The notes beneath the pieces are model-generated. The model made no database searches, had not been told where the DNA came from, and worked only from the letters and a program-made list of their open reading frames with translations. Below, piece after piece: positions 1-64,000 of a stretch of DNA of 64,000 nucleotides; the first letter of the stretch is position 1; every line of letters starts with the position of its first letter. Origin of the DNA: a virus; IMG/VR virus record IMGVR_UViG_3300005613_000046, positions 1 to 64,000 of that record. One strand, written 5' to 3'. The position numbers were made by a program, and so were the translations under genes.

Positions 1-192
1 GTGACATGGTAATTTGTCTCTCATAACGCCAGTATTTAATAATACTTGAAATAACGCCGCTTGTCCTGGCATACATCTAACTGAAATTATAACACCTTCA
101 GTTAATTCTCCCATCCCTTTTTTCCCTTGATAAAAGTATTCATTTCTAACCCACACTTTCAATGGAAAGAAATTGTGTTCAATGTGTGCCAT
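1..192 (-). CDS. hypothetical phage protein, runs off the window edge
   Basis: ATG at 192, open to position 1 (MAHIEHNFFPLKVWVRNEYFY...RDKLPCH); start overlaps the stop of the upstream ORF. Confidence 0.7.
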   Translation of the reverse strand, partial: MAHIEHNFFPLKVWVRNEYFYQGKKGMGELTEGVIISVRCMPGQAALFQVLLNTGVMRDKLPCH

Positions 193-320
193 TACTTTTT
201 CTTAAATTTGTTTTTTATTTTTTTTCGGTAATATCTATAACACAGATAAATAAATCCCGATATGGTTACAAGACCCACCGTGAGTAAATGAAGTAACGCT
301 TCAATTGATTTTCCTATCAT
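192..320 (-). CDS. small membrane protein (42 aa), not in ORF track
   Basis: MIGKSIEALLHLLTVGLVTISGFIYLCYRYYRKKIKNKFKKK; one hydrophobic helix plus basic tail; overlaps both neighbours. Confidence 0.6.
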   Translation of the reverse strand: MIGKSIEALLHLLTVGLVTISGFIYLCYRYYRKKIKNKFKKK

Positions 321-634
321 ATACTATATTTATAAACTCCTTCATCAAACTCAACATCCATTATACCATCATTTTCCAAAATCTTTTCAATTTGTTCTGA
401 GGTGAACTTTAAAGAACTTGGTTCCATAAAGATTTTAAATGCTTGATTTGATGATAATTTATTTTCAATCACAAGATTAAAAATTGTTTCGTTTTCTAAA
501 ACAACAATTGAAGGGTGTTGTCCTGCAACGGTAACAATAACTTTATCTTTAACTTCAGGTTTTTGTAAACTAACGACATATGGTGTTTCTTCAACCATAA
601 TCAATTTTACTTTTTGTTTTGTATTTTGTTCCAT
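317..634 (-). CDS. hypothetical protein
   Basis: ORF track 317..676; ATG at 634 (MEQNTK) avoids overlap with upstream gene. Confidence 0.65.
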   Translation of the reverse strand: MEQNTKQKVKLIMVEETPYVVSLQKPEVKDKVIVTVAGQHPSIVVLENETIFNLVIENKLSSNQAFKIFMEPSSLKFTSEQIEKILENDGIMDVEFDEGVYKYSI

Positions 635-641
635 AATTTTT

Positions 642-953
642 TTAAAGATCAATTCTATAGACCCTTGAAACAACATTAAGGTATTTTTTCAAATTCTCAA
701 TAGCCTCCTTAAAATCAACAGGAGGTGTTTCTTTAAATCTTTCACTTATCATTTGATCTTCCAATGTTTTATTACAACTTTCATAGATGTCTTTAATTAT
801 TTGAAGATAAATGTTCTCTTTATCATAAGTATCATCAATATTTCTTTCCACGACTTTCCCTTCAAGTTCACGACAATATTCAATTAATTCATCCACTTCG
901 GGATGATCCATTAAAGATGTGTTATTTTTGAATATTTGATTTATATTCTTCAT
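642..953 (-). CDS. hypothetical protein
   Basis: 103-aa ORF in co-oriented gene run. Confidence 0.7.
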   Translation of the reverse strand: MKNINQIFKNNTSLMDHPEVDELIEYCRELEGKVVERNIDDTYDKENIYLQIIKDIYESCNKTLEDQMISERFKETPPVDFKEAIENLKKYLNVVSRVYRIDL

Positions 954-1104
954 TTGTTAAAAACTTAATAATCTTTTCTTTAATACCACTTTGTTTAATA
1001 CCTTCACTTGATCTTGGAGTTAATACGAAATTAGATAAACCAGGTTTCTTGTCAGATTCACCATCTGAAAAGTATTTTGATAAAAACTCAGAACTCATGA
1101 TCAA
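922..1104 (-). CDS. hypothetical protein
   Basis: 60-aa ORF in co-oriented run. Confidence 0.5.
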   Translation of the reverse strand: MIMSSEFLSKYFSDGESDKKPGLSNFVLTPRSSEGIKQSGIKEKIIKFLTNEEYKSNIQK

Positions 1105-1150
1105 GAAATAATATTGATTTCATAAAAAAAAGATACTAAAAATTTTTAAT

Positions 1151-1182
1151 AAAAAAAGGGGGAGTAGCGAATTCCCCCTTTT
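1151..1182 (-). terminator. intrinsic terminator
   Basis: minus strand AGGGGGA-ATTCGCTAC-TCCCCCT followed by a T run, downstream of the 242-aa gene. Confidence 0.75.
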
Positions 1183-1239
1183 GATTGTTACCCTAACGGA
1201 TAACGGTCCTAAAAGCCCACCCTCAAGGAGTGGGGTCTC

Positions 1240-1968
1240 TTACAAGATCTCAAGTAAGAAGTTGGTGTCACCTTCCCAGTTCTTAAGTTGTGACTTAGGA
1301 ACCCAAAATTCCATAACTCCAATCTCCTCTACTCGTTTTAGGTAGTCCTGACGGAATCTTTCAGTTTGACTCTTGTCTTTGATGTATTCAACACCCATGT
1401 GTTTAGCACATGTCTTACCCATAGTAGTCAACATAGAAAACTCGTCAGTCAAGGTTTTTGCACAACACACACATACTTTAGCTCTCTTTACGGTCATCTT
1501 ACCTGCAAACTTTACAGCCTTAGGTGAGATTGCCAAGACTTTAGTTATGTCCAAAATAGTTGGGTTAAACTGAAGTCCGTAAGTCTCTTTCATTTGTTGA
1601 CCAATCTTACGTCCAACTTGAATGGTGTCACCTTCGGCAGGTATATTCATTTTCTTGGTAGCAGCTTTAGTCTCCTCTTTTTGAATTTGACTCAAGGCTG
1701 CTGACACTTGTTTGTCAGACAACTTACCATACTTCTCAAGTTTAGACTGGATCTCTTTAACAAAAGAGTTCTCACCAGTGTATGCCTGAATTTTTTTCAT
1801 GTCCTCAGTCAACTCAACCTGTTTCGCTTCAACAGGAGCATTTAAGATCTTTTCAACGGTAGCCGCTTGACTTACAGTCAGTTTACCGTATTTAGAAATT
1901 ACATCTTTCATTTTAAGGACGAAAGAGTTAGAACCTTGATAATTTTGAACGAGAGTTAAAGTAGACAT
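1240..1968 (-). CDS. protein with two N-terminal repeats and a C-terminal Zn-finger (DUF6011-like)
   Basis: two copies of NSFVxx(M/I)xxxxxKYGKL(T/S)xxQ; CVCCAKTLTDEFS...GKTCAKH resembles DUF6011 CxxCGRxLTDPxSxxxGxGPxC. Confidence 0.6.
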   Translation of the reverse strand: MSTLTLVQNYQGSNSFVLKMKDVISKYGKLTVSQAATVEKILNAPVEAKQVELTEDMKKIQAYTGENSFVKEIQSKLEKYGKLSDKQVSAALSQIQKEETKAATKKMNIPAEGDTIQVGRKIGQQMKETYGLQFNPTILDITKVLAISPKAVKFAGKMTVKRAKVCVCCAKTLTDEFSMLTTMGKTCAKHMGVEYIKDKSQTERFRQDYLKRVEEIGVMEFWVPKSQLKNWEGDTNFLLEIL

Positions 1969-1997
1969 AGTGATGGTGTGTTTAATTGATTACACTA

Positions 1998-2005
1998 CAA
2001 AGATA
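1998..2005 (-). promoter_or_regulatory. Bacteroidota-type -7 promoter box TAnnTTTG
   Basis: TATCTTTG on the minus strand about 30 nt upstream of ATG 1968. Confidence 0.7.
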
Positions 2006-2037
2006 GTAGTTTATTTCAATTCTACAACAACAATCAA

Positions 2038-2244
2038 TTATTTTTTTGAAAAAATTGTGTCTACAGAATAAAAACAATAATTTTCTTTTTCAATATGACA
2101 ATGTTCCACTTTAACGATCATTGAGTCGTTATCAATAACCCGACTATCTCCATAAGCATCACAACCTGGTTTTGACGATTTACAACTTGATAGTGTTACC
2201 GTAATGATGGTTGCAAGTAAAACCATCAAATAAATTTTATTCAT
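2038..2244 (-). CDS. putative lipoprotein
   Basis: signal peptide ending in lipobox-like TLSS-C. Confidence 0.6.
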   Translation of the reverse strand: MNKIYLMVLLATIITVTLSSCKSSKPGCDAYGDSRVIDNDSMIVKVEHCHIEKENYCFYSVDTIFSKK

Positions 2245-2268
2245 ATATTTTTTTTTTAATTTTTTTAT

Positions 2269-3273
2269 TTATTTTCCAAATCCCATTTTTCCTGAACCCC
2301 TTACTGATGGAGCTCTTTTCAAACCTTCTAAATTATCCATTACTTCCTCAAACTCTCTACCCATAACAATAGTTGAAATTACAACTTCTTTCAAGTGTGA
2401 TAAAGACATTCCTTCAGTTCTTTTAACCCACTCTTGAATATCAACATTTTTAAGGTCTTCTTCTTTTAATTTGTGACGAATATAAGCTTCTCTAATTTCC
2501 TCATTAGGTAGTTCTACTTTATATCGTCTATCAAAACGAGATGGTCTATTTGTAATTCGTTCTTGTAGTTTTTCAGGATAGTTTGTTGTTGCAATATAAA
2601 CAACATCTTCTATTTGTTTTACACCATCAAGAATGTTTAATAATTTACTTGTGGAATAATTGCTTTCACCCGCAATTGAGTCTAAGTCTTCCAATAACAC
2701 AATTAAAGGTCTGTTTGGTTCAATTTTTCTAAAAGTTGAAATAAAATCAATAAAGAAATCAACATCATCATGGTCTTTAATGTTTAGAATGATTCCATTA
2801 TTTTCAATCAGTTGTTTTGCAATTAATTGAATAATACCTGATTTACCACATCCTGGTTCACCATACATTAAAATGCCACGCTTATGAACAAAATTATATT
2901 CTCTATATTTGTCTCTACGATCCCAAAAATCTTGAATGTCTTTAAGAATGTCTTGAATCTCATAAGAAGGTAATTGATATAATTCATCTGTTTTAAATGG
3001 TTGTTTTTTTAGTGTGATTTGACTTACATTTCGGTTATATTGTAGTTCATATATTCCTGATGGAACTTGATCTACCGATTTAAATGACGGAACAAACTCC
3101 TCATCTTGTAATGTTCCCCAACATGTCGGAGTTGCCGAGTTTATTTTATCATCAACTTTTTCATTACCACTTGTTGTTTCAATATCTTTTAAATCGGAGT
3201 TCATTTGTGTTGCTAAATCTTCCATCATTTGATCTAATTCATCGTCTTTAACCGTTTTAATTTTTCTTTTCAT
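2269..3273 (-). CDS. AAA+ ATPase
   Basis: Walker A GEPGCGKS, Walker B LLEDLD, sensor TTNYPE, SRH RPSRFDR. Confidence 0.9.
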   Translation of the reverse strand: MKRKIKTVKDDELDQMMEDLATQMNSDLKDIETTSGNEKVDDKINSATPTCWGTLQDEEFVPSFKSVDQVPSGIYELQYNRNVSQITLKKQPFKTDELYQLPSYEIQDILKDIQDFWDRRDKYREYNFVHKRGILMYGEPGCGKSGIIQLIAKQLIENNGIILNIKDHDDVDFFIDFISTFRKIEPNRPLIVLLEDLDSIAGESNYSTSKLLNILDGVKQIEDVVYIATTNYPEKLQERITNRPSRFDRRYKVELPNEEIREAYIRHKLKEEDLKNVDIQEWVKRTEGMSLSHLKEVVISTIVMGREFEEVMDNLEGLKRAPSVRGSGKMGFGK

Positions 3274-3515
3274 CTTACTAAAATTGGATGTATAATTATT
3301 AATATATCTTCAGTTTTTTCTTTTACTTTAACCACTCTGTCTTTATACAATTTCAAAGTTTCTTTTGGATTTTTACTCTTAAGATGTTCAAACTGAACTT
3401 TCATTTCTTCTCTCGCATCTTTTTGTTTTTTGAAGTATCCGAAGTAATCGTCACATCCACCAACACCTCTTGTTTTATCGTAAACCCCGTAAATCAGGTC
3501 GTTTTCTTCTGCCAT
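3270..3515 (-). CDS. hypothetical protein, paralog of 6299..6520
   Basis: shared IYGVxDKT...CDxYFG(Y/F)FK...IxIHxx(L/V)xR. Confidence 0.7.
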   Translation of the reverse strand: MAEENDLIYGVYDKTRGVGGCDDYFGYFKKQKDAREEMKVQFEHLKSKNPKETLKLYKDRVVKVKEKTEDILIIIHPILVR

Positions 3516-3781
3516 TATAATTTATTTGCAATTTGTTTAATAATCTCTTCATCTTCGTTGGAAAGTCTAAAATGTCCGTCCCATAATTTCATAAGATTGT
3601 TTCTTAACTCATATTCTCCTGGTGATTCTTCATCGCTTCTAACAAGTTTTCTAATTTCAGGATTTGAGTGTGATTGCAAAATTCCATCATCATATAACCA
3701 TTCCGCCATCGTTTGTTTATCCCGTCTGTCCATCTCATTGTAGACCTCATCTAAATCTACGTCAATTCTTACGTAAGCCAT
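3515..3781 (-). CDS. hypothetical protein
   Basis: 88-aa ORF, stop overlaps next start. Confidence 0.7.
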   Translation of the reverse strand: MAYVRIDVDLDEVYNEMDRRDKQTMAEWLYDDGILQSHSNPEIRKLVRSDEESPGEYELRNNLMKLWDGHFRLSNEDEEIIKQIANKL

Positions 3782-3825
3782 AATTTATTTGTTTTTAATA
3801 AGTTTAATAAAACTAAATGATTATA

Positions 3826-4950
3826 TCAATGTGAATCACCATAATTATGTTTTTCACTTGCTATCAAATATTCTGGATTGATAACCTTACCCACTTTGTG
3901 ACGCTCACCACTAACACACTTAACAACAACACCTTCATGTGGAACTTTGGATCCTTCAATAAAGTTGTTGAAGACGTATTTGTCTTGTTCTTCTTTTGAC
4001 CAGTTTCCACGATATAAAACTTCTACGGTTGGTAAATCCAAAGTTTGAAATATTCCTCTTTCAGTATTAAACCCTCTATAATTTCCATCAATCTCCACAT
4101 CAAAACCTGCGAACTTAATGTCTTTTAATCCGTAGTCATAATTTTTTTGAATTCCGTGTCCGTAGATTTCACCATATATGATTATACCACTTCCAAGTCT
4201 TTCAGGTGTAAAATATTCTTTGACATAACTCCATAACTTATCTTTGATTTTATATTCATCCGCAATAGTTTTCCACACATTAGTATCATAATAACCTTGA
4301 CTATCGGAACCTTTCTCAACATTATGACTACCCAAAACATAATCATAATTAACCCACTTGTTTCCAAACAATCTTTTAATACGATCCCATAAAGAGAGTT
4401 TAGTTTTTCGAATAATTCCAAAACGAGCATTTGTTCCGTGAAGTTTGCGAGTGATCACAACCTCATCTTCTTCGGTGAATAACTCAGGAACATTTTTCAA
4501 ATTAGGAAACTTGTAATAAACGTGGAAGTTAGGATTTTGGTGGTATTTTATTTTACGTCCACCAACACTTAACTGAACCATTTTAACAGGAGGTTCATAC
4601 TTGTAGATTTGAAGGATATCCATCATATCCATACCTTCACTTAAATCATCACTCCAAGCTAAAATATCCATACTGAGTATTAAACACTCAGAATAAACTT
4701 TACGAAGTTTTACGGTTCTAACTCGTTGACCTTTTCTTAAGTAACCAGTCACACCCATCGCATCAGATATTGCAACAGGAATAACCGCATCGGTGGTTGC
4801 CACAATAACCAACTCATCTACTTTGTATTGACCTTTTTTGGTTATGGCATGCCAACCATTAACGATAGTAAGTTCTATGTTATCTGCCCCTTCTATTGGT
4901 CGGATTTCACTGATCCTACCAACATAACATACACTATTTAAATTTTCCAT
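3826..4950 (-). CDS. ATP-dependent RNA ligase (Rnl2/DRB0094-like) with N-terminal OB-type domain
   Basis: motif I KLHGTN, motif III YGEIYG, IIIa FAGFDV, IV EGVVV, V KVINPEY; N-terminus IRPIEGADNIE. Confidence 0.88.
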   Translation of the reverse strand: MENLNSVCYVGRISEIRPIEGADNIELTIVNGWHAITKKGQYKVDELVIVATTDAVIPVAISDAMGVTGYLRKGQRVRTVKLRKVYSECLILSMDILAWSDDLSEGMDMMDILQIYKYEPPVKMVQLSVGGRKIKYHQNPNFHVYYKFPNLKNVPELFTEEDEVVITRKLHGTNARFGIIRKTKLSLWDRIKRLFGNKWVNYDYVLGSHNVEKGSDSQGYYDTNVWKTIADEYKIKDKLWSYVKEYFTPERLGSGIIIYGEIYGHGIQKNYDYGLKDIKFAGFDVEIDGNYRGFNTERGIFQTLDLPTVEVLYRGNWSKEEQDKYVFNNFIEGSKVPHEGVVVKCVSGERHKVGKVINPEYLIASEKHNYGDSH

Positions 4951-4973
4951 TTTACAAAAATAATAATATTTTT

Positions 4974-5498
4974 TTATTCGTCACTATCTTCTTCAGAATA
5001 TTCTTTTTTCATTGACCTAGGTTCAACAAAATCCCACTTGGTATTTTCAAACTCCTCAATCCATTCACTAACATCTTCTCTTGTCCAATATGGAGCAAAA
5101 GAAGGTCGATACTTAAATGGTAAATTTTTACTTTCATCCCACTCATCAAGTCGTTTTGTTACATCTTCAATAAGATTTTTAGTTTTAGTGTGTTTAATCC
5201 ACTCTCTGTAATCATACTCAGATTTAATAAACATAACGTCACCATAATTTTCAAACTCCATTTCGGGAAATTCTAAATTTGGGTTGTTGGTATAAACATC
5301 CACAATTCCATTGTCTCCGTAATAAGAATCACAAAGTTCTTTTAATGAATACAGACTGGTTGGTCTTTCTTCCCATACACTACCAAACTGACGGACAGAA
5401 CAAATGTATAAATAACCATCTTCATATGAATGAATAAGTCCTTCAATTTTATTTCTTAAAGAAATAAGTTCGTCCATTGTTAATTTAGTTAAATCCAT
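4974..5498 (-). CDS. hypothetical protein
   Basis: 174-aa ORF. Confidence 0.7.
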   Translation of the reverse strand: MDLTKLTMDELISLRNKIEGLIHSYEDGYLYICSVRQFGSVWEERPTSLYSLKELCDSYYGDNGIVDVYTNNPNLEFPEMEFENYGDVMFIKSEYDYREWIKHTKTKNLIEDVTKRLDEWDESKNLPFKYRPSFAPYWTREDVSEWIEEFENTKWDFVEPRSMKKEYSEEDSDE

Positions 5499-5504
5499 TT
5501 TTTA

Positions 5505-5915
5505 TTATTTTTCTATTGTATAATCCCACTCAAGTCTAATGCAATTCTGTTTCAAACGATTAATGTGTCGGTAGTTATTAATATAACCCATCATATTACC
5601 ACTTCCGATTGCGTTGTGTGAATGAACCACAACATCAACAATTGGTTTACCATTCATCCATTCATTAACCAACCACTTAACACAATCCATACCGGTCTTT
5701 TCGGTAATATTATCGTAATTAATTGTGTAATTTGTATAAACATTTCTTTTCCATTCATCGATTGCAGTATCACCCAAATCATGATCTAAAGAAATTAACT
5801 CAATATTATTCAAACCAATCTCATTTATTTTTTCAACGAACTCATCGTAAGAACGAACAACAATCCATTCTTTATCAACTGGCGTTCTAACGTCATCTAA
5901 ATAAATCTTTTTCAT
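5505..5915 (-). CDS. cyclic-phosphate-processing receiver domain protein
   Basis: KIYLDDVRTP, ISLDHDLG, TGMDCVKWL, VHSHNAIG match this family pattern. Confidence 0.8.
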   Translation of the reverse strand: MKKIYLDDVRTPVDKEWIVVRSYDEFVEKINEIGLNNIELISLDHDLGDTAIDEWKRNVYTNYTINYDNITEKTGMDCVKWLVNEWMNGKPIVDVVVHSHNAIGSGNMMGYINNYRHINRLKQNCIRLEWDYTIEK

Positions 5916-5922
5916 AATAACA

Positions 5923-5930
5923 CAAATATA
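5923..5930 (-). promoter_or_regulatory. TAnnTTTG promoter box
   Basis: TATATTTG 7 nt upstream of ATG 5915. Confidence 0.65.
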
Positions 5931-6038
5931 TAAATAATTTTTTAATAAATCTATTTTTCTTTATCACCATTTTGAATGTCATCGTCAAACATTCCAAATA
6001 AAAGTTTCTCTAATTTTTTTCCTTTCGGGTTAATCATT

Positions 6039-6302
6039 TTATTTTAGTATTTCAAAAAATATAATTGTTATTATTGATCCAATCAAATATCCAAGTCCTG
6101 AACATAGAGCCAATTTCAATCTTTCTTTCCATGTTTTTGACTCCACCATAAACCCTACAAATGGTAATGATAGAAATGGTCCAATGAATGCAAAAAACAT
6201 CATACCAAGATAGTTCTTATCTGATACCACACTAATATAAAAAGTGCTACCGATCTCAAGAACCGCAGCACTTAAAAATACGATAATATATTTTCTCATC
6301 AC
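6039..6302 (-). CDS. small membrane protein (about 3 TM)
   Basis: three hydrophobic segments. Confidence 0.7.
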   Translation of the reverse strand: MMRKYIIVFLSAAVLEIGSTFYISVVSDKNYLGMMFFAFIGPFLSLPFVGFMVESKTWKERLKLALCSGLGYLIGSIITIIFFEILK

Positions 6303-6520
6303 CTTAAAACATACTGGTGAATAACTATTACTAACTTACCTTCAACCAAAGCTCGGTCTGATTTGATTTCAATATCCATCATACCCAAGTCTTCTTTGAG
6401 TCGTTTTGCTTGAATTTCAACTTCGTGTTCCGCATCTGACTTGGTCTTAAAAAATCCAAAATACGAATCACAAGATCCTGTCTTATCACAAACTCCGTAA
6501 ATCATCTCCCTTTCTTTCAT
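6299..6520 (-). CDS. hypothetical protein, paralog of 3270..3515
   Basis: IYGVCDKTGSCDSYFGFFK...IVIHQYVLR. Confidence 0.7.
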   Translation of the reverse strand: MKEREMIYGVCDKTGSCDSYFGFFKTKSDAEHEVEIQAKRLKEDLGMMDIEIKSDRALVEGKLVIVIHQYVLR

Positions 6521-6704
6521 CTTTTAATCTTTTTTTTGATTCTTCTTTTAAACCTCTTAACAATCCTTTTTTGTATGCAATATAATCTTCCTCGTATTTA
6601 TATGGCCAAGCAACTAAATAAGTATCTCTTTCACTCTTTGGATAAGTAAATAAATCTTGTTTCAATTTCTTTTTAGTCTTTCTCGGTAATCTAAACTTTT
6701 TCAT
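6486..6704 (-). CDS. basic hypothetical protein
   Basis: MKKFRLPRKTKKKLK N-terminus; overlapping gene run. Confidence 0.6.
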   Translation of the reverse strand: MKKFRLPRKTKKKLKQDLFTYPKSERDTYLVAWPYKYEEDYIAYKKGLLRGLKEESKKRLKDERKGDDLRSL

Positions 6705-7005
6705 TTTTATATTTTCTTATTAACTTGAATATTTCTTTAATGTCTGTGAATTCTGAAGGTGGTGAGTCATTTCTTACCGGTAGAAATATTATAGTAAATC
6801 CGTGATTACCATCAAATTTTTCGGTCACTCTTTTACCACAGATTTCAGTAATGTAAACCCAAGGATAGTTTCCTGATAGTTTCACATCAATTCCAATTTT
6901 CTTTAATCTTTCAACAAATACATTGATCTTGTCGCCAGTTTTTTTTGTGCTTGTTTCTGTTTCAACATAATAAGTTCCAAATTTAGTTTTTACTTCTCCC
7001 TTCAT
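6691..7005 (-). CDS. hypothetical protein
   Basis: 104-aa ORF. Confidence 0.7.
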   Translation of the reverse strand: MKGEVKTKFGTYYVETETSTKKTGDKINVFVERLKKIGIDVKLSGNYPWVYITEICGKRVTEKFDGNHGFTIIFLPVRNDSPPSEFTDIKEIFKLIRKYKNEKV

Positions 7006-7211
7006 GATTTAATTACTTCGTCTCTAAAATAAACATCACTAATTACCATTCCGTCAATATTCTTACCATTACCAAGATGAATATAATTACCTTCAATTTT
7101 GGTAATCATACCATAATCTTCCACCAATCCTGTAATTCTATTAACCACCTTAACATAGTCACCTACTTTGATGTCCCTTCCGTTTTTATCTCTTGTCATT
7201 TCTACTTCCAT
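7002..7211 (-). CDS. small protein, YopX/KOW-like start
   Basis: DKNGRDIKVGDYV motif. Confidence 0.55.
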   Translation of the reverse strand: MEVEMTRDKNGRDIKVGDYVKVVNRITGLVEDYGMITKIEGNYIHLGNGKNIDGMVISDVYFRDEVIKS

Positions 7212-7368
7212 AACACTCCAATTTTTTATCAGTTACATTCCACAAATCTTTTTTCCCTTCAGTCATATGACAGTTGTGTTTCTTTCCGGTTCTTTTACCG
7301 AACTCCACAATCATATCATTATGACGATTACGAATAAGGTGCGGGCATTCCTTACAAGGTTTTTTCAT
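7186..7368 (-). CDS. small putative Zn-binding protein
   Basis: PCKECP...HNCH...C; TATCTTTG box at 7373-7380 directly upstream. Confidence 0.65.
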   Translation of the reverse strand: MKKPCKECPHLIRNRHNDMIVEFGKRTGKKHNCHMTEGKKDLWNVTDKKLECYGSRNDKR

Positions 7369-7385
7369 AAAACAAAGATAAGAAA

Positions 7386-7598
7386 TTAATTTGATTGAAA
7401 AAAATGATAGTGATAAAAAAAATTAAAAAAGTATATAATACTTTTATATGTCAAACAAAAAAATACAATAAATAAAATTAATAAGACATATATTGTTACT
7501 TTTTTGTTTTGGTTATATGCAAATCTTATTAATTCATAAATGTCAATAAAAAAATACTTAAAGAATAAAATAAGAAATACCAATATTAAAATTGTCAT
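7386..7598 (-). CDS. small membrane protein
   Basis: two hydrophobic stretches; ATGA overlap with upstream gene. Confidence 0.45.
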   Translation of the reverse strand: MTILILVFLILFFKYFFIDIYELIRFAYNQNKKVTIYVLLILFIVFFCLTYKSIIYFFNFFYHYHFFQSN

Positions 7599-10500
7599 CT
7601 AATCATTTGTTTAATAATTTCAGTTGATACGTCATTTGAAGTGATTGATATATAATATATCCCACTTGGTAAATTCAAGTTAGAAACATTAAATAGATTT
7701 ATACCTGATGATATTTTAATTTCTTTTGTTAATATTTCAGATCCTTTTGTGTCTTTAATCATAAGAGTTCCTTCACCAATTAGTTGTTTGTTATTTAATA
7801 TCACTTGAAAGTCTCCCGTGCTTGGATTTGGAAATATTGAAAAGTATCCCTTTGTATTTCCATTACAAATAACATTTATTGGTCCATACTCTTTAAATTG
7901 TCCGTCAATATCATACTGAATAAGTTTGTAATAATTATTCCCATCAATTGCGTTCCCGTCTTTTGTATTATATGTCAATTCTTGAGTTGAGTTACCAGCG
8001 GATTCCAAAGTTGTTAATGAAGACCAATTTTCACCATCCCTTGATTTTACAACTTCAAAATAGTCTGAGTTATGTTCGGTTGCGGTTTTCCACTCTAAAG
8101 ATATAATATTATTATTACAAGATCCATCAAATGATAATAACTCAACAGGAAGGGCTGACACTCTCGTTACGGTAATTGTTCTTAAATTATTATCCACACC
8201 ACAATTAGAATTTGTATTAACATGAATATAATAACTACCCGTTGCAGGTCCTGTAAATGAAACTGGTTGTGTTCCTTGAGTAACTAACGCTCCTTGTGGT
8301 TGTCCCATTCTTATTGTTAAATGATCCGTAGATACTGATGAGGTTGCAATGTATTGTTCGTTGTTAAACCCGTTATACCAATGAGCGTATTGACCTGATG
8401 GGTGTTGTGGTATTGTCATTGTTGGTTGTTGCATAATTGGCATTGCCTGTTGATTAAATTGTGTTGTATTTGAAACCGTAATCGGAAACGCTGCCAATGA
8501 AGATGAACAGGCACTTCCAACTTGATAACTAACAATCACTCTTGCGAAACTACCTGATAATCCACTATTGTTGTTTCTTAAACCAAAACAACTTGGTGGA
8601 TTTGTTATTCTAAATTGATTTGTCCCATTAGAAATGTAATTTGCTGGGTTCATATTCAACGTAAAAATTGGGTTTATACCGTTTGAACAACTACAATGAT
8701 TAAGAGTATTAAATGTTGGACCATTAACATTATTTAATGTGGTTGTTCTTGTTCCTGCTTGACATTCAACACCAACAGACAATTGAATTTGAACTGATGT
8801 AATTACGGCTCCTGCAGGTAAACTACTATTCCAATTAAACCCTGTTTGACCTGAACACCCATTATAATATGATCCGGTTCCACATGATGATGACATATTG
8901 AAAAGTGATCCTATTGAATTGATATTAATTGTTGTTGTTTGATTTTGAGGTTGACTTTGTATTCCAACATAATATGTCGTATTATTATTAAGTTGAGGTG
9001 TTGTATATGTCGCACCTGTCCCTAATTGTCCAGTTCCATTTGAATTTGAATACCAAACGATGTTGTTTCCTCCTGATGCGGTCAATGTTGTTGAATTACC
9101 TAAACACACCACAGAGTTTCCGTTTACCGTTGGTGCCGCCAATGGATTTACATTTACCGTAACTGGTGTTGATGAACTAACACAAGGACCGCTCGTTGAT
9201 GTTAAATAGTAAGTCGTGTTTGTAGTTAAATTTGGTGTTGTATATGAACTTCCAGTTCCAAGTGATGTTGTTAAATTTGAATTTGAATACCAAGTAATAG
9301 TTCCTGTTCCTGATGCATTTATTGTTGCTGGTGATCCACAACTTGTGGAAGCACCATTTGATGTTGGTGCCGATATTGGATTTACATTTACCGTATATGC
9401 CGTTGGTTGTGAATTACACCCACTTGAATATGGATATGTTATTGTAAAATACGCCTGAAATGAATATCCACAGATATTATTTACACTTGATGATGAGTTA
9501 AATGAGACTTGTATACTTCCGTTTGATGCCCACGAGTTTACGGTAGCTGCTGGTATACTATATGTTGCAGTTCTCCATGTAGATGAACATTGACCTCCAC
9601 CCCACACATTTCCTAAACTTCCTGACTCACCAATTACATTTACCCATTCTGTTGAGTTATCAATATCCCCTCTGATATAAACCGTAAGTGTTGCGTTACC
9701 TGAAGCGTTTGCCGGTGATGATGATACCAATGTTGTTACACTTCCAGGAGTGCTATATGATGTCATAATATTTGAGGATTGAGTATAAGTTCCACTACCT
9801 CCTGCCGCAGATCCTGATGTTACATAAACCGTTGAGTTAGATGTTGGTGTCGGTATTGTATAATTGTTTCCTGTTCCTAATAGTCCTGTTCCATTTGCGT
9901 TTGACCACCACTGATAATTTCCACTACCTCCTTGAGCATTTAAAGTTGTTGATTGTCCGCAAGTTGTATTAAATGATTGTGCTGTGGGTGCTTGTGGTCC
10001 GTTTGTGACCGTAATTGTGGTTGATGCACAAGTTGATGACCATAATCCATTCGCATAATTTCTTGCATAATATGTGGTTGTTGAATTGGGTGTCACATTT
10101 ACTGAAGATCCTGTTGCAAACTGACCTGTAGTTCCACAACCATTTGTAAACCAGTATGTTGTTCCGATAGAATTATTCGCAGTTAACGTTGTTGATTGAC
10201 CTTGACATATACTATTTGTATTTGATGATATTGAAGATGGTGGTTGTGTTTGAAGGGCCGAAGAACATGAATTTGGTGGATATGTCCAAACTGGAGGTGT
10301 TGAGTATGCGTTTGTTGCTAGTATAAGTGCTCCCGTAGCATTTGGTCCATTGTAAACTCTGTAATAGTTTTCATAAGACCATCCTCCACCATAATACCTA
10401 ATTGATATTGATTGTCCTTGAAAAACATTAAAGTTATAGGTCACCGGTCCGTATCCACTTGATAGTGTATAATTCCCATAAGTCATTACACCATTTAAGT

Positions 10501-10624
10501 ATATTCGAATATATCCGCCATTCCAACCATCACCATAGGTGTCTCTTAGTTGAACCGAATATGTGCATTGTGAAAAGACGAAACTTGTAAAAAAAACAAA
10601 AATCGATAATAATAAATTCTTCAT
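7595..10624 (-). CDS. secreted Ig-repeat protein with T9SS type A C-terminal sorting domain
   Basis: Sec signal MKNLLLSIFVFFTSFVFSQ; repeated CxGxxxTLxA...W(Y/F)...G...TP...TTYY Ig-like units; LPVELLSFDG; terminal FSIFPNPS...LPSGIYYISI...KQMIR. Confidence 0.85.
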   Translation of the reverse strand: MKNLLLSIFVFFTSFVFSQCTYSVQLRDTYGDGWNGGYIRIYLNGVMTYGNYTLSSGYGPVTYNFNVFQGQSISIRYYGGGWSYENYYRVYNGPNATGALILATNAYSTPPVWTYPPNSCSSALQTQPPSSISSNTNSICQGQSTTLTANNSIGTTYWFTNGCGTTGQFATGSSVNVTPNSTTTYYARNYANGLWSSTCASTTITVTNGPQAPTAQSFNTTCGQSTTLNAQGGSGNYQWWSNANGTGLLGTGNNYTIPTPTSNSTVYVTSGSAAGGSGTYTQSSNIMTSYSTPGSVTTLVSSSPANASGNATLTVYIRGDIDNSTEWVNVIGESGSLGNVWGGGQCSSTWRTATYSIPAATVNSWASNGSIQVSFNSSSSVNNICGYSFQAYFTITYPYSSGCNSQPTAYTVNVNPISAPTSNGASTSCGSPATINASGTGTITWYSNSNLTTSLGTGSSYTTPNLTTNTTYYLTSTSGPCVSSSTPVTVNVNPLAAPTVNGNSVVCLGNSTTLTASGGNNIVWYSNSNGTGQLGTGATYTTPQLNNNTTYYVGIQSQPQNQTTTININSIGSLFNMSSSCGTGSYYNGCSGQTGFNWNSSLPAGAVITSVQIQLSVGVECQAGTRTTTLNNVNGPTFNTLNHCSCSNGINPIFTLNMNPANYISNGTNQFRITNPPSCFGLRNNNSGLSGSFARVIVSYQVGSACSSSLAAFPITVSNTTQFNQQAMPIMQQPTMTIPQHPSGQYAHWYNGFNNEQYIATSSVSTDHLTIRMGQPQGALVTQGTQPVSFTGPATGSYYIHVNTNSNCGVDNNLRTITVTRVSALPVELLSFDGSCNNNIISLEWKTATEHNSDYFEVVKSRDGENWSSLTTLESAGNSTQELTYNTKDGNAIDGNNYYKLIQYDIDGQFKEYGPINVICNGNTKGYFSIFPNPSTGDFQVILNNKQLIGEGTLMIKDTKGSEILTKEIKISSGINLFNVSNLNLPSGIYYISITSNDVSTEIIKQMIR

Positions 10625-10713
10625 TGCGTATAAACTTGTTTAAGTAAATTTAACGCTCACTTGAAGAATCTTATTGGAAACCCCCATCTACCATGGGCCG
10701 GTCGAGACTACTA

Positions 10714-10720
10714 ATAAATA
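10714..10720 (-). promoter_or_regulatory. TATTTAT motif (putative phage late promoter)
   Basis: same motif recurs before more than 15 genes in the window; here about 90 nt upstream of ATG 10624. Confidence 0.55.
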
Positions 10721-10784
10721 CGAAGAAATACGTAATAAGGATATATTACTTTAACTCTATTGAGCAAAACCAACTTTTGATTTA

Positions 10785-11207
10785 TTATTTCTTTACTTTA
10801 ACAATTTCAACCGTGTCAACGGGTTCCAATGTTACGTCAATAACACCTCTTTTTAAGAAATTAAGTTGTTTTGCAGTTCCATAACTAAGATCAATAAGAA
10901 TTGATGATGACCTTGGAAGTCTATCATTTACCTTAACAAAACATACAGAGTCATTATTCAAATTAGTAACTTTTAGTATTGTTCCGAACTTAAAGTATTT
11001 GTGTGCTGCAGTCAAACTATCAGAATAAAACCTTTCACCAGACGCCGTAAGTCTTCCTGTCCAATGTTGTCCGTAGTATGTCGCCTTACCTTTATACACT
11101 ATCGGATCTGAAGAAACAAAAGAAATTAGAAAGGTTGATAATAAAATTAAAATTATTTTATTTAAAATTTTTGTAGTCATAAGTTGTAGATATTTTTCTT
11201 TTACCAT
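10785..11207 (-). CDS. rlpA: RlpA-family (DPBB) lytic transglycosylase
   Basis: GKATYYG...GRLTASGE...LTAAH...FGTILKVTN...VKVNDR...IDLSYGTA; start may be further downstream. Confidence 0.88.
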   Translation of the reverse strand: MVKEKYLQLMTTKILNKIILILLSTFLISFVSSDPIVYKGKATYYGQHWTGRLTASGERFYSDSLTAAHKYFKFGTILKVTNLNNDSVCFVKVNDRLPRSSSILIDLSYGTAKQLNFLKRGVIDVTLEPVDTVEIVKVKK

Positions 11208-12411
11208 ATTTTTTTTCCATTATTTGTTGATGAAGATCCCAATTTAAAATTGATTCACTAACAGGTTGATCATCATCTTTCGCCATTGCATATAATTTTC
11301 CAATTTTCTTTAACATTTTGGTTGACACGTAATTAAATTTTTCAATTTCATCTTCAAAAAATTTGATCGGATTGTTTTCGTATTTAATTACATAGTTTAA
11401 AAACTTTTTTCTAATCTCATCCGTTTTTTCTAAAGCTTTAACTTTTTCTTCCGCTCCTGAAGGTAGTAAACCAAGTTGTCCTCCAAATCTTAAAATGTCA
11501 TCCATGGCATGTTCTGTCATTGCCATAAACATTTTCATTTTGTTATTTACTAGATCAATATAGACAAGTTCCAAAACCCGATTTATTTTTTCATCAATTG
11601 TCATATCAGACGGATCTTCACCTATATGATCAATTAGTGCATCTAATCTATCTTCACTTCCTTTTAATTGTGAAATAAAATCATCGAATGTAAAGTTTTT
11701 AATTTTTAACAATTCATTATATACTCTGTTGTTTTCTAAAAACTCTCTGAACTTTGATTTTGTGATATTTTTTCTTCTAAGTTCATAAGCAACTTCTGTT
11801 GGTCTAACAAGATTTTCAATTCCTGATATATAATACAGATATCTAAAGAAAACTCTATCAATCACCGGTATTCCAAAAGTTCCTCTTATTTGAGTTGCTT
11901 GGTATTCAGCATCAGGACCAATCAAACCATATAGTTTAGCTTGTTTATCGTATTTGTGTTTAATCTCATGAGCCAAAGAAGAAACATATTCATCTCTTTC
12001 TTCTTCCATTTTACGAATAAGACCTTCTGGTGACCAATTTTCACCAACAGCAAAAGTTATACTCAATTCCAATTTGGTTGATGGTTCGTTTTCTTTCATG
12101 AATTTATCCCTGTCGAACCCAAATCTTCCTCCCATTCCCATTTGAACGATGTCCAAAACTCCTTCTTCATCTTCAATCTCTTCAATAGTCACGGTAAGTT
12201 CATATGAATCCACTTTTATCTTCTTTTTATCACCTAACTCAAATTCAATATCACCATCAAATACATATTCATCTTGTATTGTGTCAATTGATTTAATGTC
12301 TTTTTCAACAACATCATATAACATGTCGGCAGCATCCAAAATATTATCAGGAACCCCTAACGCTTCAGTAATAAGTCTCAATTGACTTTCGGTGATTAAA
12401 ATATTTTTCAT
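11158..12411 (-). CDS. N-terminally tagged protein with HExxH zincin-like motif
   Basis: MKNILITESQLRLITE tag; LAHEIKHKYD plus downstream E (IENLVRPTE); TATTTAT at 12416-12422. Confidence 0.65.
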   Translation of the reverse strand: MKNILITESQLRLITEALGVPDNILDAADMLYDVVEKDIKSIDTIQDEYVFDGDIEFELGDKKKIKVDSYELTVTIEEIEDEEGVLDIVQMGMGGRFGFDRDKFMKENEPSTKLELSITFAVGENWSPEGLIRKMEEERDEYVSSLAHEIKHKYDKQAKLYGLIGPDAEYQATQIRGTFGIPVIDRVFFRYLYYISGIENLVRPTEVAYELRRKNITKSKFREFLENNRVYNELLKIKNFTFDDFISQLKGSEDRLDALIDHIGEDPSDMTIDEKINRVLELVYIDLVNNKMKMFMAMTEHAMDDILRFGGQLGLLPSGAEEKVKALEKTDEIRKKFLNYVIKYENNPIKFFEDEIEKFNYVSTKMLKKIGKLYAMAKDDDQPVSESILNWDLHQQIMEKKYGKRKISTTYDYKNFK

Positions 12412-12437
12412 AATAATAAATATATTGGGATTGTAAT

Positions 12438-13091
12438 TTAACCCACAACCCCAACTAATTCATCCAAATGATGATCAACATCTATTTCAGATTTTATCGG
12501 TCTTAGATCCATCATATGAACAATCTCGCTTAAACTATATGGGTGATAATTGTTTCCATCAACACCAACATCAAGTCGTTTACCTTGACCCCACTTATGT
12601 TTACTAGACAAATGAACGTGTCCGTGTAAGTGAATTGACCCTTTATTTAATTCATTCCAACTTGATAATGGATAATGACACATCACAAAGTTTTGTCCGT
12701 AAATTTTAACTTGTAGATAATCAGATACACTACTGAATCTTTCTTGAATATTTTCTCGATTGTTTCGTATATGATGATCGTGATTTCCTAATACAAGGTG
12801 AATATTTTTACAAATTAAACGATCTAAAAACTTACCAACATTTTCAAATCCACCAAAACTAATGTCACCCAACATAATTAATGTATCGTATTGTCCAACT
12901 TTTGAATTGATGTTATTTACCAATACGTCATTCATTTCGTCTATTGATTGAAAATCCCTTGTAGAGTTAATTGGAATTTGACCGTCTTGAGTTCTCCAAT
13001 TTGTTACACCTCTACAAATATTTTTATGACTATAGTGAATGTCTGAGGTAACCCAAACTTTTCCTGTTACTAATATATCATCAAATTTCAT
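12438..13091 (-). CDS. calcineurin-like metallophosphoesterase
   Basis: SDIHYSH, LGDI, GNHD, CHYP, HGHVH, DVGVD. Confidence 0.9.
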   Translation of the reverse strand: MKFDDILVTGKVWVTSDIHYSHKNICRGVTNWRTQDGQIPINSTRDFQSIDEMNDVLVNNINSKVGQYDTLIMLGDISFGGFENVGKFLDRLICKNIHLVLGNHDHHIRNNRENIQERFSSVSDYLQVKIYGQNFVMCHYPLSSWNELNKGSIHLHGHVHLSSKHKWGQGKRLDVGVDGNNYHPYSLSEIVHMMDLRPIKSEIDVDHHLDELVGVVG

Positions 13092-13480
13092 ACTAATTTA
13101 ATTTGGAATCGATTTTTCATTTGTTCTATTTTGTCTTCAGGAACTCCGTGTTGGTTGGTATTTCCATGACGATTTTCTACTATGACACTAAAGACCATAT
13201 ATCCATGTTCTTTTGCAAGTTCAAAATATGGTTCCATTTCCCACTCTTGTGTGAAGGTATTGGACACCGCAATTTTTTTAATACCCGATGTCATCGCATG
13301 TCCAACAAACTCTTGGCATTCTTTATGAGCCTCTTTTATTTCTGAGGGGACAAAATTATAATTACCATCATTATCATAAAAATAATGATCGGCTTCAAAT
13401 ACGTTTGCCGTCAATTGTTTTGCAAATGTAGTTTTACCTGAACCCGGTATTCCTCTAACTATGTATAGTATTTTTTCCAT
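13088..13480 (-). CDS. P-loop kinase (polynucleotide kinase/AAA_33-like)
   Basis: RGIPGSGKTT, EADHYF, VSNTFT, HGVP; TATATTTG box at 13485-13492. Confidence 0.85.
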   Translation of the reverse strand: MEKILYIVRGIPGSGKTTFAKQLTANVFEADHYFYDNDGNYNFVPSEIKEAHKECQEFVGHAMTSGIKKIAVSNTFTQEWEMEPYFELAKEHGYMVFSVIVENRHGNTNQHGVPEDKIEQMKNRFQIKLV

Positions 13481-13511
13481 GATACAAATATAATAAAAAA
13501 AATCGCATAAA

Positions 13512-13535
13512 AAAAGGGAGATTAATCTCCCTTTT
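13512..13535. terminator. palindromic intrinsic terminator
   Basis: perfect palindrome AAAAGGGAGATTAATCTCCCTTTT. Confidence 0.75.
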
Positions 13536-13551
13536 AAACTAATTATTAAGA

Positions 13552-14442
13552 TTAAATATATTGATCAAACTGACTTGCATCAAACGATGATGTGCTCGTG
13601 TCGAAACCTCCACCACCTTTGAATTTCACTTCTTCAGGTTTTGAGGAATCTTTTGATGGTGTAGTTCCACAAATATTTTTAATAATATTTCCTGACAAAC
13701 TACCCTTTTCATCTTTATATTTCACACCTTCAATTTGGAATATTTTATTTTTACAACCAAACCATCCAAACCTTCCATCGGGTAATCTAAAACTAGCACC
13801 ATTTTTGTCTTGTTTAAATGCATATCCAGTCCCTTTTGGTATTTTTATAGTCGTTCCTTTTTCTGATTTAACAATATAATCATTTTTTTGACTATATGAT
13901 TTTCCACCACCAACAGCCTCAGCACCATAAGAGGTTTTTTTATCTTTTGATTGACTTTTTGCCAATTTGATTGCCGGTTCTAATGGTTTATAAACATATT
14001 CTCTCCATTCACTATCCATATCAATATCACCATCAATAGCATCAAATAAAGATTCCGCATAAGTATTTTTATATAAAAAACTTGCTCTACAAAGATCGGG
14101 AATTGTCTTAAATTTACCCAAATTTTGTTTTAACATATCTTCATTTGTTCCGGCCCCCTGTAATGATTGGAAAATAGAAACATTTATTTTTTCAAGTTCA
14201 CTATTGCTCATAGTTGGTTTTCCCATGTCTTTAGATCCACAAGATTTAAAAATCTTTTTAACACCTTCCATTGTTCCATCAGAACTTAAAAGATACACCA
14301 TAGCTGCGGGTCCTGGCATTGCTAATGCAAGAGTTCCTGTTACAGCGGTTCCTATAGCATCTTTCACATCACCTACACTATATTCTAATAATATAAATTT
14401 TAATTTATCGTATTGTCTTTCGGTTAGTATTATTTTTCTCAT
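13552..14442 (-). CDS. N-terminally tagged protein with annexin-like repeat
   Basis: MRKIILTERQYDKLKFILLE tag; SLQGAGTNEDMLKQNL...LYKNTYAESLFDAIDGD resembles the annexin repeat. Confidence 0.6.
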   Translation of the reverse strand: MRKIILTERQYDKLKFILLEYSVGDVKDAIGTAVTGTLALAMPGPAAMVYLLSSDGTMEGVKKIFKSCGSKDMGKPTMSNSELEKINVSIFQSLQGAGTNEDMLKQNLGKFKTIPDLCRASFLYKNTYAESLFDAIDGDIDMDSEWREYVYKPLEPAIKLAKSQSKDKKTSYGAEAVGGGKSYSQKNDYIVKSEKGTTIKIPKGTGYAFKQDKNGASFRLPDGRFGWFGCKNKIFQIEGVKYKDEKGSLSGNIIKNICGTTPSKDSSKPEEVKFKGGGGFDTSTSSFDASQFDQYI

Positions 14443-14453
14443 ATTTACATTAT

Positions 14454-15032
14454 TTAACTAAATGTCACATTTTTTTCATATGCGGTTAATGGTTCTGCCT
14501 TTGGTTCTTGAGTGTTTACATCTCCAACGTTAGAAACAACGGATTCTGGTTTTGCACCAACACCATGAATTTTTTTGGTTGGTGTTAATTTACCTTTACA
14601 AGATTCGAATGCGCTAATAGTTTTTGAACCAATTAAACCATCTTCAACTAATTTCACTTTTAATATTTCTGTCGGACATTCGTCGTTTAATCTCACTTGC
14701 ATTTTCAAAACTTTTTCATTACAGTTTGGTTTTTTTCCTGCACATGTCATTGTCGTATATCTACCTGAAGCGACGTTAGTCGTAGGTTGTCCTTGAGGTG
14801 GTGTAACAGTAACTGTTGGATTTTGAGCGGTATATTCAGCCGCTGTCGCTGGCTCAGAACCTAACGGTGGTGATTTATAACCAGTAAGTTTTATAACTTT
14901 TCCTGTTTGGTCTTTATAATATTGAACGGGTTCTTCTTGTTCAAAAACATAATTGTTTTTGGTTGCAGTTTCATGCATATTCAAAATTCGACTTCTTTCG
15001 TTTTCATTAATCACAAAAAGATTTTTTTTCAT
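14454..15032 (-). CDS. N-terminally tagged protein with peptidoglycan-binding-like domain
   Basis: INENERSRILNMH tag; VLKMQVRLN...LVEDGLIGSKTISA resembles PG_binding_1; TATTTAT at 15048-15054. Confidence 0.6.
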   Translation of the reverse strand: MKKNLFVINENERSRILNMHETATKNNYVFEQEEPVQYYKDQTGKVIKLTGYKSPPLGSEPATAAEYTAQNPTVTVTPPQGQPTTNVASGRYTTMTCAGKKPNCNEKVLKMQVRLNDECPTEILKVKLVEDGLIGSKTISAFESCKGKLTPTKKIHGVGAKPESVVSNVGDVNTQEPKAEPLTAYEKNVTFS

Positions 15033-15064
15033 ATTTGACTTTTTATAATAAATACAACAAAAAC

Positions 15065-15098
15065 AAAAAAAGGTGAGTAATTCTCACCTTTTTTTTTT
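15065..15098. terminator. bidirectional-type intrinsic terminator
   Basis: A run-GGTGAG-TAATT-CTCACC-T run. Confidence 0.75.
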
Positions 15099-15155
15099 GA
15101 GTCGACACTGAATGTGTCATTTCTCCACCACTTTGTTTTTATTAGAACAAAGAAA

Positions 15156-15590
15156 CTATTGTCTTTCCATCCAAATTCTAATCGAATTTTGATTAGTAAA
15201 ATAATTCTTGAACTGACAATTTTCTAATAACCCTTGTGTTAAATTGTAATCATACATCGGACCACTTATATGTCCCCAAGGTGTATTGTTCAATGTCAAA
15301 GTAAAATTAAATTGACTTGGATAAAAATTATATGTTGACTGAACTCCGTTGAATGAATAAACAGAATTTGAAATAAAGACAAGAGTGTCAGATCTTAATT
15401 CCTGATTAAAACTCGTGTTCAATATTTTAGTTATAACCCACGTTTGACCCTTCAAAGACACCGTAGAATCAACTGAAGTTGTGTCAGTGATGATTGGTTG
15501 TGGACTCAAAGGTTGTTGAGGTGTAACGTCTTCTTTAACACAAGATGTGATTAAAGAAATTAAAATTATTAAAAATGATAAATATTTCAT
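15156..15590 (-). CDS. putative lipoprotein
   Basis: MKYLSFLIILISLITS-C lipobox followed by VKED. Confidence 0.7.
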   Translation of the reverse strand: MKYLSFLIILISLITSCVKEDVTPQQPLSPQPIITDTTSVDSTVSLKGQTWVITKILNTSFNQELRSDTLVFISNSVYSFNGVQSTYNFYPSQFNFTLTLNNTPWGHISGPMYDYNLTQGLLENCQFKNYFTNQNSIRIWMERQ

Positions 15591-15591
15591 A

Positions 15592-15867
15592 CTATACTAA
15601 TGTTTCGATTTTATTTCTTACTTGTTCTCCTATTGACACTTCTTTAACGTTTGTTAAAATCAAAGACTCTTTTAAAATTTTATGAGGAATGTGAACCAAA
15701 AAGGTATTTCCATCAAAATAAGATAAGTCTTCTTTTAGATTTAAGGCACCATCAACCATTTTCAAAAAGATCTTAAATTGAATTGGATCCACAAAAGACT
15801 CATTTAAAAGGTCTCCGAATTTTTCATTAACGATCGTGATTGTATGTTGAAATGTTGATTTTATCAT
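15592..15867 (-). CDS. hypothetical protein
   Basis: 91-aa ORF; TATATTTG box at 15883-15890. Confidence 0.7.
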   Translation of the reverse strand: MIKSTFQHTITIVNEKFGDLLNESFVDPIQFKIFLKMVDGALNLKEDLSYFDGNTFLVHIPHKILKESLILTNVKEVSIGEQVRNKIETLV

Positions 15868-15913
15868 GGTGTTTTATTTCTACAAATATACTAATAAAAA
15901 GAATAACTACAAA

Positions 15914-16330
15914 CTATTTTAAAACTTTTTTTAATAAGTCCAACAATTCTTTGTTTTCATCTTGTTGTGGAATATCACTTTGTTTGTGGTATTTACATGC
16001 GGTATGTTCAAACCCATCTTGAGCCATTTCTAAATCAGGATTTAATTCATCTTCGGTTTCTTTAAAGAATACAAACATATGTCCCTTTTTTGTCCCATCT
16101 TTTTTGAATTTATCAATAAACCCAACAAATTCTATTTTTGGATCTAATTCAATATTTGTTTCTTCATAAAATTCTCGAATAGCAGCTTGACCTGGTGATT
16201 CACCATCTTCAATCTTTCCTGATGGTATTGACCAAACATTTGGCATTGACTTATCAGGAGCTCTTTTACATAATAAAACTTCATCATTATGTTTTAATAT
16301 AATACCCGCCCATTTTTTAAAGTTAACCAT
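15914..16330 (-). CDS. NUDIX hydrolase
   Basis: Nudix box GKIEDGESPGQAAIREFYEETNI. Confidence 0.9.
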   Translation of the reverse strand: MVNFKKWAGIILKHNDEVLLCKRAPDKSMPNVWSIPSGKIEDGESPGQAAIREFYEETNIELDPKIEFVGFIDKFKKDGTKKGHMFVFFKETEDELNPDLEMAQDGFEHTACKYHKQSDIPQQDENKELLDLLKKVLK

Positions 16331-16332
16331 AG

Positions 16333-16346
16333 ATATTTATAAATAT
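16333..16346. promoter_or_regulatory. palindromic bidirectional TATTTATA element
   Basis: ATATTTATAAATAT perfect palindrome fills the 14-nt gap between divergent ATGs at 16330 and 16345. Confidence 0.6.
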
Positions 16347-16686
16347 GAAAGTAAAAATAAATAACAATCTTTTTGATGTTAAAACTTTATTAACTTCCAA
16401 AGATACTCAAAAAGGTATGATGGGTAAAAAATTTAATGGGTTTGACGGAATGTTATTCTTTATGAAAAAAGAACCACATTCTTTTTGGATGAAAAATTGT
16501 GTGGTTCATTTAGATATTATTTTTATTAATGATGATTCAATCGAAAAAATTCATCACAACTGTAAACCTTGTATGTCTGAAGACTGTGATCGTTATGATG
16601 GTTATGGTGATTTAATTTTGGAACTTCCTGGTGGAACTTGCAAAAAATATGACATCAAAGAAGGTGATAGTATAGATTTACTTTAA
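16345..16686 (+). CDS. DUF192 family protein
   Basis: KGMM...DGMLF...FWMKNC...LDIIFI...LELPGG. Confidence 0.85.
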   Translation: MKVKINNNLFDVKTLLTSKDTQKGMMGKKFNGFDGMLFFMKKEPHSFWMKNCVVHLDIIFINDDSIEKIHHNCKPCMSEDCDRYDGYGDLILELPGGTCKKYDIKEGDSIDLL

Positions 16687-17532
16687 TCCCTCTATTTTAA
16701 CTTGTTTTTTCTCATCAACAAATGACTGAACTCTTCCTCTTGCAACATCACAATAATTCGGTGAAAGTTCGATTCCCAACCAACGTCTGTCTAAAATTTC
16801 CGCGGCGACTAAACTAGTTCCGCTACCAGCGAACGGATCCAAAATTACATCGTTTTTATATGACAAGATTTTAATCGCCTTGGTCGGTATGTCCATTGAA
16901 AAGGTTGCCTTAGTCAAAGATTTAGTGTCGGCAAAATAATTCCACTGACCAAAGACAAGTTCCATAAACTCTTTTTTATCATTCTCACTATAAACCATTT
17001 TATTTCTTTTGGTTCCGTCTTCTTTTTCAACTTCAGTTAATTCACCAGTCCATTCGGGTTGTCCTTTAACTTTTTTAATATGTTGTTTTTTATATGCTAA
17101 AATAACACACTCCTTCGGGTTATAGATATAAGGACTTGATGGACTCATCCATGATCCCCAAGCTGTAGTCTTACTTCTATGTGGTGATTGTTCTTCTAAA
17201 TCAACGATCCCAAAAAAACCATAACCGATCTCTTGCATAATTCTCCACATCTCAGCCACAAAAAATATACGACCACCTTTTTTCTGTCTGTTAATTTCAT
17301 ATGGAATGTTAAGGGCAATTCTTCCATCATCTTTCAATAATCTATACGCCTCGCTCAACCAATTTTTTGCAAACTCTTGATAATCATTAAACTCCATATC
17401 ATCTTCATGAACATCATAGTCAATACCTACCCCATAAGGTGGTGAAGTCACTATAAGGTCAACTGATCCTTCAGGTAATGTTTTCATCACCTCAACACAA
17501 TCCCCATTTATTATTTTTTTTGTTTCTATCAT
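16678..17532 (-). CDS. DNA methyltransferase, N4/N6 beta class
   Basis: catalytic TSPPY near N-terminus; SAM motif LDPFAGSGTS near C-terminus. Confidence 0.92.
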   Translation of the reverse strand: MIETKKIINGDCVEVMKTLPEGSVDLIVTSPPYGVGIDYDVHEDDMEFNDYQEFAKNWLSEAYRLLKDDGRIALNIPYEINRQKKGGRIFFVAEMWRIMQEIGYGFFGIVDLEEQSPHRSKTTAWGSWMSPSSPYIYNPKECVILAYKKQHIKKVKGQPEWTGELTEVEKEDGTKRNKMVYSENDKKEFMELVFGQWNYFADTKSLTKATFSMDIPTKAIKILSYKNDVILDPFAGSGTSLVAAEILDRRWLGIELSPNYCDVARGRVQSFVDEKKQVKIEGLK

Positions 17533-17536
17533 ATTC

Positions 17537-17932
17537 TTAAATTATTGTTGTTAACATTTGTGCCACTTTATATCCTGTGAAAGCTCCGGCCGCTGCAGAT
17601 CCAGGTAAAACGATAAACTTTCCAAGTATTGTGTCATATTTCTTTCTATTTACAATATAAGAAATCAATATGTAATAAACAATATAGTTGATTAAAACAA
17701 ATAAGTCCAGTTCTTTTGAAACAAAAACAACAATTGAATTTCCTAAAAAACCCCAAATAAAATTGATTAAAGTTTCTCTCATCAATTCGTTTGGTGTTGT
17801 TATTGCACCTAAGACGTTAATCTCTCGATTCAGACTTGATTTTTTGTTTGAGTTGTTCGATGTGGTGGTCGAGATACCACTTTGCTTTGAGTAAATCCTC
17901 GAGTTCTTTGTTTTTTCCTTTTTTTCCTGCAC
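17537..17932 (-). CDS. small membrane protein (start uncertain)
   Basis: hydrophobic C-terminal region of about 85 aa; annotated N-terminus overlaps the upstream gene. Confidence 0.55.
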   Translation of the reverse strand: MQEKKEKTKNSRIYSKQSGISTTTSNNSNKKSSLNREINVLGAITTPNELMRETLINFIWGFLGNSIVVFVSKELDLFVLINYIVYYILISYIVNRKKYDTILGKFIVLPGSAAAGAFTGYKVAQMLTTII

Positions 17933-18065
17933 GACTAATATATTTTATTGTATTTCCTAAACTAAATCCTAATTCCCAAGCATCTATCACTTTGATTGCT
18001 TCATATTCATTATTTTTTCCTCCGTAATGATCGGGGTGGTTTACTTGTTCTTTATTATTTTCCAT
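17817..18065 (-). CDS. DUF3310 / T7 gp1.7-like protein
   Basis: VNHPDHY...EAIKVI...FSLGNTIKYISRAGKK...EDLLKAKWYL. Confidence 0.85.
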   Translation of the reverse strand: MENNKEQVNHPDHYGGKNNEYEAIKVIDAWELGFSLGNTIKYISRAGKKGKNKELEDLLKAKWYLDHHIEQLKQKIKSESRD

Positions 18066-18068
18066 AAC

Positions 18069-18419
18069 TTATTTCCAAAATAATTGTATTACTAATATTC
18101 CTAATGCTAATACCAAACAAACTATTGTCTTTAACGTCAACGGTTCTTTGAATATCAACCAACTTAACCATGTGAATACGACAGCTCCAATACTAAACCC
18201 TATAAGTCTTGACGGCCACATTTGACCATCAAAGGCTATTACCATATTCTTAACTGAATACATAAATAACATTGAAATTGGCATTCCCATTAAAACCAAA
18301 AACCAATAATGATTTTTGAACCATTCGTATTTTAAAGGTCCTTGTAGTTGAAAAAATGTTCCTATTTGTGCAAAAAACCCAAAAATAATTCCAACTACAA
18401 GTGCGACAATATTTGTCAT
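18069..18419 (-). CDS. small 4-TM membrane protein (DMT/EamA-like)
   Basis: four hydrophobic helices, C-terminal FKEPLTLK. Confidence 0.6.
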   Translation of the reverse strand: MTNIVALVVGIIFGFFAQIGTFFQLQGPLKYEWFKNHYWFLVLMGMPISMLFMYSVKNMVIAFDGQMWPSRLIGFSIGAVVFTWLSWLIFKEPLTLKTIVCLVLALGILVIQLFWK

Positions 18420-19459
18420 TAATTTTTCTCCTCTTTATATTCTTTTAATAATTCTTCGGTTGTATCCAATGATTTAACAATTTCACGAATGATTTTATAT
18501 GGATCGGCATTTGATCCTGGTCTACGGTCTTCAACATAACCTTCCCAATTTTCTGCGGTGTCTTTTGGAACTCTAATTGATGCTCCACGATCAGACACAC
18601 CCCAACTGAACTTATTTATTGATTGAGTTTCATATTCACCGGTAAGTCTTAAATGATTTCCTGAACCATACGCTTTAATGTGATCGTTATGTCTTGCTTC
18701 AAATGCGTTGAATAGTGACATAAAATACTCTTCGTTTCCTTCATATCTCATAATACCCGTTGAGAAGTTTGTATGAAGACCTGATCCATTCCATTCTCCG
18801 TGAGTTAATGGTTTTGGATGAAGTTCAATATGGTATCCGTATTTTTCAGCAATCTTAAATAAGAAATAACGAGTCATCCAAAGATCATCACCACCTTTAT
18901 GTTTCCCTTGCGAGAACACTTGATATTCCCACTGACCTAATGCTACCTCAGCGTTTATTCCTGTAAGGTCAATTCCATAATTTAAACACATGTTCAAATG
19001 TTCGTCAACAAATGGACGACCCACCACATTATGCCCAACTCCACAATAGTATTCACCCTGTCCTTTTAGAATGTTTCTTTTATGACCCAAAATATTACCA
19101 TTAATTTCTTCACGAATAAAATACTCTTGTTCAAAACCAAACCAAAGATCTTCATGACCTTCAGTAATTTTTGATCTATAATTTGTTTCATGTGGAGTTC
19201 CATCAGGGTTTAATACCTCACATAAGACATAAACCGTTGATTGCATATCTTGAATATAATGTCTTACAGGTTTTAATAAAAGATCTGATTTTTCGGTATT
19301 TGCTTGTCCTGTTGATGATCCGTCAAAGTTCCACACCGGAAAACTATTGTCTAAAAACGCGGTGTCAATTGTTCCGTAATTAACAATTTTAACTTTACTT
19401 CTAAGGTTCGGTTCTGGTTTATACCCGTCTAACCAAACATATTCTAGTTTAATTTTCAT
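18419..19459 (-). CDS. glnII: glutamine synthetase type II
   Basis: KLEYVWLDG, LRSK, WNFDGSST, FEQEY, INAEVALGQWEYQ, WNGSGLHTNFS, RLTG, RGASIRVP, EDRRPGSNADPY; 346 aa. Confidence 0.93.
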   Translation of the reverse strand: MKIKLEYVWLDGYKPEPNLRSKVKIVNYGTIDTAFLDNSFPVWNFDGSSTGQANTEKSDLLLKPVRHYIQDMQSTVYVLCEVLNPDGTPHETNYRSKITEGHEDLWFGFEQEYFIREEINGNILGHKRNILKGQGEYYCGVGHNVVGRPFVDEHLNMCLNYGIDLTGINAEVALGQWEYQVFSQGKHKGGDDLWMTRYFLFKIAEKYGYHIELHPKPLTHGEWNGSGLHTNFSTGIMRYEGNEEYFMSLFNAFEARHNDHIKAYGSGNHLRLTGEYETQSINKFSWGVSDRGASIRVPKDTAENWEGYVEDRRPGSNADPYKIIREIVKSLDTTEELLKEYKEEKN

Positions 19460-19580
19460 TTTTTATATGTTTTCGGATTTTATTTTCAATATATAACCTT
19501 CTGATTTTTTTACCTAACTCGGTATCATTTGGTGTTTCTTTGATAAGTTTTTCTAAAACTTTTCTAATTTCTTTTTCCAT
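19449..19580 (-). CDS. small hypothetical protein (43 aa), not in ORF track
   Basis: MEKEIRKVLEKLIKETPNDTELGKKIRRLYIENKIRKHIKNEN fills the gap between two genes. Confidence 0.6.
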   Translation of the reverse strand: MEKEIRKVLEKLIKETPNDTELGKKIRRLYIENKIRKHIKNEN

Positions 19581-19581
19581 A

Positions 19582-20340
19582 TTATTTTCTAATACTTTCT
19601 TCTTTTTTTGTTTGTAATATTAGTCCTGCGATTCTTCTTTTAAACATTGGAAGTAAAGTTTCATTTATTGGGAAAATTCCACTTGATTCCATTTGAAAAA
19701 TGGGACTTGTTTTTTTGTCCACACTTGTGAACGAAGAAAATGTATTTATAATTTTTGGTATTGTCAAATCGTTTAATTGATCGTTATATATCAAATTAAC
19801 ATTTGTCATTTGTTGGGGATTGGTTTTGGTTTCTTTCTTTATTGAATACTCCCACACATAATGTTTTTTTTCGTGGTCAATAAAATAAAAAAATCCTTTG
19901 GGGTTAGTTATATTCTTTTTGTTTCTTCTTATTTTCATATCCAAAGAATCAAATACAATTGTCCATACAGATTTTGCAATATTGAAATATTCCATTATTC
20001 TTGGTGCCGAATACGATAAAATTTGTCTAAACTCTTTTTGTTCGTCTTCTGTTAATTTTGGCATTTCTTTAATTTTAAGATCTTTAACCAAAATTTCGTC
20101 ATCAATATTTATCAATTTTTTATCTGTGTAAATAATTTTTTGATCTCTAATCAATGCTTGAACATTCATTAAATGTAATGACAATTCTATGAAGCCAGGA
20201 TATAACTCAAGATTATCAAGTTTTTCACCCATTTTTTGAAAATAAGACAGTAATTTATACTCCTTATACTCGCTATCAATTGGTTTTTCAAACATCCAAT
20301 CTGTGTTCAATAAAAATTCAATTTTTTTTCTTCTTGCCAT
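19582..20340 (-). CDS. hypothetical protein
   Basis: ORF track 19582..20373; ATG at 20340 (MARRKK) more likely. Confidence 0.7.
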   Translation of the reverse strand: MARRKKIEFLLNTDWMFEKPIDSEYKEYKLLSYFQKMGEKLDNLELYPGFIELSLHLMNVQALIRDQKIIYTDKKLINIDDEILVKDLKIKEMPKLTEDEQKEFRQILSYSAPRIMEYFNIAKSVWTIVFDSLDMKIRRNKKNITNPKGFFYFIDHEKKHYVWEYSIKKETKTNPQQMTNVNLIYNDQLNDLTIPKIINTFSSFTSVDKKTSPIFQMESSGIFPINETLLPMFKRRIAGLILQTKKEESIRK

Positions 20341-20381
20341 ATGTTTTAAAACATACAACAAATTGTTTGACAAATAAAGAC

Positions 20382-21596
20382 CTAAGAGACCCTTAATACA
20401 TAATACTCGGTTCCATTTATGTTATATGTATCGTAGTCTCCATCGTAAGAGTTAAGTATTGAACCGTAACCATCTGAATTAACTACTGTGTCTACAATAT
20501 CATCAGTATTAATAAAATCCATAATAAAGTCTTTATCGTAACCAAACATACTAATAAAACCTTTTATGTCGTCTTCATATTCACTAACTCTATCGTTTAT
20601 TTCGTTTTCAATTACACTTTCATCGTAATCACCTTGAGGATCATCATTAATTTCTTGAATTGTTTCTTCTAAACCTTCAATTTTTAACTCAAGAGCTTCG
20701 TATTGGTCATCAGGTAAATCTTCATTTTCTAATCTTTTATTTAAAGAGTCTAAGGTTAGTTGAAGTTGTTGAACTTGTCTCATTTGTTGTTGTGTTAGTT
20801 CTAATGGAATATCATAATTATCAGGTTCGTCTCTTATTATGTCATCGTAAAAATCATATAACCAACTTCTCCAACTTTGTGTATCTAAAGCACCTTCAAA
20901 AACCCACTCTGAAAACGACTCAATTCCCATGTCGTCTAACATTTGTTCAACCGCAACTTTTGCTGCGTCATTGGCTTCCTCTTCTGTGTAAACATCATAG
21001 GAATTAGGATTAAATCCATTATCACCACCTAACCATTCGTATTGTTTTCCATACCCATAGGTCGCTCTTCCACTTGGGTAAATATAATACTTGTCTTCGG
21101 GAACCTCATTTCCTTCTTCATCTTCAACCGTGTCAACATAACCATTTTGTTCTAAGTGTTCATATAGAGCTTCAGTTCTTTCTGAATCGTCATCTTCATT
21201 TTCAACATCCCATTCACCTTCTTGTCTTTTTTCATCTAACTCAGCAAGTTTTTGATCCAATTTTGCTTGTTCCTTTATTTTCCACATAGAAGATCCGTAG
21301 TCACTAATATAACGATCTACAGTAATTCCGTTTAAGTTTGGAACATTAGTGTTAGAAATATCAAGTCTACCCATTACTCTTACAACACCGGTAAGTGGAC
21401 CAACATTTTTGTATTTACCAAGATTTAAGTCTCCAGTAATTACAATACCTTTACCTCTATATGGTTTAAGTCTTGTTATTCTTTCAGCAATACCACCAAC
21501 ATCATCCAATAACTCTAAGTATTCGTCAGGTGAAATTGAAACAAGGTTCTCATCTTGTTCTAAAATATAATTTTTAAAAAACTTTTTTAATGACAT
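20382..21596 (-). CDS. acidic, N-terminally tagged hypothetical protein
   Basis: MSLKKFFKNYILEQ; very D/E-rich; TATTTAT at 21602-21608. Confidence 0.7.
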   Translation of the reverse strand: MSLKKFFKNYILEQDENLVSISPDEYLELLDDVGGIAERITRLKPYRGKGIVITGDLNLGKYKNVGPLTGVVRVMGRLDISNTNVPNLNGITVDRYISDYGSSMWKIKEQAKLDQKLAELDEKRQEGEWDVENEDDDSERTEALYEHLEQNGYVDTVEDEEGNEVPEDKYYIYPSGRATYGYGKQYEWLGGDNGFNPNSYDVYTEEEANDAAKVAVEQMLDDMGIESFSEWVFEGALDTQSWRSWLYDFYDDIIRDEPDNYDIPLELTQQQMRQVQQLQLTLDSLNKRLENEDLPDDQYEALELKIEGLEETIQEINDDPQGDYDESVIENEINDRVSEYEDDIKGFISMFGYDKDFIMDFINTDDIVDTVVNSDGYGSILNSYDGDYDTYNINGTEYYVLRVS

Positions 21597-21701
21597 ATGT
21601 TATAAATATACGAATAAAATATAATTGATTTTTTTTATTTAGTGATTAAAGTTTAGTTAGTTGATATTTATAGACAAATAAACCACTTAAAAATAATTAA
21701 T

Positions 21702-21851
21702 ATGGGCTGCGGATGCAAAAACAAAGGACAGGCACAACAACCTCAAACTCAAACACAAACTCAACAACAAGCGTCTCAAACAAACGCTCAGACAAAATCT
21801 AATGTTCAAGAGAATGTGAAAAAAGTGATTTCAAAATATTATAGAAGATAA
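21702..21851 (+). CDS. small MGCGCK, Gln/Thr-rich protein (49 aa), not in ORF track
   Basis: MGCGCKNKGQAQQPQTQTQTQQQASQTNAQTKSNVQENVKKVISKYYRR; TATTTAT at 21665-21671; terminator downstream. Confidence 0.75.
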   Translation: MGCGCKNKGQAQQPQTQTQTQQQASQTNAQTKSNVQENVKKVISKYYRR

Positions 21852-21873
21852 TATTTGTTGTGTGAAAAATTAT

Positions 21874-21902
21874 AGGTGTTCTAATCGGACACCTTTTTTT
21901 TT
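21874..21902 (+). terminator. intrinsic terminator
   Basis: AGGTGTTC-TAATC-GGACACCT followed by a T run. Confidence 0.7.
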
Positions 21903-21922
21903 ATTTGATATTTATTAAAGGT

Positions 21923-23047
21923 ATGAGTTTAGAAAGAGTAAAGAATTTAATTCAGTCATTTAACGATGGTGACTACGATGATGATATTGAACCGTATTTC
22001 AATACCTTAATGAATTTTTTAAACTTTGTTAAAAAATATGGTTTATTAGATGAACTTGATTTAGGACAAATATCATCAAGAGAGTTTGATGATGAACTTT
22101 TTAACTTCTTTAAAGAAAATGGTGTTGTATCAAACATGGATTACGATAACATGCCAGAACAATTCAAAAATAACTTTTTACTTTATGGTTTAGAAAACAA
22201 CTATGAAAACACAATGTGGTTTATTACACATAATCTTATTACTGATGTAGTTATTAAACCAGACGGTTTTTATCTTCATTTAAGAGATAGAGAAGAACTG
22301 GAGATTTTATTTTGTGGTAATAGACGAGGTGAAGGTGCAAGATATGTTGCAAAAATTGTTTTAAGTGAAGATGGTTTAGGTCATGATTGGTATTATGACA
22401 ATAGTGTAAACCCACATCAAGTTGTTGAAGAACTGGATGACGCAAACATTACAGCACTTAAAGATATTATTTTTAAAGAAATCGGAGATAAAGAATTATC
22501 CTTAGAAGATTACAACTCTGACTTTTTTGAAGAACTTTCTGAAGAACAAGGAACTGAAGGTTATTTTAGATTAAGAGCCCAAGACTTAGAAGGTTTAGTA
22601 AAAGATGAAGAGGCCTTTAACGAGTTATGTGAAAGTGAGTTAGACGATTTAGGTCAGAATTTGAAAAGTTTATATTGGAATTCTGAAAATCAAGCATATG
22701 AAGATGAGGCATACGATTTAGTTTATGGTGGTTTAGAGGAATACTTTGAAGGAAGAATTAGTGAGGTTCCAAGAGAGGTAACCAGAACTGATGGGTCTAA
22801 AATAACAAGATACGATCAATATATTAAAGTAAGAAACTTTCCAAATATAATTACGACTTTTTTAGAATCTAACAAGGGTGGTTATTGGAATGATTCTCAT
22901 TTAGAATATTATGGTGGTTTAATTTCGTTAATGACTGGAATGATGAATAACGACGATATTGATTGTATTGATTTTAGAGCTCCTGATTATCCTGATTGGA
23001 ATAGAACAAGAAAGAATATTAACGAAAACTTCTCTGAATACCTCTAA
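21923..23047 (+). CDS. acidic hypothetical protein
   Basis: ORF track 21905..23047; ATG at 21923 follows TATTTAT at 21909-21915. Confidence 0.75.
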   Translation: MSLERVKNLIQSFNDGDYDDDIEPYFNTLMNFLNFVKKYGLLDELDLGQISSREFDDELFNFFKENGVVSNMDYDNMPEQFKNNFLLYGLENNYENTMWFITHNLITDVVIKPDGFYLHLRDREELEILFCGNRRGEGARYVAKIVLSEDGLGHDWYYDNSVNPHQVVEELDDANITALKDIIFKEIGDKELSLEDYNSDFFEELSEEQGTEGYFRLRAQDLEGLVKDEEAFNELCESELDDLGQNLKSLYWNSENQAYEDEAYDLVYGGLEEYFEGRISEVPREVTRTDGSKITRYDQYIKVRNFPNIITTFLESNKGGYWNDSHLEYYGGLISLMTGMMNNDDIDCIDFRAPDYPDWNRTRKNINENFSEYL

Positions 23048-23096
23048 CTATTTATAGTTTCATTTATTTCTCATATACATTTTAAAAACCAAAAAT

Positions 23097-23792
23097 ATGA
23101 GAAAATTAGAAAAAAACACAAGACGGTATTTTGTAAATCTATTTGCCGACTACATCTTATCTAAATTCGACAAATCAGAAAACACAATTATTCAAGTAAC
23201 CGACTTTGAAAACTTTGTTGTTGTAAATGGTCAAACAACAAGTTCAAATGTTTTAGAAATGCTTGAACTAAAATCTGAATTTATTGAGTCAAATAAAGAA
23301 TTATTTAATTCTTTGGATAAGAAGGATCTGAATGTAATTGATATTATCAAATACGATCAAGAAATAACAGATCTAAAACGAGGATGGATCAACGTAAACA
23401 AATCTTTATATGTTGATCAACATGATCCCATTTCAGAGATAAACATTTCATCAGAATTTCCATATGGACATAGTTTAGGGTGTGGAAGAGGAATGTTTTA
23501 CTACTCACACTATATCTTTAATCACATGCATTCTTTATTGGGTGTAGACAAGTTATATTTTCATTATTCAAGTGAACTTGATGAAAATGAAGACTACGAT
23601 ATTAAAGTTGTGTCTGATTCAAGATATTCAAAAAGTCAGATCACTAATCTTGTATTGGATGTGTTTGATATGGATCTAACCGAATTTAAAGAAAGACTAT
23701 CAAATTACAATTTTACAGAAGATATTACAAATCCGTCATTAGACAAACCATACTTAGTTCAAGACCGACTAATAGATGTGGTTTTAGTATAA
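23097..23792 (+). CDS. degenerate, shortened MetK (SAM synthetase)-like protein
   Basis: segments resemble MetK N- and C-terminal domains (ADYIL..., VVVNGQTTS, YGHSL..GR..FYYSHYI, LVLDVFDM); no GHPDK, central domain absent. Confidence 0.45.
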   Translation: MRKLEKNTRRYFVNLFADYILSKFDKSENTIIQVTDFENFVVVNGQTTSSNVLEMLELKSEFIESNKELFNSLDKKDLNVIDIIKYDQEITDLKRGWINVNKSLYVDQHDPISEINISSEFPYGHSLGCGRGMFYYSHYIFNHMHSLLGVDKLYFHYSSELDENEDYDIKVVSDSRYSKSQITNLVLDVFDMDLTEFKERLSNYNFTEDITNPSLDKPYLVQDRLIDVVLV

Positions 23793-23797
23793 AAAAG

Positions 23798-23825
23798 AAA
23801 CCCCACTTTAAAGGTGGGGTTTTTT
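23798..23825. terminator. bidirectional terminator between convergent genes
   Basis: AAACCCCACTTT-AAAGGTGGGGTTTTTT. Confidence 0.8.
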
Positions 23826-23826
23826 G

Positions 23827-24114
23827 TTACTTTTCATAAAATTCTTTAATGATTTTTAAACCGTGTTCAATATCTTCAAAATCTCGATCAGGAGCAAATA
23901 AACCTGTTTTTGGGACTTCACTTTCAAAATCTTCAATTAACATAAATGCCGGAACAAAATCGTTTCCTGTTGCTTCAACAAACATATCGTATTCTTCTTC
24001 AAACTCTTCAATGTCTCGATCAACATATATAATGTCTTCTTTATCCAACATTTCTTTTAACATGACACAAAATGGACATGACTTCATTGTAAATAAAACG
24101 GCTACCTTATCCAT
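23827..24114 (-). CDS. glutaredoxin-like protein
   Basis: FTMKSCPFC, FVPAF. Confidence 0.85.
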   Translation of the reverse strand: MDKVAVLFTMKSCPFCVMLKEMLDKEDIIYVDRDIEEFEEEYDMFVEATGNDFVPAFMLIEDFESEVPKTGLFAPDRDFEDIEHGLKIIKEFYEK

Positions 24115-24421
24115 TGATTAATTCTGTTACTAAACCTTTTATTTGTCCTTCAGAAAGAACACCAACTTTTGTTTCAACCACTTCACCTTTATTGAATACT
24201 TTAATAGTAGGAACGCTTCTAATTCCAAGACTAATTGCAATCTCTCTATTAAGATCAACATCCATTGTATACATTTGAACTTCCGAGGTATTCTCGGTAG
24301 TTAATTTTTCAAATATTGGTTTCATCATAGAGCAGGGGCGGCACCATTGGGCATGGAAGTCCACTATAACTTTTTCCCCGTTATTTATCTTTTGTTGTAA
24401 ATCTACACTACTAATTTCCAT
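24107..24421 (-). CDS. trxA: thioredoxin
   Basis: VDFHAQWCRPC, GIRSVPT. Confidence 0.9.
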   Translation of the reverse strand: MEISSVDLQQKINNGEKVIVDFHAQWCRPCSMMKPIFEKLTTENTSEVQMYTMDVDLNREIAISLGIRSVPTIKVFNKGEVVETKVGVLSEGQIKGLVTELING

Positions 24422-24755
24422 CTTTTTTTAATTTTTTTAAGTTTAATATAAAGAACTCAACATCTTTTTTCTTTCTAATAGGATAATATATTTTACAAGA
24501 AAAAGAAGAGATCATTGGCTCTAATTTTGATAAATATATATAAATGTCATTATCAAAAACAAAAATTGAATCTGAATAATGTGTTCCGTCAACATAATTT
24601 ATCCCCTCTAAAAAGTATGGTGTAAACTTTGGTTTATCCATTAAAGTTCCAGATGTTAATCCATGTCCATCTGTTAATTCGGTAATTGAGTAGAACTCCC
24701 CTGTCTTTTCGGTTATTAGTTCTAAAAATCGTTCTTCGTGTTTAAATGTTTCCAT
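24411..24755 (-). CDS. hypothetical protein
   Basis: 114-aa ORF. Confidence 0.65.
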   Translation of the reverse strand: METFKHEERFLELITEKTGEFYSITELTDGHGLTSGTLMDKPKFTPYFLEGINYVDGTHYSDSIFVFDNDIYIYLSKLEPMISSFSCKIYYPIRKKKDVEFFILNLKKLKKDGN

Positions 24756-24761
24756 AAGTAG

Positions 24762-24790
24762 AAATGGGGGTCAGTGACCCCCGTTTTTTT
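24762..24790. terminator. GC-rich hairpin/terminator
   Basis: GGGGGTCA-G-TGACCCCC between DUF932 gene and next start. Confidence 0.6.
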
Positions 24791-24793
24791 GTT

Positions 24794-25555
24794 TTATACC
24801 AATACCAACTCTTCAGCCGCTTCCCAAAGTTTGGTGTTTAGGTTGTGTGAAGCTTGAATGCTCTTGATCCCACGAAGTTTGGTTGTTCGTCCTCGTGGTG
24901 TTTGATAAGAAAATCCACCTCTCATCATTTTCTCTTGAATCACATTAAATACGGTCCAAAGATCACTTCCCTCATCCTCAGGACGAAATGGTGTTAGAAG
25001 ATCACTTACGTCAATTGACGCTGGAGCATTTCCAACAGCCCATCGGATTTGAACCGCTCGTTTGATTAAACGAAGTTTTTCTTTTTCGGTCAATTCTTTT
25101 TCCATCATTCTGGAAACTGACTCTTCAATTTTTGGAAGTTTTTTTGAAAAGTCCTCGGCTAAACCTTTAACCTCATCTAAAGAGAAATGGTTATGACGAA
25201 GTGAAAATCTTTCAGCAACTGAGGTGGGAACCGTAAGTCCGTTGGAACAAACTAGTCTAAAGAGTCCTGCTCCCATAGAGAAAGTTGCTGATCCATCGTG
25301 AGAGTTACGAATAATTGCTTCAACCACAGTGTCACCAACTTTAGGAAGTTGTCCATTTCGGTATTTCAACTCGTGAACAGAATGAATTCCACGACCTGTT
25401 TGTTTTACTGACGAAAGTTGCCAACCTTCACGATCAAACATCTCCATTACTTCGTTGGTTGGGACAAACTCATATTTGTTTGTCATTTTTGAAGATGGTG
25501 ATGTGGCGAATACTGCCGGAGCAATTGATTTGATTAATTCTGGTGTATATATCAT
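24794..25555 (-). CDS. DUF932/DUF945 family protein
   Basis: KYEFVPT, NSHDGS, GLFRLVCSNGL, DLWTVFNVIQE, LNTKLW. Confidence 0.88.
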   Translation of the reverse strand: MIYTPELIKSIAPAVFATSPSSKMTNKYEFVPTNEVMEMFDREGWQLSSVKQTGRGIHSVHELKYRNGQLPKVGDTVVEAIIRNSHDGSATFSMGAGLFRLVCSNGLTVPTSVAERFSLRHNHFSLDEVKGLAEDFSKKLPKIEESVSRMMEKELTEKEKLRLIKRAVQIRWAVGNAPASIDVSDLLTPFRPEDEGSDLWTVFNVIQEKMMRGGFSYQTPRGRTTKLRGIKSIQASHNLNTKLWEAAEELVLV

Positions 25556-25558
25556 AGT

Positions 25559-25675
25559 TTAATTATTTTCTTTGTTTTTGTGTTTTGTTTTTCTAGTATA
25601 GTTTTTCTTACTTTTTTGAATAGAAGGTCTTGTCGCCTGCCATATTTCATTCATAGTAAGTTCAATCTTTTTCAT
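25559..25675 (-). CDS. small basic protein (38 aa) with ArfA-like KxxYxRKxKH motif, not in ORF track
   Basis: MKKIELTMNEIWQATRPSIQKSKKNYTRKTKHKNKENN; TATCTTTG box at 25699-25706. Confidence 0.65.
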   Translation of the reverse strand: MKKIELTMNEIWQATRPSIQKSKKNYTRKTKHKNKENN

Positions 25676-25740
25676 TTTGTTTCTCGTTTATCACAATACA
25701 AAGATATGTAATTTTTGATAAATACCAAATATTTTAGAAA

Positions 25741-25770
25741 AAAAAAAACCACAGTTTTCTGACTGTGGTT
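25741..25770 (-). terminator. intrinsic terminator
   Basis: minus strand AACCACAGT-CAGAAA-ACTGTGGTT followed by a T run. Confidence 0.75.
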
Positions 25771-25798
25771 AAATTAATTGTATTCTGACAATTAATTC

Positions 25799-25876
25799 TT
25801 AATTTAAATCACACCAACCAAAACAAATTTTACCGAATGTGATTTTTTTTACTAACAAACAAATCTTTTTTTTCAT
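25799..25876 (-). CDS. 25-aa cationic Cys-containing peptide, not in ORF track
   Basis: MKKKICLLVKKITFGKICFGWCDLN, between the preceding stop and the terminator. Confidence 0.5.
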   Translation of the reverse strand: MKKKICLLVKKITFGKICFGWCDLN

Positions 25877-25889
25877 TTTTATTTTTTTT

Positions 25890-26186
25890 TTAGTTTAGAA
25901 TTATATTACCCCATTTTGTTTTTTGAATAAACCCTTGAATTCTTTCAATAGACTCTTCGGTGCTTACTATCTCAGGCATTTTAAGTTGTATAACAATATC
26001 AACCATCTGTTGTCGAGTAATTATGTGATCATCACTTTCTTTTGAATTTTTTTCACATTGTTCTCTTAACTTATCAAAAAACTCTCGTTTTTGAACCGAC
26101 CCGATTAAATCCATTAAATCGTTTGGGTTATTCTCAAAAAAAGTAATAAGTTGTCTTAAATAAACTTCACAATCTACATTTCCCAT
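25890..26186 (-). CDS. hypothetical protein
   Basis: 98-aa ORF; TATATTTG at 26192-26199. Confidence 0.7.
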   Translation of the reverse strand: MGNVDCEVYLRQLITFFENNPNDLMDLIGSVQKREFFDKLREQCEKNSKESDDHIITRQQMVDIVIQLKMPEIVSTEESIERIQGFIQKTKWGNIILN

Positions 26187-26225
26187 AACAACAAATATAA
26201 TTTTTTATTAACTTAAAGTCAAAAA

Positions 26226-27479
26226 TTAAAGACCTAAATCACTTAAATCAACATCATCATATCCTTCATCTTCATCCTCATCATCATAACCCATAGCATC
26301 TTTATAATCTTGTTCTTTCAATTCTTTAACAATTTCATTTACCATTTGTTGAATGATTTGTTGTCCTTTTGGATCATCACTTAAAATCAATTTTGCCAAC
26401 TTCATAAACTCATTAGCACTTAATGCTGAAAAACGCATAAACAAATAATGTTGGATGTGTTTCATGTCATCTTCAAACAATTCCATAGGATATGTTGCCA
26501 CAAATTTTTCCCAAAATACAGGACCTAATCTAGAGTCCCAAATCTCAGAAGGAAGTGAATCCTCAGCTCCTAAGACCATTTCAGCTTGTCTTGGGTCATC
26601 AGGTAGTCCGTGTGTTCCAAACACCTCGTAAACTCCTTTAACTAACTCGTGAACAAGAAGTGGAAATGTAACGGCTCTTGCTTTAACCGTTGGTGGATCT
26701 GTTTGATCGTCAAATTCAGATTGTCCCATTTGACCACCACCACTTCCGGCCATTCCTTCCATGTCAGGAAATATCCAATAAGCGTGTTCCATAAGCGCTT
26801 GAGTAACGGCATATAGGTTCATTAATTGTGGGTTGATGTCGTTAATCTCGTCTCTAACAAGATTATACATGTGTCCTCCTTTAAATGCCGCTCCTTGAAT
26901 AAGTGAGTTGATAAATCTTCTTTTTGCTCTTTCTAAATTGAAATTCTCAATATCACCCATAAGTTCTTCAACTTCTTCTTCACTTGGCATCTCAGGTTCG
27001 CTTTTCATACCTTCAGCAGCACCCATAGGTTGCATTACAAGTTGAGCGTCAAATTGCATTGCCCCTTCAGGAATACCCAATTCTTTTACAACTAATTCAA
27101 CTGCTAAATCTTCCAATTCTTCTTTATTTTGAGATTGGATCATTACAAGTCTTTGCATTGCTTGACCAACGGTCATCATAAGTTGCATAAGAGCGTTTCC
27201 TCCTTGAATGGTTCTTGTATCTCCCATCGCCATTCTAACTTTTTCAACTGAGTCTTTAAATCTTTTAGAAGATATCAACTCAACAAAGTCTCTATCCATT
27301 TTTGGCATTGCAGGAAAATTAGAATAAGGTGTTTGTTTTCCTAATATTTTTCTTTCTACATCACCGGCCATTCTTTCAGGACCTTCGTAGTCAATTGGAG
27401 CTTCCATAAGTTTGATAAACTCTTTTTTGGAAATACCTTCCGTAAATAATCTTTTTTTAATATTTTTCATCTTATTCAA
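26226..27479 (-). CDS. hypothetical protein, probably head-associated
   Basis: 417 aa; N-terminal ISKKEFIKLME tag-like segment; LVHELVKG; acidic tail. Confidence 0.7.
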   Translation of the reverse strand: MNKMKNIKKRLFTEGISKKEFIKLMEAPIDYEGPERMAGDVERKILGKQTPYSNFPAMPKMDRDFVELISSKRFKDSVEKVRMAMGDTRTIQGGNALMQLMMTVGQAMQRLVMIQSQNKEELEDLAVELVVKELGIPEGAMQFDAQLVMQPMGAAEGMKSEPEMPSEEEVEELMGDIENFNLERAKRRFINSLIQGAAFKGGHMYNLVRDEINDINPQLMNLYAVTQALMEHAYWIFPDMEGMAGSGGGQMGQSEFDDQTDPPTVKARAVTFPLLVHELVKGVYEVFGTHGLPDDPRQAEMVLGAEDSLPSEIWDSRLGPVFWEKFVATYPMELFEDDMKHIQHYLFMRFSALSANEFMKLAKLILSDDPKGQQIIQQMVNEIVKELKEQDYKDAMGYDDEDEDEGYDDVDLSDLGL

Positions 27480-27963
27480 AATCTATTCCTAGTTCATCAA
27501 AGGTCAACCAAGTTGGCATATCACCTTTTCTTTTTCTTGCCTTTGGATCTGGCTTAGGTCCTGGTTTGGGACTATAAGGAGTTTTAGGTTTTTTTTCTTT
27601 TGTTCTTTCCTTTTCCTTAGTTCTTTCTTTTTCTTTTGTCCCAGGTAACATAACAGGAAGATCCATTTCTTCATCAAGTTCCATATCATCCATAGATGTG
27701 TCAAATTCTTCCATATCTTCATCATCCATAGATGTATCAAATTCTTCTTGGTTATTTTTTAATCTTTGACTATACATACTTTCCACTTCACGAGGGTCAA
27801 TACCCATAAGAGCAGCTTCCGCTCCGTATTTTTGATTTAGTCTATCAAATTCTTCTTGGTCATCTTCAAATAATTGTTGTTCTGAAATCACACGACCTCT
27901 ATCATAGTTAAAAAGATATTTAATATCTTTTAATTCTTCATTTAAATTCTTTTTCATGATCAT
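27472..27963 (-). CDS. N-terminally tagged low-complexity protein
   Basis: NLNEELKDIKYLFNY...VISEQ tag; EEFDTSMDD x2, TKEKER repeats; TATTTAT at 27973-27979. Confidence 0.7.
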   Translation of the reverse strand: MIMKKNLNEELKDIKYLFNYDRGRVISEQQLFEDDQEEFDRLNQKYGAEAALMGIDPREVESMYSQRLKNNQEEFDTSMDDEDMEEFDTSMDDMELDEEMDLPVMLPGTKEKERTKEKERTKEKKPKTPYSPKPGPKPDPKARKRKGDMPTWLTFDELGIDFE

Positions 27964-27989
27964 TTTTATTTAATAAATATCATAAACTT

Positions 27990-28274
27990 TTATTCTGTCA
28001 CCAAATAATAGTTGAACCCCATAGAATAATATAAGAATTGCCCTTTATTTTTTAAAAGTTCGTTAATTTTTTCTTTTTCAAACAATTTAGCTCCAACAAT
28101 TTTTTGATTCTTATTCAATTTTCTACCGGTATGGGTATTGATTGTCCCTTCGACAGGATCCAAATAGTATTTAAGTTTTTTAATTAAAGTTTTTTTATCA
28201 CCAACGGTTCCAATTCCGTATTTTTTACAAAGTGATTTTATTTCAGTAAGTTCTAGTGTATTAAGGTCATTCAT
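27990..28274 (-). CDS. SAP/HeH-like DNA-binding protein
   Basis: LTEIKSLCKKYGIGTVGDKKTLIKKL; TATCTTTG at 28279-28286. Confidence 0.6.
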   Translation of the reverse strand: MNDLNTLELTEIKSLCKKYGIGTVGDKKTLIKKLKYYLDPVEGTINTHTGRKLNKNQKIVGAKLFEKEKINELLKNKGQFLYYSMGFNYYLVTE

Positions 28275-28311
28275 AATACAAAGATAAGAAAATTTTAGAT
28301 AAACACCAAAA

Positions 28312-28536
28312 TTATTTTTTTAACCGACTCATGTTTGGATACTTTCTTTGATAGTAATTCCAATTTAATCCTTTATTTTTTTCTTTATCAGAAAATCCGT
28401 GAAAATAAGCTTCATTTACAATCTTTTTTTCAAGTTCAGATACTTCTTCTTTTAAATTAAAAAGGATTTCTAATGTCTCTAAGTTATTTGATTGTTCTTT
28501 GATTAAAGAATCTATTTTTTTCTCAATTGGTCCCAT
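28312..28536 (-). CDS. hypothetical protein
   Basis: 74-aa ORF. Confidence 0.6.
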   Translation of the reverse strand: MGPIEKKIDSLIKEQSNNLETLEILFNLKEEVSELEKKIVNEAYFHGFSDKEKNKGLNWNYYQRKYPNMSRLKK

Positions 28537-28549
28537 GATTTTAAATATA

Positions 28550-29155
28550 CTAATCTAAATTTTCTAATTCAACCTCAACATCAATAGGAATTCCATATTT
28601 TTCTAATAATTTGTAGAAAAAATCATAACATTGGTAATTTAGTGCACCAAAAAAGTCACCAGTTTCATACGCTTCTTGAGCTTCATAGAGTGCATCCCAA
28701 AGACTACCATTAACCAAACTTTGTTCCTCAGTGTCAGGATCAAGGAAATCATAACTTACTGTTCCGTTACCATCAATCTCAACTAATAGAACGACAACAT
28801 CGTATTTATAACCCCCTCCTTTTACTTCCTCAATATTAGTGACTTTAATTTCAGTGTCTAAGTCTATTTCAGGGACAAAAAGTCTAAAAGTTTTATCTAA
28901 GACCTCTTCTGTTAATTTTTCAAATAGATTATTAAAACCTCCGTTATACCTATACCAAATAGGTCTTATTTTTTGAAAGTCTTCGTTTGTATTTTTTTGA
29001 ATTCCAGAAATATCATAAATAATATCATCAAGATGAGGTTCTTCACCCATCTTTTTTTGTTTGTCCCAAATTTTATAACAAAACTTGCGAAGATTTTCTT
29101 CGGTAAGATTTTCCGAAATCAAATTTTGTTGTCTTTCTGATATTATTATTTTCAT
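28550..29155 (-). CDS. N-terminally tagged hypothetical protein
   Basis: MKIIISERQQNLISE tag. Confidence 0.7.
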   Translation of the reverse strand: MKIIISERQQNLISENLTEENLRKFCYKIWDKQKKMGEEPHLDDIIYDISGIQKNTNEDFQKIRPIWYRYNGGFNNLFEKLTEEVLDKTFRLFVPEIDLDTEIKVTNIEEVKGGGYKYDVVVLLVEIDGNGTVSYDFLDPDTEEQSLVNGSLWDALYEAQEAYETGDFFGALNYQCYDFFYKLLEKYGIPIDVEVELENLD

Positions 29156-29448
29156 CTTCTTTTTTTAACTTTATTAAAACCATTTCTAATTTTTTCATTA
29201 AACTGACCACTAGATAACAATAAAAAATCAAATTTATCGGGTGTTATCTTAGGATTTCTATACTCAAACTCCCTTCTAACTCTACTAATAAGCCGATTCT
29301 CATAAACCCCAAAATTATCAGGTTTATTACCTGGTCCTCCTTTTTTAATATCATTATTAAGTTCAATAATAACCTCATCAATGATTTGACCTATTTCGGT
29401 TAATCTTCTTAATAATTTTATTTGATCTTCTGTTATTAATATTTTCAT
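29152..29448 (-). CDS. N-terminally tagged hypothetical protein
   Basis: MKILITEDQIKLLRRLTE tag. Confidence 0.7.
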   Translation of the reverse strand: MKILITEDQIKLLRRLTEIGQIIDEVIIELNNDIKKGGPGNKPDNFGVYENRLISRVRREFEYRNPKITPDKFDFLLLSSGQFNEKIRNGFNKVKKRR

Positions 29449-29822
29449 TATCCTATGTTTGCACCACTTACTTCTTTTATTTCTACATCAGGGAATAATT
29501 TTTTGAAGTAGTCATATACTGCGTGTTTGATGTGTCTTGATACAATATGGTATGGTATTACCTCTTCCATCTGCTCATCAACAGAATAATCATAATATAA
29601 GGTTTTAGATTCTTTTCTATACACAAATAGTAAATTACCATTTTCACCCATTAAGTATATTGACCCATGACTGTCGCCGTAAGACTTAACATCCTGTTTT
29701 ACCATCTTTATAAACAACTTCTTATACTTCGGGTATTCATCAATATACTCCGCATCGAAACGATCTCTATTGTAGTCTTCGTTGATTAACCTTAACTGAT
29801 CTTCAGTGATTATGATTTTCAT
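29448..29822 (-). CDS. N-terminally tagged hypothetical protein
   Basis: ATG at 29822 gives MKIIITEDQLRLINE; TATTTAT at 29827-29833. Confidence 0.7.
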   Translation of the reverse strand: MKIIITEDQLRLINEDYNRDRFDAEYIDEYPKYKKLFIKMVKQDVKSYGDSHGSIYLMGENGNLLFVYRKESKTLYYDYSVDEQMEEVIPYHIVSRHIKHAVYDYFKKLFPDVEIKEVSGANIG

Positions 29823-29845
29823 AATAATAAATACCTTGTAAAATA

Positions 29846-29871
29846 AAAAACCCACCTTTATGTGGTGGGTT
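29846..29871 (-). terminator. intrinsic terminator
   Basis: minus strand AACCCACC-ACATAAA-GGTGGGTT followed by T residues. Confidence 0.7.
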
Positions 29872-29884
29872 AAATTTGTTGTTT

Positions 29885-30628
29885 TTAAGCTTTATTAACC
29901 TGAACTATTAAATCAGCAATTTTACTTTCGTAAGATTTTTTAACATCTGGTGTCATTTTAGGAAGTAATCGTTGATAAGTAGATTGTAAATTTTTCAACT
30001 CTTGTTCTAATTGTTTTTTATCCTTTTTTACTTGTCTTGCACCTTGTCTTTCCTGTCTTTGTTGTTGTCTATAATCTTGTCTTATTTCTTTTCCAGTTTT
30101 AAGTGGTGTTGTTGCTGATGCTCCCGCCGCTGTTGTTGGTGTCGTTTGTGTTTGTGTATTGGATAATGAAGTGGCCGGCGTGACAGCTCCTGTAACCGCA
30201 GTTCCTTGATTACCTGTCACCGCATCAGGTCCTGTTGTTGGAGCCGTTGCGGTATTTGTTGTTTGAACAGGTGGTTCAAATGTCTCATCTGATCCGTCTG
30301 TCGCTTCTGGTTTTGGTGCTACGGCCTGAAATGGTAATTTTTTAATTGCGTCAAGTCCAGGACCAGATTTTGCTTCAGTCCAATTTATGAATTTTTTTTG
30401 TGCTAAAAAAGATTTTGCCTTTTCACTTTTAGGGGTTGCTTTTAACTTAAAGAAATATTTATCACCTTCTTTTTTGTAGTCGTAATCTTTGTCGTTATTA
30501 TACATTTCGACATTTTTACCTTCAGCATCCATTCTCTGCTCAAACAAAAATTCTTTTTTAATTGCGGATTTATGTAAATTTAAAATACGACTTTTTTCAG
30601 ATTCTGTTAGATTTAATAAATTTTTCAT
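29885..30628 (-). CDS. N-terminally tagged protein with Thr/Ala linker and C-terminal coiled coil
   Basis: LTESEKSRILNLHK...FLFEQ tag. Confidence 0.7.
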   Translation of the reverse strand: MKNLLNLTESEKSRILNLHKSAIKKEFLFEQRMDAEGKNVEMYNNDKDYDYKKEGDKYFFKLKATPKSEKAKSFLAQKKFINWTEAKSGPGLDAIKKLPFQAVAPKPEATDGSDETFEPPVQTTNTATAPTTGPDAVTGNQGTAVTGAVTPATSLSNTQTQTTPTTAAGASATTPLKTGKEIRQDYRQQQRQERQGARQVKKDKKQLEQELKNLQSTYQRLLPKMTPDVKKSYESKIADLIVQVNKA

Positions 30629-30630
30629 AA

Positions 30631-32010
30631 TTAAGTAAATAAGTTGAAGTCTTCGTCCTCCTCAGCTCTTCTTAGAACTGAATCAGGGATTATGTTTTTA
30701 CCTTCAGCACCTGGTATATTCAACACCATTAGATTTGGCATATCACCAATACACTCAGGAAGTCTTTGAAGGTTTTTATTATCAACCAAAGATAAATATT
30801 GTAGGTTTGATAAAGAACATATTGCTTCAGGAAGTGATACAATACAATTAACAAAGTTAAGTGCTTGTAGTTGTTTAAATCTACTAATGTCGTTTGGTAT
30901 ATTCAAAGCTATATTGTCCCCTCCTCTTGAAGTGTTTTTGAATGTAAATCTTTTAAGATTTTCAGGTAATGTTGCAAATAACTCATCAAACCCATAAAGA
31001 GCAACGAATTTAGATGCCGAGTCACCAGGATAGTCAATAATAACTTTATCACCTTTATCACCTGACAATGATTTCATAAACTCAGGTTTGAAGAATGTTT
31101 TAAGACCTTCTTCATTTGTGTTTAAGAAGTCAACCAAATTAATTTGTCTATCAGATGGATCCATGTATTGATTAGAAGGGAAATGGAACTGATAACGAAG
31201 TGCTGGAAGACCAGATACATCACCATATTCTTTTTCACCTCTATGTTTTTGACCTTTATTAGGTATAACAACATATAAAGGACCATCTTTGATATAACGA
31301 TCAAACCAAGTTAATCCTGGTGAAGATGTGCACCATCTTGTTTCACCTTTACCCTCTTCTTGGTATGAACCTCCGTAAAAACAAGCGGCGTCCTTACCAA
31401 GTTGTCCTTTATCTTCAATTTTTGCAACCGTCCAATCTTGACCACGATAAACGATTTCAGCTCCAGGGTGTTGATATGTTTTAGACGCTTCTTTCTTTTC
31501 GTCTTTAGTTGCTTTAGTTTTTTCTAAACTAAAATCCTTAACATTATCATATAATGTATCAGGAGTTAATTTATTAATATCACGAAACTCTTGAGGTAAT
31601 CTATTTTTGAATTTTTCAAATTTTTTAAGGTCACCAGTCACTTTATATAAATCTTCCATAAACAAATTTTGGAATTCTTTAAGTGCTGATTTATACTGAC
31701 CTGATTGAGGATCTACAATATTTAATGGGTGATCTGAAGGTAACTTTGGTGTTACAAAGTTTTTTAATAACCACTGAGAGTATTTTCCGATTTTAACTCG
31801 GTCCATATCTTGTGGTTTTATATTATTAATATCCATTCCTTCAGGAAACCTTGAAGTTGGATCGGCAGCGATTAAAGCAATTAAAGTTTCAAACGGCATA
31901 ATACCTTTTTGACCCTTATCTTTTGGTTTTACGAACTTATCAAAAAGGACTTGAAATCTTGAACTTTCAACAATAAGATCTTTTAAAATATTTGTAAATC
32001 TAAGTGACAT
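30631..32010 (-). CDS. N-terminally tagged leucine-rich-repeat protein
   Basis: FTNILKDLIVE tag; ETRWCTS domain; C-terminal LxxLxLxxN/C repeats (LPEAICSLSNLQYLSLVDN, LPECIGDMPNLMVLNI); TATTTAT at 32027-32033. Confidence 0.75.
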   Translation of the reverse strand: MSLRFTNILKDLIVESSRFQVLFDKFVKPKDKGQKGIMPFETLIALIAADPTSRFPEGMDINNIKPQDMDRVKIGKYSQWLLKNFVTPKLPSDHPLNIVDPQSGQYKSALKEFQNLFMEDLYKVTGDLKKFEKFKNRLPQEFRDINKLTPDTLYDNVKDFSLEKTKATKDEKKEASKTYQHPGAEIVYRGQDWTVAKIEDKGQLGKDAACFYGGSYQEEGKGETRWCTSSPGLTWFDRYIKDGPLYVVIPNKGQKHRGEKEYGDVSGLPALRYQFHFPSNQYMDPSDRQINLVDFLNTNEEGLKTFFKPEFMKSLSGDKGDKVIIDYPGDSASKFVALYGFDELFATLPENLKRFTFKNTSRGGDNIALNIPNDISRFKQLQALNFVNCIVSLPEAICSLSNLQYLSLVDNKNLQRLPECIGDMPNLMVLNIPGAEGKNIIPDSVLRRAEEDEDFNLFT

Positions 32011-32051
32011 AGTGATTTTTTTATTAATAAATATTTGTAAATGCGAAAAAA

Positions 32052-32891
32052 TTAATAATTCATGATAAGTAATTCCTCACCCATGTTTTGTTTCTCACCT
32101 TTTTTGGCTGAAGCCGCCTTTGCGAACTCCTTTCTTACCCAAGTGTATTGATCTTCAGGGAACCATTCGTGAAGTAATTCAAAGTCATAATACGACAATG
32201 AAAACTTACCTTGAACTCCGTGTAGAACATTTGCCAACCTTTCATGATCCTGTCTGTCAAAATCGTGGTTGGAGTAATAGTTTTCCGTTTTCCAATAAGG
32301 TGGATCCAAATAAATGTATGTAGATGGTGAATCGTATTTTTGAATTACGTCAGCAAAATCCATGTTCTCAACGTCTGTAATCTTCAAAAAGTGATCCACC
32401 CAATCAGGTTTAGATAATTTATCTCTAAATGTAAGATACTTTGATTTGTATTTTCCTTTAAGGTCAATAAAGTTTGATGTTTCAGGTTTTGAACCACTAA
32501 AAACTTGGGTTAGAATATAAACATATTTAGCGGCCACTTCATAATCTCCAGCCTCTACGTTAAAACTTTTATTAAAAATTTCAGCCTGAAAGTTTACAAA
32601 TTGTTCACGATATATTTCAGGTGTAACATCTACACCTTGTTTTTGACAATCAATAGAATTGATTGCTCGTAGTAATTCTGTTGGGTTTTGAACACACTTG
32701 AATAGATTATAATTCAACGGGTTAAAGTCGTTGTAAACCACTTTATTTAGATTGGGGAATTGTTTTAGATCCATGTTATAGAAACACCAATACATACCTC
32801 CAAAAGTCTCAAGATAGACTTCCATATTTTTATCATAGAAAGGGACGATCCACTTTCCAATTTTACTCTTACCACCAATGTATGAAACCAA
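32052..32891 (-). CDS. dam: Dam-like (D12 class) adenine methyltransferase
   Basis: SYIGGKS, ETFGG, VYNDFN, YLDPPY, LSYYD, ELLIMNY; TTG start. Confidence 0.88.
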   Translation of the reverse strand: MVSYIGGKSKIGKWIVPFYDKNMEVYLETFGGMYWCFYNMDLKQFPNLNKVVYNDFNPLNYNLFKCVQNPTELLRAINSIDCQKQGVDVTPEIYREQFVNFQAEIFNKSFNVEAGDYEVAAKYVYILTQVFSGSKPETSNFIDLKGKYKSKYLTFRDKLSKPDWVDHFLKITDVENMDFADVIQKYDSPSTYIYLDPPYWKTENYYSNHDFDRQDHERLANVLHGVQGKFSLSYYDFELLHEWFPEDQYTWVRKEFAKAASAKKGEKQNMGEELLIMNY

Positions 32892-32896
32892 AATAT

Positions 32897-33580
32897 TTAT
32901 TTTTTTCTGTATTTATATTTTTCTCTGATTATATCAATAACCTCATCAAAGATAATTTTTTTTCTAATTAAAAACAAGTCTGTATCAGAATAAAATCCAT
33001 TGTAGATTTGTTCAATATCCGACATACCCGCCCAACCAACAAACTTATATTGTTTATTTTTTGGCCCATAAAGTTTGTTTACATTAACCCCAAATAGTTT
33101 ACCCATTCTTTCATTTAAAGTTTCTATAAACTTAACTGAACCTCCAACAATTCTTAAATCTCCTCGTTTAGATTGATCCCGTTTATCTTCATTAATTCTA
33201 ATACATCCATCACCATCAAAATATCCTCGTAAAAAATGTTTTTCAAGTTTTTCATCAATTTTGGGGTATTCTATTGTGTATGTTTTATTTTGATGTATTC
33301 CAAGATTCTTTAAATCATTTATCATTTTTTTACTGGAAAATCCAACTTCAGAAATATCTCTATTTTTACTTCTCCATATTTCAACCTCACTATCTAATAG
33401 AGATATAAATCTTTCAAGTATATCTTCATCTTTATTATGAATCTTAATAACTAATTTATACCTATATTCTTTTGGGTTATCAATTAAACACCCGTCCGCA
33501 AAAATAAAACCAAGAAAATATGCCTTTTCAGGTGTGTCTATTACTTCAAAATAATCTTCATTAAATTTCTTTCTTTTCAT
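32897..33580 (-). CDS. free-standing LAGLIDADG homing endonuclease
   Basis: two motifs AYFLGFIFADGC and HFLRGYFDGDGC. Confidence 0.9.
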   Translation of the reverse strand: MKRKKFNEDYFEVIDTPEKAYFLGFIFADGCLIDNPKEYRYKLVIKIHNKDEDILERFISLLDSEVEIWRSKNRDISEVGFSSKKMINDLKNLGIHQNKTYTIEYPKIDEKLEKHFLRGYFDGDGCIRINEDKRDQSKRGDLRIVGGSVKFIETLNERMGKLFGVNVNKLYGPKNKQYKFVGWAGMSDIEQIYNGFYSDTDLFLIRKKIIFDEVIDIIREKYKYRKK

Positions 33581-33725
33581 AATACTCCTTAACTAAATTT
33601 TGTATGAATTTAGAAACACTAACTTTTTCTTCTTTCATTTTATCAAAAAGATATCGGTCAATACTAATTCCGTATTTAACTTTTTTATCTTTATCGTCTT
33701 TATAAGGTTTTCCTTTTGTTGCCAT
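33561..33725 (-). CDS. small ribbon-helix-helix-like protein
   Basis: ATG 33725; KVKYGISIDRYLFDKMKEEKVSVSKFIQNLVKEY; TATTTAT at 33733-33739. Confidence 0.6.
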   Translation of the reverse strand: MATKGKPYKDDKDKKVKYGISIDRYLFDKMKEEKVSVSKFIQNLVKEYYEKKEI

Positions 33726-33822
33726 ATATAATATAAATATACTCAAACCTAAGAAAAGTGCGTCGAAAGTAAATTATTTTTTTATTATTTATTTTCAACT
33801 GACTAATAATTAAATTATAGGT

Positions 33823-33984
33823 ATGGAAGAGAAAAAAGCAACAGAAGTAAAATGTAAAACTTGTGAAGAAAGTAGACAAGTTAAAAACACACAAAAATTC
33901 GTTTTGATTTTTGGTGGAGTGTTCACCTTTTTTGCCCTTTATGGGTTTGTATCAGCAATTAAAGATTTAATAAGTCTTTTTTAA
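33823..33984 (+). CDS. small membrane protein with CxxC (53 aa), not in ORF track
   Basis: [53 protein letters not shown]. Confidence 0.65.
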
Positions 33985-34892
33985 TCCCGTTGAAACTTAA
34001 CGAATTGATTAATAATCAAATCGCCAACCGTATCTAATTTAAACCCTTTAGATTTAATTCTTAAGGGTTTTGACGTATCCACTTGTTTAGGTAATTTAAC
34101 GTTTAACGAACCATCAGGATGAGGAATTGTTATACCACCACTTTGTAGGTCATTTAAATTCATAAAAGAATCATATACCAAATGATTTCCAACTTTGGTA
34201 AACCCATTTTGAGGTTGTAAGTCAACTTTGACAATTAAATCACCATACATACCATTTTTAAAGTCCCCCATTTCTGAAAGTCGTAAAAATTGACCATTAT
34301 CGATTCCATGTGGTAATGAAACATCTAAAGATTTCATTTCAGGTTTAGATCCGACACCTTTACATAAAAAACATGGATTTATTAAAAAATAACCTCGTCC
34401 TTGGCAACTCTCACAAACAGATTGTGCCAGTTGGACAAACATACCTGATCCAAATTGTTTAACTATAACTCCGGATCCCGAACAAACATTACAGGTTCTT
34501 TTATCACCACCTGAACCATTGCAAGGATCACATTTAACTTGTCGTCTATATGATAGTGTGTGTTTTCCTCCGGTATATGAATTTAGTGTTCCAATATTTA
34601 CGGTAATATTTGATGTATGAGCCGGTCTATTTTGTCGGTTCATAGAATTAACAAAACTATTGAAGTTAAATGACCCTCCTCCAAATGGATTCTTTCTTTG
34701 TTGATCGTATGAACTTCTTTTACTTTCATCACCTAATGTGTCATAAGCCAATGATATTTTTTTAAAAAGGTCTTCATTACCACCAGTGTCTGGATGATTT
34801 TCTTTCGCTAACTTTCTATATTTTTTTTTAATGTCTTCTTGTGTTGCATTTTCGTCAACCCCTAAAACATCATATAAATTTTCATTATTCAT
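33981..34892 (-). CDS. dnaJ: DnaJ co-chaperone
   Basis: J-domain HPD; four CxxCxGxG repeats; C-terminal domain. Confidence 0.92.
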
Positions 34893-34921
34893 TTATTTAT
34901 GTATGATCTTATAATTTAATT

Positions 34922-35563
34922 ATGAATTACCTCGTGGTATTGTTTAAAAATAAAGAAAGAAAAAAAATAATCAACAAGTTTAAGACCTTAAAGAATGCTC
35001 AAGATTTTTTTGACAAAAAAATTGATGATAGTTCAAAAGTTATTTTTGGTAAAGAGATTGAAAATGCGTCCGATTGTTTTTTTGAGTTGGCTCTTTTAAA
35101 AAGAAGAGATGATAATTTTGAAACTATGTTTGTTAGAGATGATTATGGAAGACAGGTTAAGATTGAAACAGATGATCCTGACTACAAAATCATAAAAATT
35201 TCAAAATATTTAGTTGAGGAAAAAATTTTTGACATATCGAAAAATAAAAAGATTTCAGTTAACGATTTTATTAAAACTTATCTTCCAAAAAATTCAATAA
35301 AACTTATTTCATCTTTAAATAATAAAATTATTGTTCAAAACGACAATTTAATTAATTTATTTTCACTAAAAAATGAAATGGAATCTAAAAGGTTTTTAGA
35401 TAGTTTAAGTGATTACTTTCAAAAGGAAGGAAGAATTGATTCTATTATTGTTAGTGAATCCTCAAAAGAACAGAAAAAATATTTATATGATCTACTTTGT
35501 TCTTCAGGAATTGATAAACAAACACTATATCGAAGATCAACGACCTTTAAAAAAAGAAATTAA
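34922..35563 (+). CDS. hypothetical protein
   Basis: 213-aa ORF divergent from dnaJ. Confidence 0.7.
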   Translation: MNYLVVLFKNKERKKIINKFKTLKNAQDFFDKKIDDSSKVIFGKEIENASDCFFELALLKRRDDNFETMFVRDDYGRQVKIETDDPDYKIIKISKYLVEEKIFDISKNKKISVNDFIKTYLPKNSIKLISSLNNKIIVQNDNLINLFSLKNEMESKRFLDSLSDYFQKEGRIDSIIVSESSKEQKKYLYDLLCSSGIDKQTLYRRSTTFKKRN

Positions 35564-35857
35564 TTTTTCTCTTATGGTTTTTTTTGGTTCTACTTTTGGT
35601 TCCTCAACGATATTATCATATTTTTGATTCGCAATTTCCTCGTGAATAAACACATGTTGAACTCCTGAAATATCTATAGAAAACTTTTTATGTTGATTAT
35701 CAATTTTTCTAAAATTGCTTTGGACTTTTTTAAAATCATCGTCATTCAATTCATATACACAAATCATTTTACCATCTTCAAAAAGAGTTTGAAGAGCGTC
35801 TGTTATAAGAGCAAGATTTTCTAAGACCCCATCAACACTTTTTTTACCCTCTTCCAT
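35537..35857 (-). CDS. hypothetical protein
   Basis: 106-aa ORF in overlapping run. Confidence 0.65.
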   Translation of the reverse strand: MEEGKKSVDGVLENLALITDALQTLFEDGKMICVYELNDDDFKKVQSNFRKIDNQHKKFSIDISGVQHVFIHEEIANQKYDNIVEEPKVEPKKTIREKLISFFKGR

Positions 35858-36021
35858 AATGTTAATTTTTCTTTTTTAATGACAATTTCATCTTTTTTAA
35901 AGTCTTTTAAAGATTCTATCATCCTTAATTTTTCAATTTCCAACTCTTTTTTATCCTTTTCTAACTCACTCTTCAACCAATCTATCGCTTGCTCCTCTCG
36001 GGTCAATAACTTCTTCTCCAT
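35821..36021 (-). CDS. hypothetical protein
   Basis: 66-aa ORF in overlapping run. Confidence 0.6.
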   Translation of the reverse strand: MEKKLLTREEQAIDWLKSELEKDKKELEIEKLRMIESLKDFKKDEIVIKKEKLTLWKRVKKVLMGS

Positions 36022-36394
36022 CGTTTAATTTCTCTTCTAAAATATCAAATTTTAATTGTTGTAAATTTTCTAAGTTTTCTTTTTCAAATATTCTTTTAAG
36101 TTCATCAATTTTTTGTTTTAATAAACTTTCTTTCATTTCAATTTCTTTGTTGTATGAAACAATATTTTTGATATTTGAAACGGTATTGTTTAATTCAGAT
36201 TCATTAAATTCAGATACAAATGAAAAAAATCTTTTGTCGTCATGAACTTTTTGATTTTCGACAATTTTATCTTCTCTAACAAATTTTTTGGGTATTTTCC
36301 AATGTATTGGGAATTCAATATCTATGGATAAATAACTTTTTAATTTTCTTACTGAAACAAGGTATTGAAATACGTCTTTTAGTTCTTGATACAT
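35966..36394 (-). CDS. hypothetical coiled-coil protein
   Basis: 142-aa ORF. Confidence 0.7.
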   Translation of the reverse strand: MYQELKDVFQYLVSVRKLKSYLSIDIEFPIHWKIPKKFVREDKIVENQKVHDDKRFFSFVSEFNESELNNTVSNIKNIVSYNKEIEMKESLLKQKIDELKRIFEKENLENLQQLKFDILEEKLNDGEEVIDPRGASDRLVEE

Positions 36395-36395
36395 A

Positions 36396-36596
36396 TTATA
36401 TTATTTTAATTAAAATATAGGTTATTAAATACGAAATAAAAAAATAGTTGGATATTTTTTCCCATATTCCGTAGACCAAATGTCTTGGGTTTTCACTTAA
36501 TATGTTTTTAACAATACCAAAAATTGAATTAACAACATATAGTATTGATAAAACAAAAAAGAACAGAGAAAAAATATCCATAACTATCATAATCAT
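36396..36596 (-). CDS. small 2-TM membrane protein
   Basis: two hydrophobic segments. Confidence 0.6.
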   Translation of the reverse strand: MIMIVMDIFSLFFFVLSILYVVNSIFGIVKNILSENPRHLVYGIWEKISNYFFISYLITYILIKII

Positions 36597-36763
36597 TTTT
36601 TTCTTTCTTCAAGAATTTCAGTTCTTAATTGTTGTAAAAGGGACTTAATGTCTTGAGAAGTTTTTCTTGCTCTTGTTCCGGCACTTTTGTTTCCAGCGTA
36701 AAATTTAGTAACATCTACACTTAATTGTTCAGCAAGCTCCTTAAATTTTTCTAATGTTTCCAT
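36593..36763 (-). CDS. histone H1-like (Hc1 family) small protein (56 aa), not in ORF track
   Basis: METLEKFKELAEQLSVDVTKFYAGNKSAGTRARKTSQDIKSLLQQLRTEILEERKK; GNKxAGTRARK signature. Confidence 0.8.
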   Translation of the reverse strand: METLEKFKELAEQLSVDVTKFYAGNKSAGTRARKTSQDIKSLLQQLRTEILEERKK

Positions 36764-36824
36764 TTTCTTAAAAATTATAGTTTATTTGTATGTATAATAC
36801 TTGTCCTTAACGGTATTGTAAAGA

Positions 36825-37292
36825 CTATAGTATTAGATTTTTATCTAAAGACTTATAGATATTATAGATTAAATCTAAATCCACTTGAGTGAAAGGTTTA
36901 TCTCTATTAAATAAGTCGTTGAAAAAAACGTCAATCGAATTTCTTATCTCCTCTTTTGATTGTTTATAAAAAATTTCATCAAATAGATTTAAAAAATATT
37001 TGTAATGATCTCCGTCTAAATTAAAATTTATATTTTCTTTTTTGAAGTTTTCTATTGTTTTAGTCCAACACCATTCAAAATGGTTTAAATCGTCTTCATC
37101 TGTTGTATTTATTTGGGTTTCACTTTTTTCATTTATAGATCCCAAATATGTTGTTTTAATTAATAAAAATAAACTATATGAAAAATCATAATATAACTCC
37201 ATTTTTTCAGGAATTATATAATTTGACCTAAACCAAAGATCAACGTCTTCGGGGTTTAAATTTTTAGTTATGTAGTTAAAAAAATTATCCAT
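36825..37292 (-). CDS. hypothetical protein
   Basis: 155-aa ORF; start codon lies within a hairpin. Confidence 0.7.
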   Translation of the reverse strand: MDNFFNYITKNLNPEDVDLWFRSNYIIPEKMELYYDFSYSLFLLIKTTYLGSINEKSETQINTTDEDDLNHFEWCWTKTIENFKKENINFNLDGDHYKYFLNLFDEIFYKQSKEEIRNSIDVFFNDLFNRDKPFTQVDLDLIYNIYKSLDKNLIL

Positions 37293-37340
37293 AGCTATTA
37301 CTAACTATGGATAATATAAGTTAAGGTCTTTTTTTGTAAA

Positions 37341-39068
37341 TTATTGAGTCTTTCTGTTGTAACCCATAAGTGATTGAATTCTATCAAACTCCTCATTTAA
37401 TTTAACATCTTTCTTTGTTTCTACAGACTCTTCTAATTTATTTAAAATACTTTGAGATGTTTTTTTACCACGTTTAGATTTTAATGATCCTCTTTCAGTA
37501 TGTTCACCTGCTTGATCAACAGGTTGTGGTTGTCTTTTATAAGACGCTTTTTGTTGTTCTTGACCGTAAAGATTATCTTTAAAGTTTTTATAGAATTTTT
37601 CACCTGTTTCGCTTGGAACAACATTACCTAATGCGTTTCCGTCTTTATCTACTTGAGCGTTTCCAGTTCTTGAGGAACCTTTCAATAAATCTTCGATCCA
37701 TTCGTCATTTGGTTTAATTTCATCATATACCAAATTAGTTTGTCCGGGATAAGAAAACGCATCCACATACTCGTCAACAGCATCAGATGGTGTGTATTTC
37801 TTTCTATTACCTTTTTTCATTCCACCATTTTCAGTTGGGAATTTTTTGGTTTCTTTCATCTCATATTTTGACCCATCATCAGACATACCTTTTAAATAGT
37901 CTGTCATTTTTTTAGCAACGCTTTTCAAATAATCGTCATTCTCTTTTTTGTCCGCCTTATGAGCTCTTTCGTATTCTCTATAACCTTTTGGTTCTGATTT
38001 ATTAAATTTTGTTTCTTCAACAACTATATTTTCAATAAGATCAATTAAGTCCGACTCAGTGTAAAGAATTGATTCTTTAACTTTAGCTTTACCCTTTCCT
38101 TTCCATCCTTGTTTCGCTCTTTTGGCAAAATATAATTGACTCATCTTGGTTCTATTTTTTTGTGGAACTTTTTTTCCGTCTTCCTTGAACTTGTCATTTT
38201 GTTTTTTCAATTTACTAATTGCTGAGTTTAACTCTTCAATTGACATGTCTGAATATTCACCAGTTTGTTCTACCTCGACATCTCCTTCCCATTTTTCATT
38301 TACTTGATATTTTTTTCCGTCAACTTCAAAGGTATCTTTTCCTTCTATCTCTCTGTCAAATTCAACTTCATAAAGTTGTTCAGTTTCATCTTGTTGTTTT
38401 CTTAACATTTTGAAGTCTTCTTTATCTATTCTTCCGTTTTTGTTTCTATCTAACTTATGTTGCTTACCGTATAATTTCTCATCTAATTCTTCTTCAGATA
38501 AATCTAATTCGAAATCAAATTCTTCATCATCACCTTCTTTTTTTGCTATTTCTTTCTCTCCACCACTTACAAGTTTATCTTGATATGCCCATAACTCATC
38601 TTCACTACCAAAATTACGCATTCTTTCATATTCATCATGTGAATACCAACTTTCATCTAATTCGAAATCATCATCTCTTTTATTTCTTTTTCTTGGTTTG
38701 TAATCCTCCTCATCATCTTCGTCTTCATCTTCCATTCCGTATAACAAGTCTTCCATTTGTTTTTTAGTTAACTTTGAAAGATTTTTGTCTCCAAACTTAG
38801 GATGAGAATCTTCCATACCTCCAAGCTCCATGACTTCCCCTTTTCCACCACATTGTTCACATGTTTCACCTTCTTTTATTTCACCACCACACTGTTCACA
38901 TGTTTCACCTTCATTCATTTCCTCTTCAACGTAATCAAATTCATTTTCAGGGTATAGTTCAGTTTCTTCATCGTAATTTAATTTTGTCATTAAAGAATCC
39001 GCCTTCTCTTGAAGACTTTCTCTAAGAATTTTTTTAAATCTTGATATTACAAATTGTTCTTTATTCAT
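37341..39068 (-). CDS. large charged protein, probable prohead core/scaffold-like
   Basis: EGETCEQCGG x2, EF-hand-like DRNKNGRIDKED, three tag-like motifs; TATTTAT at 39083-39089. Confidence 0.6.
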   Translation of the reverse strand: MNKEQFVISRFKKILRESLQEKADSLMTKLNYDEETELYPENEFDYVEEEMNEGETCEQCGGEIKEGETCEQCGGKGEVMELGGMEDSHPKFGDKNLSKLTKKQMEDLLYGMEDEDEDDEEDYKPRKRNKRDDDFELDESWYSHDEYERMRNFGSEDELWAYQDKLVSGGEKEIAKKEGDDEEFDFELDLSEEELDEKLYGKQHKLDRNKNGRIDKEDFKMLRKQQDETEQLYEVEFDREIEGKDTFEVDGKKYQVNEKWEGDVEVEQTGEYSDMSIEELNSAISKLKKQNDKFKEDGKKVPQKNRTKMSQLYFAKRAKQGWKGKGKAKVKESILYTESDLIDLIENIVVEETKFNKSEPKGYREYERAHKADKKENDDYLKSVAKKMTDYLKGMSDDGSKYEMKETKKFPTENGGMKKGNRKKYTPSDAVDEYVDAFSYPGQTNLVYDEIKPNDEWIEDLLKGSSRTGNAQVDKDGNALGNVVPSETGEKFYKNFKDNLYGQEQQKASYKRQPQPVDQAGEHTERGSLKSKRGKKTSQSILNKLEESVETKKDVKLNEEFDRIQSLMGYNRKTQ

Positions 39069-39092
39069 TTTTACTTTTTTTTATAAATATCT

Positions 39093-39851
39093 TTATCTTT
39101 TTGTTTTTCTGACTTCTTGGTATATTATTTCAGAAATAAACTCTTTATCCAAATTATAAGTTTTCGAGACACTTTCAATTGCGTTTTGAACTGATTGGTT
39201 TTCAAAAATTTTAAGTGCGTTTATGTCACCTTGATTACAATAAGGAAACTTCTTACACTTCTTTTTTACTTGAACAAACTTTCCACCTTTATATAGTGGT
39301 TTAGAATAACCTCTGAAATCTTTTTTATTTAAAGACTTTGCCCAAATTGCGGGTGATGAATATTGACCAGATGATGCCGATGTTGTTGCCTCTTTTGTTT
39401 CAACTTTTTTAACATCATCATCATCCAATTCCTCTCTAACTGTTTTCACTCCTTTAACAATATCCCCTTTTGTGGTTGAAAATAATGGTGCTGAGTATCC
39501 ACCAGCAGAAGCTGCTCCCATAGCCTCTTTAGACTCTTCTTTTTTTGTTGTTTTTGAATTTAGTATTGATTCCAAAAAATCATTTAGTTTTTCAGGTTCC
39601 TTTAAGAATTTTCTAAGTTTTTCTTTAATTTGGTTATTTGATAGTTTTTTATTTTTTATCGTTTTGTAAACATCAATAACATCTTCATCTTGTTTTAAAT
39701 ATCTTAAATAAGATGGTTTTTTTTTGTTTTCAGTTTCTTTAAACTCCTCTTTTGATTTTTCAATATTGGAAATGACATTTCTTCTTTGTTCAGGATTACC
39801 TGCCAATGAACTTGTAACTGCGTCAATTAAATTACTAGTAATATCTTTCAT
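39093..39851 (-). CDS. hypothetical protein, probably head-associated
   Basis: internal repeat KEAxxxASxGxYSxP x2; CKKFPYC. Confidence 0.7.
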   Translation of the reverse strand: MKDITSNLIDAVTSSLAGNPEQRRNVISNIEKSKEEFKETENKKKPSYLRYLKQDEDVIDVYKTIKNKKLSNNQIKEKLRKFLKEPEKLNDFLESILNSKTTKKEESKEAMGAASAGGYSAPLFSTTKGDIVKGVKTVREELDDDDVKKVETKEATTSASSGQYSSPAIWAKSLNKKDFRGYSKPLYKGGKFVQVKKKCKKFPYCNQGDINALKIFENQSVQNAIESVSKTYNLDKEFISEIIYQEVRKTKR

Positions 39852-40096
39852 TATACACTTCTAAATTTTTGTTCCCAAAATCCTCTTTGTTGATACATCA
39901 CGGTGAAATATTCTTGAAAAGATTTTAACACAATATCCTTCACGTCACCTTTTAATTTACCTTTTTTTATTTCTTGAGAAAGTTTATCTATTAATTTTTT
40001 TTCAAATTGTTTTGCGTTATTTGAATCAAAAAAATCTTTAATTTCTTTTCTAATCATTACTTCAATTTCTTTTTTATCTGTTTGTGTTAAAGCCAT
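39851..40096 (-). CDS. hypothetical protein
   Basis: 81-aa ORF. Confidence 0.7.
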   Translation of the reverse strand: MALTQTDKKEIEVMIRKEIKDFFDSNNAKQFEKKLIDKLSQEIKKGKLKGDVKDIVLKSFQEYFTVMYQQRGFWEQKFRSV

Positions 40097-40509
40097 TATT
40101 TTGTTATTGCTAAGTATGTTAATGGAACAATTATAATTGCCGATATTATATTATATAAACCATTTTTGGTTTTAAGTCTTTTGTTTTCTTTTTTTAAATC
40201 TTCATTTTCAGATTTATAAATGTCGATTGCTTTGTTTTTTTCAGAAATAATTTCCCGATTTAAATTATCTTCTTTCTCCCATGATTCATTTTCTTTTTTT
40301 AATAAATCAACTTTTTTACTTAATTGGTAGGTTTCTTCTTTATATGTTTTCGACACCTCTTGAAGTTTGTCGTAGTTGTTTAGATCAATAAGAATTTTTT
40401 TAGCAACAGAATATGGAATACACATTTCAGTTGTATCTGAATTAGTTTTTTGTGAAAATACCAATACATTCACAAATAAGACCATTAAAAATATTATGTT
40501 TTTTTTCAT
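40096..40509 (-). CDS. exported coiled-coil protein with C-terminal TM (spanin-like candidate)
   Basis: ATG 40509: signal MKKNIIFLMVLFVNVLVFSQ, coiled coil, terminal IISAIIIVPLTYLAI. Confidence 0.55.
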   Translation of the reverse strand: MKKNIIFLMVLFVNVLVFSQKTNSDTTEMCIPYSVAKKILIDLNNYDKLQEVSKTYKEETYQLSKKVDLLKKENESWEKEDNLNREIISEKNKAIDIYKSENEDLKKENKRLKTKNGLYNIISAIIIVPLTYLAITK

Positions 40510-40510
40510 A

Positions 40511-40864
40511 TTAAAAGTTATATCGTGTTTTAAATAAACTATCAATTTTTTTCTTGTCGGCACTTTTAATCTCGTCTTCTTTAATTGTATAATAATTATT
40601 TATTTCATTTCTTTGTAATCTAATTTTAGATATTTTACCGTCAATTTCCATAATTTGTGTTCTATAAACTTTAATAGAATCTTTTAAATCTTTTTGTAAT
40701 TTTTCAATATTTTTAACTTTTTCATCGATTTGGTCTAATTTATATTGATTCAACTCACTATGGTTCGGTGTTGGTGTAAAAACTCTAATTAATAAATAAA
40801 TAAAAATAACACCCAATATTGTTAGAGTAATTGTTTTCCAATTATATGTTAAAAAGTCTTTCAT
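40511..40864 (-). CDS. N-terminal TM plus coiled-coil protein (i-spanin-like candidate)
   Basis: ITLTILGVIFIYLLI followed by heptad-rich region; near amidase. Confidence 0.55.
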   Translation of the reverse strand: MKDFLTYNWKTITLTILGVIFIYLLIRVFTPTPNHSELNQYKLDQIDEKVKNIEKLQKDLKDSIKVYRTQIMEIDGKISKIRLQRNEINNYYTIKEDEIKSADKKKIDSLFKTRYNF

Positions 40865-41436
40865 TAATTTTCTAATCTTGAAGCAACTATTTTACTCCAT
40901 TTTGTTTTAAATTTTTCGTAAAATGACTGAAGTTTTGGGATCATCTCTAAATATTTCTCGTCCAATTTCATCATATCACCGTTTATGTATATTCCATTTG
41001 GTTCTTTAATTGTAAAGAAGAATTCTAAATCCAATTCTAAGATTTTACCTGACCATTCAACGTTGTCATGATAAACATTTAATTTATCAAACTCAGATAG
41101 CTCGGCAACATCATTTCTAAACTCATCAACACTTTCAACAAACGCATTTTTTTCATCAGTTGTTAGTTGAATGTCTGACTTAGATTTTCCGTGTAGAATA
41201 ATAAGATTTCCTTGAACTTTATATGCCTTTTGTTTGTCCTTTGGTTTTCCAATTTCATCCGAATCTTTTTTTGGTCCATTTTCATCTTCAGTTTCAAATT
41301 CAACTTTTTCAGTCATTTGTTCATTCAACAATCCATATTGTCTTCTAATTTGAGACTTAGAACTTTCATTAATGTTTTTAGATAAAGCTCTTCTTGAAGC
41401 TTCAATCAAATTTTTTATTTCTTCGTAATTACTCAT
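40864..41436 (-). CDS. hypothetical protein
   Basis: 190 aa; N-terminal YEEIKNLIE...LLNEQ tag-like segment. Confidence 0.7.
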   Translation of the reverse strand: MSNYEEIKNLIEASRRALSKNINESSKSQIRRQYGLLNEQMTEKVEFETEDENGPKKDSDEIGKPKDKQKAYKVQGNLIILHGKSKSDIQLTTDEKNAFVESVDEFRNDVAELSEFDKLNVYHDNVEWSGKILELDLEFFFTIKEPNGIYINGDMMKLDEKYLEMIPKLQSFYEKFKTKWSKIVASRLEN

Positions 41437-42022
41437 TTTCTAATAATTTATTAAATTTTTCAAAATCAAAAGCCGGACTGATGTCGGTGGCATATGAATC
41501 AAAATTAGATCTTGTTATAATACCCATAAAAGTTTCAATCCCTTTTATTTTGGTGTTATGTCCAACAAAATTCAAATTTATATTATGTTTCTTTGACAAT
41601 TCTTTACACAACTCACTAGTCTTTTCTAATTGTATGTCGGTATATGGTTGCCAAAAATAATAATCCCTCCACTTTCTATCTACTATCTTTTCTTTATAAA
41701 TATTACCAATCCAGTTTGAGTAATAATTTTTTAACGGAACTTTTTCTAACCACCCAAGATTTTCTAATGATATGATAATTGATTTATAGTTTAGTGTAAC
41801 ACTATTAAAATAATTACTATCAAGATTTTCTTCTAACAACTTTAAAATTTTTCCATCTCTACTCACAATATAATGTGGTAATCTTGGTGGTTTTCCTAAA
41901 AATCTATACCTTAAAGAGACCATATAATCGATCAATGTTCGTGATGTATGAACAAGAATTATTTGAGTTTTCTTGTCGACCTTTGAATAGTTTACCTCGA
42001 ACTTTTGCTCTATTACATTCAT
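41429..42022 (-). CDS. N-acetylmuramoyl-L-alanine amidase (Amidase_2), endolysin candidate
   Basis: IILVHT, PHYIVSRDG, SIIISLEN, YTDIQ, VGHN, DISPAF. Confidence 0.8.
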   Translation of the reverse strand: MNVIEQKFEVNYSKVDKKTQIILVHTSRTLIDYMVSLRYRFLGKPPRLPHYIVSRDGKILKLLEENLDSNYFNSVTLNYKSIIISLENLGWLEKVPLKNYYSNWIGNIYKEKIVDRKWRDYYFWQPYTDIQLEKTSELCKELSKKHNINLNFVGHNTKIKGIETFMGIITRSNFDSYATDISPAFDFEKFNKLLENE

Positions 42023-42025
42023 ATA

Positions 42026-43372
42026 TTACTTTTTATATGATAATACTCTTGTGTTTTCTTCTTCTTTAGATTCTTCTGGAGTGACTCTAACTTCAATTAT
42101 CTTTTCAACTTCTTTGATTACTTCAACAGGAACCTCAACGATCTTTTCAACCTCAACAATTCTATCAACAGGAACCTCAACGATCTTTTCAACCTCAACA
42201 ATTTTATCTACAGGAATGTGAATAATTTTTTCAACCTCAGTTGGGACTTCAACGATCTTTTCAACTTCTCTAATAACTTCAAAGGGAACTTCACGAACAA
42301 CTTCAACAACTCTATCAACAGGAACTTCACGAACTACTTCAACAACTCTATCTACAGGAACTTCAACTATTTTTTCAACTTCCACAATCTTTTCAACCTC
42401 AACGATTCTATCAACAGGAACCTCAACAATCTTCTCAACTTCCACAATTTTTTCAATAACTTCAGGTTCAACTTGTGGTGTATCGATGGGATAAAAATAA
42501 CTTTCAGGAACCTCAACTTCATCTTGAAACGGGTATTCTTCATATTCAGGTTTAATCTCGTCCTCTTCTTTTCTTCTGAAATGTTTGAATGCTTGGTTTG
42601 TTGAAATCACAAGGGCTATTGCCAAAGGATCGAAAACAAAAATCAAAGTTAGAATAAAGAAGTTTGCGGTTTTTTTAATTTCCCATCCTGTAATTTCACT
42701 TAGATATTTAATGGCTCCTAACTCACCAGTTTCAATTTCTTTTGACGAAATGTCCAAAATCTGAATATCCAAATTTGTAATACTATCATTTAACGCATCA
42801 ATTCTTGATGTAATAGTATCTCTATTTTGTTGAGCAATTTTTAATTGTGATTCAAAAGCTCTTCTATTTCCAGCATTTGCTCTTGTCACAACTTGACCTG
42901 ATTGTCTATCTACACTTTGTGTTGTTGTATTTGTTGAAAGGGCGTTTCTTAAACTTGTTATATCTTTATCTAACCCTTTCTTTTCTTTTTGATATTCTTT
43001 TTTGATTTCTTCAAATCTTCCTTTTTTTACCTCAATATTTTCAACTTTTTTATTGTTAATCTCAAGACCCGCAATACTTTTTTGAAACCCTGTCGCCAAA
43101 AGTCCGTAAATACCTATGGAAGTTAAAATCGATAATGTGACAAGTGCCAATGTTAGATATGTTTTTAACACACCATAAACTTTAGTCCAACTATCGTGAA
43201 GATAAGTGGCGATCGCCATTTTGGATATTTCTAAAAATGATCCCATTATAATCACAGGGATTGCAACTCCTGAAAATATGATTGAAAGTCCGTATACACT
43301 ATAATATGCCGCAGTTCCTGATAGTCCAAGTGCGCAGAACAATAAGAGCCATGGTAAAAATTTACTATTCAT
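42026..43372 (-). CDS. membrane coiled-coil protein with C-terminal EKIVEVPV repeats
   Basis: 3 N-terminal TM, coiled coil, FVFDPLAIAL, articulin-like tail; TATTTAT at 43385-43391. Confidence 0.75.
   Translation of the reverse strand: MNSKFLPWLLLFCALGLSGTAAYYSVYGLSIIFSGVAIPVIIMGSFLEISKMAIATYLHDSWTKVYGVLKTYLTLALVTLSILTSIGIYGLLATGFQKSIAGLEINNKKVENIEVKKGRFEEIKKEYQKEKKGLDKDITSLRNALSTNTTTQSVDRQSGQVVTRANAGNRRAFESQLKIAQQNRDTITSRIDALNDSITNLDIQILDISSKEIETGELGAIKYLSEITGWEIKKTANFFILTLIFVFDPLAIALVISTNQAFKHFRRKEEDEIKPEYEEYPFQDEVEVPESYFYPIDTPQVEPEVIEKIVEVEKIVEVPVDRIVEVEKIVEVEKIVEVPVDRVVEVVREVPVDRVVEVVREVPFEVIREVEKIVEVPTEVEKIIHIPVDKIVEVEKIVEVPVDRIVEVEKIVEVPVEVIKEVEKIIEVRVTPEESKEEENTRVLSYKK
42085..42462 (-). 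repeat. articulin/alveolin-like VEVPV coding repeats
   Basis: tandem (E/D)(K/R)(I/V)VEV(P/E)V units. Confidence 0.85.
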
Positions 43373-43496
43373 TGTTTTTATTTTATAAATATCAAAATAA
43401 TTAATTTGACATGAAATATAAACCCTATAAAGATAGAATTGGGGTTTACCTTGGTGAGTTCATTATTTAATAATTTTTTTAAGATATTTATTTTAT

Positions 43497-44120
43497 ATGA
43501 AAAATTTAATTAAAAATATTTTAAATGAATATTTTAATGAAAAAAATATAATATTACGTGAGATAAATTTACCTGATAGAATTTTTAATTTATTAATCAC
43601 AGAAGGAACTGCCACAGTAAAGATACCAGAAGGGTTGGAGTCTTCATTAAAAAAATACATTTCTAAAAAATTTAATTGGCCTCCCACTGTCGATTCAAAA
43701 TGGTGTAGTGATATAAAAGAAAAAATTAATAAAGATGGGAGACTAGTTAAATCTTGTAATAAAATATTCGAAATTGAATTGACTAATCATTGGTTAAAAA
43801 GACTTTTTAGAAAAAACGAACCTGAATACCAAAAAGGCGGAAAATTTCAAAATAAAAAATTTGAAAACCCAAAGAAAACCGAGGGTATTGATTTATTTTT
43901 CAATAGTTCCAAAAAAATAAATGATTTTATAGATAATTCTCATAATTGGCAAGTCAATGATTCAAAACTTATATTATTAACTGATTTAAGTAATAAGTAT
44001 CAAGTTATAATAGAGTTAAAAAAAGAAAAAAGATCAAATTATATTGCAAGGTTTATAACACAAATTAAGGGTGAAAAATTTTTCGATACACCAGAATTAA
44101 GAAAATCAATAAGATTATAA
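43497..44120 (+). CDS. N-terminally tagged basic protein
   Basis: MKNLIKNILNE tag; TATTTAT at 43485-43491. Confidence 0.7.
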   Translation: MKNLIKNILNEYFNEKNIILREINLPDRIFNLLITEGTATVKIPEGLESSLKKYISKKFNWPPTVDSKWCSDIKEKINKDGRLVKSCNKIFEIELTNHWLKRLFRKNEPEYQKGGKFQNKKFENPKKTEGIDLFFNSSKKINDFIDNSHNWQVNDSKLILLTDLSNKYQVIIELKKEKRSNYIARFITQIKGEKFFDTPELRKSIRL

Positions 44121-44146
44121 AAAAAGGGTGGATTTTACTCCACCCT
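44119..44146 (-). terminator. intrinsic terminator
   Basis: minus strand AGGGTGGA-GTAAAA-TCCACCCT followed by T6. Confidence 0.8.
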
Positions 44147-44322
44147 AATTGATTTCATATCGAGAAATCGGTCGTCCATTGGGCTGTGTATGGATAAGCC
44201 GGTGATCACCACATTTCTGTGTATTCAGTGAATGTCCCTCTTTTTCGATCACCATAACCCTACCTAAGCAGGATTATGAAACTTTTTTAATGGAAAGCCA
44301 CAAAACCAATTGTCTAATTCAA
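44119..44322 (-). ncRNA. candidate structured non-coding RNA
   Basis: own TATCTTTG box (44328-44335) and terminator; locally GC-enriched; closing stem and several G-U-containing hairpins; no ORF in track. Confidence 0.6.
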
Positions 44323-44327
44323 CACTA

Positions 44328-44335
44328 CAAAGATA
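44328..44335 (-). promoter_or_regulatory. TAnnTTTG promoter box
   Basis: TATCTTTGTAGTGT, same context as the promoter at 1998. Confidence 0.7.
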
Positions 44336-44365
44336 ATACAATTTTTTAAACCGCCAAAAATTATT

Positions 44366-45166
44366 TTATAAATAGTCAAATAATTCAGAAGAGTCGTTTC
44401 GTAGTCGACGAAGAGCCTTTTCTTTGATCTGACGAACTCTTTCTTTGGTTAGACCAAAGTCTGAACCAATGTCCTCCAAAGTTCGTGGTGTCCCACTTAA
44501 ACCAAAGTAATCGGCTACGATAACCTTCTCACGATCATCCAATACGTGTAAAAGTTTCATTAACTTATCTTTTAGAACATCTTTGGTGTCAAATACCGCA
44601 TCAGGTAATTCGGCATCCTTATTCTCAATCATATCAATCAAAGTATCACCATCTTCATTAATATTCATATCAAGATCTATTATTGAAGGTAGTGTTGAAA
44701 ACTTATCCTCAAGTTTTTTTCCTGATTGTTCCACCTCTTTTTTTGCCCTTTGTAGATCTTGAACTACATTGACCGGTAGACGAATTGTTCTTGCGTTATC
44801 ATTTAACGATTGAATGATTGATTGTTTGATCCACCATACACCATAAGAAATGAAACGTAAATCTTTGTTCCAATCAAAGTTTTTAATCGCCTTCATAAGT
44901 CCAAGGTTTCCTTCAGCAATAAGATCTGACATATCAAGTCCTTGATTTTGATATTGTTTTGCAACCGTAATAACAAAACGAAGATTTCCTTCAATAAGTT
45001 CCCTTTCTATTCTTTTTCGTTCAGATGTGGGAGTATCTTCTGACTTCATTTTTTTTGCCAGTTCTCGCTCTCGTTCTGCAGTCATTACCTTAATTTTTCT
45101 AATGTCTCTAAGGTAGTGTTGAAGTTCGTCTTGATTAATGTGTGCTCCTGTGTTTTTGTCTTTCAT
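44366..45166 (-). CDS. sigma-70 family RNA polymerase sigma factor (RpoD-like, no region 1.1)
   Basis: YLRDI, NLRFVITVAKQY, DLIAEGNLGLMKA, FISYGVWWIKQ, RTIRLP, TLEDIG...TKERVRQIKEKALRRLR. Confidence 0.93.
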   Translation of the reverse strand: MKDKNTGAHINQDELQHYLRDIRKIKVMTAERERELAKKMKSEDTPTSERKRIERELIEGNLRFVITVAKQYQNQGLDMSDLIAEGNLGLMKAIKNFDWNKDLRFISYGVWWIKQSIIQSLNDNARTIRLPVNVVQDLQRAKKEVEQSGKKLEDKFSTLPSIIDLDMNINEDGDTLIDMIENKDAELPDAVFDTKDVLKDKLMKLLHVLDDREKVIVADYFGLSGTPRTLEDIGSDFGLTKERVRQIKEKALRRLRNDSSELFDYL

Positions 45167-45175
45167 GTATTTGTA

Positions 45176-45700
45176 TTATAGTGATTTTGAGTATTCTTCT
45201 AACTTTTGTTTTTCTAATTCCGATAATGAGTCCATTCCTTCTTGACTGATCTTATCAAGTAATTCGTCAAGTGTCATATTACATACTTCATTTTTTTTAA
45301 TATTTAATATGAAATCCGCAATATCAAAAAACCCATCAGGATTTTTATTAAGATCAATTTTTGGTATTCTTAATTTTTTTTGTTTTGGTTTTGGCGTGGT
45401 ATTCTTTAACGATAATAAATCGTTTAGGTTGTCTTCGTCCAAATTTGAAACCGTTTTTGTTGGTTTTTTGGTTAAAAAATATTCAAACCCTCCCACTTCT
45501 TCATTAATAAAGAATAATACATCTTGGATATCCTCAATTGGTCCTTTAGCATCAAAATGAAAAATGGCGTGTTTTGGTCCATACAAGAACTTAACAGTTC
45601 CTGATGCCAAATTTTCTGAGATCATTGTTGCAATTTGTTGTGTTTTGTTTTCAGAGTCCTCAATCGTCTCGTCGTAATAAGAAAAAAGTAAGTAATTCAT
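45176..45700 (-). CDS. hypothetical protein with C-terminal DUF6576-like motif
   Basis: LDELLDKISQEGMDSLSELEKQKL; TATATTTG at 45722-45729. Confidence 0.65.
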   Translation of the reverse strand: MNYLLFSYYDETIEDSENKTQQIATMISENLASGTVKFLYGPKHAIFHFDAKGPIEDIQDVLFFINEEVGGFEYFLTKKPTKTVSNLDEDNLNDLLSLKNTTPKPKQKKLRIPKIDLNKNPDGFFDIADFILNIKKNEVCNMTLDELLDKISQEGMDSLSELEKQKLEEYSKSL

Positions 45701-45771
45701 GTGTGTTTTTTAATTGTTCTACAAATATACGAATAAAATTCAGTTTTGTTTCAACTGATTGACATTTTTTT

Positions 45772-46191
45772 TTACTCAAATGAGTAATCATATGTTAAAG
45801 CATCGTGACAAACAATATTCTTGTTTACGATCTCTAATATTTCAGGTGTCGGTTCAGGACCTGCCAGTCGTTTTCTACATTCAATAACATTATCTTCCAT
45901 AAGTTCAACACCATATGTGGTTCTAAGGGCCTGTTCTATAGAACATCCACTTCGTTCCATCTTTCTAATAACAACCTCAGATAAGAATTGTCCATCACCA
46001 CATGAGTTATCTAAGAATGTTTTATTTGGGTCTGAAAATAAAGTGGGATCACTTTCTTCTAACTTATCTAACATTTCTTGAACTAAGTGTTGTGGTGTAA
46101 AAACTTCTGCAGTTTGTTTTATACGAAGTTTGTCACGATCAACACCTGACATATATACTCTATTTCTAATATGTTGGGTGTAACTATTCAT
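45772..46191 (-). CDS. short methyltransferase-like protein (SAM-binding half only)
   Basis: AEVFTP, FLDNSCGDGQFL, YGVELMEDN, ends IVCHDAL before any NPPY; ATG at 46191. Confidence 0.75.
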   Translation of the reverse strand: MNSYTQHIRNRVYMSGVDRDKLRIKQTAEVFTPQHLVQEMLDKLEESDPTLFSDPNKTFLDNSCGDGQFLSEVVIRKMERSGCSIEQALRTTYGVELMEDNVIECRKRLAGPEPTPEILEIVNKNIVCHDALTYDYSFE

Positions 46192-47398
46192 CAATAAACT
46201 CCCTCCAAAAATCTTTTCTAAATTTAGAAACAACTTTATGATTAACAGTCAACTGACCAACAGCACACAACTCCATTAGATCTTTAAACTTTTTACTGTC
46301 AAGTGCCTTTTTAATATTAGATAAATTTCCAACATCATCGACGATTGCGTATGCAAATTGTGTTAATCCATATTCGCCAGTTTCATCCACGTAATTACCA
46401 ATAGATGAAATACGACCATTACTCCAAATAACTTTTGGTTTACCAAAATGACCTTTTTGATTAGTTGATGAATAATAAAAAGTTGGTTGACTTAAATAAT
46501 CAACAGTATAAACAATAGGATAGATATAATCATCTGTTTGAGTTTTTGACATCCATTTTTTACGAGTTTCATAATCAGAATAACTATGAATCATTTCAAC
46601 GGTTTTTTCACCTTCTTTTGCAAATAAAATAGATAATAAATCGATTCCCCCATTTGGTATAAACTCTAATTCGTCCAAAACTAATTGTTTAACTTGACCA
46701 TCTTGAAATCTAACAGTAGTTTCCGATCCATTATTTGGTGTGTTTTGGAGTACGTAATAATCATAACGTGTTTCCGCTCCAAATGTTTTCATACCATCTT
46801 TTTCATTATGAATTGATAAGAATGACACTTTTTTAGATCGTATTACTTCTTGAACGTCTTTAAATTTACCTGTAATATTTCTCCAACCGGATGGATGAAT
46901 TAGTGATAGATAACCCCCTTCAGTTAATAAATCTATAGATATGTGAAAAAATTTATTCCACAATGGTTCTGTTTTTTTAGGTCCCACTTTTTCTTGATAT
47001 GGCGAATTTCCAATTACAACATCAAATCTCATTTTAGTCTTATACAATAAGTAATCCCCTTCGATTACATTTATAAATCCCTGTCTACGTAATTGTCGAC
47101 AGAGCCACGGGTTTATTTCATTTAAGTATAACATATTTTCTAAAATATGTCTACTTCTTTCCTCATTATTTATAAATATCGTTGAAAGTCCTTCCATGTA
47201 TCTCCAATAAAGAATGATGGCATGTGTTCCGTGACCCGCAGCGGGTATTAACCATTTTGTATTTGGAATGGTATAATCACACGGTATCTTATCTATTTGA
47301 TTCTCACATAACCAAATAGGTGTAGGTCCATCAATACCTTCAAATCCCCTGAAGTATTCAGAGTTACGATCGGATTTAAGTTTATCAATTGTAATCAT
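46184..47398 (-). CDS. Eco57I-like (gamma class) adenine methyltransferase
   Basis: PAAGHG, FDVVIGNSPYQ, LWNKF, LSLIHPSGW; TATATTTG at 47403-47410. Confidence 0.8.
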   Translation of the reverse strand: MITIDKLKSDRNSEYFRGFEGIDGPTPIWLCENQIDKIPCDYTIPNTKWLIPAAGHGTHAIILYWRYMEGLSTIFINNEERSRHILENMLYLNEINPWLCRQLRRQGFINVIEGDYLLYKTKMRFDVVIGNSPYQEKVGPKKTEPLWNKFFHISIDLLTEGGYLSLIHPSGWRNITGKFKDVQEVIRSKKVSFLSIHNEKDGMKTFGAETRYDYYVLQNTPNNGSETTVRFQDGQVKQLVLDELEFIPNGGIDLLSILFAKEGEKTVEMIHSYSDYETRKKWMSKTQTDDYIYPIVYTVDYLSQPTFYYSSTNQKGHFGKPKVIWSNGRISSIGNYVDETGEYGLTQFAYAIVDDVGNLSNIKKALDSKKFKDLMELCAVGQLTVNHKVVSKFRKDFWREFIDE

Positions 47399-47415
47399 AC
47401 TACAAATATATAAAA

Positions 47416-49701
47416 TTAAAATTTCTCAGCATAATTTTTGAAATAGAAGTCCATTTCATATTGATCAATAAAACCAACATTATTCCAATATTTTTCAAAT
47501 GTAGATTGAGAAATACCAAAAGCACCTAGAAACATTCCTTCCAAATCTCGGTAAGTATCTAATAAACCATTTAAAGTTTCACACCCTTCAGATTTTAAAA
47601 CATAGGGGACACGCGACATAATCGTAGCCCATTTTTCTTTAATGTCCTCAAATTCCTGTTTAGTAATATTTTTAACTTCGGTATTAGTATTAATATTCTT
47701 ATTGTTTTTACCACCATCAATCCCATTATTATTTAGTACGAGAGATTCTTTTGAAGAGTTCTTTTTTTCAACATTACTTAAATCCGAAGTCATATTCTCC
47801 AAATCAATACCGTCCCAAGACATCAAATACCCGATTGATCTCATCATATTACCAAAGTTGTAAGATTCGGTTTTAAGAGTATCAAAATTAACATCAACCA
47901 TTTCATTTACGGCACCTCCAATCATGATGTTAAAGTTCTTATACCATTGACGGAGAATATTGTCTTTTTCTTCACCTTTTAATCCATTAATTTTCATTCT
48001 TTCATTCTGAATTAAAAAATGACGCTGAGGATTCATGTCATAGAAATAAGCCCTTTTATTTGGATTATTACTATCGGGATTAGTTGGTCTGAAAGCAAAT
48101 TGTAGATATTTGAACATTGATGTCCCATCTGACATATTAATGGCACAATCCCACTCAGGAACAGTTTCACCTTCAATCAACATGTCCGAAAGAAGAGTAA
48201 TAGTTTTTTTACCACTCAAAAGAGCCTTATCCAATTGACTTCTATTAAAGGTTTTACCTGTTGCCGCAACAATAACATAATCCTCATTTAACTCTGAACC
48301 ATCCAAAAGTTGTTTAACCATTTTCGTACCGTCTACATTTGAAGGCATCATGATAACAACGTGATTGTGTTTACCAAAAAAATTATATGTATCATCAAAT
48401 TTGTTAGTATAACCAAAAAAATCCTTAAAAAATTTCAGAACAGATTGGTGATAAATTAAACCATTCTTGTTATTCGAAAAAAACTTTGTAAATGTAAAAT
48501 ATCCTGTTTCATCATTTACACATTTTTTGTAGTCACCGACACTAACCTCTGAAAGTTTAATGAGTTGAGTTTTTAAAATAATAGCATCACTCCAAACACC
48601 ATTCTTTTTATCTTCTTTCTGAGATACTTCATCGTAGATGAACGTATTTTCATCATTGAACTGTAACTTACCCGTTTGTTTCTGTGGAGTACCTGAGATA
48701 AATATCTTACGGGTTTCTTTAAATTTATTAAGAAACTTTTGTCCTTTTTCGGTTTCTACACCATTATGTGATTCATCAATAATAATAAAATCCCAGTCTT
48801 GGTTCTCAATAAAAATTAACACATCTTCGTTCTTATCATTTTCCAATAATTGTTTACTAGCGGTAACGATACATTTATTTGGTAAATCTTTGATGTCCTT
48901 TGATAATTTTAATGAAACATATTCATAGTCCGAAAACTTAATATGGTTATTAACGTCAGTCTCAAGTGAACGAAAAACACCAGGTTTATTAGTCCATACA
49001 AGAATACGTGCGGTTGTATTTTTCTTCAGAATCTCAACAACTGAATAAAGAAATGTAAAGTTTTTACCAAATCTCATAATTGCACCCAAAAGAAATTCTT
49101 TATACATTCCTTTAGTAAATGCATTAACCATCTTTTCAATCGCATGTTTTTGCGGAATACGAGGTTCATACGTTTCTTTTTTTCCACCATCAAAAAGGTA
49201 ATTATACACCAACTCAATAAGTTCATCAAGATTTTTATTCAACCAATATTCATCACCATCAAAACCATCGTGTGAGATAAACCCATTGTCTTTTCGGATT
49301 TTCTCTTCAAGTTGTCTTACTGTTTTAACCCCAAATTTATTCAAAATATCATTACTTACCGTAATAACATCAATAACAACAAAAGGGTCTTTAATATTGT
49401 AACGGTCACGAGACGAACCAATGGTTTCACCAATAGGTAATTCAGCCTTACCTAATTTAGGTACCGATTTACCCATATATTTTTTCAATTGTGATAATGG
49501 AACACCAATGTAAAGATATTTCCCTTTTGAATGGAAACAATCATTATTTGGGTCCATAGTGGTTAAGACACGACCATTTGATTTAGGTACAGTTACCAAA
49601 CCTAACATTCCTCTTTCGACTTTTGAAAGTAAGTCTTTGATTCTTTTAGTTCTTTCTGCGGAACGTTGTTTTTGTGTTGGTTTGTGTTTAGATTTCGTCA
49701 T
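47416..49701 (-). CDS. SF2 helicase / restriction (Res)-like subunit
   Basis: PRIPQ, AIMRFGKN, IIIDESH, ISGTP, EGETVPEWD, YLQFAFR; ATG 49701 follows TATCTTTG at 49725-49732. Confidence 0.75.
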   Translation of the reverse strand: MTKSKHKPTQKQRSAERTKRIKDLLSKVERGMLGLVTVPKSNGRVLTTMDPNNDCFHSKGKYLYIGVPLSQLKKYMGKSVPKLGKAELPIGETIGSSRDRYNIKDPFVVIDVITVSNDILNKFGVKTVRQLEEKIRKDNGFISHDGFDGDEYWLNKNLDELIELVYNYLFDGGKKETYEPRIPQKHAIEKMVNAFTKGMYKEFLLGAIMRFGKNFTFLYSVVEILKKNTTARILVWTNKPGVFRSLETDVNNHIKFSDYEYVSLKLSKDIKDLPNKCIVTASKQLLENDKNEDVLIFIENQDWDFIIIDESHNGVETEKGQKFLNKFKETRKIFISGTPQKQTGKLQFNDENTFIYDEVSQKEDKKNGVWSDAIILKTQLIKLSEVSVGDYKKCVNDETGYFTFTKFFSNNKNGLIYHQSVLKFFKDFFGYTNKFDDTYNFFGKHNHVVIMMPSNVDGTKMVKQLLDGSELNEDYVIVAATGKTFNRSQLDKALLSGKKTITLLSDMLIEGETVPEWDCAINMSDGTSMFKYLQFAFRPTNPDSNNPNKRAYFYDMNPQRHFLIQNERMKINGLKGEEKDNILRQWYKNFNIMIGGAVNEMVDVNFDTLKTESYNFGNMMRSIGYLMSWDGIDLENMTSDLSNVEKKNSSKESLVLNNNGIDGGKNNKNINTNTEVKNITKQEFEDIKEKWATIMSRVPYVLKSEGCETLNGLLDTYRDLEGMFLGAFGISQSTFEKYWNNVGFIDQYEMDFYFKNYAEKF

Positions 49702-49736
49702 CTTTTGTTTATTTAATGGTATTACAAAGATATATA

Positions 49737-49764
49737 AAAAAACCAAACTCACATGAATTTGGTT
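49737..49764 (-). terminator. intrinsic terminator
   Basis: minus strand AACCAAAT-TCATGTGA-GTTTGGTT followed by T residues, after sbcC. Confidence 0.55.
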
Positions 49765-49788
49765 AAAAAATTTAAATAATTTTTTAAT

Positions 49789-52161
49789 TTACAAAACTTT
49801 AGAGAGATTATTCTCTTTTTTAATTTTAACTACATAATCATTCATCTGAGTCACTAATGGATTATGACTTATAATAAAAATTTTATCAAAATATTCTTTA
49901 ATTTTAACAAAAAACTCGGTAACCATTTCAAGGTTTTCATTACTTATTTTACCAAACACCTCATCGAATACAATAATCCCGGGATGTGGTAAAGTACATA
50001 TCTTACTAAGTACCGATCTCAATGCCAAAGACGATATTGTTTTTTCAAATCCCGAACCACTGGTCATTAACTTCTCAATTCCCGTGCCATTGTCAATTTG
50101 AACAAATTCAACTTCATTTTTGTCAGATATTCTAATTTCAAGTTTGAAATAACAAGAGTCTTCCATTAGTCGTTGGAGTTCTGAGTTGATTAAAGGCATC
50201 ATGGTTTTCATTATGATTTTAGAAACGCCATTTTTACCAAAAGCTTCAAGATAGATTTTATAAATCTTTTCTTTCTCTTCTTCCTCTTTGATTTTAACAA
50301 TCATCTTCTTATTGTTTTCAATCTTCTCTTCTAACGAAGAAATGGAAACTTTGTTACCAGAAATTAAAGAATTTATTTTTGTTTTTTCTCTTTCAAGTTC
50401 CTCAAGTCTTAAATCCGCCTTAATCAACTGACCTTCAATTTTTTGATTTTCAGAAATCTTGTCCTGAATTTCTTCCCACCTTTTAAGTTTGTCTTTCAAC
50501 GAACTTATTTTCAAATCACAACTTTCAACTGAAATTTCATACTTTTCTTTAACTAGTTTGTTTTTTTCATATTCATCAAACTCCTTTTTTAACTGAACAA
50601 AACTTTGTTCTTTGACGGATAATTCCGTCATAAGTGTCGTTTTTGTGGTTTTTTGCACAATTAACCCATCTAACTCCGCAATTTTAGAATTTGTGATTGC
50701 TGCGTTCATTAACTCAATTCCGCAGTGAGCACATTTAATTCCGCCCTCTACTTCAGACTTTAATTTATTAATTGATGAAATTTCCGTATCAATCTGAATG
50801 ATCTCTTTATAAACCTCGTTGTATTGTTCTTTAACCTCATCGTGTTTATCCTCGTGATAATACTCACTTGGTTCAACAACTTTAAGTTCGTTGATTTTAG
50901 AAATATAACCCTTCTTTTCAAAATCAATCGTGTTGATCTCTTCTTGAACTTGAGTCGGATTTAATCTACTAATTTCTTGATCAATGTTGGAATGTTTTTT
51001 CTTTAACATGTCATCACGATAAGTTTTACCTTTGGTGATTGCATCTTCAACATTAGATAATTCTTTTTTACTATCCTCTATTTGAGTGTTAAGTGTTTGA
51101 ATTGATGTTTGGTGAGTTGTGATATCATCTTTTAATTGTTCAGATGAATATACATTTGACAATTTTTGCTTTGAGAACTCTCCGTAGATTTCTTTTGCAA
51201 CTTCTTCTTTCTTTTTTAAAAACTCAAGTCCCATAAATCTTGATAATACCTGACCCCGAGCAGTTGGCTTTGACTCCAACAATTCTTCAAGGTTTGATCC
51301 TGTTGTTAGAATTGTCATTAAGAAGTCTTCTTTAGTTCCGATTGATGTTTTGATAAACGCTTCGGTTTCTCTTCTTTGTTCTCCTGTAAAGTTCAATAAA
51401 GTTCCATCAGATAGTTTTTTAAAGAAGTCCAATTCGGTTTTAACATTCCATTCACCCTTTTTGGACATCTTTCTTTCAATGTTTCTAACAATCACATAAT
51501 CTTCACCATCAATTGTGATTTCACCTTTCACATGAACTTTATCTTTGTTTGAAAATCTGTTGAATATCTCTTCAGCCTTTGTTGTCTTTGTTGTTTCATT
51601 AAAGAATAAGAACATTAAAAGATCCACCGTTAATACGGTTTTACCCCCGAAATTTGGTGGATCTGACTCTACCACTACAATACCATTTAACTTATCAAAA
51701 TCTAATCTTTGATTTTCACCATAAGATAAAAAGTTTGAGAACTCAATGTTTCTAATATACCACTTTTTAAACTGAGACTGGTTTTCTTCATCACCATTCA
51801 TTTTGTTTTCAACCATTCTGTTGATTGACAAAATATCATCAGTCTTATCTTTGTGTCCTTTTGACTCAATGAAGTTCTTTAATAGATCCAATTGATAGTT
51901 TGCATCACTGATGTTTACTGAAACATCAATAGATTGCATATCCTCAGTTTGAGTTGTTTTTGCTTTCGTTAAAACATTCACATTGGTTGTGTTATACTTT
52001 TTTGAAAAGTAATGTTTAACACTTTTGATTTTATCTTGTGTGAAGTTTTCTGCGAAGTCTTCCCAAACAACTTGTATAATGGGATTTTCAAAACTTGAAA
52101 AGTCCAAATCTTTTATCATGATTTTATAATTAAATAATTTTGGCGGATTAAATAAATCCAT
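49789..52161 (-). CDS. sbcC: SbcC/Rad50-like (T4 gp46-like) ATPase
   Basis: FSNFLSYG, NFGGKT, long coiled coil with CAHC hook, SGFE signature, VFDEVF, IISHN. Confidence 0.88.
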   Translation of the reverse strand: MDLFNPPKLFNYKIMIKDLDFSSFENPIIQVVWEDFAENFTQDKIKSVKHYFSKKYNTTNVNVLTKAKTTQTEDMQSIDVSVNISDANYQLDLLKNFIESKGHKDKTDDILSINRMVENKMNGDEENQSQFKKWYIRNIEFSNFLSYGENQRLDFDKLNGIVVVESDPPNFGGKTVLTVDLLMFLFFNETTKTTKAEEIFNRFSNKDKVHVKGEITIDGEDYVIVRNIERKMSKKGEWNVKTELDFFKKLSDGTLLNFTGEQRRETEAFIKTSIGTKEDFLMTILTTGSNLEELLESKPTARGQVLSRFMGLEFLKKKEEVAKEIYGEFSKQKLSNVYSSEQLKDDITTHQTSIQTLNTQIEDSKKELSNVEDAITKGKTYRDDMLKKKHSNIDQEISRLNPTQVQEEINTIDFEKKGYISKINELKVVEPSEYYHEDKHDEVKEQYNEVYKEIIQIDTEISSINKLKSEVEGGIKCAHCGIELMNAAITNSKIAELDGLIVQKTTKTTLMTELSVKEQSFVQLKKEFDEYEKNKLVKEKYEISVESCDLKISSLKDKLKRWEEIQDKISENQKIEGQLIKADLRLEELEREKTKINSLISGNKVSISSLEEKIENNKKMIVKIKEEEEKEKIYKIYLEAFGKNGVSKIIMKTMMPLINSELQRLMEDSCYFKLEIRISDKNEVEFVQIDNGTGIEKLMTSGSGFEKTISSLALRSVLSKICTLPHPGIIVFDEVFGKISNENLEMVTEFFVKIKEYFDKIFIISHNPLVTQMNDYVVKIKKENNLSKVL

Positions 52162-52163
52162 TT

Positions 52164-52448
52164 TTATTCTTCTGTCGGTAGTTCCTCTTCAAATTCTTTA
52201 TTAATTTTTGCCGAGGCTTCTTCATTTGGTGTAAATTTGAATGCGTGTTCGATAGCCTTATCTTCAACAACTTCAAAGTTGACTTCCTGACCTTTATTTT
52301 CAATCGTGAAGTCTTTTTCTTCTTTCATTTTTTCTAATTGTTGCTGAAGAAGTAAATCAAATGCTTTTTGCATTCCTGATTTTTGTTGTTTAATTTTTGC
52401 ATTTCTTTTTGCAACTTTTGCTCTGTGTTCTTTTGCCGCTTTTCCCAT
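52164..52448 (-). CDS. hypothetical protein
   Basis: ATG 52448 (MGKAAKEHRAKVAKRN). Confidence 0.65.
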   Translation of the reverse strand: MGKAAKEHRAKVAKRNAKIKQQKSGMQKAFDLLLQQQLEKMKEEKDFTIENKGQEVNFEVVEDKAIEHAFKFTPNEEASAKINKEFEEELPTEE

Positions 52449-52461
52449 TTTGTTTTGATTA

Positions 52462-52812
52462 TTAATTATTACTTGGTCTATTTTCTTCAAACCATTCGAT
52501 TATTCCGTTAATTGCCCATACCGCCCCTGCAGAAGTGATACCGTCAAAAAACCAAGAATACCAAATTGGTGTGTTAAACATATGATTTGTAGGTGAAAAA
52601 ATCAATAAGGATAAAACAAATCCTCCCCATGTTGAAAAACATAAAGGGCAATTTATAATCCCTGATAAAAATTTTCCAAGAAAACTGAAAGGTAAATTTT
52701 GTCCGTCTCTCCATCTTCCTAAAAAATCTCTTAGTCCTTGAAATATTGATCCGTAGACCATAATGTTCATTAATCCATAACTCATGATGAACCATACTAA
52801 AACTTGTGTCAT
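52462..52812 (-). CDS. membrane protein (DUF1360-like)
   Basis: SIFQGLRD...IINCPLCFSTW; three hydrophobic segments. Confidence 0.65.
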   Translation of the reverse strand: MTQVLVWFIMSYGLMNIMVYGSIFQGLRDFLGRWRDGQNLPFSFLGKFLSGIINCPLCFSTWGGFVLSLLIFSPTNHMFNTPIWYSWFFDGITSAGAVWAINGIIEWFEENRPSNN

Positions 52813-53786
52813 ATTCGTCTATTTAAATTTGATCCCCTAAGTAGATAAGCCTGATTTTGGTTACCATTCAAAAGGTCTCGGTTTATTTTTTCTAATTCTT
52901 TTATTTGTTCGTTTTTTTGTTGTAATTCACCTCTTATATTTTGAATTGTTTGTTGAAGTAATTTTACCTTGTCGTTATCTTCTTTAATGTCTAACTTTTG
53001 TCTAAGTTCGTCTAAAGTTTGGCTAAGTTCATCTAGTTCTTCGTTCTTTTTAGCTGTTTCATTTTCCAACTGTTCGATTTTTCCGAATAGTTCATTTTCA
53101 ATTTTTTGGTCACGAATGTATTCTATATTTGTGACAATTTTTTCAACTGGAACTTCAACAATCTTTTCAACTTCTTTAACGATCTCAACAATTCTATCCA
53201 CCGGAACTTCAACAATCTTTTCTATTGGTGGTTTATTCTGTAGTCGTTCAATCTTATTTGATAGTTCTTTTATTTGTTCATCGTCCGTAATGTAAATTTC
53301 TTTTTCAATTACTCGATCAACAGGGACTTCTTTTATAACCTCTTGAATAACGACTTTTTCAACAGGTATTTCTTTGGTCACTTCAACTATCTTTTCGACT
53401 ATTCTATCAATTGGAACTTCAACGATTTTTTCAACTTCTTTGATTACTTCCACCGGAACTTCTTTGATAATCTCAACTGGGACTTCAACTTCTTTAACAA
53501 CTTCAACAATTCTATCAACAGGAACCTCAACAATTTTCTCTACCTCTTTTATCACTTCAACAGGTATTTCTACTCGTTTTTCAACAATTACCTCTTTAAT
53601 TAAGTCTTTTTCACCATCATTAAGTGTTTTTCCTAAAAGTCCATATCTTTTAATATCGAACCCTTGTTTAAAACATAGATACATGAAGTTATCCACATCT
53701 TTAATTTCTTGTGATTCACAAAATGCAGACACTGCCTGCATTATTTCTTTATTAAAGATTTTGGAGTTTTTCGATTCCATTTTCAA
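52809..53786 (-). CDS. articulin-like repeat coiled-coil protein
   Basis: many EKIVEVPV/EVPVE units followed by coiled coil. Confidence 0.75.
   Translation of the reverse strand: MKMESKNSKIFNKEIMQAVSAFCESQEIKDVDNFMYLCFKQGFDIKRYGLLGKTLNDGEKDLIKEVIVEKRVEIPVEVIKEVEKIVEVPVDRIVEVVKEVEVPVEIIKEVPVEVIKEVEKIVEVPIDRIVEKIVEVTKEIPVEKVVIQEVIKEVPVDRVIEKEIYITDDEQIKELSNKIERLQNKPPIEKIVEVPVDRIVEIVKEVEKIVEVPVEKIVTNIEYIRDQKIENELFGKIEQLENETAKKNEELDELSQTLDELRQKLDIKEDNDKVKLLQQTIQNIRGELQQKNEQIKELEKINRDLLNGNQNQAYLLRGSNLNRRI
53130..53595 (-). repeat. articulin/alveolin-like VEVPV coding repeats
   Basis: tandem units; 29-nt identity with 42153-42181 at 53503-53531. Confidence 0.85.
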
Positions 53787-54531
53787 TATCTTCGAATGAC
53801 TTTATGGAGAATTTCATAAATGGTTTTGGGTTTGGTAGATCAACATAAGAATATTCTTTTGTTTCAACATCATAAATTCCATAACCATGTCTTCCAATAC
53901 TTTCTCCAATGTTCTGTTGAATTGGTGAACCGATCATATATCCCTTCCCTGTTTTGAATTTGAACTCTTGGCGTTTATGAATATCACCACATAATACTGC
54001 TTCAAGTCCATCAAACTTTTCAACGTCATATGCCTCTTCACCAAAATCAAAACCAAGATCAGTTTTCATTCCTTGTATTGGTCCGTGAAATAAACCAATT
54101 CTCACACCTTTAGCATCTGTAATGTCAGGTGGAATGTTTCCTTGATATTGTGAATATACACACCAACTAATATTATCATCTTCATAAACACCTCTATCTT
54201 TATAATAAACAATATTTTTACTATTAAGTGAGTTAATAATTGGTGATAGAGCATCCAATCTTTCAGTATTATTTACCAAAAAGTCGTGATTACCAGGTAT
54301 GATAATTGTTTTTGCAATAAACGAACATTCAGTTAAAATCCAACTAACCATTTCAATAAGTTCAGGTGTCATTTGGTTTTTAGAATGAACCAAATCGCCC
54401 GTAAAAACGATGCGATCAGGTTCTAATTCTCTCCATTGTTCAATTGCGGTTTCTAAAATAGACTTATATAGATCGTGATCTTTGAATAGTCTAATGTGTA
54501 GATCAGAAAAATGTATTAGTTTTTTAATCAT
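53752..54531 (-). CDS. sbcD: SbcD/Mre11-like (T4 gp47-like) nuclease
   Basis: SDLHI, TGDLVH, PGNHD, FHGP, CGDIHKRQ, GSPIQQNIGE. Confidence 0.88.
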   Translation of the reverse strand: MIKKLIHFSDLHIRLFKDHDLYKSILETAIEQWRELEPDRIVFTGDLVHSKNQMTPELIEMVSWILTECSFIAKTIIIPGNHDFLVNNTERLDALSPIINSLNSKNIVYYKDRGVYEDDNISWCVYSQYQGNIPPDITDAKGVRIGLFHGPIQGMKTDLGFDFGEEAYDVEKFDGLEAVLCGDIHKRQEFKFKTGKGYMIGSPIQQNIGESIGRHGYGIYDVETKEYSYVDLPNPKPFMKFSIKSFEDIENGIEKLQNL

Positions 54532-54540
54532 AATTTTTAA

Positions 54541-55308
54541 TTAAAACGGATAACAATTCTCAACCATTTCATATTTTTTATTCGCAATTTTTTTAACTTT
54601 TGAAACTGGGAAATCAAAATCTTCTGTTTCAATCGCTTCTTCACAAGAGTAATACATTGATTCTTGACGATCTGTAATATGATCCCACTTACCCTCTTGT
54701 TTCCAATCTTGGAATAATTCTCTTAATCTTTCTTCGTCCATTTCTTCAACTTCTTCAGCTTTAGTATATGAATTTTCGTTTATCTCACCTAAAATCCATT
54801 CTTTAACATCTTCAATGTCTTCATCACCAGTAACTTCATAACCCGGATCAAACATTCCTTCAGATTCAATGGTTTCTTCATCTTCGGCGTAAACTCCGTT
54901 CCAAACAACTGCGGTTCCAATATTAGTTTCAAATTCATCATACCATTTACAGGTAATTCTAACGTCCTCAAATTCAGAAATACAAATTGAGTAAAGTTTA
55001 ATTAAAAATCCATCAGGAATATAAGAAGGAGTTTCTAATTTAATAATATCGTCAACACCTCCAGTGATCCATTTAGTTCCAACATTATCATAAAGCCATC
55101 CATGATTTACACCTGAATCTGTAATTGGATATTCAGTTTCACCATTGTTATAAGGTTTTTTAAGTTCATCTTCGGTGTAAAATGTTTGAACAATAACTTT
55201 TGTTTCTTGTCCGTATTCTGCTTTTGGCATGTTGTCAAACATGTTACAGATTTTATCCATTGCCTCTTCGGGTTCAATAGTTACTTGTGAATAAATAAAA
55301 TTTGCCAT
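54541..55308 (-). CDS. acidic hypothetical protein (YubB ferredoxin-like resemblance)
   Basis: WLYDNVGTKW segment. Confidence 0.55.
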   Translation of the reverse strand: MANFIYSQVTIEPEEAMDKICNMFDNMPKAEYGQETKVIVQTFYTEDELKKPYNNGETEYPITDSGVNHGWLYDNVGTKWITGGVDDIIKLETPSYIPDGFLIKLYSICISEFEDVRITCKWYDEFETNIGTAVVWNGVYAEDEETIESEGMFDPGYEVTGDEDIEDVKEWILGEINENSYTKAEEVEEMDEERLRELFQDWKQEGKWDHITDRQESMYYSCEEAIETEDFDFPVSKVKKIANKKYEMVENCYPF

Positions 55309-55319
55309 TTTTGTTTTTT

Positions 55320-55559
55320 TTAATCGTTTAATTGTTGTTTATTTTCAAATGTAATATCCCAAGATGGTGATATTGGGTCATGTTTAGGTATTGGGTTAAC
55401 AGGAACTGGTATCTGCTCAAATTGTCTAATTGACACCTGTGGTTTTTCATCAACAACCAAATTCATTTTTTCAACGATCGGCGTAATTTCAATCTGTTTA
55501 TTTTCAAGTTTACCGGTTAAATAACCTTCTAACCACGCAAAAAATTCTTTATGTGTCAT
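55320..55559 (-). CDS. hypothetical protein
   Basis: MTHKEFFAWLEGYL start. Confidence 0.65.
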   Translation of the reverse strand: MTHKEFFAWLEGYLTGKLENKQIEITPIVEKMNLVVDEKPQVSIRQFEQIPVPVNPIPKHDPISPSWDITFENKQQLND

Positions 55560-55702
55560 CTTAATTCTCTACTATAAAGGTTTGCCAAAATAATTCTTGC
55601 GAATTTAAATTCTTTTGATCTGTTTAATCTCAAACCATAAGTTGATGCAATACTGTTCAAATAAGGCATCGCCTGAGATATTGTCATTTTACCTATTTCC
55701 AT
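55556..55702 (-). CDS. small hypothetical protein (48 aa), not in ORF track
   Basis: MEIGKMTISQAMPYLNSIASTYGLRLNRSKEFKFARIILANLYSRELR; overlaps both neighbours. Confidence 0.6.
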   Translation of the reverse strand: MEIGKMTISQAMPYLNSIASTYGLRLNRSKEFKFARIILANLYSRELR

Positions 55703-55920
55703 TAGTCAATGAATAATTCAAAATCACCATTAACATGTCCACATTCATTACACATGTATGTTGGAAATGGAACAATTGTGTCTTCGTGACTTCCTGTTAA
55801 TAATTTAGGAACTTTTTTTAACATAGTTACTTCTTTGAAGAATCTTGACTCACACTTTTCGCATTTAATCGTTTCTTGTTCTTTCAAATTAATTTTTGGT
55901 CTGATAATATCGTCGCTCAT
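55702..55920 (-). CDS. small zinc-ribbon protein
   Basis: CEKC...CNECGH. Confidence 0.7.
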   Translation of the reverse strand: MSDDIIRPKINLKEQETIKCEKCESRFFKEVTMLKKVPKLLTGSHEDTIVPFPTYMCNECGHVNGDFELFID

Positions 55921-56022
55921 TTTGTTATATATTTTATGTTTATTTTAATTGTTGATATATGATCCCAACTAGTTGTCGTGACCCATATTGGTGTAATTGT
56001 ATTTTCCATAATAAATTATAGT

Positions 56023-56886
56023 TTATTTTTTAATTTTAGTCAAATACTTTTCCATCTCCATTTCAAGTATTGTGTTCATAGTTTTTTTAGAAACACGATA
56101 TTCGTGATACTCTCTTTCATCGGTTATTAAAACAACAATACAACCTAAAAGTGATATGTCTTCATATTTGGTTCCTTCCAACATCTTTAATAATAACTTA
56201 CCATAAAAAGGTAATTGAGTGTTGTAGTGACCAAGAGCATTATCAGGTAAATCTTGAAATGGTGCTTTCATTTTTTTGGTATAACGAGTGGTCTCAAAGT
56301 TCTTGGGTTTATTACTTTTCCAATCAGTAATTAATATTCCAATTTTACCATTTGTTCCGACAACTAACCAAACCTTATCGGGTTGTCCTGTATAACCTAA
56401 CTCAGGATGACCTAAAACCATCTCCGTATCAATCAACACACATCCTCTCTCTTTTAAAAGATCAATATATCTTTTACCTGCAACAATCATAGAATCACTT
56501 TTAATAATCTGTTCGGCATCACAATCAAATATTGGTTGACGAACTTCTTTTTCTATACCAAACTCTTTAAGGGTGTGTTCCTCTAAAATGAAGTGACAAC
56601 GAGAACCTAAGTTTGTTGATTTTCTACCTAGTTCTGCCCATTCATTTATTAGTCGTTCAGCTTCGTCAGGATCTCCACCGGCTTTATTATACGCCGCTTG
56701 TTCTGTTGGAAATTCGTCATAAAAGATTTTCATGACTTTTGAAACGGATGGGAAATCACTTTTTAATTCACCATTCAAATTTAACATTGTGTATGTATGA
56801 CTTTCTTCCTCAAAAGTGAGTTGGAATTCTTTTTGTTTTTGAGATATAATTTCTCTAATTTCTTGTGCTATTTTTTTTAAATCCAT
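56023..56886 (-). CDS. PD-(D/E)xK exonuclease
   Basis: F.EESHTY, PSVS, GSRCH, E...GQPDK, TDWKS, YNTQL..Y. Confidence 0.8.
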   Translation of the reverse strand: MDLKKIAQEIREIISQKQKEFQLTFEEESHTYTMLNLNGELKSDFPSVSKVMKIFYDEFPTEQAAYNKAGGDPDEAERLINEWAELGRKSTNLGSRCHFILEEHTLKEFGIEKEVRQPIFDCDAEQIIKSDSMIVAGKRYIDLLKERGCVLIDTEMVLGHPELGYTGQPDKVWLVVGTNGKIGILITDWKSNKPKNFETTRYTKKMKAPFQDLPDNALGHYNTQLPFYGKLLLKMLEGTKYEDISLLGCIVVLITDEREYHEYRVSKKTMNTILEMEMEKYLTKIKK

Positions 56887-57785
56887 TATCTAATAATATA
56901 ATAATATTCATCTTTTATTTCACCCCTAAGATCAGCGATATCCTTATCATCGGGTAACTTTATTAATTTAATTCTACCCCAAAGTTCACCACCATGTAGT
57001 TCGTGATAAAGATTAACGGCATTTTGCCAAGCGTCAGCGTCTAAACAGATAATAACATCACCTTTAGCCTTTTTGTATATTGTATTAAATAAAAGTTCTG
57101 ACATATGTTTACCTAACATTGGAATTGAGTTTTCCACAAACAACCCATCAAAAGCCCCTTCAACTAAATAAATGTCTTTATTCCAATCAATAAGATTCTC
57201 CCAAAATATGATTTTATCTTTCTCTGCTTCAGGATTCTTGTATTTGGCTCGTGACATTGGATTCCAACTTCTTGCAATATAATAGTTTAATTCACCATTA
57301 CTATTGTATGATGGAATTACAATACGACCAGCATGATCACCCTTATCACAGAACCCAATTTGATATTTTTCAATCATTAAATCGGTAATTCCCCGATTAT
57401 GTAAGTAATTTATGGCAGCCCTTCTAACAGGATAAACCAAACTTGAGTCTTTAAATAAGGTAAACCCTTCAGGAAGTTTAAGTTGTTTTTTTGGTTTTTC
57501 ACGTTTAACAACCGTTTCAGGTTTTAATACTTGATAAAGTTTTTTTTGTTTTTTATTTCCGTATTTATCAAATAATTTCCCCAAAGGTCCGTGAGTTCCG
57601 TCACTATCACCACACGACCAACATTTATAAACATTATCTACGTAATTAACTTCTAAATTATGTTTATTTCTATCATCATCACACACCGGGCAGTTGAAAG
57701 ATATCTGCCCACGATTTGGGTAGTGAAGTCCGTGGTCACCCAAAACATCCTCTAATAACTCAACTAACGCTTCATTTTCATCCAT
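56886..57785 (-). CDS. DNA primase (Zn finger plus TOPRIM)
   Basis: CPVC...CWSC, RIVIP, YIAR, KYKNP, VEGAFD, CLDADA, KDIAD. Confidence 0.9.
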   Translation of the reverse strand: MDENEALVELLEDVLGDHGLHYPNRGQISFNCPVCDDDRNKHNLEVNYVDNVYKCWSCGDSDGTHGPLGKLFDKYGNKKQKKLYQVLKPETVVKREKPKKQLKLPEGFTLFKDSSLVYPVRRAAINYLHNRGITDLMIEKYQIGFCDKGDHAGRIVIPSYNSNGELNYYIARSWNPMSRAKYKNPEAEKDKIIFWENLIDWNKDIYLVEGAFDGLFVENSIPMLGKHMSELLFNTIYKKAKGDVIICLDADAWQNAVNLYHELHGGELWGRIKLIKLPDDKDIADLRGEIKDEYYYIIR

Positions 57786-57877
57786 CCCTTACAATATAAT
57801 TAAAAACTTTCAATCAATCAACTACACAAAGTTTTATATTTTTTTTACATTTATTTTAGTTATATACCAAACTTAAA

Positions 57878-58093
57878 ATGAAAAACACAAGAAATACCAT
57901 ATTAGACTTTTTGGCGAGTCTTCTTATAGTATTTGTTTTTTTATCGCTATTTTGGTATTTGATTTCAGAATATGTAGACTTAATTAAAAATAAACAAACA
58001 AGGACGGTAACATTAATAACAACCATTATCACAATTATTTTAATGGTTTTAATTTATAATAACCCAGAATTTGTTAAATCAATACTTAAATAA
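57878..58093 (+). CDS. small 2-TM membrane protein
   Basis: two hydrophobic segments. Confidence 0.6.
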   Translation: MKNTRNTILDFLASLLIVFVFLSLFWYLISEYVDLIKNKQTRTVTLITTIITIILMVLIYNNPEFVKSILK

Positions 58094-58094
58094 G

Positions 58095-58412
58095 ATGTTA
58101 GAAAAAGGATTCAATACAATAAGAAAAGGATTATGGATATGGGGAGCGTTTATCATTTTAAAAGCCATTATAGAAGAAATAATTTTTTTTAAACAAAAAA
58201 AAGAAATGAGAAAATTACCAAAATATTTTAAATACATTGGTAAATACACTGAAGGTGGATTCACACCAAATAAAATATATAAATGTTTAAACCCATCAAA
58301 CATAAATGCCGAAGCAAATTTCATTGACGATCATGGCGATATTAATGGATATTGCGGATTTAACGATAAAATGTTTGTTGAATCCACAAAAGAAGAATTT
58401 CTAAAACAATAA
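58095..58412 (+). CDS. hypothetical protein
   Basis: ORF track 58071..58412; ATG 58095 more likely. Confidence 0.6.
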   Translation: MLEKGFNTIRKGLWIWGAFIILKAIIEEIIFFKQKKEMRKLPKYFKYIGKYTEGGFTPNKIYKCLNPSNINAEANFIDDHGDINGYCGFNDKMFVESTKEEFLKQ

Positions 58413-58466
58413 ATTATAATCTAACCACTACACAAAGTTTTATCATCTTTTATATTTATTGATGAT

Positions 58467-58685
58467 ATGCCAACACAAATTACAATATCATCACTTTCGG
58501 GATCATCACCTTTTGATGTTTACGCCTGTGATACGGGTTATACTACTTGTATATATATTAATACAATAACCCCAAGTCAAATTCCCTATACATTTAACTT
58601 ACCTCCGATTATGGAAAGTTTGGAGTTTTTTGATATTAAAGTTGTTGATAATAATGATTGTGTCATATCTGAAACTTTAACATAA
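58467..58685 (+). CDS. small putative virion protein
   Basis: beta-rich, 3 Cys; TATTTAT at 58453-58459. Confidence 0.6.
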   Translation: MPTQITISSLSGSSPFDVYACDTGYTTCIYINTITPSQIPYTFNLPPIMESLEFFDIKVVDNNDCVISETLT

Positions 58686-58686
58686 T

Positions 58687-60177
58687 ATGGCTTGTAATAA
58701 TTTAGGAGTATTTGCGATTGACACCTCCGCTAGTTTGGATCTTTGTCTTTCAGCACAAACGGACACCGTATATGGTGATAGTTTGGATATTGGTCAAGAA
58801 TTATATCTTGATTCAGGTTGCACCCTCTCTTTATCATTAACTTATTTAAGTAATGGCGTTAATTTATATGAAACAGATTTGGCAGGAGAAATTATCGGTA
58901 TATCAGGTTGCACTTGTGATTTTTTAGGGACATTTGCCGCAGCTTCGGATCCCGATGTAACTTGTTTATCCCCATTATCCATCGATTTATATGGAACCGA
59001 TCTAAATATTGGAAGTATTGTGTATACAGACTCTGCTTGCACCTCAACAGCGTTATTATCATACTACTCAGATGGTGTAACGGTTTATGATGTTGACGGT
59101 GCTGGAGAGATTTTGGGTTTATCTGCCTGCACCTGTCCAGGTATATTTTGTGTTCAAAATGACACAACTTATGATGATACTTATTATATTGCAGGAACTT
59201 ATGATGGTGAGTCTTATTATACGGGTGAATCGACAAGTTATGTAATATATTATTCAACAGGTGAAACTAGATGGTGTTTGGCACAAAATCTTGGTGATCC
59301 GTGTGATCAGTTTGGTCCTTATGGTAGCACAAGCACTTGTCCTGATTTAGATGATAGTGTTGTTTATTTTGGTGTTTGTACGACAACCACAACAACAATT
59401 AACCCCTGTTCTACATTAGATTTGGAGGCCGTTTTTGATTGTTATGTCACACCAACTCCTACGGTGACACCTTCTAACACTCCAACACCAACTCCAACTC
59501 CAACACCGACAACTTCAAATATTTGTGGTGGTGTTTCTATGATTGTAAGTGCTTCAGGGGTAACACCAACACCGACACCTTCATTTACACCATCTCCAAC
59601 ACCAACACCGGTGGTTGAGCGTCCTTGTAATTTTTCAGGTGAGGTAATATTTAATCAATTCTCAGAAATTATTCAATGTTCTAATAGTAAAAAATTCAGA
59701 GATTGTTTAACAGGTATTCAATATTTTACTTCAGATTTAGTCTTGGTTTCAGGAACAACATCACCAAAAGAAGGTTATGTTTATAATGCAATTATTAATG
59801 GTCAAGGTTATTGTGTGATATATGATGGTTTGTTTGAAAATATAAGTGGTGTTGATACTATTGATTTAATTACTGAAATCGGTTCTACTGTGGACGGAGC
59901 CTGTTTAGACTGTATTCCTAATCTAACTCAAACACCAACTCCAACACCGACAAATACACCAACACCAACACCTAGTCCATCTCCTTGTGTTCAATTTGAA
60001 TATTTGGTTTCAAACATAAGTGAATCTATGATCAAAATAAGTTACTCAACTTGTGATGGAGGATCTCAAACAATATCTTTAAATGGTGGTTTATCAATCA
60101 TTTTATGTTCTTCAACAACCCCAATTTCAAATAATCCTCAGAGCGTAGAGGTTCAAAATACAGGATTTGTATGTTAA
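58687..60177 (+). CDS. Cys-rich putative virion protein with PT/T linkers
   Basis: two N-terminal repeats (C...YG..L.IG...Y.DS.CT...Y.S.GV..Y..D.AGEI.G.S.C), TPTP tracts. Confidence 0.6.
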   Translation: MACNNLGVFAIDTSASLDLCLSAQTDTVYGDSLDIGQELYLDSGCTLSLSLTYLSNGVNLYETDLAGEIIGISGCTCDFLGTFAAASDPDVTCLSPLSIDLYGTDLNIGSIVYTDSACTSTALLSYYSDGVTVYDVDGAGEILGLSACTCPGIFCVQNDTTYDDTYYIAGTYDGESYYTGESTSYVIYYSTGETRWCLAQNLGDPCDQFGPYGSTSTCPDLDDSVVYFGVCTTTTTTINPCSTLDLEAVFDCYVTPTPTVTPSNTPTPTPTPTPTTSNICGGVSMIVSASGVTPTPTPSFTPSPTPTPVVERPCNFSGEVIFNQFSEIIQCSNSKKFRDCLTGIQYFTSDLVLVSGTTSPKEGYVYNAIINGQGYCVIYDGLFENISGVDTIDLITEIGSTVDGACLDCIPNLTQTPTPTPTNTPTPTPSPSPCVQFEYLVSNISESMIKISYSTCDGGSQTISLNGGLSIILCSSTTPISNNPQSVEVQNTGFVC

Positions 60178-60207
60178 AAAAAAATATCGTCTAAAAAGAC
60201 GATATTT
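60177..60207. terminator. terminator between convergent genes
   Basis: AAATATCGTCT-AAAA-AGACGATATTT. Confidence 0.7.
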
Positions 60208-60232
60208 CACATAATCGGTATATTAAACGATA

Positions 60233-60838
60233 TTACTCCCAAACACCTTTAAATCTCATAAATCCTAATACACAAGTATAAGCATCTGTTTGGTCAAAGT
60301 TTTCTTTCTTAAGAGTATTATTTCTTGTATAATGCCATTTAATTTGTGGTTCTCGTTTTGCAACCTTTTCCCATATAATCATTTTCTTATCAACATCTTT
60401 TGGTAAACCACCAAATAAAACATGTTTTTTCTTATCATTTTCTTGAACTAAATCAGGAAATGCAAATTTTCTTGAGTTATATGTTGATATAAATTCAGGG
60501 ACTATTCCTAATATGTTATATACTTCTTTGAATACGAAGCTATTAAATCTAAGTAATGTTTGAATGGTGTATACGTTATTTGAATTAAGTAATGGTTCTT
60601 CAATCACAACTCTTACAATACCTAAGTTTTTATATTCTTTTAATTTCTCTGCGAATATCTCAGACTTTAATAAAAGTTCTTTAATCTTATCTTCATCTTT
60701 ATCTACTTTTGGTCTTGGTGATACATGGGTTAATTCCAATAATTCTTGTGTGACAATGTCAAATAAGGCCCATCCAATTGTTTTGGTTGATATATCAAGA
60801 CCAAGGACTTTTGGGCTGTTTTTTAGATTTTTTCTCAT
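60233..60838 (-). CDS. RuvC-like Holliday junction resolvase
   Basis: VLGLDISTKTIGWA, VVIEEP, FDQTDAY. Confidence 0.8.
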   Translation of the reverse strand: MRKNLKNSPKVLGLDISTKTIGWALFDIVTQELLELTHVSPRPKVDKDEDKIKELLLKSEIFAEKLKEYKNLGIVRVVIEEPLLNSNNVYTIQTLLRFNSFVFKEVYNILGIVPEFISTYNSRKFAFPDLVQENDKKKHVLFGGLPKDVDKKMIIWEKVAKREPQIKWHYTRNNTLKKENFDQTDAYTCVLGFMRFKGVWE

Positions 60839-60894
60839 AAACTATTTGTTATACTTAATTATTATAAGTCAAAAGAATTAAAATTAAAGTTTTG

Positions 60895-63384
60895 CTAAAA
60901 ATCTAACTTAACAACGTATTGTTGAATGCCTTGTCGAAGAACTGGTGATTGTAATTTTGACATAACCATAATATCTTGATTTTCGTCTAATAAAGCAATT
61001 TCAGTAACATAAGATTGAGTTCCTTTAGTCCATGTTGGGTTCTGTGAAACTAAAAACTCAGATGAACTTAGATTTATCTTATATTTCATTTCATAAATCG
61101 TAGCTTGTATATCTGTTTCTAAATTACCATAGAAATAATATTCATCACCAAAGTTTAATTTTTGACCCGTTTCACCATTAGAAACTAATGGAACAAAATT
61201 ATTAAGATTATAGAATGGTGCTGCTGAATAATTTTCAGAAGTTATTACAAATGTAGTTGCCGTTAAAGATTCTTGGGTTACATATCCATTAACAAAGAAA
61301 CTACTTGCTTGATCGGTAAAATCTATTAGTCTCCACGCTTCAGGTGTTGGTCTTTGTCCTGATGGAACTTTTTGAGCTAATACTTGGAATTCATTAGCGT
61401 AAAAACCTTGTGGGACTACGCAAGTTGGACAAGAAGTAGTTGTAGTCGTTACAAATTGTGTTGTTGTTGTAGTTGTAGGACTTATTGTAGTTGTAGTGGT
61501 TGTTGGTGAAAATCCTGGTTGAACTAAACAATTAAAGTCTCCACCAAATCTAACCGCAACATTTTTAGGGGTTTCAGGACTACAAACATTTTCGGTTCCA
61601 ACAACATTAACATAATAATTACAATGTAATGAATTTGTAAAGAAGTTTGAATTGGACAATCTATAAGTCACCCACATTGTTTCTCCACCACCCGTTAAAA
61701 CTCCTGTGGTGTTTGAAACTCCACAAGTATTTGGTGTTAATAATGAAACTTGAGGTGCTGGTAAAGTCCAGTTTCTATTAGATTTATATGAAAGAGCTGC
61801 AACCAATTCCTCATCGTCAATGATAATTAATTTTGAATCAGGATAAACTTTACCAATTCTACTTGGAAGTCCGTTAGGTTGAGCGAAAGTGTCCCATAAG
61901 TTATAATATCTAAGACCTGGCTTATTCATATTTGTCGAAACACTTGATTTAGTGTATTGAACTTGGAATAAGTTTTTACCTTCAAATCCTGGAGGATCCA
62001 CCCAAAATGTTTGACCAAAACAACATTCAGGATTTTTATGCCACATTATTGTTGGCATATGTAGTTTAAAGTTTCTTGCCTGACCTTGTGTATTTTCAGG
62101 ATTTTGAGTGTCGTATGGTTGTAATGCGAATTTTTCACCGTAGAAAAAGTCTATTGTTTGATTAGTATAGTGAATTATTGCAATCGCTTTTTGATCTTTC
62201 GGTTCAACAACATTTTTTTCACCAAATGAATTATAGTAATAAACATCATCTGTGGATGTTTGAGCACTTGTTGTATATCCAAAATATTCTTTTTGTCCAA
62301 TATAATTAACTGAACCAAATTTTGTATAATCTTGATATTGTGAAGATATTAATCCCGCTGGACTTTCAGTCCACGGAATGTTCATATTCCATATTTTAAC
62401 ATCAAATTGATCTGTATCACAAACTGATTCAAAATCAATTACGTTTTGACTCCAATGTTGTTCAGGTGTAAAACTATCATATAAAGGAACCATTTGTGGT
62501 GGATATATAATTGTTCTAGCAATACAATCACTCGCCAAATTTGTAAAATCAGGTGTTGGTCTATCTAATGTTAATTTATCACCACAAACATCAATAATTC
62601 TGTATGTTAAAATTGAAAAACATGATATAACATCTGTTAAACAATCTGGCGGTGGTGGTAACGGACACTGAGCACTTGGCGTTGGTGTTAAACACGGAGT
62701 TTGTGTTGGTGATGGTGTAGGTGTAGGTGATGCGCAAATATCTGAAGTTGTGCTCGAAGGTGTTGGTGTTGGTGTAGGAGTTTGTCCCACAGACGCACTT
62801 GGTGTTGGTGTTGGGAAATTAGAACAAGAACAATTTGTTTTTGCTCTACCGTCGTAATAAATTGTAATAAAATCACCAATTTGAGGTGTGTTATTATTAA
62901 ATTCATTACAATCTAATCTATAAACATTTATTTCATTAGTTCCGTTTAATGTTGACATGTTCACAACATAATTAGGGGTAACAACATAAGTGTTATTAAC
63001 TAACGCTTTCCAATCAACCGTAGATGCTGTTGTATTTCCTGTGAAAAATCCTCTCATTGCGGCTCTATTATAAACCGACTCAATTTGAGAATCCATAAAT
63101 GGTATTCCAAAAATATTTGTTTGTCCCTCATCAACTAAATAAGGATACTTAATGTATTGTCTGTTTGATTCAGGAACACCGCTACTATTTTGTGAATTAA
63201 ATTGTGGTTCTAATACAACAGTGTTTGATTGATTATATGTTGAGGGTAATTTGTTATATGATATTTCACTATCTCCAATTGCAAAATAGGAAATTCTAAA
63301 ATTACCTTCAGATAATCTTTGTCTACCTGTGTCAGTAACACGGGTGTTAACTAATCCTGATGTATTTTTTATTATGTATGCCAT
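60895..63384 (-). CDS. large putative virion (tail/baseplate) protein
   Basis: N-term TRVTDTGRQRL...YFAIGDSEI; C-term YVTEIALLDENQDIMVMSKL (tail-collar-like); PT/T tracts; TATTTAT at 63392-63398. Confidence 0.65.
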   Translation of the reverse strand: MAYIIKNTSGLVNTRVTDTGRQRLSEGNFRISYFAIGDSEISYNKLPSTYNQSNTVVLEPQFNSQNSSGVPESNRQYIKYPYLVDEGQTNIFGIPFMDSQIESVYNRAAMRGFFTGNTTASTVDWKALVNNTYVVTPNYVVNMSTLNGTNEINVYRLDCNEFNNNTPQIGDFITIYYDGRAKTNCSCSNFPTPTPSASVGQTPTPTPTPSSTTSDICASPTPTPSPTQTPCLTPTPSAQCPLPPPPDCLTDVISCFSILTYRIIDVCGDKLTLDRPTPDFTNLASDCIARTIIYPPQMVPLYDSFTPEQHWSQNVIDFESVCDTDQFDVKIWNMNIPWTESPAGLISSQYQDYTKFGSVNYIGQKEYFGYTTSAQTSTDDVYYYNSFGEKNVVEPKDQKAIAIIHYTNQTIDFFYGEKFALQPYDTQNPENTQGQARNFKLHMPTIMWHKNPECCFGQTFWVDPPGFEGKNLFQVQYTKSSVSTNMNKPGLRYYNLWDTFAQPNGLPSRIGKVYPDSKLIIIDDEELVAALSYKSNRNWTLPAPQVSLLTPNTCGVSNTTGVLTGGGETMWVTYRLSNSNFFTNSLHCNYYVNVVGTENVCSPETPKNVAVRFGGDFNCLVQPGFSPTTTTTTISPTTTTTTQFVTTTTTSCPTCVVPQGFYANEFQVLAQKVPSGQRPTPEAWRLIDFTDQASSFFVNGYVTQESLTATTFVITSENYSAAPFYNLNNFVPLVSNGETGQKLNFGDEYYFYGNLETDIQATIYEMKYKINLSSSEFLVSQNPTWTKGTQSYVTEIALLDENQDIMVMSKLQSPVLRQGIQQYVVKLDF

Positions 63385-63412
63385 TTATAGAATAAATATT
63401 GTTTTATTACTT

Positions 63413-64000
63413 TTATGTAATCGGAGGTGCCGGATTTAATTTTGGGTTAAGTAAAAATACAGAACAACATTCACAATTTTCAATTATAGGTGTCATCATC
63501 ATCAAATTATATGATCCAACCGCATTTTCACATCGTCCTGTTGGGTCGTTTATTATTGAATTTGTGGTTGATCCTGTTACCACCTGATTACTTGTAAGGG
63601 TTATTGTGTTGGTATATGTATTTGTAGTTTGACTAATTCCAATTGATCCATCTGAAGTGCAAGGTCCTGATAATGGTGTAATGTTTAACGTTGTATTTGT
63701 TAAAGTCATCGGGCCAATACCACTTATTGTTGTTGTATTATTATATATTGGTTGTGGTGTTAATGTTGTGGGATAAAAACTAAATGTAGATGTCATTAAT
63801 AAACTTAATGATATTGTAACTCCACTTGGTAAAGTAGGTGCTGTTATAGAAAATAATCCAGTAACATAATTAACATTTAAAGTCACAGAATAAATTGTTG
63901 GTGAAACATTCCCAACAACGACAGGATTCAGTGTTCCGATCACATTTAAGGAGTCTTTAACTGAAACTGAATATGTTCCTGGTGTTAAATTATTAAATAT
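63413..64000 (-). CDS. putative virion protein, C-terminal part (begins beyond window)
   Basis: open frame to window edge; Thr/Ser-rich beta-strand pattern. Confidence 0.6.
   Translation of the reverse strand: MFNNLTPGTYSVSVKDSLNVIGTLNPVVVGNVSPTIYSVTLNVNYVTGLFSITAPTLPSGVTISLSLLMTSTFSFYPTTLTPQPIYNNTTTISGIGPMTLTNTTLNITPLSGPCTSDGSIGISQTTNTYTNTITLTSNQVVTGSTTNSIINDPTGRCENAVGSYNLMMMTPIIENCECCSVFLLNPKLNPAPPIT

Follow-up and report, generated by a model that had tools for sequence, protein, structure and literature searches.

Direct binding of an RNA to a protein is the means of neutralization in the type III toxin-antitoxin systems ToxIN and CptIN, as described in PMC5772629 and PMC4627078, and PMC12373285 reports that the phage-borne noncoding RNA RCd22 neutralizes AbiF, again by direct binding. 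Here, we describe a real and previously undescribed family of structured noncoding RNA that is absent from Rfam, the first member of which is located in a 64-kb stretch of viral DNA, analyzed as a whole and referred to below as the window. The family belongs to large uncultured phages of freshwater Flavobacteriales, whose noncoding RNAs are essentially unknown. In the window the RNA gene faces a protein gene, an arrangement also found at RatA/TxpA, SR4/BsrG and lambda OOP, where RNA genes of ~80-220 nt lie tail-to-tail with the protein gene that they control. Such RNAs pair over an extended length with the mRNA of their partner, and the toxins of type I systems are short peptides. To our knowledge, the convergent orientation is unlike that of every described RNA-antitoxin locus.

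The RNA gene and its transcription

The features of the locus, in window coordinates, are as follows.

43497-44120, plus strand: convergent gene, conserved as partner of the RNA, for a 207-aa protein that belongs to no known family
44119-44358, minus strand: candidate RNA gene, consisting of promoter, ~205 nt without a conserved ORF, and terminator
44328-44358, minus strand: predicted Bacteroidota sigma-A-type promoter, with TTTG of the -33 element at 44358-44355 and the -7 box TATCTTTG at 44335-44328, 19 nt between them
44289-44323, minus strand: 5' domain, hairpins P0 and P1'
44323-44312, minus strand: short hairpin P0
44311-44306 (AAUUGG) with 44293-44289 (CCAUU), minus strand: hairpin P1', loop UUUUGUGGCUUU
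44253-44278, minus strand: hairpin P2, CAUAAUCCUGC-UUAG-GUAGGGUUAUG
44201-44253, minus strand: three-way-junction core with P3, junction strand and P4
44253-44246 (GGUGAUCG) with 44208-44201 (UGAUCACC), minus strand: helix P3
44221-44218 (CACA) with 44213-44210 (UGUG), minus strand: helix P4
44175-44200, minus strand: H-type pseudoknot of stems S1 and S2, loops of 2, 4 and 2 nt
44200-44197 (GGCU) with 44185-44182 (AGCC), minus strand: pseudoknot stem S1
44194-44190 (UCCAU) with 44179-44175 (AUGGA), minus strand: pseudoknot stem S2
44151-44169, minus strand: hairpin P6, GAUUUC 44169-44164 with GAAAUC 44156-44151, loop UCGAUAU
44119-44146, minus strand: intrinsic terminator, stem 44146-44125 followed by a run of seven T to 44119
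44366-45166, minus strand: sigma-70-family gene with Pfam Sigma70 regions 1.2, 2 and 4

Both ends of the gene had been recognized in a preliminary description of this DNA. The promoter box that it placed at 44335-44328 is present on the minus strand, together with an upstream TTTG that completes the pattern TTTG-N19-TATCTTTG (44358-44328), and the strong terminator that it reported is likewise there. Passages of PMC9723704 give TAnnTTTG at -12 to -5 with TTTG near -33 as the sigma-A consensus of Flavobacterium psychrophilum. Loosely defined, this pattern was found 10 times in the window compared with 7.0 expected, which is not above chance; the weight of the promoter call comes from conservation of the TTTG/TAnnTTTG motif, which precedes the RNA at the same distance in every phage lineage, and not from the window pattern alone. 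The RNA is probably transcribed independently from this host-type promoter, with a likely start near G 44323. The 207-aa gene has no sigma-A motif and carries the phage-typical ATATTTAT instead, located at 43484-43491 just ahead of its ATG. The same motif lies 4-10 nt before the ATG of the protein gene in 12 of 12 lineages, and in the window it precedes seven other ORF starts, or 7 of its 15 sites, compared with 6.6% of random positions.

Situated back-to-back, the RNA gene and the 207-aa gene have the terminator in common. Its plus-strand side lacks a good T run in the window; in clades B to D an A run lies ahead of the stem, so that the element reads as a terminator on both strands. For evidence of transcription, we compared contigs from four RNA runs of four studies over 43400-45400. 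Run X3 contains a single 151-nt contig on the RNA gene (44192-44342, depth 3, 0 differences). This contig extends ~19 nt beyond the predicted start and is therefore not proof of an independent transcript; it could be carry-over of DNA, and contigs show neither transcript ends nor levels. No contig from runs X2, X4 or X7 covers 44119-44335, where missing cover is uninformative.

The preliminary description saw no ORF in the ~200 nt between promoter and terminator. An ATG ORF of 36 codons does exist at 44255-44145, but it is broken in relatives, by a stop at codon 6 in L007 and by a 1-nt insertion leading to a stop after 15 codons in L063. That the region encodes this 36-aa peptide and owes its RNA structure to coincidence has a negligible probability, since the frame is lost in these closest relatives and substitutions track base-pairing and not codon positions.

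Covariation defines the fold of the RNA family

Folded as a single sequence, the window RNA has a minimum free energy of -58.6 kcal/mol (z = -2.42), with 3 of 200 shuffles folding equally well, and the opposite, plus strand folds almost as well (z = -2.31). The window fold is thus just mildly above chance, and the reality of the RNA rests on its relatives. Eighteen copies were found on phage contigs and in two Flavobacteriales genomes, representing ~14 sequence-distinct lineages with RNAs of about 150-210 nt. Their shared elements are a three-way junction (P3/P3a/P4), an H-type pseudoknot, hairpin P6 and the terminator. In the window the core runs from P3 through the junction strand AAAAAGA, the P3a position, AAUAC and P4 to a single G, and the P3a position is unpaired in the window's clade.

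Covariation among the homologues, one of the checks proposed at the outset, establishes this fold. In an alignment of 16 copies 94.9% of cells pair, a value reached by 0 of 500 shuffles (74.1% after shuffling); both sides have changed at 26 of 31 pairs, and slid controls of the same alignment pair at 35-57%. A structure-blind alignment made with MAFFT, the pseudoknot stem included, gives 88.1% against 72.5% for shuffles (0/500). All 4 pairs of P4 form in 18 of 18 copies, all 8 of P3 in 12 of 18 (6 of 8 pairs changed on both sides), and all 9 of the pseudoknot in 15 of 18. The pseudoknot varies in sequence, for example GGGU/ACCC with GUUGG/CCAAC or GGAU/AUCC with CUUGG/CCAAG. In the structure-blind alignment, pairing holds in 91.7% of cells for S1, where three of four pairs show changes on both sides, and in 90% for S2. 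In the 16-copy alignment P6 pairs in 92.4% of cells, with 5 of 6 pairs changed on both sides, and its loop retains the motif CGAKA (ACGAGA, ACGAUA, CCGAUA or ACGAAA in relatives); at the terminator stem 8 of 8 pairs have changed on both sides. The nucleotides UGAAAA, AUAC (within AAUAC) and GGUG are near-invariant. G-U pairs are frequent in P3 (for example UG:8, GU:7), so only the strand of the promoter and terminator fits, which agrees with the earlier remark that the G-U pairs work on the minus strand alone.

Other helices drawn from the single sequence fared unevenly. The GGCU/AGCC stem is real and is S1, and the 11-bp hairpin at 44278-44253 is present as P2. The suspected pseudoknot was right as to UCCAU/AUGGA, which forms S2, but a second, 5' UCCAUU is not a conserved partner of AAUGGA. 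CACA-GAAA-UGUG (44221-44210) does form a hairpin, but not one with a conserved GNRA loop, relatives having UAAC, UUAG, UAACA, CAAAA or AAA in its place. The 13-bp closing stem (44311-44299 with 44159-44147) exists in the window and in L007 but is not family-wide, clade B having instead an 8-bp end stem in another register. An AUCGA/UCGAU stem was abandoned: clades B to E have not kept it, and it competes with both P3 and the P6 loop.

The periphery of the RNA is variable. P1', as judged by eye on the alignments, appears to pair as UGG/CCA, CUUG/CAAG or AGGG/CCCU depending on clade, around a loop of consensus UUUGYGGYUU. By eye, a hairpin of wholly different sequence takes the place of P2 in clades B, C and D and in copy 1 of a MAG. 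The 5' domain and P2 are absent from short-form lineages, six lineages being without the 5' domain. We propose that P1' and P2 are optional extras, and that the working part is the junction, the pseudoknot and the CGAKA hairpin. A helix "P5a", three pairs flanking S2 that were included in the core-only second search model R2, formed in 9, 7 and 12 of 12 cases and clashes with S1; it was dropped because S1 scores better. A kissing contact between the P1' loop and a pseudoknot loop, and a GGGA/UUCC pairing, gave no consistent covariation by eye. Weak matches of model R1 elsewhere, such as that at 13508-13687 of the window (20 bits, E 0.012), are the end of a coding region plus a terminator and not further copies.

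The preliminary description had taken this for a functional structured RNA that it could not assign to a family, and covariation and the Rfam search that it called for both uphold that view. At the gathering threshold, Rfam 15 (4227 models) has no match in the window, the region, 20 relatives or 9 divergent members. Relaxing the search of 43950-44500 to E values up to 10 returned seven matches, of which the best over the RNA was istR, whose 19 bits fall short of the gathering score of 45. INPHARED phage records contained no DNA match, and literature searches did not turn up a description of the RNA, including passages of PMC12619734, in which "noncoding" occurs 0 times.

The RNA gene is linked to a convergent protein gene

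The 207-aa protein belongs to no family in Pfam, PHROGs, PADLOC, NCBIfam or PDB sequences. Its best Pfam match, at an E value of 0.0085, does not reach the gathering score, and there were 0 matches in PHROGs, PADLOC and NCBIfam. No nuclease or RNA-binding family was recognizable, and the ESM Atlas provided no usable lead (the Atlas' own model has a pLDDT of 0.52). Relatives of the protein are numerous, with 61 in one search and 101 cluster representatives in another, and offer a route to the RNA that is independent of the RNA sequence. The protein-profile scan covered a closer subset of them, 35 distant relatives having no conserved stretch usable as a query. Loci fetched by the protein alone came to 23 distinct contigs, 22 of which are testable, the remaining one ending inside the gene. 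In all 22 the RNA model matches the opposite strand just past the stop codon of the protein gene, 20 of them at E < 0.01, and the two weak matches (E 0.09 and 0.21) still show 8/8, 4/4 and 8-9/9 pairs. Protein identity among these RNA-linked relatives falls as low as 25% (L141). Six residues of the protein, H98, R102, R105, E129, Q189 and K191, are invariant.

The pair occurs in at least five gene contexts: after the sigma gene, after a cytosine-methylase-like ORF, before a gene of 225-250 aa, beside a 458-aa ORF, and beside a 145-aa ORF whose GxxGSGKS motif resembles a P-loop, the methylase and P-loop names having been given by eye. We propose that the RNA and protein genes together are a single accessory cassette, passed as a unit from one phage genome to another. 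Their lineage-wide linkage partly reflects shared descent of that one cassette, and it shows co-inheritance, not interaction.

Tail-to-tail genes separated by a shared terminator alone might suggest that the RNA is an antisense regulator that pairs with the 3' end of the protein mRNA or, in trans, with its 5' end, and the weak plus-strand T run in the window might let the mRNA read into the RNA gene. We regard this as quite improbable. In clades B to D the flanking A and T runs make the terminator bidirectional, antisense action needs neither a conserved junction nor a pseudoknot, and the protein, at 207 aa, is not a small toxic peptide. Furthermore, duplex energies between the RNA and positions -60 to +30 of its own mRNA, calculated for 10 lineages, gave z scores of -1.34 to +1.28, no better than for shuffled or non-cognate sequences.

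The same orientation bears on whether the RNA is a cis-acting leader (riboswitch or attenuator) or a self-processing ribozyme, as its junction, pseudoknot and invariant unpaired nucleotides followed by a terminator could indicate. Tandem copies, two units each in L113-L115 and the MAG, are compatible with this idea, as is a co-directional ORF after the terminator in L007/L090 and in the MAG. However, the gene that follows is convergent in the window, as it is in every protein-bearing lineage, which leaves nothing downstream to regulate, the co-directional ORFs of L007 and the MAG are unrelated to one another, and no known riboswitch or ribozyme model matches the RNA; a cis-acting or self-processing role is therefore very improbable. 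The small ORF downstream of the RNA in the MAG had been considered ArfA-like, an assignment withdrawn after Pfam gave no match.

The preliminary description attached meaning to the sigma factor gene upstream and suggested a 6S-like decoy, that is, an RNA occupying the RNA polymerase holoenzyme. Like 6S RNA, the RNA is ~200 nt in size and noncoding; a sigma-70-family gene adjoins it in the window and also in L093 and the L006-L008 lineage. Adjacency does not hold up more widely, because the RNA is present in only 5 of 50 sigma-bearing relatives: 4 have the RNA and protein genes adjacent, 1 has the RNA only, none has the protein only and 45 have neither, and three of those lacking the RNA are 93-99% complete genomes. 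The RNA lies away from the sigma gene in clades B to E, at 1.8 kb in clade B and ~15 kb in clade C, and in clades D and E, which were reached via the protein gene, it has gene neighborhoods other than sigma. No 6S model is among the matches to the window region at E values up to 10 or among those of the nine divergent members. The conserved fold, a junction with pseudoknot and hairpins, is not a long rod with a central bubble, and the end-to-end stem that might recall one is confined to the window's clade. A 6S-like action tied to the phage sigma factor is thus extremely improbable, and the sigma gene is a mere neighbor here, incidental to the RNA-protein module. Related phages carry different noncoding RNA genes in the slot that follows their sigma gene. 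Given that the RNA travels with the protein gene and not with sigma, it probably works with the protein and not as a polymerase decoy.

Possible roles of the RNA and comparison with known systems

The reading that we favor, at a little short of an even chance, is that the RNA binds or controls the convergent protein as its regulator, neutralizer or cofactor. A host-type (sigma-A) promoter would produce a stand-alone structured RNA of ~205 nt, ended by the shared terminator; the folded RNA would bind the ~200-aa protein directly and, once bound, might hold it in check in the manner of RNA antitoxins. We infer both the binding and the direction of the effect on the protein.

Copies of the RNA without the protein gene need to be weighed against this reading. 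They occur in the phage G005 and in the Flavobacteriales genomes G051 (two tandem copies) and G181; the 207-aa protein was found in 0 of 401 Flavobacteriales genomes. Such copies indicate that the RNA can persist, and perhaps act, alone. In favor of a link to the protein, L007/G005, the one phage lineage with the RNA and without the protein, has the most broken pairs (A.C in P3, two A.C in P6, C.U in S1 and C.U in S2). Conceivably, the RNA targets a host component in trans, as it might do by sequestering or mimicking a ligand of a host protein, nuclease or defense factor, with the neighboring protein a co-travelling cargo or a member of the same pathway that does not bind the RNA. Near-invariant junction nucleotides and covarying helices are expected of a specific binding surface, and the host-type promoter would suggest early expression of the RNA. 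Moreover, the G181 copy lies ~3 kb from a Pfam-confirmed type I restriction-modification system, and in the MAG a weak HsdR-like motif (E 0.022) occurs in an ORF ~2 kb from the RNA copy. Nevertheless, a host target leaves strict adjacency to one protein family (25-100% identity) unexplained, and no candidate host partner was found. The RNA is also rare in bacteria, with 2 of 151 genomes of the order containing it, and two family samples of 151, seemingly the same sample, yielded it only in the query genome itself. We therefore consider action on a host component rather unlikely, though worth keeping in view.

A distinctly less probable variant is that the phage two-gene system and the same RNA fold kept beside host type I restriction-modification genes are two sides of one defense and counter-defense interaction. 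The RNA would then be made early from the host-type promoter and would restrain or guide a novel ~200-aa effector. Should the favored reading, an RNA-controlled effector, prove true, the cassette would represent RNA-antitoxin-like logic in a new architecture, in which convergent genes encode a large folded RNA and a protein of a new family. The linked protein family, with its many representatives, could open the function of both RNA and protein.

Like ToxIN, CptIN and AbiF/RCd22, the locus is a mobile or phage cassette that combines one protein gene with a dedicated structured pseudoknot RNA, and as in type III systems some members have tandem RNA copies. The differences are substantial. The RNA described here is 150-210 nt with a three-way junction, whereas type III RNAs consist of repeats of 34-36 nt; its gene is convergent with the protein gene in all 22 testable contigs and each gene has its own predicted promoter, whereas type III repeats lie upstream and co-directional with a terminator between; and the 207-aa protein matches no ToxN, CptN, TenpN, Abi_2 or PADLOC model. 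With RatA/TxpA, SR4/BsrG and lambda OOP the RNA shares a tail-to-tail position next to a protein gene in a phage or prophage. In contrast to those convergent antisense RNAs, overlap is restricted by the shared terminator, no excess complementarity to the 5' region of the mRNA was found in 10 lineages, and selection acts on a tertiary-looking fold. The RNA differs from 6S RNA in fold, in matching none of its models and in lacking a conserved link to sigma. Finally, it resembles the orphan RNA motifs that comparative genomics has brought to light in phages and metagenomes, such as those in PMC2864571, in being found by covariation, in having multiple helices and invariant junction nucleotides, and in being partly phage-borne. 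Most such motifs have no strictly linked protein gene, whereas the one found here offers a direct experimental handle.

Anatomy and conserved fold of the RNA gene

The window derives from an IMG/VR virus record, a 72-kb fragment for which no close relative was found among deposited phage genomes. The RNA gene lies on its minus strand between the gene for a sigma factor and an ORF of 207 aa.

Features of the RNA gene and its neighbors
44366-45166, minus strand: sigma-70-family gene (Pfam regions 1.2, 2 and 4)
44358-44355, minus strand: TTTG promoter element, downstream of the sigma gene end (44366)
44335-44328, minus strand: promoter box TATCTTTG, followed by an RNA body of about 205 nt without a conserved ORF
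44146-44125, minus strand: terminator, an 8-bp G+C-rich stem followed by seven T
43497-44120, plus strand: 207-aa ORF

With 5 nt between the end of the ORF and the terminator stem, the ORF and the RNA are arranged tail to tail. The sigma-A box of Flavobacterium psychrophilum, TAnnTTTG, is placed at -12 to -5 in PMC9723704, which would put the RNA start near G 44323. A 36-aa ORF inside the RNA region has its frame broken in two relatives (L007 and L063). The extended host-type promoter (TTTGG...TATCTTTG) has two further close copies in the window, at 25699-25729 and 28279-28310 (both minus strand), the latter also recovered through similarity to the RNA's promoter, and in locus L141 (~2300-2490, minus strand) the promoter is doubled in tandem as two near-identical units of ~80 nt.

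Single-sequence folding gave a modest gain over shuffles (z = -2.42 on the minus strand, z = -2.31 on the plus strand), and therefore the case for a real RNA had to rest on relatives. Their shared fold is as follows.

Conserved fold, 5' to 3'
Promoter; P0, a short hairpin; P1', a hairpin with loop UUUGYGGYUU; A-rich linker
P2, a hairpin free to vary in sequence; P3, the stem closing a three-way junction
Junction parts: AAAAnGA, P3a, AAUAC, P4, a single G
H-type pseudoknot: stems S1 (4 bp) and S2 (5 bp), loops of ~2, 4 and 2 nt
P6, a hairpin with a CGAKA loop; terminator

Short forms without P1' and P2 occur in six lineages; P1', P2 and P3a were assessed by eye only. Across 16 model-aligned copies, 94.9% of pairing cells are paired versus 74.1% after shuffling (0 of 500 shuffles equal this), slid controls reach 35-57%, and 26 of 31 pairs show changes on both sides, so that the preliminary description of a structured noncoding RNA at 44119-44335 proves sound. 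When 12 cores were aligned with MAFFT blind to structure and the pseudoknot pairs were included, pairing was 88.1% versus 72.5% shuffled (0/500; slid controls 33-45%), and S1 is paired in 91.7% of its cells, with both-side changes at three of four pairs. Copy by copy (n=18), P3 is complete (8/8) in 12, and the pseudoknot scores 9/9 in 15 and 8/9 in three. Its stems read GGCU/AGCC and UCCAU/AUGGA in the window, GGGU/ACCC and GUUGG/CCAAC in L118, and GGAU/AUCC and CUUGG/CCAAG in L136. The pseudoknot grammar of a single copy is matched by 0-62 of 300 shuffles, and on the sequence comparison support lies in recurrence with different letters, not in any one copy.

The promoter box, the terminator and the 11-bp hairpin (P2) that had been noticed beforehand are all recovered, and the GGCU/AGCC and UCCAU/AUGGA pairings both hold, jointly forming the pseudoknot. 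The stem of the CACA-GAAA-UGUG hairpin (P4) is intact (4/4) in 18 of 18 copies, but its GNRA loop is not conserved; the 13-bp closing stem stands in the window's clade but is confined to it, and the proposed AUCGA/UCGAU stem lacks support.

Relatives of the RNA and the slot after sigma

Rfam 15 gave zero gathering-level matches across the whole window and none for nine divergent members, in keeping with the earlier statement that the RNA is not assignable to a known family. Matches over the RNA region were at chance level (at most 19 bits versus cut-offs of 44-64) with no 6S model among them, leaving the suggested 6S-like decoy unsupported, and ARAGORN found no tRNA or tmRNA. We conclude that the RNA is genuine and represents a new family of structured RNAs.

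A sigma-protein scan gave 80 related loci; among them the RNA immediately follows sigma in L006-L008 alone (85% identity). In L060 and L063 it lies 1.8 kb further from sigma (70% identity), and the remaining matching loci have just the 45-nt promoter in common with the window. Pattern scans and two covariance models added further copies: immediately 3' of sigma in a metagenome locus (L093), ~15 kb from sigma in clade C (L098), and in two Flavobacteriales genomes, the MAG G051 (two in tandem) and G181. Bacterial occurrence is low, with matches in 2 of 151 Flavobacteriales genomes; two samples of 151 genomes at family level, apparently one and the same, each matched in the query genome only. Head-to-tail double units occur in L113 and L114 (2143-2549), L115 (2143-2482) and L106 (2956-3359), all minus strand, with a promoter on the first unit alone and the second beginning directly past the first unit's terminator.

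A different conserved structured element follows the sigma stop codon in 35 of the 80 sigma loci, and still others have other promoter-driven noncoding units or protein genes there. This second element, absent in the window, runs ~105 nt from right after the stop (GGGTTGAACCGAGATTACCC..., ~3799-3960; for example in L009, L013, L015, L019, L020, L022, L030, L032, L033, L036, L038, L039, L050 and L053), with a terminator at its end and no promoter of its own. RNAalifold gave 31 pairs, seven changed on both sides (e.g. GGUG/CACC, GAGA/UCUC, GGGA/UCCC); it has no Rfam match and probably represents another new motif, distinct from the RNA and located in the 3' UTR of sigma. Elsewhere the same host-type promoter leads into different, G+C-richer noncoding units (TATCACAAACAACGGGTAAAGG... 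and TATCACAAACGACGAGAGATAT...), at ~3806-4000 in L001-L004, at 3952-4150 in L019, where a terminator ends the unit, and from ~3806 onward in L066 and L068. A contig from RNA run X2 follows the window up to 44357 and there switches to the second (TATCACAAACGACGAGAGATAT...) unit type. Small RNA genes seem to accumulate in the position 3' of sigma.

Linkage to a convergent protein gene

The link to sigma proposed at the outset was not borne out, as only 5 of 50 sigma-bearing records contain the RNA; judged by gene context, its conserved neighbor is the convergent ~200-aa gene. A protein-only search returned 61 relatives from a large protein database and 101 cluster representatives, and loci fetched from viral contigs gave 23 distinct contigs. 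Setting aside L137, which terminates within the protein gene, 22 of 22 have the RNA immediately 3' of the stop on the opposite strand, with E < 0.01 in 20; the weak matches (L135, E 0.09; L139, E 0.21) have complete helices nonetheless. Protein identity among these relatives falls to 25%, and the cassette of RNA and protein gene occupies at least five gene neighborhoods. The 50 sigma-bearing records comprise four with both, adjacent, one with the RNA alone, none with the protein alone and 45 with neither, including three genomes of 93-99% completeness; by these counts the cassette is therefore accessory and mobile as one unit. The sole phage lineage that kept the RNA and lost the protein (L007, phage G005) has the most broken pairs, a single anecdote. 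A 448-aa membrane-type protein with long C-terminal imperfect repeats (EKIVEVPVDRIVEV...) adjoins the cassette (42026-43372, minus strand), and homologues of 356-418 aa flank it in clades A and B.

The 207-aa protein matched no family in PHROGs, PADLOC, NCBIfam or ESM Atlas; its best Pfam hit (E 0.0085) is under cut-off, its best among PDB sequences has E 2.4, and it is found in 0 of 401 Flavobacteriales genomes. Residues invariant in 36 sequences include E36, H98, R102, R105, E129, Q189, K191 and G192; this His/Arg/Glu/Lys set would suit a nuclease or an RNA-binding site, though only as a guess. The host-type promoter motif is absent before the gene. Instead, ATATTTAT stands 4-10 nt 5' of its ATG in 12 of 12 lineages and precedes seven other ORF starts in the window.

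Sites of ATATTTAT at ORF starts
Plus strand: 43484-43491 (207-aa gene), 35478, 58451
Minus strand: 12424, 21610, 32035, 33741, 63400

The form (A/T)ATATTTAT lies 0-16 nt before an ATG at 7 of 15 window sites versus 6.6% of random positions. We infer a phage-specific start-proximal signal, which may be a promoter with very short leaders.

Expression, hosts and possible roles

Four RNA libraries from four studies contain relatives of the sigma region, and a single contig overlaps the RNA gene (run X3; 151 nt, 44192-44342, depth 3). It extends beyond the predicted start and therefore shows neither a discrete transcript nor the absence of one. Flavobacteriales are indicated as hosts by the promoter type and by the matches in the Flavobacteriales MAG and in G181. 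The related contigs are up to 290 kb long; large aquatic Flavobacteriia phages with a core sigma factor, a candidate group for the window, are described in PMC12619734.

The RNA-protein cassette is the lead that lends itself to testing. The best fit, taken tentatively, is that the RNA would bind the 207-aa protein as regulator, neutralizer or cofactor. This reading draws on helices that covary, junction nucleotides that hardly vary, the strict link with a single protein, and promoters of different types for the two genes. The convergent orientation of the adjoining gene excludes a role as leader. Antisense control of the protein mRNA, for which the tail-to-tail arrangement might be read, is unlikely, given that the terminators between the genes are bidirectional in clades B-D and that in 10 lineages complementarity to the 5' region of the partner mRNA is no higher than in shuffles. 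A decoy directed at the host, less probable than protein binding, is a serious rival, since G005, G051 and G181 keep the RNA on its own. In G181 (L147, on contig C73, 13796-19580) type I restriction-modification genes lie ~3 kb from the RNA, with HsdR, HsdM and a YhcG nuclease confirmed by Pfam, and in the MAG (L106, 3-983) an ORF ~2 kb away has a helicase motif weakly resembling HsdR (E 0.022); these may point to a defense-island location, at n=2 too few to build on.

For the favored reading, in which the RNA would act on its linked protein, the nearest known logic is that of the RNA antitoxins ToxI and CptI and of RCd22 with AbiF, a phage-borne pair. The locus falls outside those families in its gene orientation, its type of RNA and the family of its protein.
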